The notes under the pieces were generated by a model. That model made no database searches and was not told the origin of the DNA. It saw only the letters and a list, made by a program, of their open reading frames with translations. The position numbers and the translations under genes are program-made. Positions 1-64,000 of a stretch of DNA of 64,000 nt are shown in pieces. The number at the start of each line of letters is the position of its first letter. Position 1 is the stretch's first letter. The stretch comes from Pavona decussata (lineage: Eukaryota), in assembly GCA_977016875.1 (NCBI GenBank), contig CDRNST010000226.1, positions 682,001 to 746,000 on the forward strand, in the 5' to 3' direction.

Positions 1-849
1 AGAAAACTCGCAACTCAGACTGTAACATTTCAGCACCAGTGAGTACGAAACCGGGCGTGACAGGATCTCATGACCTGGGCGTGATTAAGGGCGGACAAAT
101 TGAATGCTCGCCTCTCGGTAAAAATTCCCCCTAAGGGCAAACACAAAAACTTTTATTAACGATGCATCTTGCTTGAAATTCATTCATGATATTACCTGAG
201 AAAAGAACCTTGTCATTTATTTTGTTTTAATAAATTTTGAAAACTGTTGTTCCGAAAAACAAACAAACAAACAAAACAAAACAAACAGGATGCCTGCCGG
301 CAAACGAATATTTCCTGTTTTTGGTGGAGGAATCTTCTACGGATCACAACATTTCTGCACGTCCCATACATGAACAAGCAAATATCATGCACATGCCACA
401 GAACAATTACTCTACTTGTTCATATACGAATATGAGTAGACGTAAAAAAATTTCTAGTTATGGAAAACTTGCAGTACCCTCTGTTTAATTAAAACTGTGC
501 AAGGAAGAAAAGAAGAAAATTTTTAAGCGTGCTACATCACTGACAATAAACTGAGGATCTTTTGTTGAATACAACTCCAAAACTGGTATTCGTAGTTTCT
601 TTACCAGGCTAGAGTGCAAATGTAAGGGTAGTTTGGTAAATGTAGATTGTCCATTTCTCTTAACAAATCGGATTACGATGTTGCTTAGAAGTGTAATAGT
701 TAAAAGATCGATATTACAGGACACGAAAACTCCAAACAATTTAGATTTTCAGTCAAACGGACAACGTTGGAATTTCTTAACAATTACCAAGTACCCTTGA
801 ACGAATTTGAAAAAAACAGTGCTGTTCTTTGAATTCTACAAGAGTTTAA

Positions 850-1228
850 AAGGGCATTGTCACGGACATCTTGCTGTATGTTCATCAAAAGTACTCAATT
901 AAATATTTGACTACGAACCTCTTTTCTAACATGAAATGGCTCAGTCTTAGAGCACCAAAGATATGAAACGATTTCTCCGAGCAAGAATTATCACTTTTTA
1001 GCCATTATTCCGAGATACATAGGAGGAACTTGAAAATAAATGGCCAATTTTTTCAAGTTGCAACCCATTTCTATCCTAGCCATCCGCAGATAAAGATGAA
1101 TGATACTAGTTTCTGTGATCTAGTAGGGTTATGTTAACAAAGCTGAACCATTATTTTGATGTTTCCATCCATACAAATATGTTTTTTGGCTATTGAAAGT
1201 GACACTAAAAGAAGGTGACACTGACCCT
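850..1228. mobile_element. Non-autonomous DNA transposon, TTAA-flanked (Kolobok-like MITE)
   Basis: Imperfect TIRs AAGGGCATTGTCAC / GTGACACTGACCCT with TTAA on both sides. A related partial copy starts near 45510. Confidence 0.6.
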
Positions 1229-1604
1229 TTAAATTCTGATGACGGATCTAGAAGAAAACACTGATTAATTAAAAGAAAACTTAATTAAGAACGATTCAAT
1301 AAGTTTTTTCCAGCTAATTCACGCTAATGGATTGACTGAACTTCTGGCAGAGACCTAATCCACTTTGTTGCCCACGCAGACCACCTTTTAAGATAACTGA
1401 ACAAATAAAGCTGATTTGTTATCGCCGCCATTTTGTACGTCTTTCTGTCTTGGACAACAGCCCACAAAATGAATTGCGGCTTTTAGACAAATTTTGTGAA
1501 TTGCCGCCGTAAAAACAAATTATAACAATCTCCCTAAGTTGCTTAAGGCTAAAGGGATAACAGATAACACACAATGTTAAGGACCTTATTTGCTGCGGTA
1601 GCAT

Positions 1605-2360
1605 ATGTTATGTCTCAAATTCTTCCAAATAGCCAAAAATCGAGAAAAATCTTCACTACTATTACCTCTCAAAGTCGTCAAAACAGCCTCAAATTCGTCA
1701 AAAGAGCCAAAAATATTGAAAAATAGTCATTCCTGTTATATCTCAAATTCCTCAAAACAGCCAAAAATGGAAAAAATCTTCACTCCTGTTATGTCTCAAA
1801 TTCGTCAAAAGAGCCAAAAATCGAGAAAAATCTTCACTCCTGTTATGTCTCAAATTCTTCAAAATAGCCAAAAATCGAGAAAAACCTTCACTCCTTTTAT
1901 GTCTCAAATTCTTAAAAATAACCAATTATTGAAAAAAAACTATTATTGCTGTAATGTCTCAAGTTGTTAAAAACAGTAAAAAGTCGAGCAAAAAGCTAGC
2001 TCCTGTTATCTCTTAATTTTATGAAAACAGCCAAAATTGGAAAAAATCTTCACTCCTGTTATGTCACAAATTCGTCAAATGAGCCAAAAATCCAGAAAAA
2101 TCTTCACTCCTTTTATGTCTCAAATTCTTAAAAATAACCAATTATTTAGAAAAACGGTTGTTACTGTTATGTCTAAAGTTGTTAAAAATAGTCATAAAAA
2201 AGTCGAGAAAAAAGCCAAAAATCGTAAAAACTCTTCACTACTTTTAGGCCTCAAGCTCGTCAAAATAGCCAAAAGCTGGTCTTCAAATCGCGAAAAAAGC
2301 CAAAACCCAAGCAATAAACTTATTCCTTTCTTCTCTCAAATTCGAGAAAAAAAAAACTAA
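1605..2360. repeat. 54-bp minisatellite with about 270-bp higher-order unit
   Basis: Unit AAAAATCTTCACTCCTGTTATGTCTCAAATTCGTCAAAAGAGCCAAAAATCGAG recurs at 54-bp spacing (1778, 1832, 1886). The block at 1771-2040 restarts at 2041. Confidence 0.85.
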
Positions 2361-3937
2361 AACTCGAGCAACAAGTTTGTTGCTTTCTGGTCTGAAATTC
2401 GTGAATGAAAAGGAAATATTTCATTTGGTAACAGATTTCTCGCGAGGAAACGAAAACGAAAAAGCTTTGAAAAGCAACAGCCGGCTTCGCATGTGTTGTG
2501 TTGTCTTTTCTTGCGTTGCAAGAAAATATAATATATATATTGTATTTGTCTGGTGTTGTGTTGTGTAGGTATGTTTTCTTTGTTTTGTGCTTGTGGCTTT
2601 GTGTTTAGTAGGTTTCTATTGTTTAATTGTGCTTGTCTGGTTTCATCCGATTGTGTTGTCCTTGTCTAGTGTTCTGTTGTGTTATGTTTATTTTATTATG
2701 TGAAGGATGATTGGATGGAAAGGTAATTGGATTCCGTAGTAAATTGTAGTGTGTTAGGGAAATCAATGGGTCAATGAATAACAAAAGAGGAGGGTTCATT
2801 CTGTATACTGTCCGTTAGGTTTACTGATTCCGCCCAAACCATCCGGGTGGTGTCGCACTTATATAGGCAAATAACAATAGCTTGATGGCAAACCAACCAG
2901 AAGCGAATGGCGTCATCACGTATTAACCAACTGAATAAAAGGAATAGAATAATCAACGCAAAGAACTGGAAATAATTAAAATGGATTAACATAAGTGACT
3001 AAACAGTTAGAAAGAGAACGTAGACAGAACAGCAAAAATGTCGTAAATATTCGCGTTTGGTAAACTCTGCCGCAAGATAAGAATAGAAGAGATTCGCGTG
3101 AGATATTTATGGCATAAAGTTTTTAAGTTCGATTCCCTCACGAAGCTTAAAGGTTCGTATGCTGATGATTCCTTTAACTCTATACAATTTAACTGTTACT
3201 GGCAAGAACGCGACAATTCCTTGTCTCACTTTCGTTACGCTGGCAAGTCGCCCGAAGACATCGTAGCGAAAGAAGCGGTTCATTCATGTCCCTTGTCATG
3301 TCCTTGTCAAATTGTCGACGGGTATTGTGTAGAATGTATTGGTGGCTTTGCCATCCAAATGAATCGAACGTTTCCAGGCTCTCATTGAGGACGTCCACCC
3401 CGTCTTGGGCTATATATATATGAAAAGGGAGAATTTTTCTCCTTTTAAGCAAGTACGCGAATGGTCAACCCGCACTAAAACTAAGAAAAACTCTCTATAT
3501 ATGCATGATATTTCGTACGTTTATGAAGATGTGACTCGTTTTAGGCAACACTTGTTATTAACCCAGAATGGAATGACCTTTGGTAAATGCACTTCGTAAT
3601 TTTGATACAACTAATATAAGCTAAAATGTTTGTATATAAGCTATATTTATTAGCAACAAAGGTTTCAAAAAGGTCAAGAATGACTATTCATAGTCTTTAA
3701 GCCAATTCTGCACATTGCACACGTTTCCTTAAAAATATAACATCCATAAATAGATTTACGTGTAGGGGGGATTGCAACCCTCAGGTGTCCAAGATCGAGG
3801 GTCTGTTTCACAAGAAAATTCCTCCGCGAAATCTGCAGAGATTTTCGGGAAAATGTCTCCCGCTGTTCCCCGCGTTCCTCTTTATTTCACTCTCTCCAGT
3901 CCCTTATTTGTGTCCTCTCGACACCCGCTCTCCTCAT

Positions 3938-4295
3938 TAGGGAGTTTAAGAAACGAGGAAGGCAACGGTAACGAGAACGTCATTTAAAAATATAACTTCT
4001 CGTTTTTTTAACTCTTTCACAATCATTAAAATTTGTTTAACTTGGAAAATGCTGGTGAACTCTCCAGGAACTAAATTAGTATGAACGACGTCAAAGTAAG
4101 GAAAAATAAAGAAGATTTTACTTCATACGCTCCCGTTCTCGAGAAAACCTAAAAATTAATTTGGTCATTTCACGTTGTTGTTTTGCAGAGGACGGTAAAG
4201 AAATGTACCAAAATGTAAAACGCACGTGCAAAGCGATTGTTTTTGCTCATTAAGCCCGTTGTTTTGTGGCGTTCTCGGTGCCAGCGCCGTGTTCG
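3938..4295. mobile_element. MITE-like dispersed repeat (TAGGGAGTTTAAG... family)
   Basis: Begins TAGGGAGTTTAAGAAACGAGGAAGGCAACGGTAACGAGAACGTC. A related element follows at about 4405-5070. Confidence 0.5.
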
Positions 4296-4679
4296 TTTAT
4301 TATTTCACCCTCTCCAGTCCCTGGCTCGAGGCAAGGCTAAAACAACTGGAGGGGGGCGAGCAAATTGACAAAACTATTCTCCTCAAGCCGTTACTCAAAA
4401 AACAGATGCAACGAGAACGTCCAAAAAACAGTAGATTTATTAAGCAAAACAATAACTTTGCACCTGCATCACACGTTTTAGTACAATTCTTTGCCGTCAC
4501 TGTACGCGGACTACCACGTGAAATTTCCTAATTTCACGTTTGAAGAAAGACGTAAACAAACGGCGACAAGTTTTTCTCTCTTTTTAAACTTGCGACTGGA
4601 GAGTAAGAATTCGACTGCAGGAGAATTCACCTACAATTCAAAAATTTTGCCAGTTGGAATTATCACGATAGTTTAAAAA

Positions 4680-5005
4680 AAAATCGAGAAAAATCTTCAC
4701 TCCTGTTATGTCTCAAATTCTTCAAAATAGCCAAAAATCTAGAAAAATTTTCACTCCTGTTATGTCCCAAATTCCTCAAAATAGCCAAAAATCGAGAAAC
4801 ACATTCACTCCTTTCTTGTCTCAAATTCTTAATGATAACCAATTATTGAGAAAAACTATTATTACTGTTATGTCTCAAGTTGTTAAAATAGTAAAAAGTG
4901 GAGCAAAAAGCTAGCTCCTGTTATCTCTTAATTTTACAAAAACAGCCAAAAATGGAAAAAATCTTCACTCCTGTTATGTCTCAAATTCTTCGAAATAGCC
5001 AAAAC
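4680..5005. repeat. Second block of the 54-bp minisatellite
   Basis: Same unit and same variant order as about 1820-2090, embedded in a MITE-like repeat. Confidence 0.85.
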
Positions 5006-6073
5006 ATGAATTCATTTTACAGATAATGTTTACTCTACCGTCACCGTCGTCTTATCTTTAAATCCCCATTAACAAATACAAATAGGTCATAAGGCCTACA
5101 AGGATTCATGTTAGATAGACATACTATTGTTCACAATGCCATAGTTTGCGTTTACTTCGTTGAAAAACACACCTTTAAGGGGATATCGTTCGTTGAAAAT
5201 GTACCAAAAAACTGCTTCCTGATTGCTTTTTCTCCGGCAAAGTTGTTGATTCACAAGGTACGAGTGCCTTTGTTGCTGTTAAAAAAAACCCAGCCGTTAG
5301 CGGAGGAAACTTACAGGTAATAAACCGGCAGATTATTAAAGATTGTGAAAAGGTACTTGCAGCGTAAGAATTCAAGACAAATTGTGCACATTAATTTGTT
5401 TTAATTATATATTTTTGGCACATTGTTTTTTTTAACTACCAAAAATTCTTGGGAGGGGGATCAAGTCCCCCCTGTCCCTGCCCCTGCTAGGGGCCTGATT
5501 ACCGAAGTATCTACAAGACCTTTTCAAACTTCAAGGAGAAGGAGAAAAACAATATAATCTAAGGCACTCTAATTTTATCATGCCACGCTTTAACACTATA
5601 AAGTATGGGAATGATTCTCTGACATATTTAGAACCTTTTTGCGGTCCAAGTTGACAAAGAAGGAACCGCCGTAGTATGAACAGTCTGAATGCTTTTAAAC
5701 GTTGGATAAGGAAAAGAGGCTTATCAGATGATATATATATCTATCTTGATACATATCTATCTAACGTCACGTAAGGAACTGGAACACGAAAAATGCCTCC
5801 TGTTCCTTATTTACAGTGAAAATCACCAATCGTTCGATTTCATTTGTATCAACATGTATTAGATATCGAAGAACGACCTTTTGGATTTAAAGAAGTCACT
5901 GAAACAGAAACTCGGAATTACTGTGAACAAAATTAGTCAAATGATTTAGTATTCGGCAATTGTGGAAATGGCATGTGATTAGTTTTCAAAGAATTTTAAG
6001 TTGGCCGTGCCTGACTGATATCCGAGTCCTTGATACCGCAAATCTTGAAACAGCGGTAACCAAAATAAACAAG

Positions 6074-9000
6074 ATGGCGGCTTTCGAAATGGGAAGTTTC
6101 AAGAGCAGGAGACAGAAAGAGTCTTCCTCGGTGTGTTTCATTCTTCTCAGGCGAAAGTTATAGATACTTTGATCGTTAATAATGCTATTTTTTTGTTTTC
6201 TTTAGTCAAAGGTGCTTTTGTCGGTCATAACTACGTTATTAAGTAGGTAAGTGAGCAAGAATTTGCCAGTGATCAGTGATGGGAGGGTTGTGTTTGAGTA
6301 CAACATTTTATTGTTTTGTGTAAGTGAAGAGAAAAGGTGTTTGTCACTAAAATGTTTAGTTATACAGTCTGTACCTGTTTTTAGATGTAATCAGAAAGTA
6401 AGGACTCACCTTAGCTCAAAATAATGTTTAGGTATAAAATAACTAGAATATATAAGGAAATGAAGATTTTTCAGTCGGGGTGAGAATTATACCTTTTAAT
6501 TACTTTGTCTTTTCAGTGATAATGTAGAGAGGAGAGAAATTGAAAAAGAAAGGCTACAGCATGAGTTTAGAGAATGTGATGACAAGCTAAACAGACAGGT
6601 TGAAGGTGAGATTCAGAATACAATTTAATCAGTATACATACAGGCGACTATGCATTGTTTTACAGATGATGAAAGAACTTCTTTAGTGCACTTGATTTCA
6701 AATAGAAGTGAAAACTCTGTTAGTAGCCATGTTCAATGGCAGTTTTTTTCTATTGCAGGACATGGTTTGAAATGTTTCTTACCTTGTCTACTTTACCCCC
6801 ACTTCCACCCCCCCCCCCCCACCCCTTTATCATATCAATGTGGTGTGAATTTCAGGATTACAAAATAATGTTCATGTTTCCAGCAAGATCACTTTTTACA
6901 GGAAAAACGCTATTTTTTTCCTGTCAACCATTTTTAAAATAACATTACTATTTGTAATGTTCAAGTGTGATATTGTTACCATTGAATTGTTCTGGCAATT
7001 GCCAAATTCATTTTGTCCTCTCAACTAAGGCTTGTTAGGGCCGCTACCAATAACACATGCCCCACTGCCTACAAAGGAGTTAAAGTTTTATTAAAGTTTT
7101 ATTAAAGTTTTAATGGTTGTTTAAACGGAGGTCAATCAAAGAAAAGCGTTAAAATTATTTGGAATTATGACAAGATTTTGGGGTAACAAAGCCAAGACAG
7201 GAGATCTATAGGGTGTGTGTTATTGGTAATTTTTTGATTTGTTACTCAAGACCTGTGAGTGTATGTTCAAACAGATTCTATACTAATAGTAAATAATGTT
7301 TCAGCTCACCAAGATCACTTGAAATCAAGCATTCAAACCTTTACTGGAATCTCCACAAGAATAGCAGGTTTCTAAAAATAATAATTATTATTCATCTCTC
7401 TTTTCTTGTCATTTCACATGTGTTATGAGAAATATACTTAAAACTGTTTATACTGTATTCCATATTTATAGCTTCTCTTGCAAAGGTAGAGGCTTTGAGA
7501 AAAAACTTGTCAACATGCAAGTCATTGTTACACTGCAAGAGAGAGGAGCTGAAGAAATATTGGATGGATGGTTTGGAGTACAATGAGGTCCTCAATCTCT
7601 TGGATAGAATGTAAGGAATACCTTAATAATTTGTATGGCTTATCGATTAAGGGGAACCTCCACTCTTACAGCACACCCATTCTCATCATCCCTGGTTCAA
7701 AGACTGTAATCATCTCCTGCCATTTTTTACTTGATCTTTTGCTACCTTCCCAGCTTTGCCCCACACGAGGCCACATCTCTCTCAGTTCAGATATTCCACA
7801 GTCCTCTGCCATGTTGTTCTTGTCCCCCCCCCCCCCCCCCCTACCCAGCTTTCTTTTCCCTAGCGGTGTCCACCTTAGGGTTTTATCTGGTATATATCCC
7901 CAAGGGTATGTATCCACTCTTATGTACAACCAACTGACGTTGAATTGTGGAAATAGTGTTTAAATTTCAAAGCTTAGTTTAAAAGGCGGAGATAGCATTT
8001 TAATCAATGTTTAAAAACTTGGTTATGGTTATTACCCGTTTTCACATCTAGATTTCTTCCATGCCATCATATCAGATTTCATGTTGCTATACAGCTGCCA
8101 TTTTTGTCAGGAAGCAGAAGTTCTTTTGTGTGGAATAATTAGTGGGGAAATGTTTTTATTGTTGGCTGAGCTCGCGAAAGTGACAAGAAATGAAGTTCTC
8201 ACACACTGAATGGGGGAGCTGGGTACGAGCCAGGATATCAGATGTCACATTCGGTCATGTGATTCAGTTTTTGTTTTCTTGCCATATGAAGCAACAGCTT
8301 TTCCACCCTCCCAGCCCCATGCCAGTCTGTCAGTGAGTCTGTTATCTTTGTGGAGTTGTCAAGTTGTCAGTAAATGCTGTTGTATTCTTGTGTGGCAGAC
8401 AAATGGCATTCAGTGTGTGAGAACCGTATGACACCATGGGATCCAAAATGTTGGTGCACAGAAATTTAAAAGCAAACTAAGGATAGAATGTAGGCAATAA
8501 TAAATCCAATTTTTAGAACACTAAAAAGTTAACTGTACTTTTAAATTAACTAAACTGTGAAATTTAGATGCTATTTCCAAGAATTTATCATCAATTTGTT
8601 TTAAGTATACAAGACTTTTTTCCTTAACTTTTCTTAGAGACCAAGTGAAGAATGTTCCTGAACAGATAGAGAAGTACAAGAAGAGGAAGTATTATCTTCA
8701 TGCTACAGAACTTCTTGTCTCCACAGGTGTGCTGCTGTTACGTGACTTTTTGCAATAAATTTCTTTATACATTCAGTGCATTAATCATCATCATAATCAT
8801 CATTATCATCATTTATTTATTTATTCATTAATTTTATACATGTGACATGTAAGAGCTAATAGCTCATTCATAATGCATGCATGTCAAATAAGTAAAACAA
8901 CAGTAATAATTAATACTATTGATCAAAGTAATATACATTTAAGGTAAAGCAGTTTGCCAGGCAAAAAAAATTACAAAATAACTTACTTATTTTATACTAA

Positions 9001-12000
9001 AAAACATGATCAAACAATGCTTTCTTAAAACGTGATGTAGATGTAATTTCTCTTAACATGAGTGGCAAACTAATTATAATAATTTTATTAACTTTTTCCG
9101 ATATCTATGATAATCGCTTATTAGTTGTAATTTTGTGACCTGTATGAAAATAATATGCCTTCAATTTATTTCTCTATAGTCTCCCTGCTTGAAGGAAGTT
9201 TGTCTGGTGTTGAGGCCCTGCGACATCTAAGGCTTGATTTACAGGCTAGGAAGAAGGTACATATCCAGTGATTTAACTTTAAATTCTGCCAAGATACCCA
9301 GCTCATTGTTTTCACTGTCATGATCATTTTTCCTGTTAAAAAATTTATACTCAAACATTTGCTCATTAACTGGAGGTCATGTTGAAATAATAAGAAACAT
9401 CTAACCAAATTAAAAAAGAAAAAAAAATTACTTACCTGGACTTCAACATAGGCCTGTTATGCTCCCAGCCCCTCAATAGTTGATTTTCCTTGTTTCATTT
9501 AATTTTTCAGGTGGAACACGAAATACTAATAAAAAATCTAAATGCTCATCTATACTTGAAGTCAGAGAAGAGTAGACAAAAGAGAACCAAACTAGCACAG
9601 TATATGGCAGATGATGCTTCATTAGGAGGGAAAGGTTTGGCATTGGTTCATTTTTGCTTTCACACAGAAGTAATTTGTACATTTATGTTATTATTTGGTG
9701 AGGTTATAGCAGTGTAGTGCTCAGTGCATCAGATTTGTTGAAGGTCAGCTGTAATGTCAAACACACACAACTTAACGAAAGTGTGCTCTTGCTATTTTGT
9801 TACTCTCCACCCAAGAGGGTAAACAGGCACACTGGAGAACTGTTAGGCAAGCCTTGGGTGTCAAAATGCTACAGTAGACTATCAACCCATCCTGATGGAA
9901 CTCAGTAATTACCGTTATTTGTTACCTCCTGATTCCTGAGGTTTCAGAAGGTGCCAACTGGAGAAAGACCATCTGTTACTTTCCTCGTCCTTACCACTGC
10001 CCATGCCACACATTTTCAATCAGTTTAATGTTTTCTTATACCTTAGACTATCAATCAAATTTGATTCGTTCACACAACTCACAGTTTAATCAAACTTTCA
10101 CTTACATTTATTAAGTCTTTAAAAAGTGACAGACTGAGTATAACTAACTGAACCAAACAAACGAGTTATGTAAACGAACAGAACCAGCTGAGTCAGCTGA
10201 GCCATTGAACTGAGCCAGCTGAACCAGTCAAACCAGCTGACTCAGCTGAACCGGCCGAACCAAACCAGCAGCTGAACTGGCTGAACCAGCCAAACCAGCT
10301 GGACTCCTTTGAACCCTTTTTTTGCATGGCCACTCCTTTGTAAAGTCTACCAGCCCAACCTGCCTCATAGAAAAATGGATAGTCATACTTACTTAATTTC
10401 CATAGCAATGAGTGACTAGTATCAGTTACTCTTCCTGTTTGCTTGTGTTCAATAGAGTCATCCTCCAGTGTTGGTTCAGCTAGTGGAAGCTTCAAGAAGT
10501 CCCACTCACGTACTGCTTCAAGTAAGTCACTTGCATTAATTAATTGTCCTGCGACTTGGGTGTTGGATGGGGATGTGTGTGTCCTGAAGAGCTTGAAGCC
10601 CTAGCTTTATTTCAAACAAAGTTTATGTGAATTTTTCTTCTCTTCTGCCGTCAGTGATCATGTACATGTAATTAATGTATATTGTTTTCAGGATCACTGA
10701 TGATGGAACAGACTTCTTCAGCGGACATGAGTTCTTCAAGTGAGGTATATTCCTTTGAATAGAGAATTGTTATTTTTAATTTCAGTTCTACCAGAATTGC
10801 TCCCTCGGTAGACGTTTATGAGTTTGTCAACAATAGGAGTAGTAGGCAGAAACTGCTACAAAGTCAGGAGAGGTCTTAAAAAAAATTAACATATGAACTG
10901 TTAAGCAACAAATCATCATGTGTGTACCATTAATGCTATTGTTTTGTATATTAGATTACAGAAGATCTGAATGCTGACCCTGAGGCAGACAGTGATCACT
11001 TCATGATTGTGATCATAGAATCACTTTCTCTGCTAGGCAAGATTCCAGAGGCTCTTGAGGTAAAGCATCTCTTATTCAGACTATGTAAGATTATGGGACA
11101 ACATAAGAGAATGGGAAAGCCAGGAGATAGCACAAAATTATAAAAATTTAAAAAGGCAGTATGCTTTTCATGTGATGTTTTGGTCGCACACAGCTGCAAC
11201 ACTTTTGGGGTCAAAATAGTACTGTTTTGAATGTGAAATGACAGCTTCATGCAAGTTTTAACTTAAGAATCTGGTTTTTGTACATGATATACAACTGCGA
11301 AAAAAAAAAGAAGAAAAAATTTTTGTGTCATATACACTTTAAATAAGCTGGAACTCACAAGAGAATGGCATGTGTCAAGGAATGAACAATGTTTTTCAAA
11401 AGAAAAGCTAATAAGTGGTGGTAACCTGCAAGAAAGTGGTAGAACCCAGTGTGCTAGTATAGGTTGAAGGAAGGTGTGTCCTTGTAGTATATCATTTATT
11501 AATGTATTTATACCCTCTGCCAGCTAATTGCTATTTAATAATTTACATCTGTGTCAATTATTTTAGCCCTGTTGCTCTGTACATAATTTTTTCCCATTAT
11601 TTTAATGATTTTATTACCAATGCATATAATATATTTTTTATTTAGAGTAAGAACAACAATTAACATGTAACTATGTTGCTTTGATTTGGCAGGCAATAAA
11701 GAAGAGAATGAAGATAGAGATGTCCCTGATTATCCACAGAGCCACCACTCTTGTTGCCAAAAAGTAGTTAAATCCATGTTTATTTTCACAATGTTAAAAA
11801 TACAACCATAAATTTGTTCTGTAAATATTAATAACTTTAGGCAGTGTTGTTGATTAATCTATACATTTACCTGTAGAATCATTTTAAGCTATATTCACTC
11901 CAGACATTAATTTGCTCCTCTGTTCCAGTTACATTCGGAAATTGGGGGTAGTAGGTTATTTGGGGAGAATCTGTGAGAAAGAATAAATACACTTGTTGTT

Positions 12001-15000
12001 GGGAAAAGCCTTTGCTTGTCTTTAGAGTATAAGAAGGTGATAGAGATTAGAGAAAAACGAGTACAATGTTTTGTTTTATGCATGTGAAAGAAGCGCCATT
12101 TCTGTTGAAGTTGGTTTAGTGAAAGGGTGAATGGTTAAACCTCTCACCATCAGAGTCCAGAAAACTTGGAGAAAAAACTATTGAAAAAAGCATGAAAGCA
12201 AAACAAACCCACCCCCTATGAAAGGATGAGGGTGGAATATTCTCATCACTAAAACCACCCCTGCTCTCTTGTGCCAACCCTGCCAAAGCATGAATAAAAA
12301 TTGCACATTTGAATTAAGTATTTGGTAAACTCCTGTTCTTTCCTTGCATTTATTTGTTTTTTGTTTCCTTCTTTTAGGGTTGGACAACCTGCAGAAACAA
12401 TTCTTCAACAGGTAAAAGACTTGATCAATTGATTCAAACGGCTGCATCTGTCCACATGAAATTTAGAGCCCATAAAAGAGATCTAGTTACTCTTGAAAGT
12501 GGCGGCTTGGGGCATTTAACTGTTTATTAATTTTTATTGTTTGCTTGTTATTGATTTCAGAACCAACCTCATCATTTGATGGAACTGTTGGAAGTGGTGT
12601 TTGACTTGTTTAGAGGTGTTGCCCATGCACACGAGACAGTCCTCTCTGCAATTCACAGGGTCATTGTAAGTAGCAGATTCAATGTTGTTTTAAGTGTCTG
12701 ATTAAAGAGAGCTTTGATGAAGTACATTTAAGTGACCCCCCATCTTAATTACCTTTAAAGCTACAATCCTGGCCAATTGAGTTGGGAACTCTTTTTTGCA
12801 CTGATCATTTTGTCCTTGTACACATTGTGTTAAGAAGGTCACAAAATGCTTTTATTTTGGAGCCTCTGCAATGTTGAGACAGATTGCTTTTGCTCTCATT
12901 TCAATTAAACAGCAACACTTTTTTATTTCAATTGCAGAAATCATCAGATACCCAAATTGATTTAGAAGATACAGATATCTACACAATTGATGTTGTTTGG
13001 TCAGAGATCCAGTTTGCGGTAAGTCGAGGATATTCTAAGTACCTCTCTAGACTGCGAGCAGTCTCTCTTTTGCTCAAAAATCTATGGGGTAGAATACAAA
13101 AAAACAAGCAAGCATGATACACTGTATTCAAGGCATGAGTCGCGTGCTCAGTTTTTTTGTGTTCTTCCCCACAGATTTTCCAGCAAAAAAGAGACTGCTC
13201 GCAGTCTATTACTACCTCTCTAGATCAATGTTTTGCTTGTAGCTGTCTATAACAAAACTCTTGAATCTGACTGACTATCAGCTGCCCCAATTTGAGCATT
13301 ACAGTGTAATGAACTCAACCGGGGCCACCCAACATTGATCAGCCAATCACAAGTCACGTTTACAACACAGGAGTCTGGCTTTGGTGGTTTGTAAACCAAT
13401 CAAAAACAAGAACATTTCTTTAAATCGGTGGCCCCAGTTGAGTTCATTGTACTGTAATAAGGTTGTCTAACTGGACAGTGTTTCACCAATAGTGTGTGCT
13501 ATTACCTTTGCTGTAATAGGACAGGTGCACTTCAACAACTAAAATTATTTGTTTTGAGTCAAAAATTGTCTTTTGCTTTCATTTTTGGAAAAAATGTTCT
13601 CCTATTTCTTTCTCAAATGTTGTTATACTATGAACAGGACTTTGTGTGCCAATTCAGTCTTTTATCACATTATTTTTTGTGACTTAATACTAAACAAATT
13701 AGTTTCCAGCTACCAGTCACTCAATTTTGTTAATCACTCGTTGTATGATTTCAGACCAAATTGGTTAAATATCAATATAATAATAAATAAATAAGATATT
13801 TTAACAGGGAGCCCACGTCACAAAATGTGGTTTTCAGTGAGGCCCTGCATAAATCTAACGTAAGAATACAAAAAAAATTACAAATATAGCTATCTAAAAA
13901 ATAAAAAGTAAAAAGGATAAGATCGATAAAAAAGTCTACATGTTTCTAATAAGACGTCTAAAAACTAAAAAATTGGAAATGTTCCTAATGCCGTCTGGGA
14001 GAGCGTTCCAGTCATCTACCGCATGACAAATAAAACGATGCTGTCCCCATGAGCGCTTTGATTGTGGTTTACAGATGTTATTACTAAAACGAGTGTTATA
14101 ATCATGGATGTCATTAAAATGATTAAAATTAAAATTCCAATCAATCAAACCATTCAAGGACTTAAAAACTAAATATCTGATGGCAACATTTATTTCAGAT
14201 TCAAGTGTTACTTGGCGATTACTTGGATGTTCAAAACACTGCTACACAGCAAGGCCCTGTCACTTTCAGTGAGTCCTCAAGGTAATTTCCTCCCGTTCTT
14301 GGTGAACCAAGTCTAGCGGCACTCTAAGATTGCATTGCAGATGCCTGCAAGTCTGTATCTATGTACTGTGATCACTCAAATTATGCTGTGCTCCTCTCTT
14401 ACCATTGGCTTACTTGTTAGTACATTCTCCTGCAGTTTCTCAGAACAGATTTAATCTTTACTTAAGGACAGTACTTCCAAATACATGAAATTTGTGAGCA
14501 GTTCTTAACTATATGGGAAAAGCAGATCTTAACAAGGGCTTTTGAAATTTGGGGTAACCGCTCATTTTTTGCACATAGTTAGCAACAATAATTTCTATAA
14601 ACGTTAAAATACATAAAAGTGTATGGCATTTTTTCCAAACTGAATTTTAAGTATCACTGAAAAATGTGTGGTTACCCCCAATAAGCCCTTGGTAAAATCT
14701 TCTTTTCCAGCGTTCTCATAAACCATGCAAAAACACCTTTGAATAGCTAAGCATCCTCCTTATGAAATTTTTTGTTTGTTTGTTTGTTTCAGTGATGTAG
14801 CAGAGTTCTTTGCACTCAGAAGAAGGGGGCCACTAAAATCCGATCAAAGGGTAAGTCGCCTGTCATTTAATTTGTCTTTCTTAGCACGGTACAAATAAAA
14901 GTGAAAAATTAAATATGCATCAGACAGTGAAATCAAAGTAAGATGTCACACTTTGTAAAAAACCCTTTTGCTTTTTCAAAAATGTTTGGATTCATAATTT

Positions 15001-18000
15001 TCAAGTGAAATACTTCAGACGATTTCTTGAAACATTTTGGAGGGTTTTTTTAAGTAGTACCTGCACAAAATTGTCTTATAAAATGCAACGTGTTCACAAT
15101 GTTCAATGTATTGAACAGAGTTCCATTTTAGACAGTCCATGCAGTTTGAACACAGGAAACTGCACAACGTACTTTGAGCAAAAACAGAACAAGAGACAGC
15201 ATCAGCTGAAGGTTTGGAACTTGTTGACTTCAAGGACCCAGTCATTCAGTTTAATGAAGACAATAACCCAGTATCTTCAAATTGCTGTCTTTGCAAATTC
15301 ATGAAGTAACAGTGTCAAACACATTCTAGGGCCTTGCTTGTCGAAAAATACTTAAAACTACAGTAATTTCCTTATTTACCTAAATAAAAGACGTTTGGGT
15401 GATAATATGTTCGGACTATGTGTTTGTTTGGATGGAAAAATGCTTGGACATCTTCTCCAAAACTTTTGTGGTTTTAGTAACTTGGGTGTACTGTAGCTGT
15501 ATTTAGAAATCACCAAGATCTGGCATCTCCATTTTGCAGTGGTCTTTAAAATCCTGAAATTTGCTACATCAGTTTCTCAATCAGTTGGAAAAATTAGTCA
15601 GCCAATAATGCTGACCAAGGGTGTATTACTTTTCAGAGTGCATTGTATCGCTTTGAAGGTTCCTCATCTGCAATTAGTATGAATGCATACATCAGAGAAA
15701 GACGCCAAGAGTGCATGGCTGGGACAGCGGTATGCAATTTTATGTTTCAGTACATGGAGTAGTAACTTGTCATAAAACACTGAGGGAACGCAAGATATGT
15801 TCTGTCAACATGTTTTGCAATTTTTGCAGCGTCAGCTTGCTGTTTTTCGACGCAAAATGTTTCAAAATAACACATAAAGCTCAGACTACATTTTGAAATT
15901 GTTTCAGTACAATTAGTTCACCTTGATTTAATTTTGTTTGCAAGCTTTGAGAATTATGTAGAGAATAGTTTGACCCATTCAATACGGAGTATCATGATAG
16001 TAGAAGACCATTTCAGAACTGTATGGTGGAACTTTTTAATTCTGAGTTGTGATATTAAGATTTATACTAAAGGAAAAGTCATTCGTTTGCATAGGGATTA
16101 TTTGCTGTAATGAAAAGTGTCAAAGTATATTATAAAAGTTGTAGTAAAATGAGGTTATCATCACAGCTTATTGCAAGTATAGTGTAGTCAGTGAAACATA
16201 TGAAAAATTTGCTTTTGATTGTCACTCTCAATTCCTTAGAATGAAGATGACGATGACACATATGGTGAACCACTTCACAACACCAAGCCGCAGTTGTTGT
16301 GTAAACCAAACCCCAGGAACATTACAGGTGTTCATTAACATTCCTGCGGGTCACTGTATAATTCTCACCCTACTGGAAGGTTTTGTGCCAACCCAATTAA
16401 GTTTATACATCTTGTGTTCCCATATGTGTTCCCACTTTACACTTGAAAAAATGAATTCATTTTTTGGTTCCGGACAGTAAAATACACTCAGGATACTCAT
16501 ACTTTGGTAAAAAGAATGTTATGTATGGAAGTGATTAAAGAGTTCTATACAAAACTGCAGAACAACCTCACAGTACTACTGTTTCAAACCATACAAAATC
16601 CCGTTGTAACATTCCTTCAATCACGGCGACTAAGTTTAGATACAAAGACAGCTTCGTTTTAAAGTGCTTTCTACATTTCAACCACTTTAAAATCTTCACT
16701 AAAAATAGCTTATATTCATCATTGAACATTAACGGTTTTAGACAAGACACGTGTGGTTGTTCTTCGTTCTTCAACTCCGTATGGGAGGTAGGGGTGTTTA
16801 AGACTATTCAAAGCACATTGATCTATCTTTCCCAAATGTACGTATAGGCGTGGATTACAGTTCCTCTCAATTTTTTGCTAACAAAGTGCAAAGGACTGGT
16901 AATCATTAGTAGACCATCTCCATGATGGTGTCATTTAACGTACAACTACCAGAATTCATCTCGTTTTCCTTTTCAAATTTTTGTAATCCCAGTGGATAGC
17001 AAAGAACAATATCTCTAATTAGCATGCAAAAACAAAAACGTTGAAGGATTCTGGTAGTTGTAGGCAAGTGTCACCGTAGTGAAAATGTCCTGTTGACACT
17101 AGAAATGTGTAAAAGTAACTGGGCGATTTTGCTGAACAAAACAACAAAGATGATTCAGTGTCAAATGTATTATTGAGATTTTTGCAACTGGTATCATAGA
17201 AAGTTGTAATCGTTTGTTTTTATGTCATACAGTTGTGTTCATCCCTCTGATGTCCTTTGTAAGTGAAATTGAAGCGGCCATCAAAATGCAAGGAGAGTAA
17301 GTGTGACCTTTTTATTTATACCTTAACGCAATTTAACACAAAGTTTAATGGCAGAGAGTTAACAAGAAATGTTCAGGAGTCAGTAGATGGGGTGACCCTC
17401 AATCCTATCAGGATGATGTCTTGGTATTGTATCATATCATTATCGGAAAGATGGCTACCTTACCAAGCTTTTTGACGGAGGACTTTCGTGTTGCAGTATA
17501 TGGAACACTGTTTAGCCAACCTTAACAGGAGGAGCTTAACTGGAATATGCCTCACAGTTCAATATTCTTCTTCACAGCTCTTTACAAACCTCAAGATAAG
17601 ATGACATTTTCAATTGGGTGGATATCAATCCAGCAGCCAAATTTTCTATCAGATTCCTGTTAGTGACTGGGTTGTGGTTTGTCTGCAAGAAAATATTTCT
17701 CGCACCTGAAAACTTGCTGAAAGCACCATTTCTAATAAAGGGAATCTTCCATACATGTTACTTTTTTTTAACTTATGTGTTAAACTGTTTCTTTGCAGTT
17801 AAGCTCCCTCCCTAAGCCTGTGCTTTCCTTTTCAGAATGAGATGCACCTTGTACGGTTTCATAACCGATTATGTGAAAGACATTTTTGTGGAAGAAATCC
17901 TGTTTGATATTCGCGAAAAACTGAGGGAAGTAACCCAAGGTAAGGTGTGATTCAGCTACCAGTGTCAACATTTGGGAACAAAGCGAGACATTACAAAGAA

Positions 18001-21000
18001 TTGGAAGCCTGGTTTTCACTAATGGCAGAGTTTTAAGCAGAAGCAGTAGGACAAAAGATGCTGATCCTTACCATCTCAATCCTGTTTCTTAATTTTGTAT
18101 GAATTATTTTTTCTAGTTCTGCTTTGATGGAGCTTGCATTTCTATCTGTTGAAGCATCTAGAGGCATAGCAATCCATTGCATGTTATTCTCAGCATACAA
18201 GCTGATCTACCTCTGCCAAAGCCGCTATTTTATAGTCTTGAGCGAAGCTTTAAGTGCAGTGGTGCTATGCTATGGAATAACCTTCCCGATTTGACTAAAA
18301 GAGCGAAATCTCTACGGGAGTTAAAGAAAAGTGTCTTTTCTATGTCATACTTATTATTACACCCCATTTGGAAATTAGCATGTGTTTTAGTGGTTAGCGT
18401 AAACAAATAAAGATCGTAATATGTTATGTTAAGTTTGTGTACACTGTACACTGTATACTGTATTGAGTTCAACTGACAAATCAGGAAGTTCCAAATCGAT
18501 ATTGACCTCACTGTAAATTTTTTTTTGTTTTCGTTATCACAAGATCGAGAGACATTCAGAAGAACTACTGATGCCAACATTCTGAAGGTTTTAGGAGCAA
18601 GCAGGCCCCTGTTGCAGGTATGTCGTATGTTACGTAAAATTGACGTCTTTGTATCTAACAGTAGTGTTTCCGGACTAATTGTTAACAAGACCTAAGGCTT
18701 ATGCATGTTTAAAGCTGTAAAGCACGCAACGTGGCTCTCAGCGCCTTTCCATCTTCCCCCTGTATTTAACTGACTGTAGTATGCCACCTGCTTCGTGTTG
18801 TTCCAAGTTGAAGGGTGTGCATAAGTCAGAAGTCACCGAGGCAATTTTGTTATTTACCAACTTACTACTTAGTTACTATCTCCTTTTAGAGCACAGCTAC
18901 AGTGGAACAGCTCATGCAGGATCTGAAGAATCTGATGCACAGCTTACCCAACTACTCACCTCAATTCCTGGAAATGGTGTGCAAGATGCTGACTATTTTC
19001 AAGGACAGTTGCTATGATGCTTACAAAGGTGTGTAAGCCCCTGTCAATACTACTCACCCCCCCCCCCCGAATCACATTTACTGCCCCCAGAATTCCTTCA
19101 CACTTCCCTTTGAGTACTCCAGACACCCCTGAATACTGTGCATTCCCCCTTAATACTATACGCTCCACCTTAACTACTAAACACTCCCGTGAATACTTTT
19201 TGTTCCCATGAAGTTCTGAATACTACTTACGCCCCGATGAATACTACTTAGCCCCCCACCTCCCGAATATAACTTTCATCCCCTGTTAGTGCTTTCTCCC
19301 CCTGATGGTGCCTACTCCCCTGCAGTCTATGAACTCTCCCTAAATACTACCTACTTCCCACTGAATACTACTTACCCCCTCCCCTCCCCCTGCCCTGCTA
19401 AAGCCCCCCTGATAATACTTTCTCCCCTGGATTCTATGCACTCCCTCTGAATACTACCTACTCCCTCTCAATTCTACCCTTCCCCATAACAGTACTACTC
19501 ACATTTTCTGAGTTTTACTAACTTCGCGCTGGATACAAATCACCCTACAAAGTACCTGGATACAATTCCTCTTAATCCGTCTTTCGTACTGTCACTTTCT
19601 CCCCATGTCTTGCAAATCTGAAATGCCAAACAAACTTCAAAACATTGAATTACTATGTCCTCTTGTATTGTCTGTCATAATTGAAATTAAACAAAACCTT
19701 TTTTTTGCTTGGATTCTCGTCGTCTGTCAAGTTAAAAGCAAATCTTTTTTGGACTGATTTCAGCACTGCTGTGGTACACTGGAGAAGCTGACAAATCAAC
19801 CCGTGTTTTCAGTGCTAATTGGGCCAAAGATGAGGACATTAGCCGCTGCCTTAGGTAATGCTACAAACTATATCTTGTAGTGAAATTCATTCAGTGGTAA
19901 TTATTTGTTACTCAATATGTCCTTTTGCTAAGATTTAGCTCTAACATGCAGAGTGAGTATATGGCACATTGGATTTATTGAAGGCCTACACCTTTTCTTT
20001 TCATCAACATAACTTCATGTTGCATGGTTAAATTGTGTATACACTTGTATTGTGTAAAGTGGCCAATCAAACATTGTATATATAACGTCTTTTAAGTGAT
20101 CACAATCCTGAAGCAGCCTCTTCTTTCTTGAAGTCCCAATTACATCAATTCTCTGTTGTTTCAATTCCTGGCAAGCATCCATCTTCTAACAGATACCACA
20201 GGTGTTCTCTAATTTATTCCCGACAAACAGTTCTCAATGCATCCTTTACGTCTTCTCTGCATTATTTTGCTTTATTTAACCCTTTCCCGACCAAGAGTGC
20301 CATATGGCACAAGACACAATTATGAGCTCAGTATTTGGTCAATTTGTGTGAAATTTGCACAACCAAAAGATCTTTGAAAGATCTATAAATTGAACGCATA
20401 AAATCATGCCCCCCTACTATATGAGACTTGATTTACCACCCCTCAAGCTTTTGGATTTTTTTTCCTTTGTACGTTAAGGGTCCAGTTGATATCTTACAAC
20501 AAGCAATGCACTGAGAGCTGTACATTAAGCTATAGTTTAGGGGGATACCCAGTATGTACAACGAATAAGAAAATTTTCAATGTTTTTCTTCTTTCGTTTT
20601 GGACTTTTCTCACTCTAATATGTGACCTCCTCCATCTCTGTTGGTGTGAGTTATAGCACACCCCAGAAAATACCTTTTAAATGGTATATCACATGTGGTC
20701 TCCCAGTTCATAGTTGGCGATTTAGAAAAATTCGCCATTTCCCTTGGACGGGAAAGGGTTAACCAAAATTAAACATGTTTTTTTGCAGATCGCTGCCCAA
20801 CTGGCCTGGCCTGCATCATCACCACACACATCGGCAAAGAAAAGTAAGTAATCAACAAAGATGTAATATAAGTTGGGAAACATAAAAGAGATTTTGGGTC
20901 AGCAAGTAATCAGGACTTCCAAGGAATGGACCCGTGGCCCGAAGTAACGAAATCTCCCACAGACTGAATTGTATATTTTGAGGTTGAACTGCAGGACAGA

Positions 21001-24000
21001 ACGTTTAACGAAACCTCTTGGTAAGACATCGTGTCATTTTCATTCTCTTTCAATGTTTATTGGAGGTTCTTTCTGCAGGAAGATGAAGAGCAAGATCTGG
21101 AAGCAGTACGAAGACGAAACCAGAAGGTAATATTGAAGTTTGTCAAGATTTGTACTTGGGTTTTGTCCTACTTGTTACTGTGCGGTGCCATGTAGTGATG
21201 CGTTCATCTGGAAATTTATGACTTCCTCTTTCTCCCAATGCCACGAATTGACGAACCCAAACCTAGTGGACTCCAGATAATTTTTTTTTTCAGCGTTTTT
21301 TTTTTATTATTCACTAAGCTTCTGGAATATTATAATTTCGATTTGCATGATACTGATTAAAGTTTTATTTTGACTTCACTAACACGAGACATTGATTCAG
21401 TGTGAATAGTTTATTTAGGGGTGAGTCATGCAAAGGTTCAAGAGCTAAGAATTGTGCCACGCCAGGTACGAAAAACGACTAAAAAAAACACCCTTTAAAG
21501 GAGGCAAAAAAAAAATGGGAACGTACTTCCATCTAATGCAGTGGCACCGGGATACAAAAAATATGTGGTTGACAAAATTACACTAGAAAACCTTTATCTA
21601 AAACAAAACTTCAGCGAAAAAATAGCAAACAAGACGACTGAATAACAAGAATCTCCCACCAAACACCTAAATAGTCCCGATGTATGCCATGACAAAACAC
21701 GACCCTTTACATCATGCCATCAGATTTCTCACTAATTCGTTCCCTTGTCACTCAGTCGTCATAAATCACATATACTGTGTAATTTCTTTATGTTTCCAGG
21801 AGACTGATATTCTGACCGATAACCTGGGTCAACACATTCTCAACGATTCAGAAGTGCTGTTTGAGACAAGGGACCTTCGAACACTGGCCAACCTTCAGGA
21901 GAGCATGGTTAGAAAGCGGCTACTGTCTCCTATAAAATTATCCCTAAAGCATTTTCCAAAACACTCTTTCAAAGTTACTTTCTGTTGGTGAGCATTGCAA
22001 AGGTCAACAAAACAAAGCCTTTTTTGACACTTCAACAGTAAATTTATTTACGTTTCTACATCAACCTCCACGATTGTGTTACCATTCCGATTGCTTTGAC
22101 AGAGTAAAGCTGGTTTGATATTGCAGTTAGAGTAAGTCATCAGTTCACACCTTTGCGTAAGTCACCTTGCGTCAAACAAGTGCCGTTACAATGGTCACAC
22201 AGGTGCTTTTTACAGACTTAGGCACCGTCCACACTAGTGCGTTTTCAAACGACTCCGTTTTCATGTCGGCGAAAACGTAACAAAATATTTTCATCCACAC
22301 TAGCGTTTTCGTATCGTTTTGAACTGTCTACACTAAAAAGCTCGAAAACGATGAAAACGACTTGGGCCTGGGATTGCTCGGATTTGGACTGGAACCGAAG
22401 TCGTGTGACGTTATTTACGTCACCGTTGTCAAAAGTCGTTTTCTTAAGTCTCAACTTTTGAAACCGTTTTCGAAAGTCTCCGTTCTCATCAGCGTTTTCA
22501 ATCGTTCTAGTGTGGACGAGAGGCGAAATCGTATCAAAAAGAATGCGTTTTCAAAACAAATCGCCTTCAGGTGAGCTATACTTTTTTTTCTGACAGGAAT
22601 GGTTGGCAGGTCACATACGAGGTTTTACCACAAGCCTGACAGCACAGACCACATCTATAAGCCTTGTCAATCCAGAGTCACAGGAGAGAATCAAAGCGGT
22701 GAGATGTGGAAGTAATGCACTGAGATGAACTGGGTGTAGTTCATTTGTGGGTCGGACGTATAATATTTTAAACTATTAAAACCATATTACTACAAATTCG
22801 TCTTACTGGCCACTTAAGAGTTATTTTATGGAGCATGGAGCAACACATTTAAGATTGCTGTTCCTCCATTGGAAGTAAAATTCGAAGCAAAACACGTTTC
22901 TCTTGATTGAATATTTTTTCTCACAACCAATTGTTAGACCTTAAGCTAGTGTCTTAATACTTCTTTCCTCTGGCTTACACGGACACATGAAGAAACACAC
23001 TCGTAATATGTACAATGATGACCGCTATTTACTAATGGCGGGGTAAGGTTACTGTATCTTGACAAGTGTTTTTATCTTCTTTCACTGACATACTTGATCT
23101 ACACAGCACATCACTTGATCACAAACTCGATCACATTAAGACACAAACACTTTGAACATCACCGCACGTATAAAGTGAGACTGGGTAATTTGTGCAACTC
23201 GCAACTCCACAACTCGCATTCTTCGTACACCCGTATAAATTAATATATAAATACAGTAGCTGACGTTTGTTTGTAAGCTTTCACTGTGGCTACCCACAGA
23301 AGAGTCATCTGAACAACTAACCAGGAAATTGTATACTAATGGCAGTCTACGGCTTCTTACAATTTAAACTGCCCGATTTGTTGCTCAGACGTAACTCAAT
23401 TTCAAGCTGCAAAACAGCGTCTGCAGCCTCAATTTACATAGTTTATTTATGGTAATGAATTATGATAATTTTTTAAAATTTATGATAACGTGGATCATAT
23501 ATGATAATATATTTTTATTTTAAATTTATAATAAGCTATCAAAAATGCAGTATAAATTTTCATCGTTTGTGATAAGTTTGTGGACACTTTTTGTACACCC
23601 ACAACTTACAGCAAGCAGATAAAGGTACAAGTTCCGTTGATTTGTAATAGGAAATTCTAAATTTGCGCGCACGTTTTGTAAACCCACATTTTTTGAAACT
23701 TCAAAAACAAAAAAAGACTTCATTGCACTAAAACGCTGATGCTGTTAACATCTTCAAGAAACTAATGCTTTGAAGGACTCCGTTAGCGAAAGGTTTTCGT
23801 TAAATAAATAAACCATTATTACGCGGGATGCCCTGAGGGGGCATACCGTGTCTAAAAACGGGACGATTTCTTTTTCTTCGTCGTAGCTTCAAATCGGTAC
23901 ATTAATTTATTCATTAAACTCACCCCTCTCCTACTCGGGGTGTATTGTTCTGATTGTCTTCAACAGAAGCAGGCCAATCAAAATCCATTCTTGTCGCTTA

Positions 24001-27000
24001 CATCGCGAGGGAGGGGACCCACTCACCCCTACCTGTGTGACGTCAACGCATCATTTGATCTATTTATTAAAAACGTATTAAATTTGCGGCCATAATGTTT
24101 ATAACATGTTCTGGACTCAAGTGTGCCGTTTTCAAACGGAAATTTCACCATTTTGAAGCGGCAAATCGAAAGAATAACTTCTAAGAAGCACTCGACATTT
24201 GAAACGGTAGAAATTGGTGAGTTCATGGCGAAGGAATCGTGCTTTGCTTGACAGTCCTTGACCACGACGCGAGACTAAAAAGAGGTCATTGAGAGGCTTA
24301 CGTTATCGTAATGGAATTCCACACATTTCCGGTGAAAGTCTGAGTCGCGTAACACAAGGAAAACAACGTAACGCGATCGTCGTGACTCAAACTATTCCAT
24401 TAGCAAGGATAGTTTTATCAATCGGCGAAGCGTACAGTTGGAAAAAATGAATCAGCCCCAGCATCACGCGTAATGCCAGTAAAGCAGGCATCTTGTTTTC
24501 CCTAAAATAACGTGATATTAAACTTGTAACAGAGAGAAGTGTACGCTGGCTATGGATATACCTACGTTCGCGGTAGAAACTGGGTAAGTAATTTGAACGC
24601 ATGCAAAATTATTTTGAAGAAGTGAAATAATTTTCCGTGATAGAGGAATAAGGCATAAGGCATCTTTTTGTTGGTTTTCCAAATGTTGCAGCCAATGAAC
24701 GAACTCACAATTGCTCGTGCAATTTGCCGGCACGTGAATATTATGACTTCTCTGTGATCTTTTTGTAACAGACCATTTAATTTCTGAGGGGGTTGGGGGA
24801 GGGGGGAAGGGTGGCTAAATACCAAAACCAATTCCTGCACGTGAAAGCTGCAAAACACAAATCGTGCACACCTACCCAAGGAAAAAAATTGGAGCAAGCT
24901 GTACTGTATATTCCCTGAAATCCCTGAAAGCAAATAAAAAAATAAAAAATAAAATAAATAATTAAAATGCTGAGTATGAAATTAAAAAGCAACTTCTTGT
25001 CCATCAAAATTGGCCAGTCCCCATCCCCCCTCCGCTCAAAAATAAATGGCACAATCGTCACTTGGACTTTATTACTTAATGACGGGAAAACCAACATAAA
25101 CACGTGAAAAAGTAAACGATATTTGTAACAGCAAGAAATGCTCACGTTGTATGGTAAATTTCTACATTTCCAAACTTCAAGAAAGACATATTAAGATCTA
25201 GTAAAATTTCTCTTAGCGACCAATATCAATTAATTCGCTGTTTTGAAGGATTTCCAATGAAGCGTTGCAGATTTTTTAACGCTTAAGAATCTGGAGTTAT
25301 TTTTTCTGCATAACTTAATCGATTGATGAACCCCTTACACTGTGACTACGCCAATACATCATGACCATCATCATCATCCTCTTCATTATCATCATCACGA
25401 CCATTTCATTTTGCACTATATGTGATATGTATAAAGAGCGCATAATGCCGTCCTTTCCAGAGTATCCGCTCCTCAGGAATCTTTTCCATTTCACTCCTTG
25501 CGAAGGACATACAAAGTGGTGAAACAATTCATGAACAACAAATGACTTTCGTGGATATTGTCTGGTTTGTTTTGTATTTTTAGCTAAACCAAATCATCAC
25601 ATCACAAGATACTCATCGCGTCAAATGAGAACGAGTATCATTCTATCTTGTAAAGATTTAAATACTTTTATTGTTTTTTACTATTCATTTTACAGCAAGA
25701 AATTCCTCCAGTCTCTGAAGAAATCCTCCAGTGAGTAGTAGTTTACGAATGGCTGTCCAAAACAGTTATTCATTCCTTGCTTTTATGTTTGGTAATCTCT
25801 GTGACTACAGTCAACTCTCTTTATTGCGGACACCCTCGGGACTGCGAGTTAGTGTCCTTAATAGCGAGAGTCCGTAATAGTGGAAATTTATTTCAATCAA
25901 ACGCCTGTACTCTATTTTTGCTTTGGATTTAGCTGCTGTCCGCATTATCGGGTGTTCGCAGTAGCAAGGTGTCTGCAAGTAGAGAGTTGACTGTAACTGG
26001 CAACCAGAACAGTCCGGAGCTGTTCCAAAAATAGCTGTGACTTGATTTATGTACATTTTCCCGCCTCTGACACCAGTGACGTTTTCCCGCGCTTGGCACC
26101 GGTCAGTTCAAGTTTTCCCGCGCTTGACACTGGTTTCAAGTTTTCCCGCGCTTGACACTAGTTTGAAGTTTTCCCCCGCTTGGCACCGGTTTCAAGTTTT
26201 CCAGCGCTTGACACTGGTTTCAAGTTTTCCCGCGCTTGACACTGGTTTCAAGTTTTCCCGCGCTTGGCACCGGTTTCAAGTTTTCCCGCGCTTGATACTG
26301 GTTTCAAGTTTTCCCGCGCTTGGCACCGGTTGAGTGTTTCTGCTTTGCATTATTTTCGGTTGCTGTGATTTGCCAAATGACGATAGTCATGTGAAAAACG
26401 ATTCAAAAAGAAAATAGCGATATCAGGGGCCCATTACCCTGAGCGTAAAACTGCTAAATGTTCGTGTCACGGCGTTTTCACCGACCTATTTAATTTTAGA
26501 TTGAAGTACCCACAAATCCAGTCTCATGCTTTGAGAATTGAACTGGAATTTAAATTTTCGCGGGAGATAGTATTCCCGTGCATATCTAAAAATAGACTGA
26601 TCTGTGAAAACGCCGTAGTATAGGCCTAGTATGGCAGTTGTACGCTTCGAGTAATGGGCTCCTGGCGATATACAACAATTAACTAAATACTTGATGGTTT
26701 GAGCCAGGAACGCTCGTAATGAGGTTTCACGTGTGGAGTCGTTCCAAATGCAACTGACACAATCTTGAAATAATTTCTCTTATTTTCAAACCCTCAGATC
26801 CCTGAAGACGCTGGCAGAGGACTTTCAGAACATCTCTGAATCTTGCTTGCTTGTGCTTCACCTGGAGATCAGATGTCACTGCTTTTACTATCTGATGAGG
26901 GCTGTACAGGAGGTAAGCATTATTATCTTCCCTTTTAACCTTAGGTTATTTTTCACTCGTTCAGTTCTAAGAATCCAAAAATAGAAATTTAATGAATAGA

Positions 27001-29320
27001 ACTTAATATAGCAAAATCAAAATATAGAACCACCCTCTACAACATAGTAAACAGTACCTCAGGAAAGTACTGCCTAAAGGCTTAATAGCTTGGAAGGTCA
27101 CTCTCAAGTATTTCATCCACATACGATGACGGCGATGACGATGGCAACGACGACAACAAAATTCATATTTACAAGGAGTAAATATGTAAATTGTAATTCC
27201 TAGGATATGGATTATAATTGGTATAGTGTCGTAGTTTAAGTGTCGTCATAGGGAGTGTCGGAGTTTTCGGGGGGGGGGGGGAGTGGGGAAGGGGTGGTAA
27301 CCGTTCAAAGGGGTTAGTTTGACGAAGCGACTACTAGCGTTGGTACTTCCCGCTCTTTTCCACAAAACCTTAAATGCATCTGGCTTTCAATTTCTCGCTC
27401 CCCTGACTGTGTGTGTGTTGTTGTTGTTTTGGTCAATAGCTGATTGTTTTCATTTCGTTTGTTTAGTCCACCTACATGTGCAGCACAAACGCTGTTGATC
27501 CAGACCCCAATGTAAACAGTCTGAACAAAAGTTTGTCGTCTTTTGAAGAGATAGCGACGGCCTGCATGGGGCATTACAAATTCAGGTACATTCGGTTCAA
27601 TAGTTTTAATTTATTTTAGACCTACTGTAGAATTGTAAAATTGACGAGCTACCATTACTTCGGTTTCGCTTTCATGTGAATCGTCGGCCAGAAGCAACTT
27701 AGAGCGGTTTTCAGTTGATTGTAGAAAGTAATTTCGCGATTGTTTTGTTTTGTTTTTGCTCTTCTACGCTCTGTGATTGGTTGGTAAAGCTCTCGCCATT
27801 TTCTTAACCAATGAGAAGCCAAAGCAAAACCATTCTTGACTCGCTCGTACTCGTTTTCCCGCGCTTGGCGCCGGTTACAAGTATTTGCTGCGAATCCTGA
27901 TTGGTTAATTACACTCTTTTTGTCTGTTGTGATTGGTCAAAGTAATTACTTTGGTTTTGGTTTCACGACACTCATCGAAAACCGCTCCATATCCAACCCA
28001 TGTTTGGTCCTGGATTGGCCTAGAAATGAGATTATTATTATTATTAAACGTTATGTTATTGGTTAGTATTTACAATGCCACGTTTGAAATGAATGTGCTG
28101 ATGGCATATCGTCAACGGACGAATTTTTTATCCAGATACCTGTTTGAAGGAGTTGGTTTTCTTGTATCTTCCATTCTCGTTTCAAATCTCTCGGAGATCA
28201 AGAGGATCAATCCAAGTGGCATTAAGAAAATGTAAGTAAAAACCCGTCTTTTGGAGAAATGTGATGTTACGTGATGTTATGTTTTTAGCCTGGTGAATAA
28301 ATCAAAGATGTATTTTTTTTTCAGTCAGTAACACAGGTATACCCGGAATGCACCTATGACCTTCCGATTACTAGTTTGAATACTCTACCAGGAGACTCGT
28401 GGGAGCAAGGCCGAGTATGTCTTTGTCACTGACTGCAAAAATACGTCTATCAAATCCGTTTTTCTATCGCTTTTAGCGAGAAAGCAAGGACCTTTATCCA
28501 CACATTCTCAGCTAAATACTTAACGACCTAAAGCAACCGTGACTTTCTCAAAGGGACCAATAGCTGTGACTTTCGCTTTTACCGTGTTTTGACGTCATCA
28601 GTGAAGGCACAAACGCCAAAACGAACGGGTTTTTTTTATGTCCGTGGTAAGAAGCGAATGTTGCCAGTAATAAGAACATGACGGTTCCGTTTGCGGACTG
28701 AAGCGTCTAGGGAATGAATGCATTGTTGCTCCAGGTCCCTATTGACCCCTAATATCAAAGAACAAATTCCCCTATCTTGTCCCCATACTTTTCTTATAAA
28801 AGCACTGGGGAGAAGTTATTAAAATATCAAGAAAATTCACCTTAGTGATCCTATCCTTAATTGTCGTGACCTCAGGGGTTGAGGAGAAATTTGATGCTGA
28901 TCACAGTTAGGGCTTAAAGGGTTATTGCTGCGTTGGTTTGGTCTTTTTTCTCATCGTATTTTATCCTGGTATTTTCTAGGTGCCGTAACATCTTTGCAAT
29001 TCAGCAAAACCTGACAAACATCACCATGTCGCGCGAGGGAGACCTGGACCGAGCCCGACAGTATTATGAACTGCTCTACTCTAACCCGGATGTAAGTACC
29101 AGGCCGCTCTCCGCTGAATGCGTTCCTTCAACAAACGATTTATTTCTGCGTCTCTTTTTCTGCGCAGGAAATATTGACGTCCATTGACGAACAAGGTGCC
29201 AAGTTTACCCAGAAGGAGTACGCTGACCTCTTGTCACTGCACGCACGCAGTCAGTCATTTAGAGACAACAGTGCGCATGAGCGACGACTGCAGAGGCTGG
29301 ACGATATATTCAAGAAATGA
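6074..29320 (+). CDS. EXOC4: Exocyst complex component 4 (Sec8), 34 coding exons, 976 aa
   Basis: GT-AG exons join in frame: 6074-6130, 6206-6246, 6517-6605, 7305-7367, 7472-7610, 8638-8726, 9180-9256, 9511-9634, 10456-10521, 10692-10744, 10955-11059, 11693-11763, 12378-12411, 12561-12665, 12938-13018, 14199-14281, 14793-14850, 15637-15729, 16240-16327, 17233-17296, 17836-17939, 18544-18617, 18890-19028, 19764-19854, 20789-20843, 21079-21126, 21800-21907, 22597-22698, 25696-25730, 26798-26912, 27467-27585, 28136-28231, 28980-29091, 29168-29320 (2931 nt). Sec8 signature peptides include [77 protein letters not shown] and [38 protein letters not shown]. Confidence 0.96.
8785..9120 (-). mobile_element. 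Degenerate CR1/L2-type LINE 3' end
   Basis: Minus-strand remnant [16 protein letters not shown], followed by a 3' UTR ending in AATAAA and a (TGA)n-rich tail. Confidence 0.45.
10176..10302. repeat. Degenerate 9-bp tandem repeat (GAACCAGCT)n
   Basis: About 14 imperfect units in an EXOC4 intron. It explains the AGSAES-type spurious ORF. Confidence 0.7.
13048..13208. mobile_element. MITE with TAGACTGCGAGCAGTCTCT TIRs
   Basis: TAGACTGCGAGCAGTCTCT...AGAGACTGCTCGCAGTCTA, a perfect 19-bp inverted repeat. Confidence 0.75.
13302..13454. mobile_element. Tc1/mariner-type MITE (TA target site)
   Basis: About 28-bp TIRs CAGTGTAATGAACTCAACCGGGGCCACC / GGTGGCCCCAGTTGAGTTCATTGTACTG flanked by TA. Confidence 0.75.
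13774..14169 (-). mobile_element. 5'-truncated CR1/L2-type LINE with candidate 8-bp TSD
   Basis: ORF2 C-terminus HDYNTR...[34 protein letters not shown] (13936-14157), then a 3' UTR and AT-rich tail. TAAATATC occurs at 13766-13773 and 14170-14177. Confidence 0.75.
18200..18412 (+). mobile_element. CR1/L2-type LINE 3' fragment
   Basis: LPLPKP...[17 protein letters not shown]...AKSLRELKK is typical of an ORF2 C-terminus. It ends in AAATAAA. Confidence 0.65.
19040..19510. repeat. Degenerate C-rich minisatellite of about 21-22 bp
   Basis: Recurrent CCCCTGAATACTAC(T/C)TACT-like units in an EXOC4 intron. Confidence 0.65.
25808..25993. mobile_element. Tc1/mariner (pogo-like) MITE
   Basis: TIRs CAGTCAACTCTCT / AGAGAGTTGACTG flanked by TA. 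Confidence 0.75.
26055..26333. repeat. 28-bp minisatellite, about 10 copies
   Basis: Unit CAAGTTTTCCCGCGCTTG(A/G)CAC(T/C)GGTTT, present as two interspersed variants. Confidence 0.9.
26424..26664. mobile_element. Non-autonomous DNA transposon with 7-bp TSD (P/hAT-like)
   Basis: TIRs CAGGGGCCCATTAC / GTAATGGGCTCCTG. GCGATAT is duplicated at 26417-26423 and 26665-26671. Confidence 0.75.
27700..27989 (+). mobile_element. About 290-bp MITE (TAGAGCGGTTTTC family)
   Basis: TIR TAGAGCGGTTTTC...GAAAACCGCTC. Other copies lie at 52485-52776 (inverted) and about 36290-36550 (degenerate). Confidence 0.8.
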
Positions 29321-30442
29321 TTGGTAGATTTCTCCGCGCACAAGTAATGTTCGGTCTATTTAGACCACCAGATTGCCGTGTTGTTCTCGACAGTTAGGTT
29401 AAGGGAAGTGCGAGGAAAAAAAGTTCAAAATGTCACATCTGAATGAACGTTACTGAATAGTACTTTCCTGCGTTGCTGTTTATTTTGTTTATCTTTAAGT
29501 GGAAAAATTGCCAAATCTGGTCAAATTAGAACTCTGGAGCCGTACAATCCAGCTTCGTAAAGTAGACCAATCTTTGTTTTATCACAGTAAACGCGTGCGC
29601 AACTGATGTCCTTTTCAAAATACTCTTGTTATTCGCATTTTAAAATGAAAGATTCTCCGCTTGTCACAAGTACCGTTTGCATTAGACTTTCAGTTTGCCG
29701 TGAGAAAACAATAGTGGTCTCCCTTGTTAATGGTGTAACACCGCTTAGAGAGGTAAATCTAAAAGGACCACCGTTGAAATTATCCCTGCGTCTTTTAGTT
29801 CTGAAAACGTTTGACAGAAAACGCAAGTACTTGTTAAAATTGGCTTCTCCTGTTGGGAGAACGGTAACAGGGGAATACCCCGTTACCGTTGTTAGGGTGT
29901 CCCATCCGGGCTTCTCGTTTCATTCTATTTTGCATAGTGATCTATCTCAGTTTACGTCTCCGTAAGTAATAAAAAAAAAGTTGACCTAGGCGAGCTTCCC
30001 AAAATTTAATTAATTTTTTAAAAAAACTAGAGATATTTGTCATTGGATTGATCAACAAAGAATATGTACAAAAGTTTATACTTAATAAATAAATACAATA
30101 GGTTTATAACATTAACTTGTCTTTCAGCAAGTCAACAGTATTAAGGATAGCCATGGGTTTTTTTTCTATTTTTTTTTTTTTAATTTTAGTAAAGCTATAG
30201 ATATGGAATTTCCTTTCATATAATGAATATCACTGACAACGTCTGTGTTCAGTGGTTTTTTTGCCATATAGTACTGTTTTGAAAACGTGTACGTTGGTAC
30301 AAAGTACACGTGATCTGCTTACTGATGTAGTCTTGTCAAACTGAAACTCGTTAGCACACCCTCAGCTTTTCGTGGACGTGGAGAAAGTTGAGGTCCTGGT
30401 GACTAATTTGCGTTTCAGCTCACTCGATCTTAGTGAGTACAA

Positions 30443-30616
30443 TAGGCCATTTCCGAGTTGCCTTGAATGTCATTTACAAAAGCGAGGTTGAGTGCAAAGC
30501 TTTTCATGTGAAAATTAGTTTTGTTTGCATATGAATGAAAACTAATTTTCATATTAAAAACTTTGCACGAAGCCTCGCTTTCATAATGAGGTTAAAAGCA
30601 ACTCGGAAATGGCCTG
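30443..30616. mobile_element. Palindromic MITE (TAGGCCATTTCCGAGTTG family)
   Basis: The whole element is a near-perfect inverted repeat. A second copy in opposite orientation lies at about 31143-31315. Confidence 0.8.
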
Positions 30617-31142
30617 TTGTGAAAGGGTTTTAGCAGGTAAAATTGTGTTCTTTTTGTTTTGTTTGTTTGTTTTATGATAATTTCTTGTACAGTTTGCATA
30701 TCTTGTGACATGCTACTTCCAAAACTTGAAATTTATTGGTAAAATCCCTGCCTGAAATTGTAATTTGTATCCCTAATTTTTAAGAGTTACGTACAAGTGA
30801 TTTCTAAAACAATCATACAATGTTGTATGCAATAAAGTTATTGATTCTTGATATGCATTGTCTTACCGGCTGTTTGGTGCGATGGTTGATGCACTATGAT
30901 GATAACTCATTCAGCTCATTTTGTGGATGCCTTGCTGCTCCAATCATCCCTGGTTTTGGTAGCACAAAGACATAAGACTATTTCAACATTGTTAGGCGAA
31001 TTCTTCGTTGCTTCGAAAACTCTAGCCTGGCGCACATCGCGTATTGATTCTCTTAAGCGCGCGTAAATCTTCCAGGGAAATCCCCCCGTTTACGTTTGAT
31101 TATCAGATGTGAACGCATTTAAATACCAAAACAGTTTTTGAA

Positions 31143-31315
31143 TGGGTAGTTTCCGAGTTGTTGTGAACCTCACTATGAAAGTGAGGCTACGTGCAAAGTT
31201 TTTATTATGAAAATTAGTTTTCATTCATATGCAAACAAAACTAATTTTCATATGAATAGTTTTGCACTTAGTCTCGCTTTCACAATGAGGTTCAAACCAA
31301 GTCGGAAATGGCCTA
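31143..31315. mobile_element. Palindromic MITE, second copy
   Basis: Same family as 30443-30616, with the central core reverse-complemented. Confidence 0.75.
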
Positions 31316-32660
31316 TTGGTTAGTGAGCTTGAAAGTGTAGGCGATGGAAGCGAAATGAAAATTAGTTGGAATTGTACATGGAGTGAGAAAGAGCAATAAA
31401 CTAACAAGACTCAAAAAATAAAGTTATTTTAATGAAATACATAAATAATAAACTGAGACATATACTATTTTACATCATAAATAAAATTTTCCGTGTGTAC
31501 AATGTACAATTTCTAGTATATTCCATCATTCAGTACAGACTTCCGAGTGATATAACATAGTTCTATTAGTAGTATTTTTGGTATTCATCCTTGGAAGTAA
31601 AGGCAACTTAATATTTTTTCGAGTGTTTTCTTTTTTAGTGCAGTGATACGAATGTAATATCTTTTAGTAACTTTTTATACTGGCAAACAGTGTTATTAAG
31701 GTATACGAATGAATTTTATGAACTCAATAACCAACACTCATAATGTCAATTTAACCCTCCTAGTCCTTTAGGTAACTTCCTCGTCATTTCTCTTTTTCAA
31801 GTCCCTTGACTTTCACTGTCGAATACAAATTGAATGAACTGTCTTTTATCTCCACTAGACAGCGAGGAAATAGTGTCAACAGCTTACCCAGAATGTGCTT
31901 TAATTTCTAATTTACTCCAACCTCCCAAATCTTTTGAGCAAATCAGATAGCTGAGATATTCCTGAAAATCTTGACTTGATGTTGAGGCTCAGAAGAGTTG
32001 AACAATCGAAATCTAACGTAATTCCTCGAAGCTTTGCAGTCACTGTTTCTATTAATTGTTTTAGGGTTTGGGATAATTGTTAGCCTTCATTCACATTCTA
32101 CTTAACAGCGAGGTTTAGGGCCTTTAACAGTAGAAATACATCAGTATGTCTTCAACAGAGCCTTTCTCAGGCATTTCTACTGTTTTAGTCCTTTGCGCCT
32201 CGCTTTCGAGAATTGCTTGTATTCGTAACGACGCTCGTAATGACTTGACGGCAAGTCCTCCGAACCTCTCTGTAGAGCAGAATTTCCCCCCTTCACAACG
32301 AGGCTTGCAGTCGTTTCTGTTGTGAAAGCCCCTTTGGCCTCGTTGTCGCATTCATAACGAGGCTAGCAGAAATTGGCTAGCAAAATCGAATTTTCGGTGT
32401 GACCAGTCAGTTTGCAGTAATATTTTCTGTTGTGCAAGTCGTCCGAGCTCGCTGTTGAGTAGAATGCTAACTTTAACTTCGATAATCTCAAGTTCTTGAT
32501 CGGTAATGAACATTCTGACTACTACGTCCACATCCTAACATAACTTAAAAATACTATTGGCAGTCGCATTCAATGTTAATTAAGAGTGTTAAATCAAGAG
32601 TAGATAAAATGCTACCGACATAAAAAGTTCATAGATTTCTGAGATAATCTGAGGAGTGAA

Positions 32661-35600
32661 TTAATCTTGCATAGCGAACCAGGGATGCTGAAGAGCTTCT
32701 CTCAATGTTGGCCGGTTCGTTGGAACAGTGTTAAGAAGAGAAGAGATCAAATTCTTCACCTCTGTTGGAATAAAAAGAGGCAAAGTTTTAAGAAACCTTT
32801 TGCTACTTTTTGAACAATTTGGAAAACGGCGAAGAGGTAAGGGCTATAGTTTCGAGCATACCATTATTAAATTAATTTAGAGTTTAAAAAAAATTTCGCT
32901 GTATCTTCGAATCCGTACCTTACGTAATAGATCAAACACGACTGTTTCCTCCGATTTCCAAACACCGAGAAGTAGGTTGGAAAAACTAGGCGCAGCCCAA
33001 TTGTTTTTTAACCAACTTCGAGGTGTTTGGAAATAGGAGGAAACACTCTTTCGAGTGTTTGATATAGCTTCTCAAACTATTGACAATTCTTGGAGAAAAT
33101 CGAAGCAAAAGTTCACAAAATGTTATGATAATTAAGATCACATTTCCAAACCTCCTTCACGGTAGTGATTTCCTTTGTTTTCTCTTCATGAATTATTAAT
33201 GAGTTTGAGAAGGTAGCTTAACATACTACTGAGACGAGAACGTACGAAGTTTATGTTCCAAAAGAAAGAATGTACGGAAAGTATGCATACCGCCAAGGTG
33301 TCCTTTACTAGAAATATTTTGACGCTTAATTCGCTCTGTTTTACTGAAGCATACCTGATGAAAGATGTTCTGGAATCCGGGGCGACACATTCAGAGCTTG
33401 TTCGGGTTTATCAAACGCCATTATTGGGGATAAGATTTCCACCAAAAGGATTCCCATCTGCCAAACAGTGCCTTGACAGCCATCGTACTTCCCTGTTCTC
33501 AGGTATTCAGGTGGTGTGTAAGAATTGGTTCCTGAAACACGCCAATAGTTTTCAATCAGCAAGGTTTAACATCGTCACTCAGATTTAAAAAAAAAAAAAA
33601 CGGGCACTCTGATTGGCTAAAAGCTGTGCTCCCATGATGCCATGAAAATACGATATTGTAAATATTTCGTGGGAACACTTGTAGACGTTACACGTTACAC
33701 CTCCACAGCAAACCAGCAATTAGCTCAAAATTTACCTCTTCCTTTACATTTTACCAAAGATGTCTATTCTATTATGCGTTTTAAATTTGATTGAAGAATG
33801 AAACAGACAGCAACGAATATTCATACTAAGTGATTCAGCCAAATTTCACATAGGATCAATATAATGGTCTGTTATATGAACAGAACAAAGTAAAGTTAAG
33901 GTATGAAAGCAAGACTAGCGTACTATGTGAAAATATGGAAGAATATCGTACACCATTTCTTTCTCACCTCGAAATTTATCAAACGGCTTCACCTGGACCT
34001 CGGATGCCAATCCAAAATCGATTAACTTGGCTTCGTCGTTGCGTAGATCGACCAAGATGTTCTCAGGTTTAAGATCTCGATGAATGACGCCATTCTCCTC
34101 ACAGCTGATGTTAGCCTCTAGGATCTGAGAAAAGTATCGCCTGGCCTCCCTCTCAGAGAGCGTCACCTTGAGCTGTAGAATGTCGAACAAGTCCTTGCAC
34201 ATCTCTGGTCGTTCCATGACGTAAACGTAGTGTTCTTCCGTTGTGAAAATTTCGTATATTTTGACCACGTAGCGATGTTGGGCCTTGTTTTGAAGAAAAG
34301 CTTCGGCTGGAATTCGTTTGCCGTTAATCTAAGATAGCCGGGGAGATTCATTACATTCAGAAGTGACTGAACAAAAAATACGTTAATTATGAATCAAAAG
34401 GGTAATCTCCCCCGATTGTTTAAGGACGTTAATGCTGCTGCGCATACATTCTCACATCTCGGGATCGGATGGTCAAGGAAACTGCGATTTGTTTTAAAAG
34501 GACGATGTCTATTAGTACAACGGTATGTTTACGCGGTTTATGACTATGCGGGAAAAGAAGATCTTAGCAAGGTCTGTTGGAATCGGAAAAGAAAATTGGG
34601 GTTTAACCACGCATTTTTCAGAGATGTTAAGCTTCAAACTGGATAAAAAGAATCCCATATATACATTGTTATGTATTTTTAAGTTTTATTTTAGAATTAG
34701 TGATGATTAATTATCTCTGAAAAATGCGTGGTTTCCTCCATCATCTTTTTGGGTTTCCGATAGTCCTTGCTAAGATCTGCAGTTTTAGTCCGCAAAGTCA
34801 TAAACTGCGCAGAAATACTGATACCCCTGTATTAAGCTGATTAAGAGGAATAGACCAAGACTGGACATTCCATTTTTGCGAAAGCATCGAAAGTGATCAC
34901 AATTTGTTGCTTGCAAGCATTCGTGCGCATTACATAAAGTACTGATGTGGGAGACTCACCTCTTTAAGTTCACGGACAGATTCCTTTGAAACGAATTTAA
35001 GGGCGACCTAGAATGGATGAGAAATTAAAAATTATCTGTTTAATTCAAATGTTTAATAAAGGAACGGATAGAAACCACAATTGCAGTGAGCAACGTTTGG
35101 TGTTCTCATGCCGTTACATTGTGCAGTTCTGCGTTCATTTCCAACTTAGAAAAGTCATTTCCAAGGCTCAGATCCAATTTGGATATCGTTTTTAAAATCA
35201 AACAAACGACTTCGCCGCGCCATTGGCAGTTCCACCTTGAATTTAAGGTAATAAAAATTCCAGGCTGATCTATTTCTGCAGACGCAGTTACCTCAATCGG
35301 AAATTTCTATCTCTGGCTTCACAAGAATAAGACAATCCCAAAGACCATTGTCTTAGGAGCCAGTTTCTGAGATCGTTTTCTTCCCTTACCGGAATGTTGT
35401 CTTTCTTTCGTGTGGCGGCAACAACTTGACCAAATGAACCGTAACCGATCACATCCCCAAGATTGTAGTTGGAAAGACGATCTAAACACAAAGAAAAAGG
35501 GTAAGGATATTTTATGATTGAAATGAACTAATGAATGAATGCTTGCATGCATGCATGGGTAGGTAGCTGGATGAATTGATGAGTGGCAGGGCAATTGATG

Positions 35601-37489
35601 GATGGATTAAAAACATTTTGCATTTACGGATCGGATTGAAGTGAAAAAAATTTCAAGAACATGTAACAACATATTATACAAAATAGGGGATTACTTAGAT
35701 TAGGCAAGATAAGGCTTCTGTTCCTCTAAACTATTAATATTTGAAAGAACCATTTACAATTTAAAAAGAAAACGTACGATCTAAGCTGATCTTTTTGAGA
35801 AACTCTGCCTGCTCAGTTTGGTGTCCTTCAGGACCTGATAAACTCGAGCCACTTGAGATCGGAGAATAACTGATTGGCTTGTGTTCTCTTTTATTGAACC
35901 ATTCCTGTACCTAAATAATAAAGAAAGCAGATCATGAATGGCACTATAGTGCAACTTATACTTTGACCGTTAGAGAAAAAAACAGAGGGAGTGATAGAAA
36001 TTGAAAAAAAAAAAAAAATGGTTTGTCGGATGTACCCAAGAACCCACAAAAGAAGGTCGCCTTTCAATTATACTCGCTGTTTATTTGGTTGACATAGCGG
36101 TGGCGTAAGAATATCTTTTTCTGTTTGCATGGGACAGTCTGGTTGAGCTATCAAAGTGTTATTTGTTAATTGTATGGTCTCCTGAGATAGACCAAGTCGG
36201 CAACAAGGAGGGTAAAGAATAAAAATCATTTGTCCGGGCGGAAACGATCAGTTGGCCATTAACAGTATTCTGTATAAAGAGTGTTTTTTTTTTTTAGATC
36301 AGTGTCAAAAGAAATTCACGTTGGTTTTGATTTCTTTTTTTCCTACCCTCTGTGATTGGCTACAAAGGCTCGTGTTAGTTTCTCGACCAATAACTGAGCA
36401 CAAGCAACACAGGTCTTTATCGCAAGGATTTTCCCGCGTTGTTCGCCAGTTTTCATTGGTACATTGCGTCTGTTGGTCTCTGTTGTGATTGACCACATAA
36501 GAAATGACTCTGAGTTTGGTTTTACAACACTTAATTGAAAACAACTCTGCAGGGTTAAAAAGATTGAAAACTAAAAGCTAGTTGTCACCTACTTTGGGGT
36601 CGAGACGTAGATTTCCTTTATTACTCAAACTTTGCCTTTCCAGCGAATATTTTTCGGATTCGCTCCATGCGTATCTCGGTTTTTGCCTGCACGAAAACGA
36701 ACACAAAAAGAAATTAAACAAAAAATGTCTGAATCCTTTGAATTTCTGCATATTAATACATGTTAAAATGTACTACTTAATATAAAAATCTTTACCTTTT
36801 CTTCTTGGAACTTTTCTTTTGGGGGTGACCTTCGCTGAAGTAAGTCTGTTGAAAATCCGTGAAAAGCACACGGCACATTATAAAATTATAGATCTCATTA
36901 TGAATTACAGTCACTTGATAAATTTGATAAATACTTCAAAGGATTTGCAATATTCCAAAAAACTTTCAACATTAAAGAAAGCTACCAATAAAATACTTGA
37001 AAGAAGTAGCTCGTAGGGATGCATGAACTATTAAAACTGAAAAAAATCCGAATCATTATTGGATTCTTCAACACAGTCCAGGAATTTTTCTGTCAACTTC
37101 TTTATTAATTTTGACAATTTGAACGGGCAGTACTGTTCGCGATACTAAAAAGTTTCGCAAAGTTTTTCGTTGAAGTCGAATTTGTACCGCGATAACAAAG
37201 AGACCTCGAAAAACGCCAAAAAAATTTCATGTCGCGAAAAAATCCCATAATAAGGTAAGCTTATTTTACATTAAGTTTAAAAGAATTAGCCGTATCATTT
37301 TTAATACAATTTTTTTACCTATTTAGAGAGACTTACCCTTTTTGGGGCTCTTGGTTTTTCACTTGGGCAAGGTACAACTCCAGCCCTGGGGCAGGAGGTT
37401 TTCTCTTCTGCTAAACGAGATCGTTTTTTAACAGTTTCACCAGACGATTGGCGAGTCCTCTTCAAACTGCGCTTATTTTGCTCGGACAT
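32661..37489 (-). CDS. Pim-family serine/threonine kinase, 9 exons, 402 aa, with basic N-terminal extension
   Basis: Exons 37489-37337, 36845-36796, 36686-36593, 35910-35778, 35481-35390, 35007-34960, 34328-33968, 33531-33355 and 32761-32661 splice in frame. Kinase motifs are GYGSFG, VALK, HRDLKPEN, DFG and YTPPE. Pim-diagnostic features are the hinge MERPE..KDLFD, the lack of the subdomain IX Asp (YDGCQGTVWQMG) and the C-terminal RPTLREALQHPWF. The N-terminal exons are less certain than the kinase exons. Confidence 0.88.
32931..33212 (+). mobile_element. GA-mismatch hairpin plus IR-bounded body element
   Basis: Hairpin at 32931-33063 with GA.GA mismatches and a GGC-GCA-GCC apex. Body bounded by CTTCTCAAACT (33068-33078) and AGTTTGAGAAG (33202-33212). 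Confidence 0.7.
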
Positions 37490-38397
37490 AATTGATCCGT
37501 AAAACGAATTTCGAAATAGAGACTTTGCGTGTTAGTTAAAACGTTTATCAATTCTCTCCGTGTGAACGGCAAGCTTTACAGCACTGAAATTATTGTTGCC
37601 ATGGAAAACTTTCAAAATAACCATTTTGTAATTGTGACGATTTGCGCGCGCTTTAGAACAGTAAAGTTGCGCGAGGAAAAATACTTCACAGTCATTTGTA
37701 TAATTTAGTCATCCTCGCAACTGACTGCGTGTCTCCGGTGACCTGTCGATTTGAATGAAGAATTCCGCAAAAATTGAGTCACACCGTCATGTAGTATGAT
37801 AATTCTTTAGATAAAAACCATGAATTTTTATTTTCAGTGTCCACAATTAGCTGGCAAGCTAAATACTCTGACACTCAAATTAAGTTCATTCATTCATTTA
37901 TATGAAATATGAAACATACGTACTGCGGACGTCATGAATCTAATCCCGTTCAAGCCGAATTTTTTTCAGGCTTCTTTTCGCAGCATACGTAACTTAAATC
38001 TCATGGTCTTTTACATGGTCGGCTGCGGCTCGTTTTATCAACCTACTTCTCAGTGTTTGGATATCTGACGATACACCTTCTCGTGTTTGATATTACTTCA
38101 AAAGTTATGAAAAGAAAATATCACCTCGGCAAAATATGACAATGATTTTTTGAGCAACAAGTATTTATTAGTGCATAGAGCACCATTAAGCAAGGCCACA
38201 GAAGGCCAATATTCGAAAATGTAGACATGGTGACCCTTCTCTTTTCAGGAGGGTCACGTGGGTACCTCATTCCTGGTCAGTGCCGCGATTGCTTTCTTCA
38301 TTTGCAAATTTGGCCTTTTTCCCTTCAACTTGGGTTAATTGAAGTCGCGTCAATTTCCTATGGAAGAAACTCGTAATTTGCCAGCAGAGTGGTAGAT

Positions 38398-38675
38398 CCC
38401 AGGGGGGGGGGGGGGGGGGGGGACTCTCATATGAGAGGGGCATGCTCGTCGGAAATATTAAATTAAACCCCAAAATTAGACCAATCTGGGCGTGGCCCAA
38501 GCTTTTTTGGAAGAAACCATTTTAAAACACAGACAAATATATATTTTTAGATTTCTTTGCGTACAACCCTAAACGAGACCTTCACGGCTAAATATAATGA
38601 CGTTTTTCCCAGAAAATACTTTAAGTGAGACGACGAGCATCCCTGCCCCTTTCATATGAGAGTCCTCCCCGGGGG
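38398..38675. mobile_element. MITE with poly-G/poly-C termini
   Basis: CCCAG(G)nACTCTCATATGAGAGGGGCATGCTCGTC ... GACGAGCATCCCTGCCCCTTTCATATGAGAGTCCTCCCCGGG inverted termini. Confidence 0.7.
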
Positions 38676-40029
38676 TAGATCTCTCTTGGTGACCCATGTC
38701 GGACCGTAGTCGCTGCAAAATAGCTCCATTTATCAACGCATATTTGGGGACTGGATAACAACCCTCAGTTAACATGTATTACAAAAGCAACAATTTAACA
38801 CAAAATAATTATTCTTTATTTCAATTTCCTTGAGCAGTGCATTTGCTTTTCTATGCTCTAAAATGAACAATCCTAATCTTGTCACGCAAATGACAATTCC
38901 TGTTACGTACGTTTACTACAAGAAACACGTGATAAACCAACATTTGCACATTCTTTCTGATACCTTCAATAAGCCCTTCTCTCACAAAGTTGTGAAAAAA
39001 TAGCATATAGATTTTTTTAATGAATGGCGGCCGATTTATTACTCTTTTCAATATATGTTAATTAGCCCTACTAACCTCATTTAAGAGTAAAAATTCTGAT
39101 GAATTTTGCACGTGCTAACAAAGCTAGTAAGGCTAATTTTCATAAAAATAAAAGAATAATTTATTCGTCGCCATTTATGAAAAAGGTCTATCGATATTAA
39201 CTTCTGAATTTTCCAAAACCGTTAATTTCAAATAGAGTATAACATGTGTTAACGGAAAATAACAAAATGTTATTCATTCACTAATGACTGAAGTTATTCA
39301 TGCCAAAATAAATGTACCCTTGGCCATTCATTTGCTTTTTATATCAAAATATAATTGTGTGCACATTACACAATGTACATGTATATTGAAACAAACATGA
39401 ATTAACAACACTGAAAATTGAGTTAAGCTGTTGAAACAAGACAAACCAGACCAAATCAAAACTAAGTTATAAGTTGTTTCAGAACTCTGAAAATATTCAT
39501 AAATTGCCACACTAATAAAAAAATTGGATCAATTTCAAATTCACAGTTGTAGTAAGGTACAGGTACAGTAGTACTGCACTTGTTATAAACTTGCAAAAAT
39601 GAAAAAAAAAAAAAAAAAAAAATATGCAAAGTTCTTCATGTCAATGACAATAAAGAGTATCAAGTGATTTACCCTACACTTTAATGTATTAACTTTTGTT
39701 TCGAAAATTTATTTCAAATTATGTAAACTATGCAAGTATTGATCATTAAATTTATGCCGAGTGAATTAAGACTATCATATAACTTTCCTAACACTTTTAT
39801 GGATTAATTTTTGTTTTGAATATTTATTTTAAATATGTAAATTATGCAAATATTGATATTATAATTTATGCCAAGTGAATTTGGGTCTTCATTATTACTA
39901 GAAATGTAAGTTTATTATAAAGATTATGACCAGGATTATCGCAGCTTGGAATCCAACAATGGGTCCACACCATTTGTTCATGTAATTTTTTCAACACAAT
40001 CTGATTAATTGCGCATTTCTACTAATTCT

Positions 40030-40634
40030 TCATCTTCCTCTGCAAGACTCCTTTCTGTTCTGTAAACCTTTCTGTGACAGTCTAAGGAGTGCATCAAAAT
40101 CCATCTCATCGGAAGAAGGAGGTCGATTGACTTCTCCTTCCTCAAGGTAACTGGTGTTTGAGTCTAAAAACAAAAAAGGAAAAAATATATACACTGTATC
40201 AGTAACTACTTTTTTCTTGAACCACATCTTCAATTCTTAGTACTGCAAGTAACAGTTAAATAATCAGGAAGAAAAGTTTGCTGTGATTAGCTATAGGGCC
40301 AAACATCAGTAGACGTTACAGGTAAATGTAACTACAAGTTAAATTTTGATTATCACAGCTCCACAATGTTTATGTTACTTACCACTGATACAAGAAACAA
40401 ATGTGGTGACACTTAAAACAACCTCATTTTTAAGGTAAGAACAAAAATTGCATCAAATGACAAGCCTGTCATTATGCTTTGAAAAGGATGGTGCCAGTTT
40501 GATTTGGATTATGGGTAGCAAGATAATGCTAGTATCTCCAAATCAAAGCGTGTAAGAGTAAAATAAAGTAATAAACTACAACAAGATCTATACAAAATCA
40601 TTACAGTATATATGATTGTTGTAATGATTATCTA

Positions 40635-40668
<34 letters not shown>

Positions 40669-43600
40669 TATTCCAATAATTAAATAATAATAATGTTTAC
40701 AAACTAAATGACTAAAACTTTTAACAATATTGACAGTTCCCCTTTCATCTTTAAGAGAATTCCATTCTCTTATCGAAAAGTAAGTAAATGGATGAAGCCC
40801 ATGAGTTGTTGTCTTGACTAGTGCAAATAATAAATTTTTGTAATCAATTTTTGTTAACTCCTCTCAGTCCATATAAATGTATCCAGGTCATAAACTAAAT
40901 GAAATCTGCCATGCCCGTTGGCTGTTAGTGATAGTCAAACTCAGGGTCGCTGGTCATTAAGCGGCAGCAATGGCTCATTACGGGCTGTGTATAACAGTGC
41001 AACATCAGGAATCAGTGCTTCATGTAAGCAGTACTCACCAAAGTCAACATAGCTTCCACCACAAAACTTTCTTCTTCCACCAAAGCAAATGTCCAAAACA
41101 GGGAGACTTGAATCCTCATTACCCCCTAAAAGTATCACACAAAACAAACATTATTTTATAAGTGTATGCTGTTGCCTGACAAACACACTGCACTGATTAA
41201 AAAATGGACAGACCAATCATTACAATCACAAAAGCCACTCACTTTCAATTGCTTCAGCAGCGGAAGTGTATTCAAAGAATGTCACAAATGCATAGTTGTC
41301 CCTATAAACAGCAAGGAACAAGACATTATGTCACGGCACTACAGTAGAAGAAAAATACCACTGAAACAAAATTGTAACTGCTCTGTTTCCGCTACTCTGT
41401 ATACTTGGTCAATCAAGTTGATGACCTCCCACAAAATGGAAATGATTTTTATTACTTTCTCAGCAAATAATGTATTACAATGGAAGCCACTGATGAGAGT
41501 GGTAAAACTGCTATTTTGAAATGTACAGTTCAAGGGAAAAATCCTACCCTGTCCCCATGGATGGTCATAGGGCATTCTGAGGGAGGGGGGGGGGAAACTA
41601 TGAAGCTAAACTACAATTCCCAGAATGGTGGGGGTTCCAACTGAACACAAACAATTACGGATTATTATCACATTGCTGCCATTCTGTGACCTTGTGATCA
41701 ATGAGGTGAATGAATGTCCACTCACAGAGCTCTGTGTATGTTGAACTTTAAAGTCCTAAGGTGTTCTCTGAGAAAACAGAAAACATGTCAAAAACTGAAA
41801 CTGCGACTGTGCGACTCAAATCACAGGTCTCCAGTTTAAAGGCCCACATTCACCCAAGATGTATTGCGCGCCGAGGAACAGTTTTGATATATGAAAACCC
41901 CCCTATTTTATTTGACGGGGAGTCGAGTGAAAAAGCAAAAAGGGATCACGAATAGTCTTTCCCTCCAGCACGAGTCCTAGAGGAAACCCGTATGAACCAC
42001 TTGAGTTCGTACAGCCAACAAGATCACGCGTTTGAACAATACAGCATTTCAAAACAAAAACAAACGACTGCAATGACTCTTGGGTGAAGGTGGGCCTTTT
42101 AATTTTTTATGGCTATTTTATTATATGTACATGCATTCTTCTGTTTTTCATGATTGCTGAGAAGCATCTTATCCATTTGTGTTAAGAATGTACCTGTTGG
42201 TTTAAAAATTTTCAAACCAGTTTTATTTTTAATTTCCCTTTGCCTCCTATTATGCTAACCAATACTGCACAAAGGAAAATTAAAATTAAAGTGGTTTGAA
42301 AAATTTTAAACCAAAAAAATTAAACTACAACATACCCACTCTTGGACAAACTGGGACTCATTGACAAACCCCAAAAAACATTCCCTGTGAAGCTATTTCA
42401 TACTTGCATCCCTTTTCATTTAATTCCAAAAGTCCAGTGCTCGTTATTAGTATAACTAGTATCACATGTGCTATCAAAAAAGTCTAGTCTCCACTACAGT
42501 GTACGACATCTTCTCTATCTTACCCATCATCCCTAAAGTGAACTGTCACTTTTTCAATGAGTCCGAAAGGACGGAATCTCCTCCAAACATCATCTCTTGT
42601 GGTTCTGCTTGATATTTTGCCGATATACACTATACGTCTTTCCTCCTGTGGTGAAATTAATGGGAAGATAATTTTTTCAGTCCAATTTTCTATTCCAGAT
42701 GAAACATTAGAATGGATACCAAACAAGTAAGTTACATAATGGATTAGACCAAAGTTTGAAAAAGTTGACCCTTGTACAGAAATAACCAGTTCGACACCAA
42801 GTCAATGAGTGTTTTTTGAGCTTTAGTAGGGATTTTCAGCTTGCTATCTGAGGATTAATGAATTTGCTATTGTAAATAAAAAAAATGTACAATGCAGTTT
42901 TACCAGTTGTATTTTTTTGGTGGTGTGGCAATGGCAATGTGGTGGGAAGGCAGTGCTTCTACAGGATTTCAGATCACGTCACTTGGAAGAATTTTTTTGT
43001 TTCCATTAACTGGACCCCCACTTAGCCCTTAAGGCCCAGTTAAAGGGTTTCAACACTTGAGCAACATTTGTTCAACAGAAGTAGAATGGATGTTGGGCAA
43101 AATTGGACAAATTTTGAATGGAGTGTTCAAACGGTTTGAACGCCAGTCAACTTTTCGAGAGCAAAAGAAATGTTGAGTCGATGTTGAATGAAACTTTTCA
43201 ACACGCTTCCAGCATTTTTTACACTTTCAACAATGTTCAACGACCTGTTCAAATGCCCCCAACATTTGGTTCCACAGCTGTGTCAAGTGCATGTTGAAGC
43301 AAATGTTGAAACTGTTGAAACGGGCCTTTACAGTTCAAGATACAGATAAGGAACTACAGTACATGTACCATGGTCTGCATTCTGTCTGACTAAAGCTCAT
43401 TCTCCTCTCACAGTAAAGTACACTACTGATGTCTTGATCTTTACGTAGTTACTGGGTTGATTTATTCTTATTTTTACCCATTTTTCTAAGGGCTTTAACT
43501 ACATTTGATCTTACTGAAATGCGACACTTAAACTGGGCTTTAGAAGCTCTGTTAAAAGTTAAGTTCATCTTACCTTTCCTGTGCCTTTAATGTGCTGGTC

Positions 43601-45924
43601 AAACTTGAAACCCATTTTCCTTTCCAGTTCAATGTCATGATACTTCTTATCTTTGCTTTCACTGTCCTTTTCTGAGAGATCCTTGTTGTGCACTCTTCTT
43701 TTCCTTCCAAGATGACTTCCACTTGAATTTCTATAATGTGGACCATTGGACTCGCTCTGTCTTGGATCATATCTGCATCTCTCCTCATTCTTACTGTCCT
43801 CATCTGAACTGGAATAATCTCTCTCGCCTGAACTTGAATACAAACTCCCCCTGCATTTACTTCTTTTGTTGTAAGTGTCTTCATCAGAACTGTAACTACC
43901 CTTTCTTTTACGTTGCTTTCTTCTGTAGTCCTTTTCTTCTTCATGACGAATGTTTTGTCTCCTGTTGTATTGTTTGTCTTCATCGCAGTCGCTGCCTTCA
44001 TCAGAGCTGTCTTCGCAGTATGGACCCCTATAACGCTTGGGAATTCTGCTCTTTTTATCAAGAGAGTCTTTATCACTGCTTGACTGCCTTTTTCTGGAAT
44101 TAAGCATCTCAGTTTCATTGCACAACTTCTTTCTATTTTCATGCTCCAAGTCCGAGGCTAGAGATTTTCTGGGACTACATGCAGCACTTGATCCATTTCT
44201 TGCCAAGTGATCATTGATTTGAACAGCTTTGGGAGGGACTTTCCTCAATGGAAATCCACAACATGCATAATTGTGATCCGTCGCGTGGTTATCAAAATGA
44301 CTCTTCTTGTCACTTCTTGATTTTTCATTGCGTTTCTCCAAGTTGCCTTGGTAATTGTTACTGCCCATAACACCATGAAGTTGCAGACTTTCTCCATTCA
44401 TAAAACTTGATAAATTCTGAGAAATCTCACCAACAAGAGAATCTGTACCACTTTTCTGTGTCAGCAAACTTACAGAAGAAGAACACTCCAATGAACCTGA
44501 TGACAAAAGAAAGGAAAGGTTAACAACATATGAAGTGAAACCAATGTCTTTTCACTATAATATAACAAGAATGAAGGGATTGCATGTGTTGTCCTTGAAA
44601 TGTTCCACTGGTGAATATAAACTTGTAACACATGACTTTGATTGTTTGGGATACCTTGTTTTTCTTCATATTCCAAAAACTGCTCCAGTAAAGTACTGAC
44701 GTCATTGGCTTCAATACCTGTTGAGGTAAAAAAAAGTTTAAATATAAAACCAAGATATGAGGTGAGCAAGGCAGGCTATACCTGGAGGGAGCTTGAAAAG
44801 CTAGCCCAAAACAGATCGAGATGGCAAGCTGCAGTTTCCATGGACCTATGCTCCACTGGGAGTAGCAGGGAATAAGTCAAGTAAGTCATGTTATTAACTT
44901 TGCTCTACTAGCCAAGCAATGAGTTTGGATTGGACTGATGACAATGGTCTTAAAATCAAACACCAAAACTGTATGAACTACAGCCTAACTCATTTGCACT
45001 AAATATAGCTACCATGCTCAGAAAATGAGATTTCAAGACCCCTATGTTCTGTGGATCTAACATCTTGTTTATGTCCTCCTCAGACGAAGTTAATCAAGAA
45101 TTTACTGTCTTTGTTGATGAGTTTATCATTAAAACAAAATGACGTTATTGTACTGATACAAAAATCAAAAAATCTTCAAATGTCTAGGGGGTAGACTAAT
45201 ACCAGCCCCCCCCCCCCCCCTGGGATGGAAAATGTTGAAAATGTCCCACTAATGCATGGGAAGGTGGTGGGGGGTGGGGGGGGGGGGGAGGAAACTGCTG
45301 GAATTGACTGGTGTATTAGCGTATTAGCGCTGAAAAGGGGTGAAGAAATAAAAAATAAATTCTGCAAGTTTCCATAGAGTTAGAGGAACACAAGAAGAAG
45401 TTTGTAAACATACCTTCAATTAATTCACCCTCTTCCAACTCCATACTTTGCAGCAGACTGTCACCACCTCCAGCTATGTCCTTATTTTTTAAAAAGAGGA
45501 AAGTAAGCTTAAAGGGGAAGTGTTATGGGGTTTTTGAACTCTTTGGTTAAAAATGGTGAAATAAGACCTTCATAGCTACAAAATAATGCTAGAACAACGC
45601 GAGGAAAGAAATCAACTCAATTCTTGAAAGGAACAACTCGCTCGTGATCTGTTCTAGCGCGTAAACAAAAATGCGAAAACTTGAAAAACGTTAGCCTAAC
45701 ATTTTTCAAGTTTCAATCCATTCCGGCCTACTCTGTCTCTAGCCAGAGGCACTAATCAACAGTTTTATCGCACTAGGATAATAATTTATAACAAATGAAC
45801 GAAGATAGACACAAGCTAAAAGAATCCCTGTTGATTATTAGCTACTCAATAACACTATAGCTGATATTGAAACCTTGTAATTCAGCTGGGTAGAATTAAT
45901 TGGTATATCAAGTACTTTACCCAT
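40030..45924 (-). CDS. PGC-1 family coactivator (PPRC1/spargel-like) with C-terminal RRM, about 501 aa
   Basis: Exons 45924-45874 (candidate first exon, uncertain), 45480-45414, 44717-44655, 44496-43574, 42645-42524, 41301-41243, 41125-41039 and 40163-40030. Motifs: GIEANDVSTLLEQF (PPRC1-type block), DHNY (D/E-H-x-Y HCF-binding motif) and an Arg/Ser/Asp-rich region. The RRM reads EERRIVYIGKI...FGLIEKVTVHFRDDGDNYAFVTF, followed by the PGC-1 tail CFGGRRKFC..YVDFDSN...MDFDALLR. Confidence 0.88.
40635..40870 (-). mobile_element. LINE 3' fragment with (TTA)n tail
   Basis: Minus-strand remnant VKTTTHGLHPFTYFSIREWNSL, followed by a (TAA)n microsatellite at 40635-40665 on the plus strand. Confidence 0.55.
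41840..42098. mobile_element. TTAA-flanked MITE
   Basis: TIRs AGGCCCACATTCACCCAAGA / TCTTGGGTGAAGGTGGGCCT. Confidence 0.7.
43033..43326. mobile_element. PIF/Harbinger-like MITE with internal TTCAAC/GTTGAA repeats
   Basis: GGCCC...GGGCC termini in TAA/TTA context, with many TTCAAC and GTTGAA motifs inside. Confidence 0.6.
44760..44890 (+). mobile_element. RTE-clade LINE 3' end
   Basis: GYTWRELEKLAQNRSRWQAAVSMDLCSTG, then a stop codon and a short AAGTC/AAGT repeat tail. Confidence 0.65.
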
Positions 45925-46619
45925 ATAAAAGAGAATATGTTGAGGCTTCTAAGAGTTAGAGTACTTTGAATTTTTGGATCATACGAACACCACGTGGATC
46001 AACAATTAAACGATGGTATGGGATTGTTTTTGTATCAAACAAGCTATTTAACTCAAAATATTGCTCCATACTAACGTCTTTCGACGCAAAACATATTAAT
46101 TCATACCTTGAACGTTTCATCAGTCGAAGAATAATTGATTTTTCCCTCAAACAGACCCGACACGAATTCAAATCCTTCGCCTTCTACGTCACCTTGTACC
46201 TCATGGTACGGAGAAGCTTCCGGCATATTTTTTACGGCTTCACTCTGTATCATCAGAATTCTTTGGCAATTTTATAATCACACAACGATAATCTAACTGT
46301 TCAGCTTTTAGAAAAAGAAAATACACGGCAAAATCAAAGGTTTCTTTGCTCAAGAATCGCTAAGAACTAACTTTCTTCCTACAGAGGTTCTTGACCGACC
46401 ACGCGGAGCAAAATGTTGCGTCACAACTTGTACAAAACGTGCAAACTCGTTGTGAGAATCTTGGAAACGAGGGCCATATCCGCAAATATGCCAGCAGTAT
46501 CGCCAGCGGTTGTACACAATAATCCAACATGGTGGACGACTAGTAGTGTTTATAAAATGCTTCTCAAAATTTTCAGTTTTTCCACAAGCGAAAGGTCATC
46601 TACGGATTTTTGAGTTGGA
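45925..46619. promoter_or_regulatory. Putative bidirectional promoter between the PGC-1-like gene and MTRF1L
   Basis: The divergent start codons are about 0.7 kb apart. The interval is relatively CpG-rich and holds a YY1-like CAACATGGTGG near 46525. Confidence 0.6.
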
Positions 46620-49600
46620 ATGCTTCGTCCAATTTTGAAAGGTTTTAAAGTAGTGGCCAATCGTGGTGCTCTAGCTATTTGTAAATCATGGTTACCCATT
46701 ACAGGTAAGCTTATAAAATTGCCCAAATCTTCGACGATTAAAACTCCATATTATTATGAAGAGTTAAAGCGTACTTTATGTACCTCGTAGCCTGTGTGTA
46801 GGCCTTGGGATGGGGGTGGTGTAGGTAATGGGGGTGGGGGAGGGTGAGCAGGAAAAGTTGGAGAAAAATGGGAGAAGGCATGGTGAGGTACTTCCCCCTC
46901 CCATCCCCAACACCTGCAATGGAGGCTATGTACCCTGGGATACAGAGTGCAGTTATTTAGTGAGGTGTACACATCCTGTATCCCCAAAAGGTCTCAAATC
47001 TCACAGAAGGTGGTTGGTTTGTGACCATGGCAGGGCTCAAGACTGACTTTATTCACTTCTTTGCTCTTAGCCCAGTTGCTAGTAACAGGTCTTGTTTCAC
47101 TAACCATAAACAAAATTTTCTCCAGCCGCAGATTCTTCATTTCATTTATGTAAAAGGGAGGGAGGGAGTCAGACATTTTTTATTAGATGTGCAATAATAA
47201 TAGTATTAAGAAAAAATCTCCCACACTTATAAAGTTTTTTCTATTAATAAAAATAGGGAAGATTTTCCCATTTAGAGATGAGTTAGACTCATATCCTTGG
47301 CAGGAGTGAAGGGAGTGTAGCTATGGGATCATTTTTTTGGCACAATTCTGGCTATAATTCTTACTCAGGTTCTGGAATATCAGAAAAGACAGAAGATCAG
47401 TTCCCAAAAAGAACACTATTATTCTACCTATTGTGGTTGAAATGAAAACTTATCTTATTCAGTTTATTGGGCTATTGGGGACAGAATGAATGGAAAACTA
47501 TTCTTTCATTTCCAAAAGGAGAATTAGTCCCTGCTGAAGAACATGAATATCATCTGTTCCATGTATTTCTATTCTGGAATATCTTCAAACGAATGCACTT
47601 TATGACTACCCTATCGCTATGCTGTATAAAATCCCTCGTAAATTTCAGTCACATTGGCAACTCAAAACGTTTCTTTATACTTTCCTTATTTTTTTTAATC
47701 TTCACAGTGTATCAAGTGAGGTGTACATCAAGACTGATTGATACTCTTGAGCCTCACTTGAAAAAGCTTGTTAAACAGCATGCAGAGATTACAGACAGGT
47801 TATCAGTTACTGAGGTACACTGTATTTTGAAATTACAGCTCCAGAAAATATCCATAATCCCTCGATGGATGGCTTTTTTGTTTTGCACCCCCATCCCCCT
47901 GGGAAAATCCAGTTTAGCTTCATACTTTGCTTCTAAAATTTTGGCTTCTAAGAGCCTCCTCCCCCTGGGAGTTTCCAATGACCTTAGCTTCCATGGGATG
48001 AGTATGGATTTTTTTTCTGAAACTACATATTCGGTACTTTTAAGCAAGAGAAAGTTTTATTAAAGGAAGAGATGGTCTTTGGAAGAATAAAATATTCTCA
48101 TTTTCGAGACTTACCCCTACTAAGTTTTCTGGAGCATTGCACTTCACTAATCTTGAAATATTTAAGTGTTGAATTGGCTTGCTTAAAAAGAGTTCCGTTT
48201 TGATTGATTTTATGTTTTTTGCATCAATTTCACGTCATTTTTGGCAGTGACACAGAATTGTTTTCAATTTTCCCAATCAAGGATGTCCTCATAACTCTTT
48301 CTTAAATACTATAATTTAATAAAGTTTGGCATAAGAAACCCACTACTGTCAAGTACATAAAAAAAAAGAATCCTTATCCAAAATGGATTCAGTTGGTATC
48401 AAATCTTCAACGAGCAAAATCCTTACTCAAGCCTTTCATTTGTTGATGCATTTAGAAAATTGTGTGGACTTGATTTGTTTGTTGATAAACTTGTTTTTAA
48501 TGACTTTTAAAAATATTGTATTTGTAGGGAGATATTCCAACTGCCAGTGAACACAGGACATTATCCAAACAACGTGCCAAGCTTTCACCCATTGTGCATC
48601 TAACAAACAAGATTGAGGAAAAGCAGAAGGTGAGAGTATCAAGTGGTAGGCTCCAGTCTATGTATAAAAAACACCATGAATATAAAATATATAAGATTTG
48701 AAGGGTTTTGGACAAGACTAACATAAATGTGCTTTGCGTCTTAAACACATACACCATAGACCATATACCGGTACATTCATTATTAAGTAACAAACTTAGT
48801 TGCAATTTTTGAGCAAAATTCTAAATAAACATGAAATAACTTATGTAATGTTTAAAACATGAGCAGCAGTGTTTTATCGGGATTTAAAACCACGAGGTGG
48901 AGCAGAGTGGATTTGGACCCAATAAAACACGTGCTGCAAGTTTTTTGAAAGGCTTCAAAAACATTCCTGGAAAAGCGTGTGTCAGGAGAGTTCATAACAA
49001 TGATGCTTTTGTGATACGTTGGAAATTAGCATACGAAAAAAACATTAAACACCGCATACTAATAAGGAGGAGGTTTTATCGGATATAAAACCACTGCACG
49101 TGATGTTTTATCAACCATTTGATAGGTCAATGGGCTTAATAATAATGAATTATTAATGAGTTTTTGATGCTTTTCTAGAAAATGCAAGCAACTTGCACAA
49201 AGTAGATACCAACCCTTGACTGATTTCTTTTGTTCAAAGCCATCAATGCTTCTCTTGACTTGGCTCAGTCGCGTATGCAAAAGAATCAGTTGAGCATCGG
49301 TACCTCTTGTGAAGGTGGCTTGTATTTTCTTAAAAAGTAATAAGCTATTTCATGTTTATTTAGCATTTTTCTCAAAAGTTAAATATACGTTTAAGTTTCT
49401 ACATGAAAACCAGTCTGGAGCTGTGCCAAACTAGAGCTCATTTGAAGCAATTTTGATTTTAAGTTAAAAAATGCGTGCATAATTAATATTTTACATTACT
49501 AACTTTAGTCTTGCCCCAAACAAGCCTTCATTTGATGTAAGGAACATGTGCGTTGCAGCTTAACTACTGTCATTGTGTTTCAGTGTTCCAGATAAGAGAG

Positions 49601-52600
49601 GGGTCTGATCCAACAAAATGAATGGTGAAATGTAAGGAGATTTGGAGAGAACCATACCTTAAAACCCTGTAAAATAATCCATGGTCCAACTCCCTGCCTT
49701 TGAAAGTTATCTGGGACTCTGTTGTTCATTGTATCATTAAATGTATTTGTGTTATTTTACATAATTTACAGTACATGGCAGTGTTTTTGTGACACTCTTT
49801 GGTGCCCTGTTTGTGTTACCAGCTTCTGAACAAAATGTATTGTTGGGTTTATAGGAAATTCAGGAGTTAAATGAGTTAATATCTGAGACAGGAGGAGAGC
49901 TTGGAAAAATTGCAGAAGAGGAAAAGTGGCAGGCAGTCAATGATATAAAAGAACTGGAGGTATATAGGGAACAGCCATTGATGGAATTAGGAAATGGCAT
50001 TTACTTGAATGATTTATAAGTGGATGCAAAAGAAATAGGGAGTTTGCAGACGTTGAGATTTGTGATGTGTGAACAGCGTCACAGCCAAGGCTTCGAGGCA
50101 GTAGTACTGGATTCTCCCAAGTGCACTCAGTGGATGTTTTTTATGATGTTATGTTGACTTAAGCTCATTTTCGCTTTGTTTTTGTCAAAATTGAAACAAT
50201 TTGCTCCTCTCAAACACATTGTTACCGCGCAAGCGGTCCGTTTAAAAGAAAATTTGGACCACTCTGGGAGCTGGTCCGAATGCTCCTTTTCAGCGCAGGC
50301 TAGTTCAGCTATAATTATAATAACATGATCTATTAATTGGTGAGTCACTGCTTTATTTGCAGGATAAGTTGCTGAGGTCTCTTGTTCCTCAGGATGATGA
50401 CGATGAAAATAGTGCTATTTTGGAGTTAAGAGCAGGTATGTACAGTATGAATCCACTTTCTGTACACTCAGTTGACATAACATTGTCAATAAAAGGTGTA
50501 CACCATAAACAAGAAGACCCAACAGGTTTCTGGGAAGCATTTGGTCTGTAAGCTTATTGGCATAATAAAAGGTTGTGCATTTTTAGTGCTGAAAATTTAC
50601 ATGTTTCTGGCAAAGAAAGAGACAACACGGAATAGGCGCAAGCTAATTAGATCACCCCGTACTTCCATCAGGTCACATCGTTTACAATTCACACTTTGCA
50701 CGGACAACGTTTCTTCCATCGAGTGCATACAGCTGTAAAATGAGGGAAAAACTAATTTTTCAAAACAATGCTTTTAAAAGGAATAATATGATTATACCAC
50801 TCTCAAAGACATCCTTGCTATTGTCAGTCATTTCACTACACCTGTAAGGTTAAGTAAAAAAAAAAAAAAAATTATAGTTACATTTTTGAAAGCATTCATT
50901 TGATGTGTATTTTTTATTGGTATCCAGGCACTGGTGGAAAAGAAGCCTCCCTCTTCACTAATGAAATGTTTCTCATGTATCAGAGGTAGGAGATGGACAA
51001 AGCTTGTCCAGAGTTTGCGAACAAATAGGCTAAGTCATCTAAGAAAGATTTCCATTTTCAAATTCCAAAGATCCAAACGTCCTTTGTGTGTGGACAGCCT
51101 GGACCTTAACCACAGGGGGCGTAATATTACGCTCGAGTGAACGTTCAATGCCGAAACCTTCAAATGGCTAAAATCGCCGTCTTCAACCTCAGGAACGACA
51201 ACACACAACATTTAAAGTAAAAATACGTTTATTTTGATGTTAAATGAGAATATCTATCGCAATCTAGTACGATAATACGAGGATTTTCGATATTCCCATA
51301 CATTGCCTCTATAAATTCAAAATACAAACGGTCACATAGTTTGTGTGGGCCCCCTGTGCCTTAACCTCAGCATTTTTATTTCAGGTTTGCAGCTTACAAG
51401 AAGTGGAAGTTTGAAGTTTTGAATATAAGCAAAAGTGATCAAGGTGGAATGAAGGTAGACTTCCATGTTACAGTTGAAAAACGTGGAAATAATTTTTCTG
51501 TGTAGAACAAAACAGGATTAGATTATGGCCTATTTTAGCTTTTAAACTTCTCGGGTGCCGCCATTTTAGACCCTTTGCATAAACGGCGCCTAAATTTGAA
51601 TAACAACACTTAATACATCCTAAGCCTCATATTCATGTGAAAAATCCTTTGTCTGGAAACATAAACACGAGGCTTAGGATGTATCAAGTATTGTTATTTG
51701 AATTTGGGTGCCATTTATACAAAGGGTCTATTGTTTCACACAAAAGAACTTGGTTCTGCTTCCTGATAGCGGCAACCTTATGACGTCATAAAATCCAAAA
51801 TGGCGCCGGCGGGAAATTTAAATGCGAAAATATGCGAGATCATACATAATTTTTAGCACACTTAAGTATGCTATTTCTACTTTTTAAAATAAAATTGAGA
51901 ATCAAGACAGTATTTCCAAGAATTTAACGTTCATTTGTTGTCAGAGTGGAGGTTTCCTTTAATTAATAAAAAAGCAACTGTAAAGAAGTCGACAGTTACG
52001 ACTTTTGTGAAACAGTCAGGAATGTTATAATTAACAATTAGATTATGAGCTCGAGATTTCTATCGCGTGATAGTTGATGAGGGCGAAGCCCGAATCAACT
52101 ATCACGCATAGAAATCGAGAGCGAATAATCTAATTGTTTTAGTATAAATCTACTAGTCGTTCAAAACTAAACAAGAAAATTATCTATTTCCTCATCGCAG
52201 ACACTTCGAAAACGCGACGAAGCGGCCGCCATTTTGTTGAAAACCGCTACTCACTATCTATCACAGAATAGATAGCGAGTAGCGTAGCCAATCAGAGAAC
52301 GGCATTCGTGATAGAACACTAGTAGATTTATACTAATGAAGAATAGAATATCTTGTTTACAAGACAGCTCAGTTGATTTTGTTTGTTGCTCTCATAGGAA
52401 GCGTCCGTGAGTATTGTTGGCAATGGTGTGTTCGGAATGATGAAGGTAAGTTAGCAATTATACTCATAATTTCTTTCAGAACAATACAGCGGTTTCCAAT
52501 CGAGTGTCGTAAAACCAAAACCAAAACCAAAGTAATTACTCTGGCCAATCGCAACAGATGTAAACAATACAACGAGCCAATCAAAATTCAAAGCAAATAC

Positions 52601-55600
52601 ATGTAACTGGCGCCAAGCGCAGGAAAACGCGTGCGGCCACAACACGATTGGTTTTGGTTTGGATTCCCATTGGTTGAGAAAGTGGCGCGAGTTTTGTTGA
52701 CCAATCACAGAGCGTAGTAATGCAAAACCAAAGCAAACGCGAAATTACTTTCGACACTCAATTGAAAACCGCTCTATACCAAATGTAGTAAAACAGAAGA
52801 CAGAGGAGTGGTGTTCAATAGCCTGCTAAGTCTAAACGATAACAGTATCGGACTCGTCTTTAGCTGAGTTGGACGAAAGGGCCGCACTCGTGAGCGTTGT
52901 TACATACCATTCTGGCCAATTAGCGTAGCCATTGTAAAATAAATTGCGAAAATGGTTAGGGAAGTTCAACCTCTCTTACCTGGTTTATCGTTATTTTTTT
53001 AGTTTGAAATTGGTGTTCACCGAGTACAAAGAGTTCCGCTGACGGAGACAATGGGCCGCATTCATACGAGTACAATGACTGTTGCAGTTTTGGCGCAGCC
53101 CGAGGAGGTGAGATAGCATAATGACACAAGAAAAATAACGCCCTATGGACTGCTGTTATTACAGACGACCTTCGGAGCCGCGCGTTTTTGCCCTCATCTT
53201 AGTCGACTTAGCTACTTCCTTTGCTACTTCCCTTTCTGTAGAGTCGTCCTCTACACTTTGGTTCTTTGGCTCGTCCGCGTCAGTGAAAACCCACCGCTCC
53301 ACTCGAATCTCTTTACGGTAGCCAAATTACCTTATCCGACTCTGTTGATAAAACAAAGCATTCGTTTCCACTTCCCACCCGATGCACCACCACAGTTTCT
53401 TGAGAAATTAGCTAGCAGTTTAGTTCCCTTTTTCTTGAATGCCCTGAAAAAGGGGAGCTCCTCCAAGGTTGACATTCAGACGGAGGTATTCACATTTGAA
53501 GGTTAAAAGGTTAGTGTGCACTTGGCGCCTGGGCACCAACCCAGAACTGTTGTTTCTTCAAACTTCTAGTCAGTATCCAATTTTGACCGTTGGTTCGCGT
53601 TGCAGTGGCGTGGACCTTGTTAGGACTTTTGATCTTTCGCATATTTCATGATAAATCCGAGGAATGTTTCTTTCAGGGTACAAAAAAGTATGTTATGTGC
53701 TATTTGTATCTTTGTGATGATGTGACTCCCCATGAAGAAATTGCAAAAGGACAGAACCGTTTGTAGACTGACACCAAAGAGCCTTGTTTAGATTGGTACC
53801 CGCCAGGCACCATGCCCACGGTACTTGAGCACCAAGCGTGAACGTGGCCTTAATATTCACCGTAGCAGACACGGGATACGAGGAAATACTGCATATATGT
53901 AGTAACCGGAGTATTTATCAGTAAATTTTCTGTAACTTTTGCCTGTCCCTGTGATCTTGATTGACAAGTTAGAATCAGGCGGCCATCACATCAGAAATCA
54001 AACCATTACTTTGTGCAGCAGGAATGTTGGGTTTAATCTGTGTCATCTTGATCATTATTTGTTTCTCTGTTGTTGATTTCAGGTGGATGTAGAGATTAAT
54101 CCAAATGATCTTAAAATCGACACGTTCAGATCCTCTGGGTAAGTTGTCGTTAAACCCCTTGAATGCCAATATCAAAATACAATTTCTCCCTTCTTATCCC
54201 CATACATTCATTATAGCTACAGTGGGGAGAGGTTATTGAAATGTTAAGAAGATTCATGTTGGGTGATCATATCCTTTATTCTCATTACTCCTCTGATTAA
54301 GCATTGATTTCAGTTACCAGGAGAAATTTAAGGCTGATCACTAATAGGCAATGTGATTTAGTCTTCAGACCAAGTTTTTGCTGCGGGCGTTTGACTTGTT
54401 TTCGAAAGTTTTTTTCTTCTTCTAGATTTGTCGAAATCCAAATTTGTGACTCGCAAGAAATCGGTCCATTCGTGGACCAAACAATCGCAAGATTTTTGCT
54501 AACTAACTGCACATGCACAAACTTAATTTCGGTTTGCACTCTCGGTTTCGCCGCAAAGATGAATAACATTTCAGAGTTTGGGTTGTCCGCCAACCTTCTC
54601 ACTTTCCTTTGCACACTAATCTAACAAAACGACTGATATACAACACACTTGGTGCTCTACAGTAGGCAAAATGACATTTTAACGCATACAGAACAAAATA
54701 AAATAGTCGCTCTATCGGCGCCTTGTTTGTTTTCTCACCTTTTATGCGCGCGTAACTTGACTATGAACGCCCGAGAAACTTGTACAGAATTTGCGTAAAG
54801 TATTTCATATGCGTTGTTGTCGTTTGAAGGATCATTTCCGAAGAGTAACCGAAAACTGCTTGCTACTAACGATCGTATCCGAATAGTGGCAGTTTCTACT
54901 TCCTCTTAATTGAAAATTCGCCGCTAAACAGCAAGACTAATTCATAAGCATGTTGTTTGTTTGTTTATTTGTTTTAGCGCTGGCGGTCAGTCCGTAAACA
55001 CGAATGACAGCGCTGTACGTATAACTCATCTGCCCACAGGATTAGCGGTTGCTTGTCAAGAAGAAAGGTCTCAAATTCAGGTAAAGTACTAAAGTGAATA
55101 CGGTTTTATTTTTTACCACGCATTTGTTAAGTCCGGCAGGCCTGAGGGAACTGGTCACTGTTGGAAATAGGGAGATGCCTCGGGGTTTGGACCAGAAAAG
55201 CTAACATTCTTTTTATATTTGGACAGTTTTCTCCACCTTCTTCTTTAATTTGCTCCAAGCATTATTGTGTAGCAAGGACTTCGGGGCAAACTGTACCATT
55301 TGCAACGTCTTACATGGTTAGTCGAGAGGACAAAAGAACGAACAACGGAACAATGCTCAAGACACTTATAAAACAGTGCAACTGCGGGTGAAGGTCTACT
55401 GGGGTCTTCCGTGCGGTCTAAAAACGAAAAAAAAAAACAGAAAACCCCACGGAAATGCTTGCTACGTAGGCTAATTTGTTCCTGACTGTCAGTATATATG
55501 AAGGTCTGGTCAGTTGGTTAATGCGGCATCCTTCTGTCGTTAAGTTGTCGTTTTAAACGATTATTTCCGAAGAGTATCCGAAGATTGTCCAGAATCAATT

Positions 55601-56823
55601 CTACCAGGAGCATAACATATGCTTTTGAGCTGAGGGATCTGACGCGTTCACTGAATTTAGGCACTGGTCGATTTAATCAGGTAGAAATGGTATAAATGTT
55701 GCGTTCAATAGCATTTGATAACATTCTCAATCGAGACAGCGATTACGAACTACCAGTGTCACAATAGGTCTCATATTTCGGTTACTGGGTGTTAGGCCTT
55801 ATGTTCTCGATTACATTGTTCTACTGAGGTTTCGGAATTAAACATAGTTGTACAATTATCCTCGCCGTTGTCTGTTCCCTGTAAGCGAACAGCGCGTGAA
55901 ATAACCAGCGGTCTTTTTGGACATTTTGTCACGTGACTCACCACCTCAAGTCACGTGACATAAATGAACATTTCACGTTCTTGAAAAAGATTACGAAAAG
56001 GACCGGAAGCTTGCAACGCTTTAAATTGTTTAGATCGTGAAAGCTAATTTGTTTTTCAAACATATGATAACCATTTTTTTATTTTTACAGAATAAAAGCA
56101 GGGCACTCCAGGTATTGCGAGCGCGGCTATACGATATTCAGCGGCAAAAAGTGGAGTCAGAGAGGACTGAAGCCCGGAGAAAACAGGTCAGCATTTTGAG
56201 AATTAAAAGGGCGGTTTTTGGGGGGACATATTCTGTGCATTCTGAAAAAAGAATACACTGAAAAATCTTTATTGTATCTGTTGCCCAGTAACCAAAAATA
56301 TCCAAATAACGAAAGTAAAAGAATCGAATTCTTATTATTGTTTTAAAAGAAAAACATATTTAATTTTTCGAGGTATTCTGATAGGACAGATTTTGGAATA
56401 TATTCAATATGTCACCCCCCCCAAAAATGTGCCATAGTAGTGTGTTTGATGTGGAACATGTTGTTAAAACAAGACTGGTTGCATGACGTGATCTTAAACT
56501 TGTGGGTTTTTTTTATGTCAGATTGGGGGTGGAGAGCGATCAGAGAAGATCAGAACCTACAATTTTTCACAGGTGGGTTTACTCTACATTTCTACTTTAT
56601 TATTATTATTTTTTTCTGTTAACAACTGTATTTACTGTCTTACTCCCTTAAGGGTCGAGTTACCGATCACAGGATAGGGATGACCGCGCATGGCCTAGAA
56701 CTGTTCCTTGAAGGAGAAGATAAGTTACATGAAATGATCCTGGCTTTGCAGTCTCAACATGAAGCTGAGGCTTTACAAGAACTGACAAGTCACTACACTG
56801 CCGGAGAAAAACACGCTAGATGA
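46620..56823 (+). CDS. MTRF1L: Mitochondrial peptide chain release factor 1 (mtRF1a), 14 exons, 409 aa
   Basis: Exons 46620-46704, 47708-47814, 48528-48629, 49855-49959, 50363-50435, 50928-50985, 51385-51454, 52398-52445, 53003-53107, 54083-54138, 54978-55080, 56091-56186, 56522-56572 and 56653-56823 join in frame. The basic, acid-free N-terminus [16 protein letters not shown] resembles a presequence. RF1 motifs are [22 protein letters not shown] (canonical PxT), catalytic GGQ ([11 protein letters not shown]) and [20 protein letters not shown]. Confidence 0.93.
48863..49167 (+). mobile_element. Decayed GA-mismatch hairpin plus body element
   Basis: Hairpin at 48863-48937 (GTGTTTTATCGG..AACCAC-GA...GA-GTGG..ATAAAACAC). 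It ends in GAATTATTAATGAGTTT, like the 32931 element. Confidence 0.55.
51567..51730. mobile_element. Palindromic MITE nested in an older inverted-repeat element
   Basis: TAGACCCTTTGCATAAA...TTTATACAAAGGGTCTA with arms of about 65 bp. Outer arms lie at about 51526-51566 and 51797-51835. Confidence 0.75.
52033..52336 (+). mobile_element. GA-mismatch hairpin plus IR-bounded body element (best-preserved copy)
   Basis: 106-nt hairpin at 52033-52138. Body bounded by TTAGTATAAATCTACTA (52139-52155) and TAGTAGATTTATACTAA (52320-52336). Confidence 0.8.
52485..52776 (-). mobile_element. About 290-bp MITE (TAGAGCGGTTTTC family), inverted copy
   Basis: Reverse-complement homolog of 27700-27989. Confidence 0.8.
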
Positions 56824-58861
56824 CAAAGGTTCTAGCTGAATTTTTTTTAAGATAAGAAACGTCGATACGAATTATTTAGCTGCTTGGATTGCAGTGGGTG
56901 TTTTCTGGAGCAGTAGGTCAAAGCTGGTGAATACAGCGAGGAATTGTTATGGATTGTGGGAGCGGAAGATTTGCAAGATGGACGAGTTTGTATGGTCTGC
57001 ATTTTTAACGAACCTCTATAACTTTTAACGGACCTTTTAAGTCCTCTCACTGCCAAGAGGACCTGAAATGCAAAATTGAGGAAACTTTTACATCGCATTT
57101 GTTGAAATTAATACCATGAAATTCCGAATATAAGCCCCATCCTTTAGGCAATAAATGTTTTTTGTCTTTCTCTCTGTTTAGCCAGTTGTATCAATGGGTA
57201 CCAGCGAATCTTGAGAGATACCTAGGGAAATGCTAGTAGAAGATGGTCATGGTTGGACTCCCGTGGGGAACTCGGATGTTTTCTTTCTCCCCATGCTCGT
57301 CACAAATTAGTCTTTGAGTCTAGTGCGCATGCGCTCTTCACTCTAGCCTGCAATGTGATCAGACAAAAGCGAAATTGCATATGACACCCAAAACGTTAAT
57401 GAAGACAATCAACGTTGAACTTTTGCGGTTCAGGGCCGAGACTCAGAACTTGCGAAATCATACACATGCTCCCGTGAAACATTAATCAGAATGCCAGTCC
57501 AATTGACTCCTAGAAAATTGATAAGACCAGCTAAAGGGAAACATTTAAGAAACCGTTAACCTTCTAGAGTACCTATTAATAAAATTCTCAAAGCATTCAA
57601 AAGGAGAAATTAGAGAGAAAAAGTGAAGATCATTTTGAGCAATTCTGTTCGTAGATCAGCTATTAAACATAAATAAATTGGTTACGAACTTCAAGGCATG
57701 AATGCACTAGACTCGTGTACCAGCGTAGGTAACTATTTTTAATTCAGAATTTATTTTGGGTGAACTGTGCTATTTTGATAACTCTAATGTATTGTAGTAA
57801 CCGTCTAGACATTTTGGAACTCTCAGATACATTCAGGCTGAAATGAAATGTGCTAATCTGTTCACACTGATAAGGGCTTTGCAAATTGCCTGTACTTTCT
57901 TCGTTTACAAACGATGTACGCTAAATTATATCACATTTTATTTTGATCTATCTTAAAGCACGGTAAGCATTTTTTGTTTTCGAATCCTGGCGTTTCATCT
58001 TTTTGTTTAAAATTTCACTGCAATGTAAATTATTTAAAACATGAGCGTTTGTTTTGAATTCCTCATATCTCGCAGTGTTGCATCAATTAACTGCAAAAGC
58101 CAAACTGATTTTTGGTCTAAGAGATTTAGCAGAATAAAATGGGTTTCTGGTATCGTATGCTATCGAAGTGAAACCTTTGTATTGCAGAATTTTTTCTTTC
58201 ACCTTTTCTACAGTCTGTCTTGACTGTCGTAATAATAGCTAATTCCCCTAAAGATTCGCAATCACCTGTTTCAATATAGATGGACGTAGCTGTCCAATTT
58301 ATTTCTGGTTCTTTTGTTTGAATAGTGTTAACGAGTCACATCTTTTCAGTCGAGTTATCGTTTCAGTATCAAATTTCTTTCCAAAGTCCTGGTAAATTAA
58401 AGATTAATCATTTTCATTTCTGACCAGTTATTTATCAGCAAATGTCGGCAAATTTCAAATAAGCGAAATTAACATTAAAACTGTAATATAGTTAAGGCTT
58501 TAATACTTCTTTGTAAATTAGTGTCGAAGATAAACGGAAAGATGTAAGAGAGATTTGCAGTATTAAGCAGCGGCAGATTTAGTTAAAAAAAAATGCGACA
58601 AATTTTTGCTCTGGGCTTTTGTCCCAACAATATTGTTTTTCATAACAAAACACCAGTTAAAAAATCGAATGGTTGGAATAACTCGAAGCAAACTAGAAGA
58701 TGATAGAAATTTATATTTTTGGCAGTTGCAATCTCCATACGAAGAATTTCAACTTTTAAAACCGAATGATACAATAAGCGCTTGAGGTGATAAACCACAG
58801 GCGAGCTGACTTTATTTTTTATTATTAATGTTCCAATTGTAGAAGCCAGGGAAATAACTCA

Positions 58862-58983
58862 TTCGGAGAACCTTGCAATAATTAATCATGTAGCTTCAAA
58901 ATACTAATCTGGTGCATGGCCAGCAGAATATTTCAACAATACGTCAGTTTCGGTTTCTGTCAGCGTTTGGCTCTTTCGTTTTC
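58862..58983. promoter_or_regulatory. GAS plus two ISRE/IRF-type motifs upstream of cGLR gene 1
   Basis: TTCGGAGAA (58862-58870, TTCN3GAA), CAGTTTCGGTTTC (58945-58957) and TTTCGTTTTC (58974-58983); the last two read GAAANNGAAA on the minus strand. This is a motif match only. Confidence 0.45.
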
Positions 58984-59540
58984 ATCATATTTTTCGTTTT
59001 GTGAAACCAAGCGAATTAGTAATTATCTTTTTTTGTAAGGGTTCTGCAATTACAGCATATGCAAATCTCTGCTGAGCTGCAGCGCTTTTGTGTATAGTGT
59101 TTGCACTCACCCAGAACCCGACTATTTTTAACCGCACGTTCTTCAAAGGATTACTGAATAGGGAGGAACGTGCGCTAAATCCATAACAAACCTCATATTC
59201 CAATAAGTGACATCTTCAAATGACTTCTTATCAACCTGCGTTGTCTCACAAATACCTTGAATTTGCATAAAGACGGACAGAGAAGCGAATTATTGGACGA
59301 ATTTACATCGAGCTACCGGAATCACGGTACTCAATATCGGATACAGACAAGACAATCATGAACCACATTTTGAAGTCTTAATCTGTTGGTGAAATGTTAA
59401 TGTAACGGAGGGCTTGATTCATTAACACAGGAACAAACATATCGTACGTTAAAAGATACTCAAATTGTACACCTTCACTGATCAAATCCGCTCAGCTTGT
59501 CTCAGAATTTTGAACATCAGAGGTAGTACTGAATCCATCG

Positions 59541-60647
59541 ATGGCGGAAATTAACGTAGCTCTAAATAATTTTCTCAAGGATCACGGCGAGAGCTTCATT
59601 CTTCACCGGCGAAAAAGACTAATGGATATCGAAAAGATAATCAATCCGATGTTAACGGAAGTGAGAAAAATGGATGAGAAATTTGACTTCGAAACTTTCA
59701 GTGCTAATGGTTTCTATAGCATAAAGTCGCCAAGCCACTACGAGATACTGTTGATTTTTCAAGGAATTGACCCGAAGGAAATTTCTATTGAGGACGGACA
59801 AACCCCACCGGGATTTGCACACGCTAAACTGACGGATAAAAAGATGATTTCGCGCTGGAAATTTTGCAGTGGAAACAGCAATCCCAGCAAAGTTTATATG
59901 TCGGTAAAGATTGTGAAGGAAAAGCTTTATGAGTATGTCAAACGGGTGTTGAATAGTGGCTCTTTTCTCGGAGGCCGAGATGGAAAATTTTGCATCGACC
60001 TGGCCGAAACTCGCCACGACGATGCGATTGTGCTATCGGTCAGCGGGCACGATGCGGAGTCGTACAGCCTCGATCTCATCCCAGCTATTCCTTGTCCTGG
60101 CCGCTGGGTGTTCTCTGCGCACGCTTGGGAGTCCAAGCAACCTGATTTGCCGAGCAAGAAATTGAAAGAGGATATAGTACGGAGTGGAATCCACCTCGTT
60201 GCCAGGCCATCGCCGAGCAAGTCATCTTATCAATGGCAAATCGACTTCCCTGTTCCCATGAGAAAGTTGCTTGAATTGGAATTGGGGTGCCGGACAAAAT
60301 GTCTTCTTATTCTTGAAATTATACTCGAAGACATGCAAGCGGGCAGACGTGGATGCGATCCGTTTCATCTAAAAACACTTCTAATGCGAGTGTCCGAGCA
60401 ATTTCCTGTCAAATCCTTTTGGACCGAAGACAAACTCTCCAAGCGTTTCATGGATGCCATGAAAGAACTCCAAAAATGTCTTTCTGAGAGACATCTTGGG
60501 CACATCTTTATCCCAAACGTAAATTTGCTTCGACATGTCGATAAACTGGCGTTAGAGAACTGCAAAGAAGGAATTCAGAAAGTTCTTGAAGACCCTGTGA
60601 AATTTTTGGCCGAATTTGAACTATTCAATTACTCTACCTCTTTGTAA
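59541..60647 (+). CDS. Mab-21/cGAS-like receptor family protein 1 (intronless CDS, 368 aa), degenerate active site
   Basis: One long ORF with Mab-21 fold motifs: IKSPSHYEILL, DGQTPPGFAHAKL, LDLIPAIPCPGRW, GIHLVAR, WQIDF, GCRTKCLLIL, FHLKTLL and CLSERHLGHIFIPNVNLL. Confidence 0.9.
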   Translation: MAEINVALNNFLKDHGESFILHRRKRLMDIEKIINPMLTEVRKMDEKFDFETFSANGFYSIKSPSHYEILLIFQGIDPKEISIEDGQTPPGFAHAKLTDKKMISRWKFCSGNSNPSKVYMSVKIVKEKLYEYVKRVLNSGSFLGGRDGKFCIDLAETRHDDAIVLSVSGHDAESYSLDLIPAIPCPGRWVFSAHAWESKQPDLPSKKLKEDIVRSGIHLVARPSPSKSSYQWQIDFPVPMRKLLELELGCRTKCLLILEIILEDMQAGRRGCDPFHLKTLLMRVSEQFPVKSFWTEDKLSKRFMDAMKELQKCLSERHLGHIFIPNVNLLRHVDKLALENCKEGIQKVLEDPVKFLAEFELFNYSTSL

Positions 60648-61973
60648 CTAATGAACAGACTGCTTGTTAAACACTACAGTATTGTGTGTGAGTGTGGAGG
60701 AGCTTCTGACAGCTGCCAGAAGAGTATTAAAGAGTAATTACTTGCCTCCTCTCTAGGTCTTTGGGTCAGGTGGTGACGTCATGGAAGATGCGTGCGCGAG
60801 GACTGGGAGAAAGCCAAACTGGACTTCTGTTATTAACACGAATATATAATAGTAACACCGTAAACCAATCAAAAACAGGTCAACCTTGTTAGTTTAGTGT
60901 CTCGTTCCTTTCATTTTATAGCGAACTTAATATTAGGTGACCTTTCATTTTTTTACAGAAAACAAGGATTTTCTGCAAGCTGGTAGTAAATTTCCAGCAC
61001 CTTCATTAACTAAATCAAAACTGAATCCGCTAGCAATGTAACAGACTCATATACGGCTGAACTGGAACTAGCTCGCACTGTCAGCTGGCTTAGGCGAAAG
61101 AAAAATTATTTATGAATATTGTTACTTCGTAATATCGCCTAGTTTGCTTCAGTCGTAAGCATACTATGAATTACATTAATTTTACAAAGCAGTTTGTTTT
61201 AAGGTTGTATTTAGCAACCTTGTTCGTTGACAGTTGAAACAATTGTTTACCATTTTTTCGATCTTAATGTGATCCTCTCTAATGGCTTCGTATGTCGCGA
61301 TTACGATCAATTTAGAACGATGGAATTTTATCACTAAAAGTAGAATTACTCAAATATCCACAACTTTTAGCCCATTATTATTTTCAGCGCGTTCATGTCA
61401 TTTTTATGACATCATTGGATACTGGTAAAAATTAAAATCACTATGGTTGTTTTAACGATATTTCGGCCATATTGGTCAAATTAAGTAATTACGGCTGCAA
61501 CATCTGTAAAATTTTTAAGACAAAACCCATGCAAGGCAATTGGGAACTGAAATTCAGTTAGTATGAACGAACAATAAAAAATAGAGCTATCAAAAATGAT
61601 GGCAATAAAATGATTTCAAACAAAAGGAATGGTTTTGTGTTTATTATCGCGTCTAACGACGATTAAACTTTAATAGTATGATAAATGTTTTATATTCTTG
61701 CTTAGTCTTTGTTCCACACCAATCAAATATTGAATATTCTATGCAAGTGATCAATTAACCAATAAAAAGTTGTCGTTTCTCGCAAGCTCATCGCAATTGA
61801 ATCCTAGTTACAACAACAATTTATCAAAATGATAAATTGTTGTTGGTTTGTGGTCGGTTCTTCCCTAAAACGTGTTGTTTTTCCCACGAAATCGTGTCGA
61901 ATTAGACGGATAATTCCTTCTATATCTTTTCACGATTCTCTTGTTATTCAAGATAGCACAATTCAGAGTGAAA

Positions 61974-63731
61974 ATGGAAGACTCGAATGCTGACGCTAAT
62001 CACTGGTTAAATGGATTTCTTCAGCAAAACTGCGAAGAAGCACGAAAACGTGTTCAAGAGGAACGAAATCTTTGGAACTTAACAAACGAGAATGAAGACC
62101 TTGATCTGTCAGGAATTTTCAACTTTACTGATTACGAAGAATTCAACGGACAGGGTGGTGAGGAAATTTTACCTTCTAAAACTTTTGATTCAGACGATCT
62201 GTCCCAAATGAAGCCTGCGTCATTCGACGATGGTACATCGATTCACGACACTGAACGACGAACAGAACACGACGGTATTCGTCAGAATTTAAATTCCAGT
62301 CCATTGGCTCAAAGAAGCGTGTCGTCGAACGATGACATATCGATTTACGATGAACGACGAACAGAGCTCGACGACATTCAAAATCACAAGGAAATTCAAG
62401 TTACAACTTTGCACGAGGCTCGACAAAGTTTGAATTCCAGTCCACTGGCCTGCACAAGCACATCATCCAACGATGGCATATCTAGTGATGGCGACGATCA
62501 ACGAGCTGCGCACGACGCTGGTCATACGTCTTCGGCAGATCACGTTACGTCAAAGAGCACCCAGGCGGACTGGGATTTCGAAACCGATTTAGTAGAAGTG
62601 GCGAGTATGGACATAGTCCATGCAAAACAACAGCTCCAGCGGGCAATAAACGACTTCAACTCCAATGTAGTGGACAGGGAGCGAGCGGGTTTCAGACTAA
62701 CGATGAAGCAGATCGAAGCAACGGTCAACGAAGTTTTAGAGGAGGTTGAGCGACTCGACAACAACTTCAAGCTACGTAGAATGAGTCCTGATAGCTACTA
62801 TGAAGTGAAGTCGTGGAATGAAATAGACTTACTCATTGCGCTTGAAAACGTCTCGCTGAATGAAGTTGTCATCGAGGATATGAAAACTCCAACTGGCTAT
62901 GCGCGAATACGCGTGGTATCACAGGAAGTGACGTCATTGTCGAATGTACCGTCGTCAGAGATGACCTCAGCCTTGAGCTTGAACATGACGTCATCACACC
63001 ATCAGTTATTTCAGTGGTGTACAGAAACACAGTCGGGTGAGCTGTACCTTTCGCCGAAAAAGTTATGCAAGGAATTCGCGGCGCTAGTTTCCAGAGCGGC
63101 TGGGAGAATTTTAAGAAATGGCTCCAGCGTGAACCGGAAGGGAGTTACTTTTTCTGACACAGAAGCTTCCGTGCCCTTCACAGTCAACCTCATTCCCACG
63201 GTGGAATGTCCACAGACCTGGCCGCTATGCGCTTACTGGCTCAGAAATTACACTAAAAAGTGGCCAGCGGTGGGTGTGAAGGATGACGTCATTCGTGGGG
63301 GGATGCACCTTGTTGCCTTGGTGACGAGCAAGGAGTCTGACCCTTTGTGGCGAATAAACTTTTGCGCCGCACGGCGTCATCTTCTTCGGTCTGATTGTGA
63401 AGGGAAGAAGAAATGTTTACGTATTTTGAAAGTACTCCTGGATAAAGATCTGTCGCGGCCCAAGGGCCTCCTTCCGCTGTACCTTGAGAACATAGTACTG
63501 TGGGCAAGTAGAAAACACTGGCAGGAGGAGGAATGGGCCGAGTGCATGTTACCGGAGAGGTTTTTGGAGATGTTAATGGCCCTGCATAAGTGTTTGGAGA
63601 ACAAAGACTGTTACAATTTCTTTGTGCCAACCATGAATCTCTTCAGCAACTTGAGACCCGAGGTTGTCCAAATGTTAGCTGCGAAAGTGAAGGATGTCTT
63701 GCATGATCCTTTCAAGTACCTAAAGAGTTAA
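61974..63731 (+). CDS. Mab-21/cGAS-like receptor family protein 2 (intronless CDS, 585 aa) with acidic repetitive N-terminal extension
   Basis: First ATG is at 61974; the ORF track start at 61941 is TTG. The C-terminal part (about 365 aa) has Mab-21 motifs: SYYEVKSWNEIDLL, TPTGYARI, LYLSPKKL, VNLIPTVECPQTWP, GMHLVA, WRINF, KKKCLRILK and CLENKDCYNFFVPTMNLF. Confidence 0.9.
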   Translation: MEDSNADANHWLNGFLQQNCEEARKRVQEERNLWNLTNENEDLDLSGIFNFTDYEEFNGQGGEEILPSKTFDSDDLSQMKPASFDDGTSIHDTERRTEHDGIRQNLNSSPLAQRSVSSNDDISIYDERRTELDDIQNHKEIQVTTLHEARQSLNSSPLACTSTSSNDGISSDGDDQRAAHDAGHTSSADHVTSKSTQADWDFETDLVEVASMDIVHAKQQLQRAINDFNSNVVDRERAGFRLTMKQIEATVNEVLEEVERLDNNFKLRRMSPDSYYEVKSWNEIDLLIALENVSLNEVVIEDMKTPTGYARIRVVSQEVTSLSNVPSSEMTSALSLNMTSSHHQLFQWCTETQSGELYLSPKKLCKEFAALVSRAAGRILRNGSSVNRKGVTFSDTEASVPFTVNLIPTVECPQTWPLCAYWLRNYTKKWPAVGVKDDVIRGGMHLVALVTSKESDPLWRINFCAARRHLLRSDCEGKKKCLRILKVLLDKDLSRPKGLLPLYLENIVLWASRKHWQEEEWAECMLPERFLEMLMALHKCLENKDCYNFFVPTMNLFSNLRPEVVQMLAAKVKDVLHDPFKYLKS

Positions 63732-64000
63732 GTATGCGCAACAAGGTTTATGCGCATGTTCAATTAAAAAAGTCTTTTTTACGATATAAAAGACAAAAAT
63801 CCTTTCCAAATTCACCGGAAGACCCTTCTGCCACGTTTCAAACGAGAACGGTGGTGGGGAAGGGGAGGGGGGATGAACCGCGTTTAACACAGTAAGGCTA
63901 TTGCAGGCTCCCGTGGAGTGATGGAGTGCGGCGAATAAGGACGCTTTCGATTCGACCAAAAATTCCAGAAATTCAGTATGAGGAATCGAATGAACCACAA

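Follow-up and report, generated by a model that had tools for sequence, protein, structure and literature searches.

A conserved tandem pair of Mab-21-family genes with degenerate active sites in the coral Pavona decussata

Two adjacent genes of the coral Pavona decussata probably belong to an old cnidarian clade of Mab-21 pseudo-nucleotidyltransferases, in which two ancient tandem paralogs lack the cGLR catalytic signature. They lie in a window of 64,000 nucleotides, i.e., the whole stretch of DNA that was analyzed (assembly GCA_977016875.1, contig CDRNST010000226.1, positions 682,001 to 746,000 of the forward strand). Catalogues of cGLRs are built on an intact active-site motif, so degenerate relatives routinely drop out of them and go unstudied. 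The pair marks one such lineage that is not decaying; it is old, syntenic, and selectively maintained from Nematostella to reef corals. The attractive pattern of complementary losses in the two active sites is corrected here as misleading.

Results

Locus organization and gene models

The first-pass annotation described tandem paralogs with intact ORFs, and this was borne out: the coordinates were confirmed, and the two coding regions are intronless and on the same strand (Table 1). The open frame of gene 2 starts at TTG 61941 (61941-63731, 596 aa), with ATG 61974 as the likely start. No ORF of at least 60 aa was present in the intergenic spacer, the length of which ranges from ~1.2 to 2.8 kb in related loci (1.2 kb in L038, 2.8 kb in L043). 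The upstream neighbor was identified by tblastx colinearity with an Oculina locus (L040, gene call with PF03462 and PF00472) together with ORF fragments. Its position is conserved in Oculina and Acropora-type loci, and it lies upstream of gene 2 in contig P0087. A PAAT-like gene follows the locus in Nematostella, Oculina, Acropora-type contigs, and P. decussata.

Public read-derived contigs over the locus (runs labeled 'RNA?') also span the intergenic spacer and are probably genomic DNA. The Logan and Tara contigs with orthologs are metagenomic DNA, and L047 aligns colinearly with genomic DNA and has no poly(A) tail. A search of two metatranscriptome runs for the locus gave no match.

Table 1. 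Features of the locus (positions in the window)
Feature	Position	Strand	Basis or remark
Gene 1, intronless CDS, Mab-21 family, degenerate active site	59541..60647	+	ATG start, 368 aa plus stop; ORF, Pfam, orthologs, AF2 model
Gene 1 nucleotidyltransferase-core domain, residues 61-245	59721..60275	+	PF03281 match
Gene 1 C-terminal helical domain, residues 250-346	60288..60578	+	PF20266 match
Intergenic spacer, 1.3 kb, between same-strand genes 1 and 2	60648..61973	.	
Gene 2, intronless CDS, N-terminal extension then Mab-21 domain	61974..63731	+	585 aa from first ATG plus stop
Gene 2 conserved N-terminal motif, residues 1-45, HWLNGFLQQNCEEARKRVQEERNLWN	61974..62108	+	Coral alignment
Gene 2 variable acidic, Ser/Thr-rich linker, residues 46-195	62109..62558	+	Gappy, length-variable in alignment
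Gene 2 Mab-21 domain, residues 196-585	62559..63728	+	Pfam matches, dN/dS, AF2
Upstream neighbor, last exons of a class-I peptide-chain release factor (RF-1 family) gene	56079..56829	+	Context only

Family and predicted fold

Both proteins matched Mab-21 (PF03281; gene 1, 65.7 bits, E 7.8e-18; gene 2, 65.2 bits, E 1.1e-17) and Mab-21_C (PF20266; gene 1, 64.0 bits, E 1.5e-17; gene 2, 74.0 bits, E 1.1e-20), all above the Pfam cut-off (curated gathering threshold) of 24.1 bits. AF2 models reached pLDDT values of 85 for gene 1 and 81 for the gene 2 domain, the latter with a Ser/Thr-rich N-lobe insertion modeled at low confidence (pLDDT <50 at residues 119-143 and 190-199 of the domain model). Human MAB21L1 was the best Foldseek match for both (TM 0.79-0.86 for gene 1 and 0.69-0.79 for gene 2). 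Sp-cGLR1 (8gjy) gave TM scores of 0.80/0.85 for gene 1 and 0.71/0.79 for gene 2, in the latter case second to MAB21L1, and was the best PDB sequence match (E 2.3e-22 and 1.5e-21, respectively). Assignment of both genes as cGAS/Mab-21-fold proteins with degenerate catalytic sites is thus supported.

Active-site residues

Residue equivalences were drawn from three concordant methods, namely, phmmer against 8gjy and MAB21L1 (5eog), a profile hmmsearch against mouse cGAS chains, and a MAFFT alignment that included 30 P. decussata paralogs. By these alignments, gene 1 has N56-G57 at the GS loop (a reading of G-F is incorrect), H66-Y-E68 at E225/D227, D178 (SLDLIP) at D319, E259 (LILE) at K414, and K278 (FHLKT) at K439. 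The predicted equivalents in gene 2 (585-aa numbering) are D273-S274 at the GS loop, E283-I-D285 as a kept acid pair, N405 (TVNLIP) at D319, K486 as a kept K414, and E505 (LYLEN) at K439. The by-eye calls of the first-pass annotation for the acid pair, third acid, K414, and K439 in both genes were all confirmed by the three methods. Its report of no canonical GS loop and no zinc thumb also holds: A-N-G in gene 1 and P-D-S in gene 2 lie opposite K-G-S of Sp-cGLR1, and the pattern H(x5)CC(x6)C was found in neither protein. Every close relative likewise lacks the GS loop. Of the paralogs sampled from the genome, 26 keep G-S in these columns, most of them together with [DE]x[DE], D, K, and K; as aligned, genes 1 and 2 are clear exceptions.

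Published criteria for cGLRs (Li et al. 2023; PMC9980059) comprise an h[QT]GS loop, a [DE]h[DE]h metal-binding pair downstream of it, and, 50-90 residues further on, a third acid h[DE]h. Neither gene has the h[QT]GS loop. At the metal-binding pair, gene 1 reads H-Y-E-I, with the first acid gone, and gene 2 reads E-I-D-L, which matches. The third acid is present in gene 1 as L-D-L, 110 residues downstream of E68, and absent from gene 2, which has V-N-L. Both show the cGLR fold (PF03281 plus PF20266 and AF2 models matching 8gjy) and lack the hallmarks of vertebrate cGAS, with the zinc thumb absent and the GS, E-D, and D site substituted in each. On sequence grounds, both genes fall outside the published cGLR definition.

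Paralogy, phylogeny, and synteny

Genes 1 and 2 share 25% identity over ~346 residues and are reciprocal best matches within a genome that yields at least 70 Mab-21 matches. We found 18 coral orthologs of gene 1 (62-80% identity) and 79 relatives of gene 2, including sequences of Acropora palmata, Oculina patagonica, and Nematostella. In the ML tree, each gene forms a clade with its own Nematostella ortholog (support 100/99 for gene 1 and 100/100 for gene 2), and the two clades join a third degenerate paralog (L032) in a single clade (99/97). The duplication is older than the coral/sea-anemone split, and orthologs of each copy occur in many corals and in anemones. Conservation of the pair across species, raised as a question by the first-pass annotation, extends to other corals and Nematostella, and the same-strand order from gene 1 to gene 2 is found in Nematostella, four coral assemblies, Tara coral metagenome scaffolds, and Oculina. 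This long-conserved order could reflect functional coupling, which a pseudoenzyme explanation does not require. Oculina gene 1 carries one frameshift in the assembly; an assembly error is likelier than a broken gene, given an intact, near-identical protein (P0007) in read-derived contigs.

MAB21L-like developmental roles had been proposed as an alternative. In one such reading, the pair would be cnidarian orthologs of bilaterian MAB21L3 or MAB21L2 sharing their cell-fate and developmental roles. NCBI automatic names point that way ('mab-21-like 3' for the Stylophora and Nematostella orthologs of gene 1 and 'mab-21-like 2' for the Acropora, Oculina, and Actinia orthologs of gene 2), as do the nearest language-model neighbors, which are chordate mab-21-like 2 and 3 clusters, and the best structural match to MAB21L1. 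The reading is nonetheless very unlikely. The coral genome encodes a separate, true MAB21L1/2 ortholog on contig C24, which scores 411 bits against human MAB21L1 (E 3.7e-122), whereas genes 1 and 2 score ~70 bits each. An exhaustive profile search placed vertebrate MAB21L2/L1 clusters at ~140 bits versus at least 195 bits for the cnidarian tier, with no vertebrate MAB21L3 cluster among the 30 clusters looked up. A second tree grouped the C24 gene with vertebrate MAB21L1/2 clusters and did not join genes 1 and 2 to them. MAB21L1/2 orthology of the pair was therefore rejected, since the C24 gene holds that place by score and tree, and the developmental alternative has no basis in that orthology. 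MAB21L3 orthology gained no support within the 30 clusters looked up and is improbable.

Selection and conservation

The first-pass annotation took the intact ORFs to imply selection, and dN/dS values (NG86) agree: they are well below 1 in gene 1 (0.13-0.24) and gene 2 (0.13-0.29), as expected under purifying selection. Within gene 2, values are 0.11-0.17 for the Mab-21 domain, ~0.2 for the N-terminal motif, and 0.37-0.61 for the linker. The N-terminal motif has near-invariant H10, W11, L12, G14, F15, E21, E22, and R24 across corals and matched no Pfam family above the cut-off; the N-terminal 200 aa have a pI of 4.4.

The catalytic positions of gene 1 drift between lineages. The first acid is replaced by H, Q, R, T, or V; the third is D, A, V, M, or H (Ala in two corals, Val in Nematostella); and K414 is E, D, R, or K (Arg in Nematostella). 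At K439, Glu is found in Nematostella and in 17 of 19 coral orthologs, and Lys occurs only in P. decussata and two close relatives. Complementary loss is thus not a conserved property. Its chance expectation over four positions is about 1 in 6 if each protein lost two of the four, and the mirror-image losses, as read from these alignments, are probably a lineage-specific coincidence of this species rather than a mechanism. The motifs EDGQ.P.GF, CSGNSNPSKVY, P.RWV.SA..W, and YQW.I.F of gene 1 are invariant, and this combination of drifting catalytic positions and fixed motifs points to a constrained surface elsewhere in the protein.

The annotation had gone on to propose a pseudo-nucleotidyltransferase pair that would regulate cGLR-STING signaling as heteromers or serve in it as decoys or sensors; on this reading, the losses would represent a division of labor. 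Preservation of the tandem order from Nematostella to stony corals, purifying selection on both genes, a large genomic repertoire of predicted active cGLRs available for regulation, and the known coral radiations of cGLRs and STING (PMC9980059) are all consistent with it. The degenerate tandem pair itself stands, but the complementary mechanism does not, given the drift of gene 1. In known enzymes of the cGAS/OAS fold, the active site lies within a single polypeptide, so two proteins with different losses cannot jointly rebuild it. Moreover, three Acropora-type contigs keep gene 2 and lack gene 1 at the syntenic position, which argues against an obligate heteromer, and gene 2 is still under purifying selection there (omega 0.13-0.21 versus other corals). 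The first tree placed the clade of the pair weakly beside the MAB21L1/2 ortholog and outside the active cGLR radiations, and a search for an immune-linked domain, neighbor, or literature found nothing tying the pair to cGLR-STING signaling. We therefore regard this proposal as unlikely.

The active-site positions of gene 2 are far more constrained: across 25 sequences, that of Nematostella among them, N405 and K486 never vary, and E283, D285, and E505 hardly do. So strict a pattern at E, D, N, and K is equally compatible with a non-canonical catalytic activity. Gene 2 might accordingly still be an enzyme performing nucleotidyl transfer or a related reaction at a site formed by E283/D285 and N405, and perhaps, in corals, so might gene 1 with E68/D178. 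The near-absolute E-x-D, N, K, and E of gene 2 from corals to anemones and the retention of E68 in 19/19 and of D178 in 17/19 corals favor this, and whether MAB21L1-type proteins make nucleotide signals is not understood (PMC9980059). Several observations nonetheless make it improbable. The GS loop is gone from both genes and every close relative, the third carboxylate and one triphosphate-binding lysine of gene 2 are replaced, and the gene 1 positions vary freely outside corals. In addition, the cGLRs that have been tested make no product once their active-site motif is mutated (PMC9980059), and no NTase activity was seen for MAB21L1, the E/E/Q site of which is analogous (PMC4897736).

Discussion

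We favor the pseudo-nucleotidyltransferase explanation, under which both proteins would act without nucleotidyltransferase catalysis, by binding or scaffolding, like MAB21L1/2 or MiD49/51. The E-x-D … N … K … E site of gene 2 may still accommodate a metal or a nucleotide but not support turnover, as suggested by its resemblance to the E-x-E … Q of MAB21L1, and the conserved N-terminal motif looks like a putative partner-binding handle. Mab-21 pseudoenzymes are already a known kind, and beyond that the finding is ordinary. A search of the literature on cnidarian Mab-21 pseudoenzymes or these genes retrieved only a survey of cGLRs in general and the paper on the structure of MAB21L1, with nothing on the pair.

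A more elaborate version would make the two proteins co-regulated partners that jointly tune or gate the large cGLR-STING network of the coral, gene 2 as a nucleotide- or metal-binding pseudoenzyme with a docking motif and gene 1 as a ligand-blind adaptor, with control rewired in Acropora after loss of gene 1. We give this little credence; if true, the pair would be the first dedicated pseudoenzyme regulators of cGLR signaling.

Among known systems, MiD49/MiD51 (MIEF) illustrate how cGAS-fold proteins can work by binding rather than catalysis, i.e., by ADP binding and Drp1 recruitment. Their sequence match to the pair is weak but significant (E ~1e-6 for gene 2); the similarity is distant and restricted to the C-lobe, and genes 1 and 2, unlike them, have no membrane anchor and no sign of a mitochondrial role. 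Human MB21D2 (7lt1) is the third-best PDB sequence match and shares with gene 2 the C-lobe motif LSRPK..P..L....LWA, but it is a poorer structural match (TM ~0.6); it is listed with a complete putative active site (PMC9980059).

Sp-cGLR1 of Stylophora pistillata has the same fold and comes from a coral host with large cGLR repertoires, and intronless coding regions are a further feature in common with cGLRs, as in many paralogs of the P. decussata genome. Unlike the pair, Sp-cGLR1 has GS, E-F-D, D, K, and K all present, whereas gene 1 departs from the cGLR criteria at GS and the first acid and gene 2 at GS and the third acid.

Human MAB21L1/MAB21L2 (5eog, 5eom) share with the pair the two-lobed Mab-21 fold and the lack of a canonical GS loop and zinc thumb. 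They are not orthologs, with only 22-23% identity to genes 1 and 2; they lack the 195-residue N-terminal extension and Ser/Thr-rich insertion of gene 2; and MAB21L1 keeps both lysines, whereas gene 2 has Glu at K439 and gene 1 is without the first acid and the K414 lysine. The MAB21L1 site consists of E73, E75, and Q169 (PMC4897736), an incomplete triad with an amide in third place that parallels E283, D285, and N405 of gene 2, which would thus hold a frozen site of two carboxylates and an amide, as in MAB21L1. What MAB21L1/2 do biochemically is still debated and matters for disease, and a genetically tractable Nematostella paralog with the same site architecture offers another way to study what such a site does.

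Gene pair, predicted fold and active sites

Both genes exceeded the Pfam thresholds for the Mab-21 nucleotidyltransferase and Mab-21 C-terminal domains, and no other domain passed the cut-off in either protein. Their close homologs all come from corals. The top sequence relatives with solved structures are Sp-cGLR1 (the Stylophora pistillata cGAS-like receptor, or cGLR; PDB 8gjy), human MAB21L1 (5eog), and MB21D2 (7lt1), with cGAS and MiD49/51 ranking lower. Confident AlphaFold2 models of gene 1 (pLDDT 85, pTM 0.86) and of the gene 2 domain (pLDDT 81) both matched MAB21L1 best and Sp-cGLR1 next, at TM scores of 0.79-0.86 and 0.69-0.79, respectively. Gene 2 also carries a Ser/Thr-rich N-lobe insertion with Met-Thr-Ser repeats (…TSLSNVPSSEMTSALSLNMTSS…), which is predicted to be disordered (pLDDT <50), is found in all coral orthologs, and is much longer in Nematostella; it could be a candidate phosphorylation or O-glycosylation region.

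Coordinates of the gene pair, its neighbors, and related loci
Feature	Coordinates	Strand	Remarks
Gene 1 ORF	window 59541-60647	+	ATG start, 368 aa
Gene 2 ORF	window 61941-63731	+	596 aa from TTG; first ATG at 61974 gives 585 aa
Gene 2 Ser/Thr-rich insertion	window 62900-63050		residues ~310-345
RF-1-family release-factor gene	window 56079-56829	+	conserved upstream neighbor of gene 1
PAAT-like gene	C226:755068-755211	-	conserved downstream neighbor, opposite strand to genes 1 and 2
Third degenerate Mab-21 paralog (L032)	C143:3710208-3711182; L032:1625-2806	-	393 aa; S-S / H-F-E / D / K / E
MAB21L1/2 ortholog of this coral	C24:1098105-1098647; L001:1147-2253	-	human MAB21L1 match, end-to-end alignment
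Tandem Mab-21 array	C120:2709786-2770130
Tandem Mab-21 array	C91:2380867-2448220
Tandem Mab-21 array	C171:867780-925415
Tandem Mab-21 array	C125:733916-947558
Oculina patagonica gene 1 (GCA_052425735.1)	L040:3782-4880		split over two frames

Residue equivalences were set by phmmer alignments to Sp-cGLR1 and MAB21L1, by matching a profile built on 19 orthologs of gene 1 to mouse cGAS chains, and by MAFFT with 30 paralogs of the same genome. All three methods matched the by-eye assignments of the first-pass annotation, and the zinc-thumb pattern is, as it had stated, absent from both proteins, so its observation is confirmed; the GS loop is also non-canonical in both genes, and the sole correction concerns its letters in gene 1, which are N-G. 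Judged from these alignments, both active sites were correctly read as degenerate. Set against the published motif of cGLR enzymes (h[QT]GS … [DE]h[DE]h … h[DE]h; PMC9980059), gene 1 lacks a matching GS loop and first acid, and gene 2 a matching GS loop and third acid.

Residues aligned with the catalytic columns of human cGAS (gene 2 in 585-aa numbering)
cGAS	Gene 1	Gene 2
G212-S213	N56-G57	D273-S274
E225-x-D227	H66-Y-E68	E283-I-D285
D319	D178	N405
K414	E259	K486
K439	K278	E505

Mab-21 paralogs in the coral genome

The genome holds at least 70 Mab-21 domain matches, several of them in tandem arrays. In the paralogs sampled, the catalytic columns usually read GS, [DE]x[DE], D, K, K, the canonical pattern by which active cGLRs are predicted; departures from it are seen in genes 1 and 2, L032, the divergent locus L010, and a gene on contig C24. 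L032 shares with gene 1 the His at the first acid, carries Glu where cGAS has K439, and is represented by ortholog clusters of its own (P0115, P0107, and P0111). The C24 gene (E 3.7e-122, 411 bits against human MAB21L1), whose columns read N-F-E / E / K with Val at the K439 position, is the coral's true MAB21L1/2 ortholog, a role for which genes 1 and 2 are thus ruled out.

Sampled members of the C120 and C91 arrays have canonical GS/D-x-D/D/K/K columns, i.e., they are predicted active cGLRs. The C120 array comprises at least 12 copies of ~650 aa each with long N-terminal regions; in the C125 array, four copies score identically, which suggests a recent segmental duplication.

Age, synteny and selection

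Genes 1 and 2 are mutual best matches in the genome (25% identity, ~140 bits versus ≤107 bits for the next match). In Nematostella vectensis, a 365-aa Mab-21 gene (XP_001634773), the gene 1 ortholog, precedes the gene 2 ortholog LOC5514666 on the same strand. The maximum-likelihood tree placed the two with coral gene 1 (100/99) and coral gene 2 (100/100), respectively, so the duplication predates the Scleractinia/Actiniaria split. The same tree united both clades with L032 (99/97) against active cGLRs.

The tandem arrangement recurs in four other coral assemblies, Tara coral metagenome scaffolds, and Oculina patagonica, and the proteins P0100 and P0101 provide one member per clade on shared contigs of a further organism. 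The micro-synteny block runs from the RF-1-family release factor through genes 1 and 2 to the PAAT-like gene on the opposite strand; the PAAT-like neighbor is common to Nematostella, and the RF-1 neighbor to Oculina and Acropora-type contigs. In Oculina, where gene 1 is annotated as fused to the upstream RF-1 gene, one frameshift in a variable loop splits its reading frame; this is likely an assembly error because read-derived contigs hold an intact, near-identical protein (P0007).

The selection that the first-pass annotation had inferred from intact frames is borne out by pairwise Nei-Gojobori dN/dS: gene 1 gives 0.13-0.24 and gene 2 gives 0.13-0.29 (dS from 0.24 to >1), so purifying selection maintains both. 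Within gene 2, dN/dS is 0.11-0.17 in the Mab-21 domain, ~0.2 in the N-terminal 45 residues, and 0.37-0.61 in the acidic, Ser/Thr-rich linker. Public contigs matching the locus are probably DNA, since they span the intergenic spacer as well.

When 1.84 billion representatives were searched exhaustively with a profile, 3,239 Mab-21 relatives emerged. The top tier (≥195 bits) consists of sequences of the gene 1, gene 2, and L032 kinds, all lacking the GS loop, and its named members are anthozoan (Nematostella, Actinia) apart from a single fused protein of the annelid Lamellibrachia. Next come a scyphozoan group (~160 bits) and then, at ~140 bits, clusters of vertebrate MAB21L1 and MAB21L2 together with a hemichordate "cGLR1". 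The NCBI names "mab-21-like 3" and "mab-21-like 2", like the language-model neighbors, are similarity labels; on the vertebrate side the trees covered MAB21L1/2 rather than MAB21L3 or MAB21L4, and orthology to a bilaterian gene was not supported. A literature search of less than complete coverage found nothing on this gene pair.

Complementary losses and partnership

The first-pass annotation had noted complementary losses of catalytic residues in the two genes. Across species the tandem pair is indeed kept, but the complementary pattern is not. At the gene 1 first acid, most corals have H, three have Q/R, Nematostella has T, and other relatives have V; 17 of the 19 corals keep D as the third acid and two have A, with V in Nematostella and M/H elsewhere; and the K414 position is E/D in corals, R in Nematostella, and K elsewhere. 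At the K439 position, Glu is found in 17 of the 19 coral orthologs and likewise in Nematostella, whose gene 1 retains the second carboxylate as its sole catalytic residue. Lys at this site is confined to this coral, its relative L035 at 89% identity, and P0004, so the apparent mirror image at K439 is a recent reversal within one small lineage. In gene 2, N405 and K486 never vary, and E283, D285, and E505 hardly do (25 sequences, corals to Nematostella), and this conservation extends to Actinia-type relatives. In cGAS and OAS structures, one chain contributes the whole active site of this fold, so that losses spread over two chains cannot make up for each other; the complementarity is coincidental.

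An obligate heteromer is also unlikely because Acropora-type contigs (L039, L046, and the P0087 contig) keep an intact, still constrained gene 2 (omega 0.13-0.21), flanked by RF-1 and/or PAAT-like genes, without gene 1. The slot between RF-1 and gene 2 is empty of gene 1 there, and tblastn detected neither gene 1 nor a remnant within 7-10 kb upstream of gene 2; the gene was probably lost within Acroporidae, a lineage-specific event.

Likely function

A regulatory link to cGLR-STING signaling is possible; nothing was found to back it, and the earlier idea of immune decoys is unsupported. The pair is older than the coral/sea-anemone split, is selectively maintained, and probably consists of pseudoenzymes. 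MAB21L1 shows no detected nucleotidyltransferase activity and binds nucleotides and, weakly, ssRNA (PMC4897736). Given the departures from the cGLR motif and the likeness of the gene 2 site to that of MAB21L1, we infer that both proteins are pseudo-nucleotidyltransferases acting by binding. Gene 2 may still hold metal or nucleotide and could contact partners through its conserved N-terminal motif (HWLNGFL…EERNLWN) and acidic linker; gene 1 might work through other invariant surfaces (EDGQ.P.GF, CSGNSNPSKVY, P.RWV.SA..W, and YQW.I.F). With two carboxylates and an amide, the gene 2 site parallels E73/E75/Q169 of MAB21L1, and the pair adds to the already known kind of Mab-21 pseudoenzymes.
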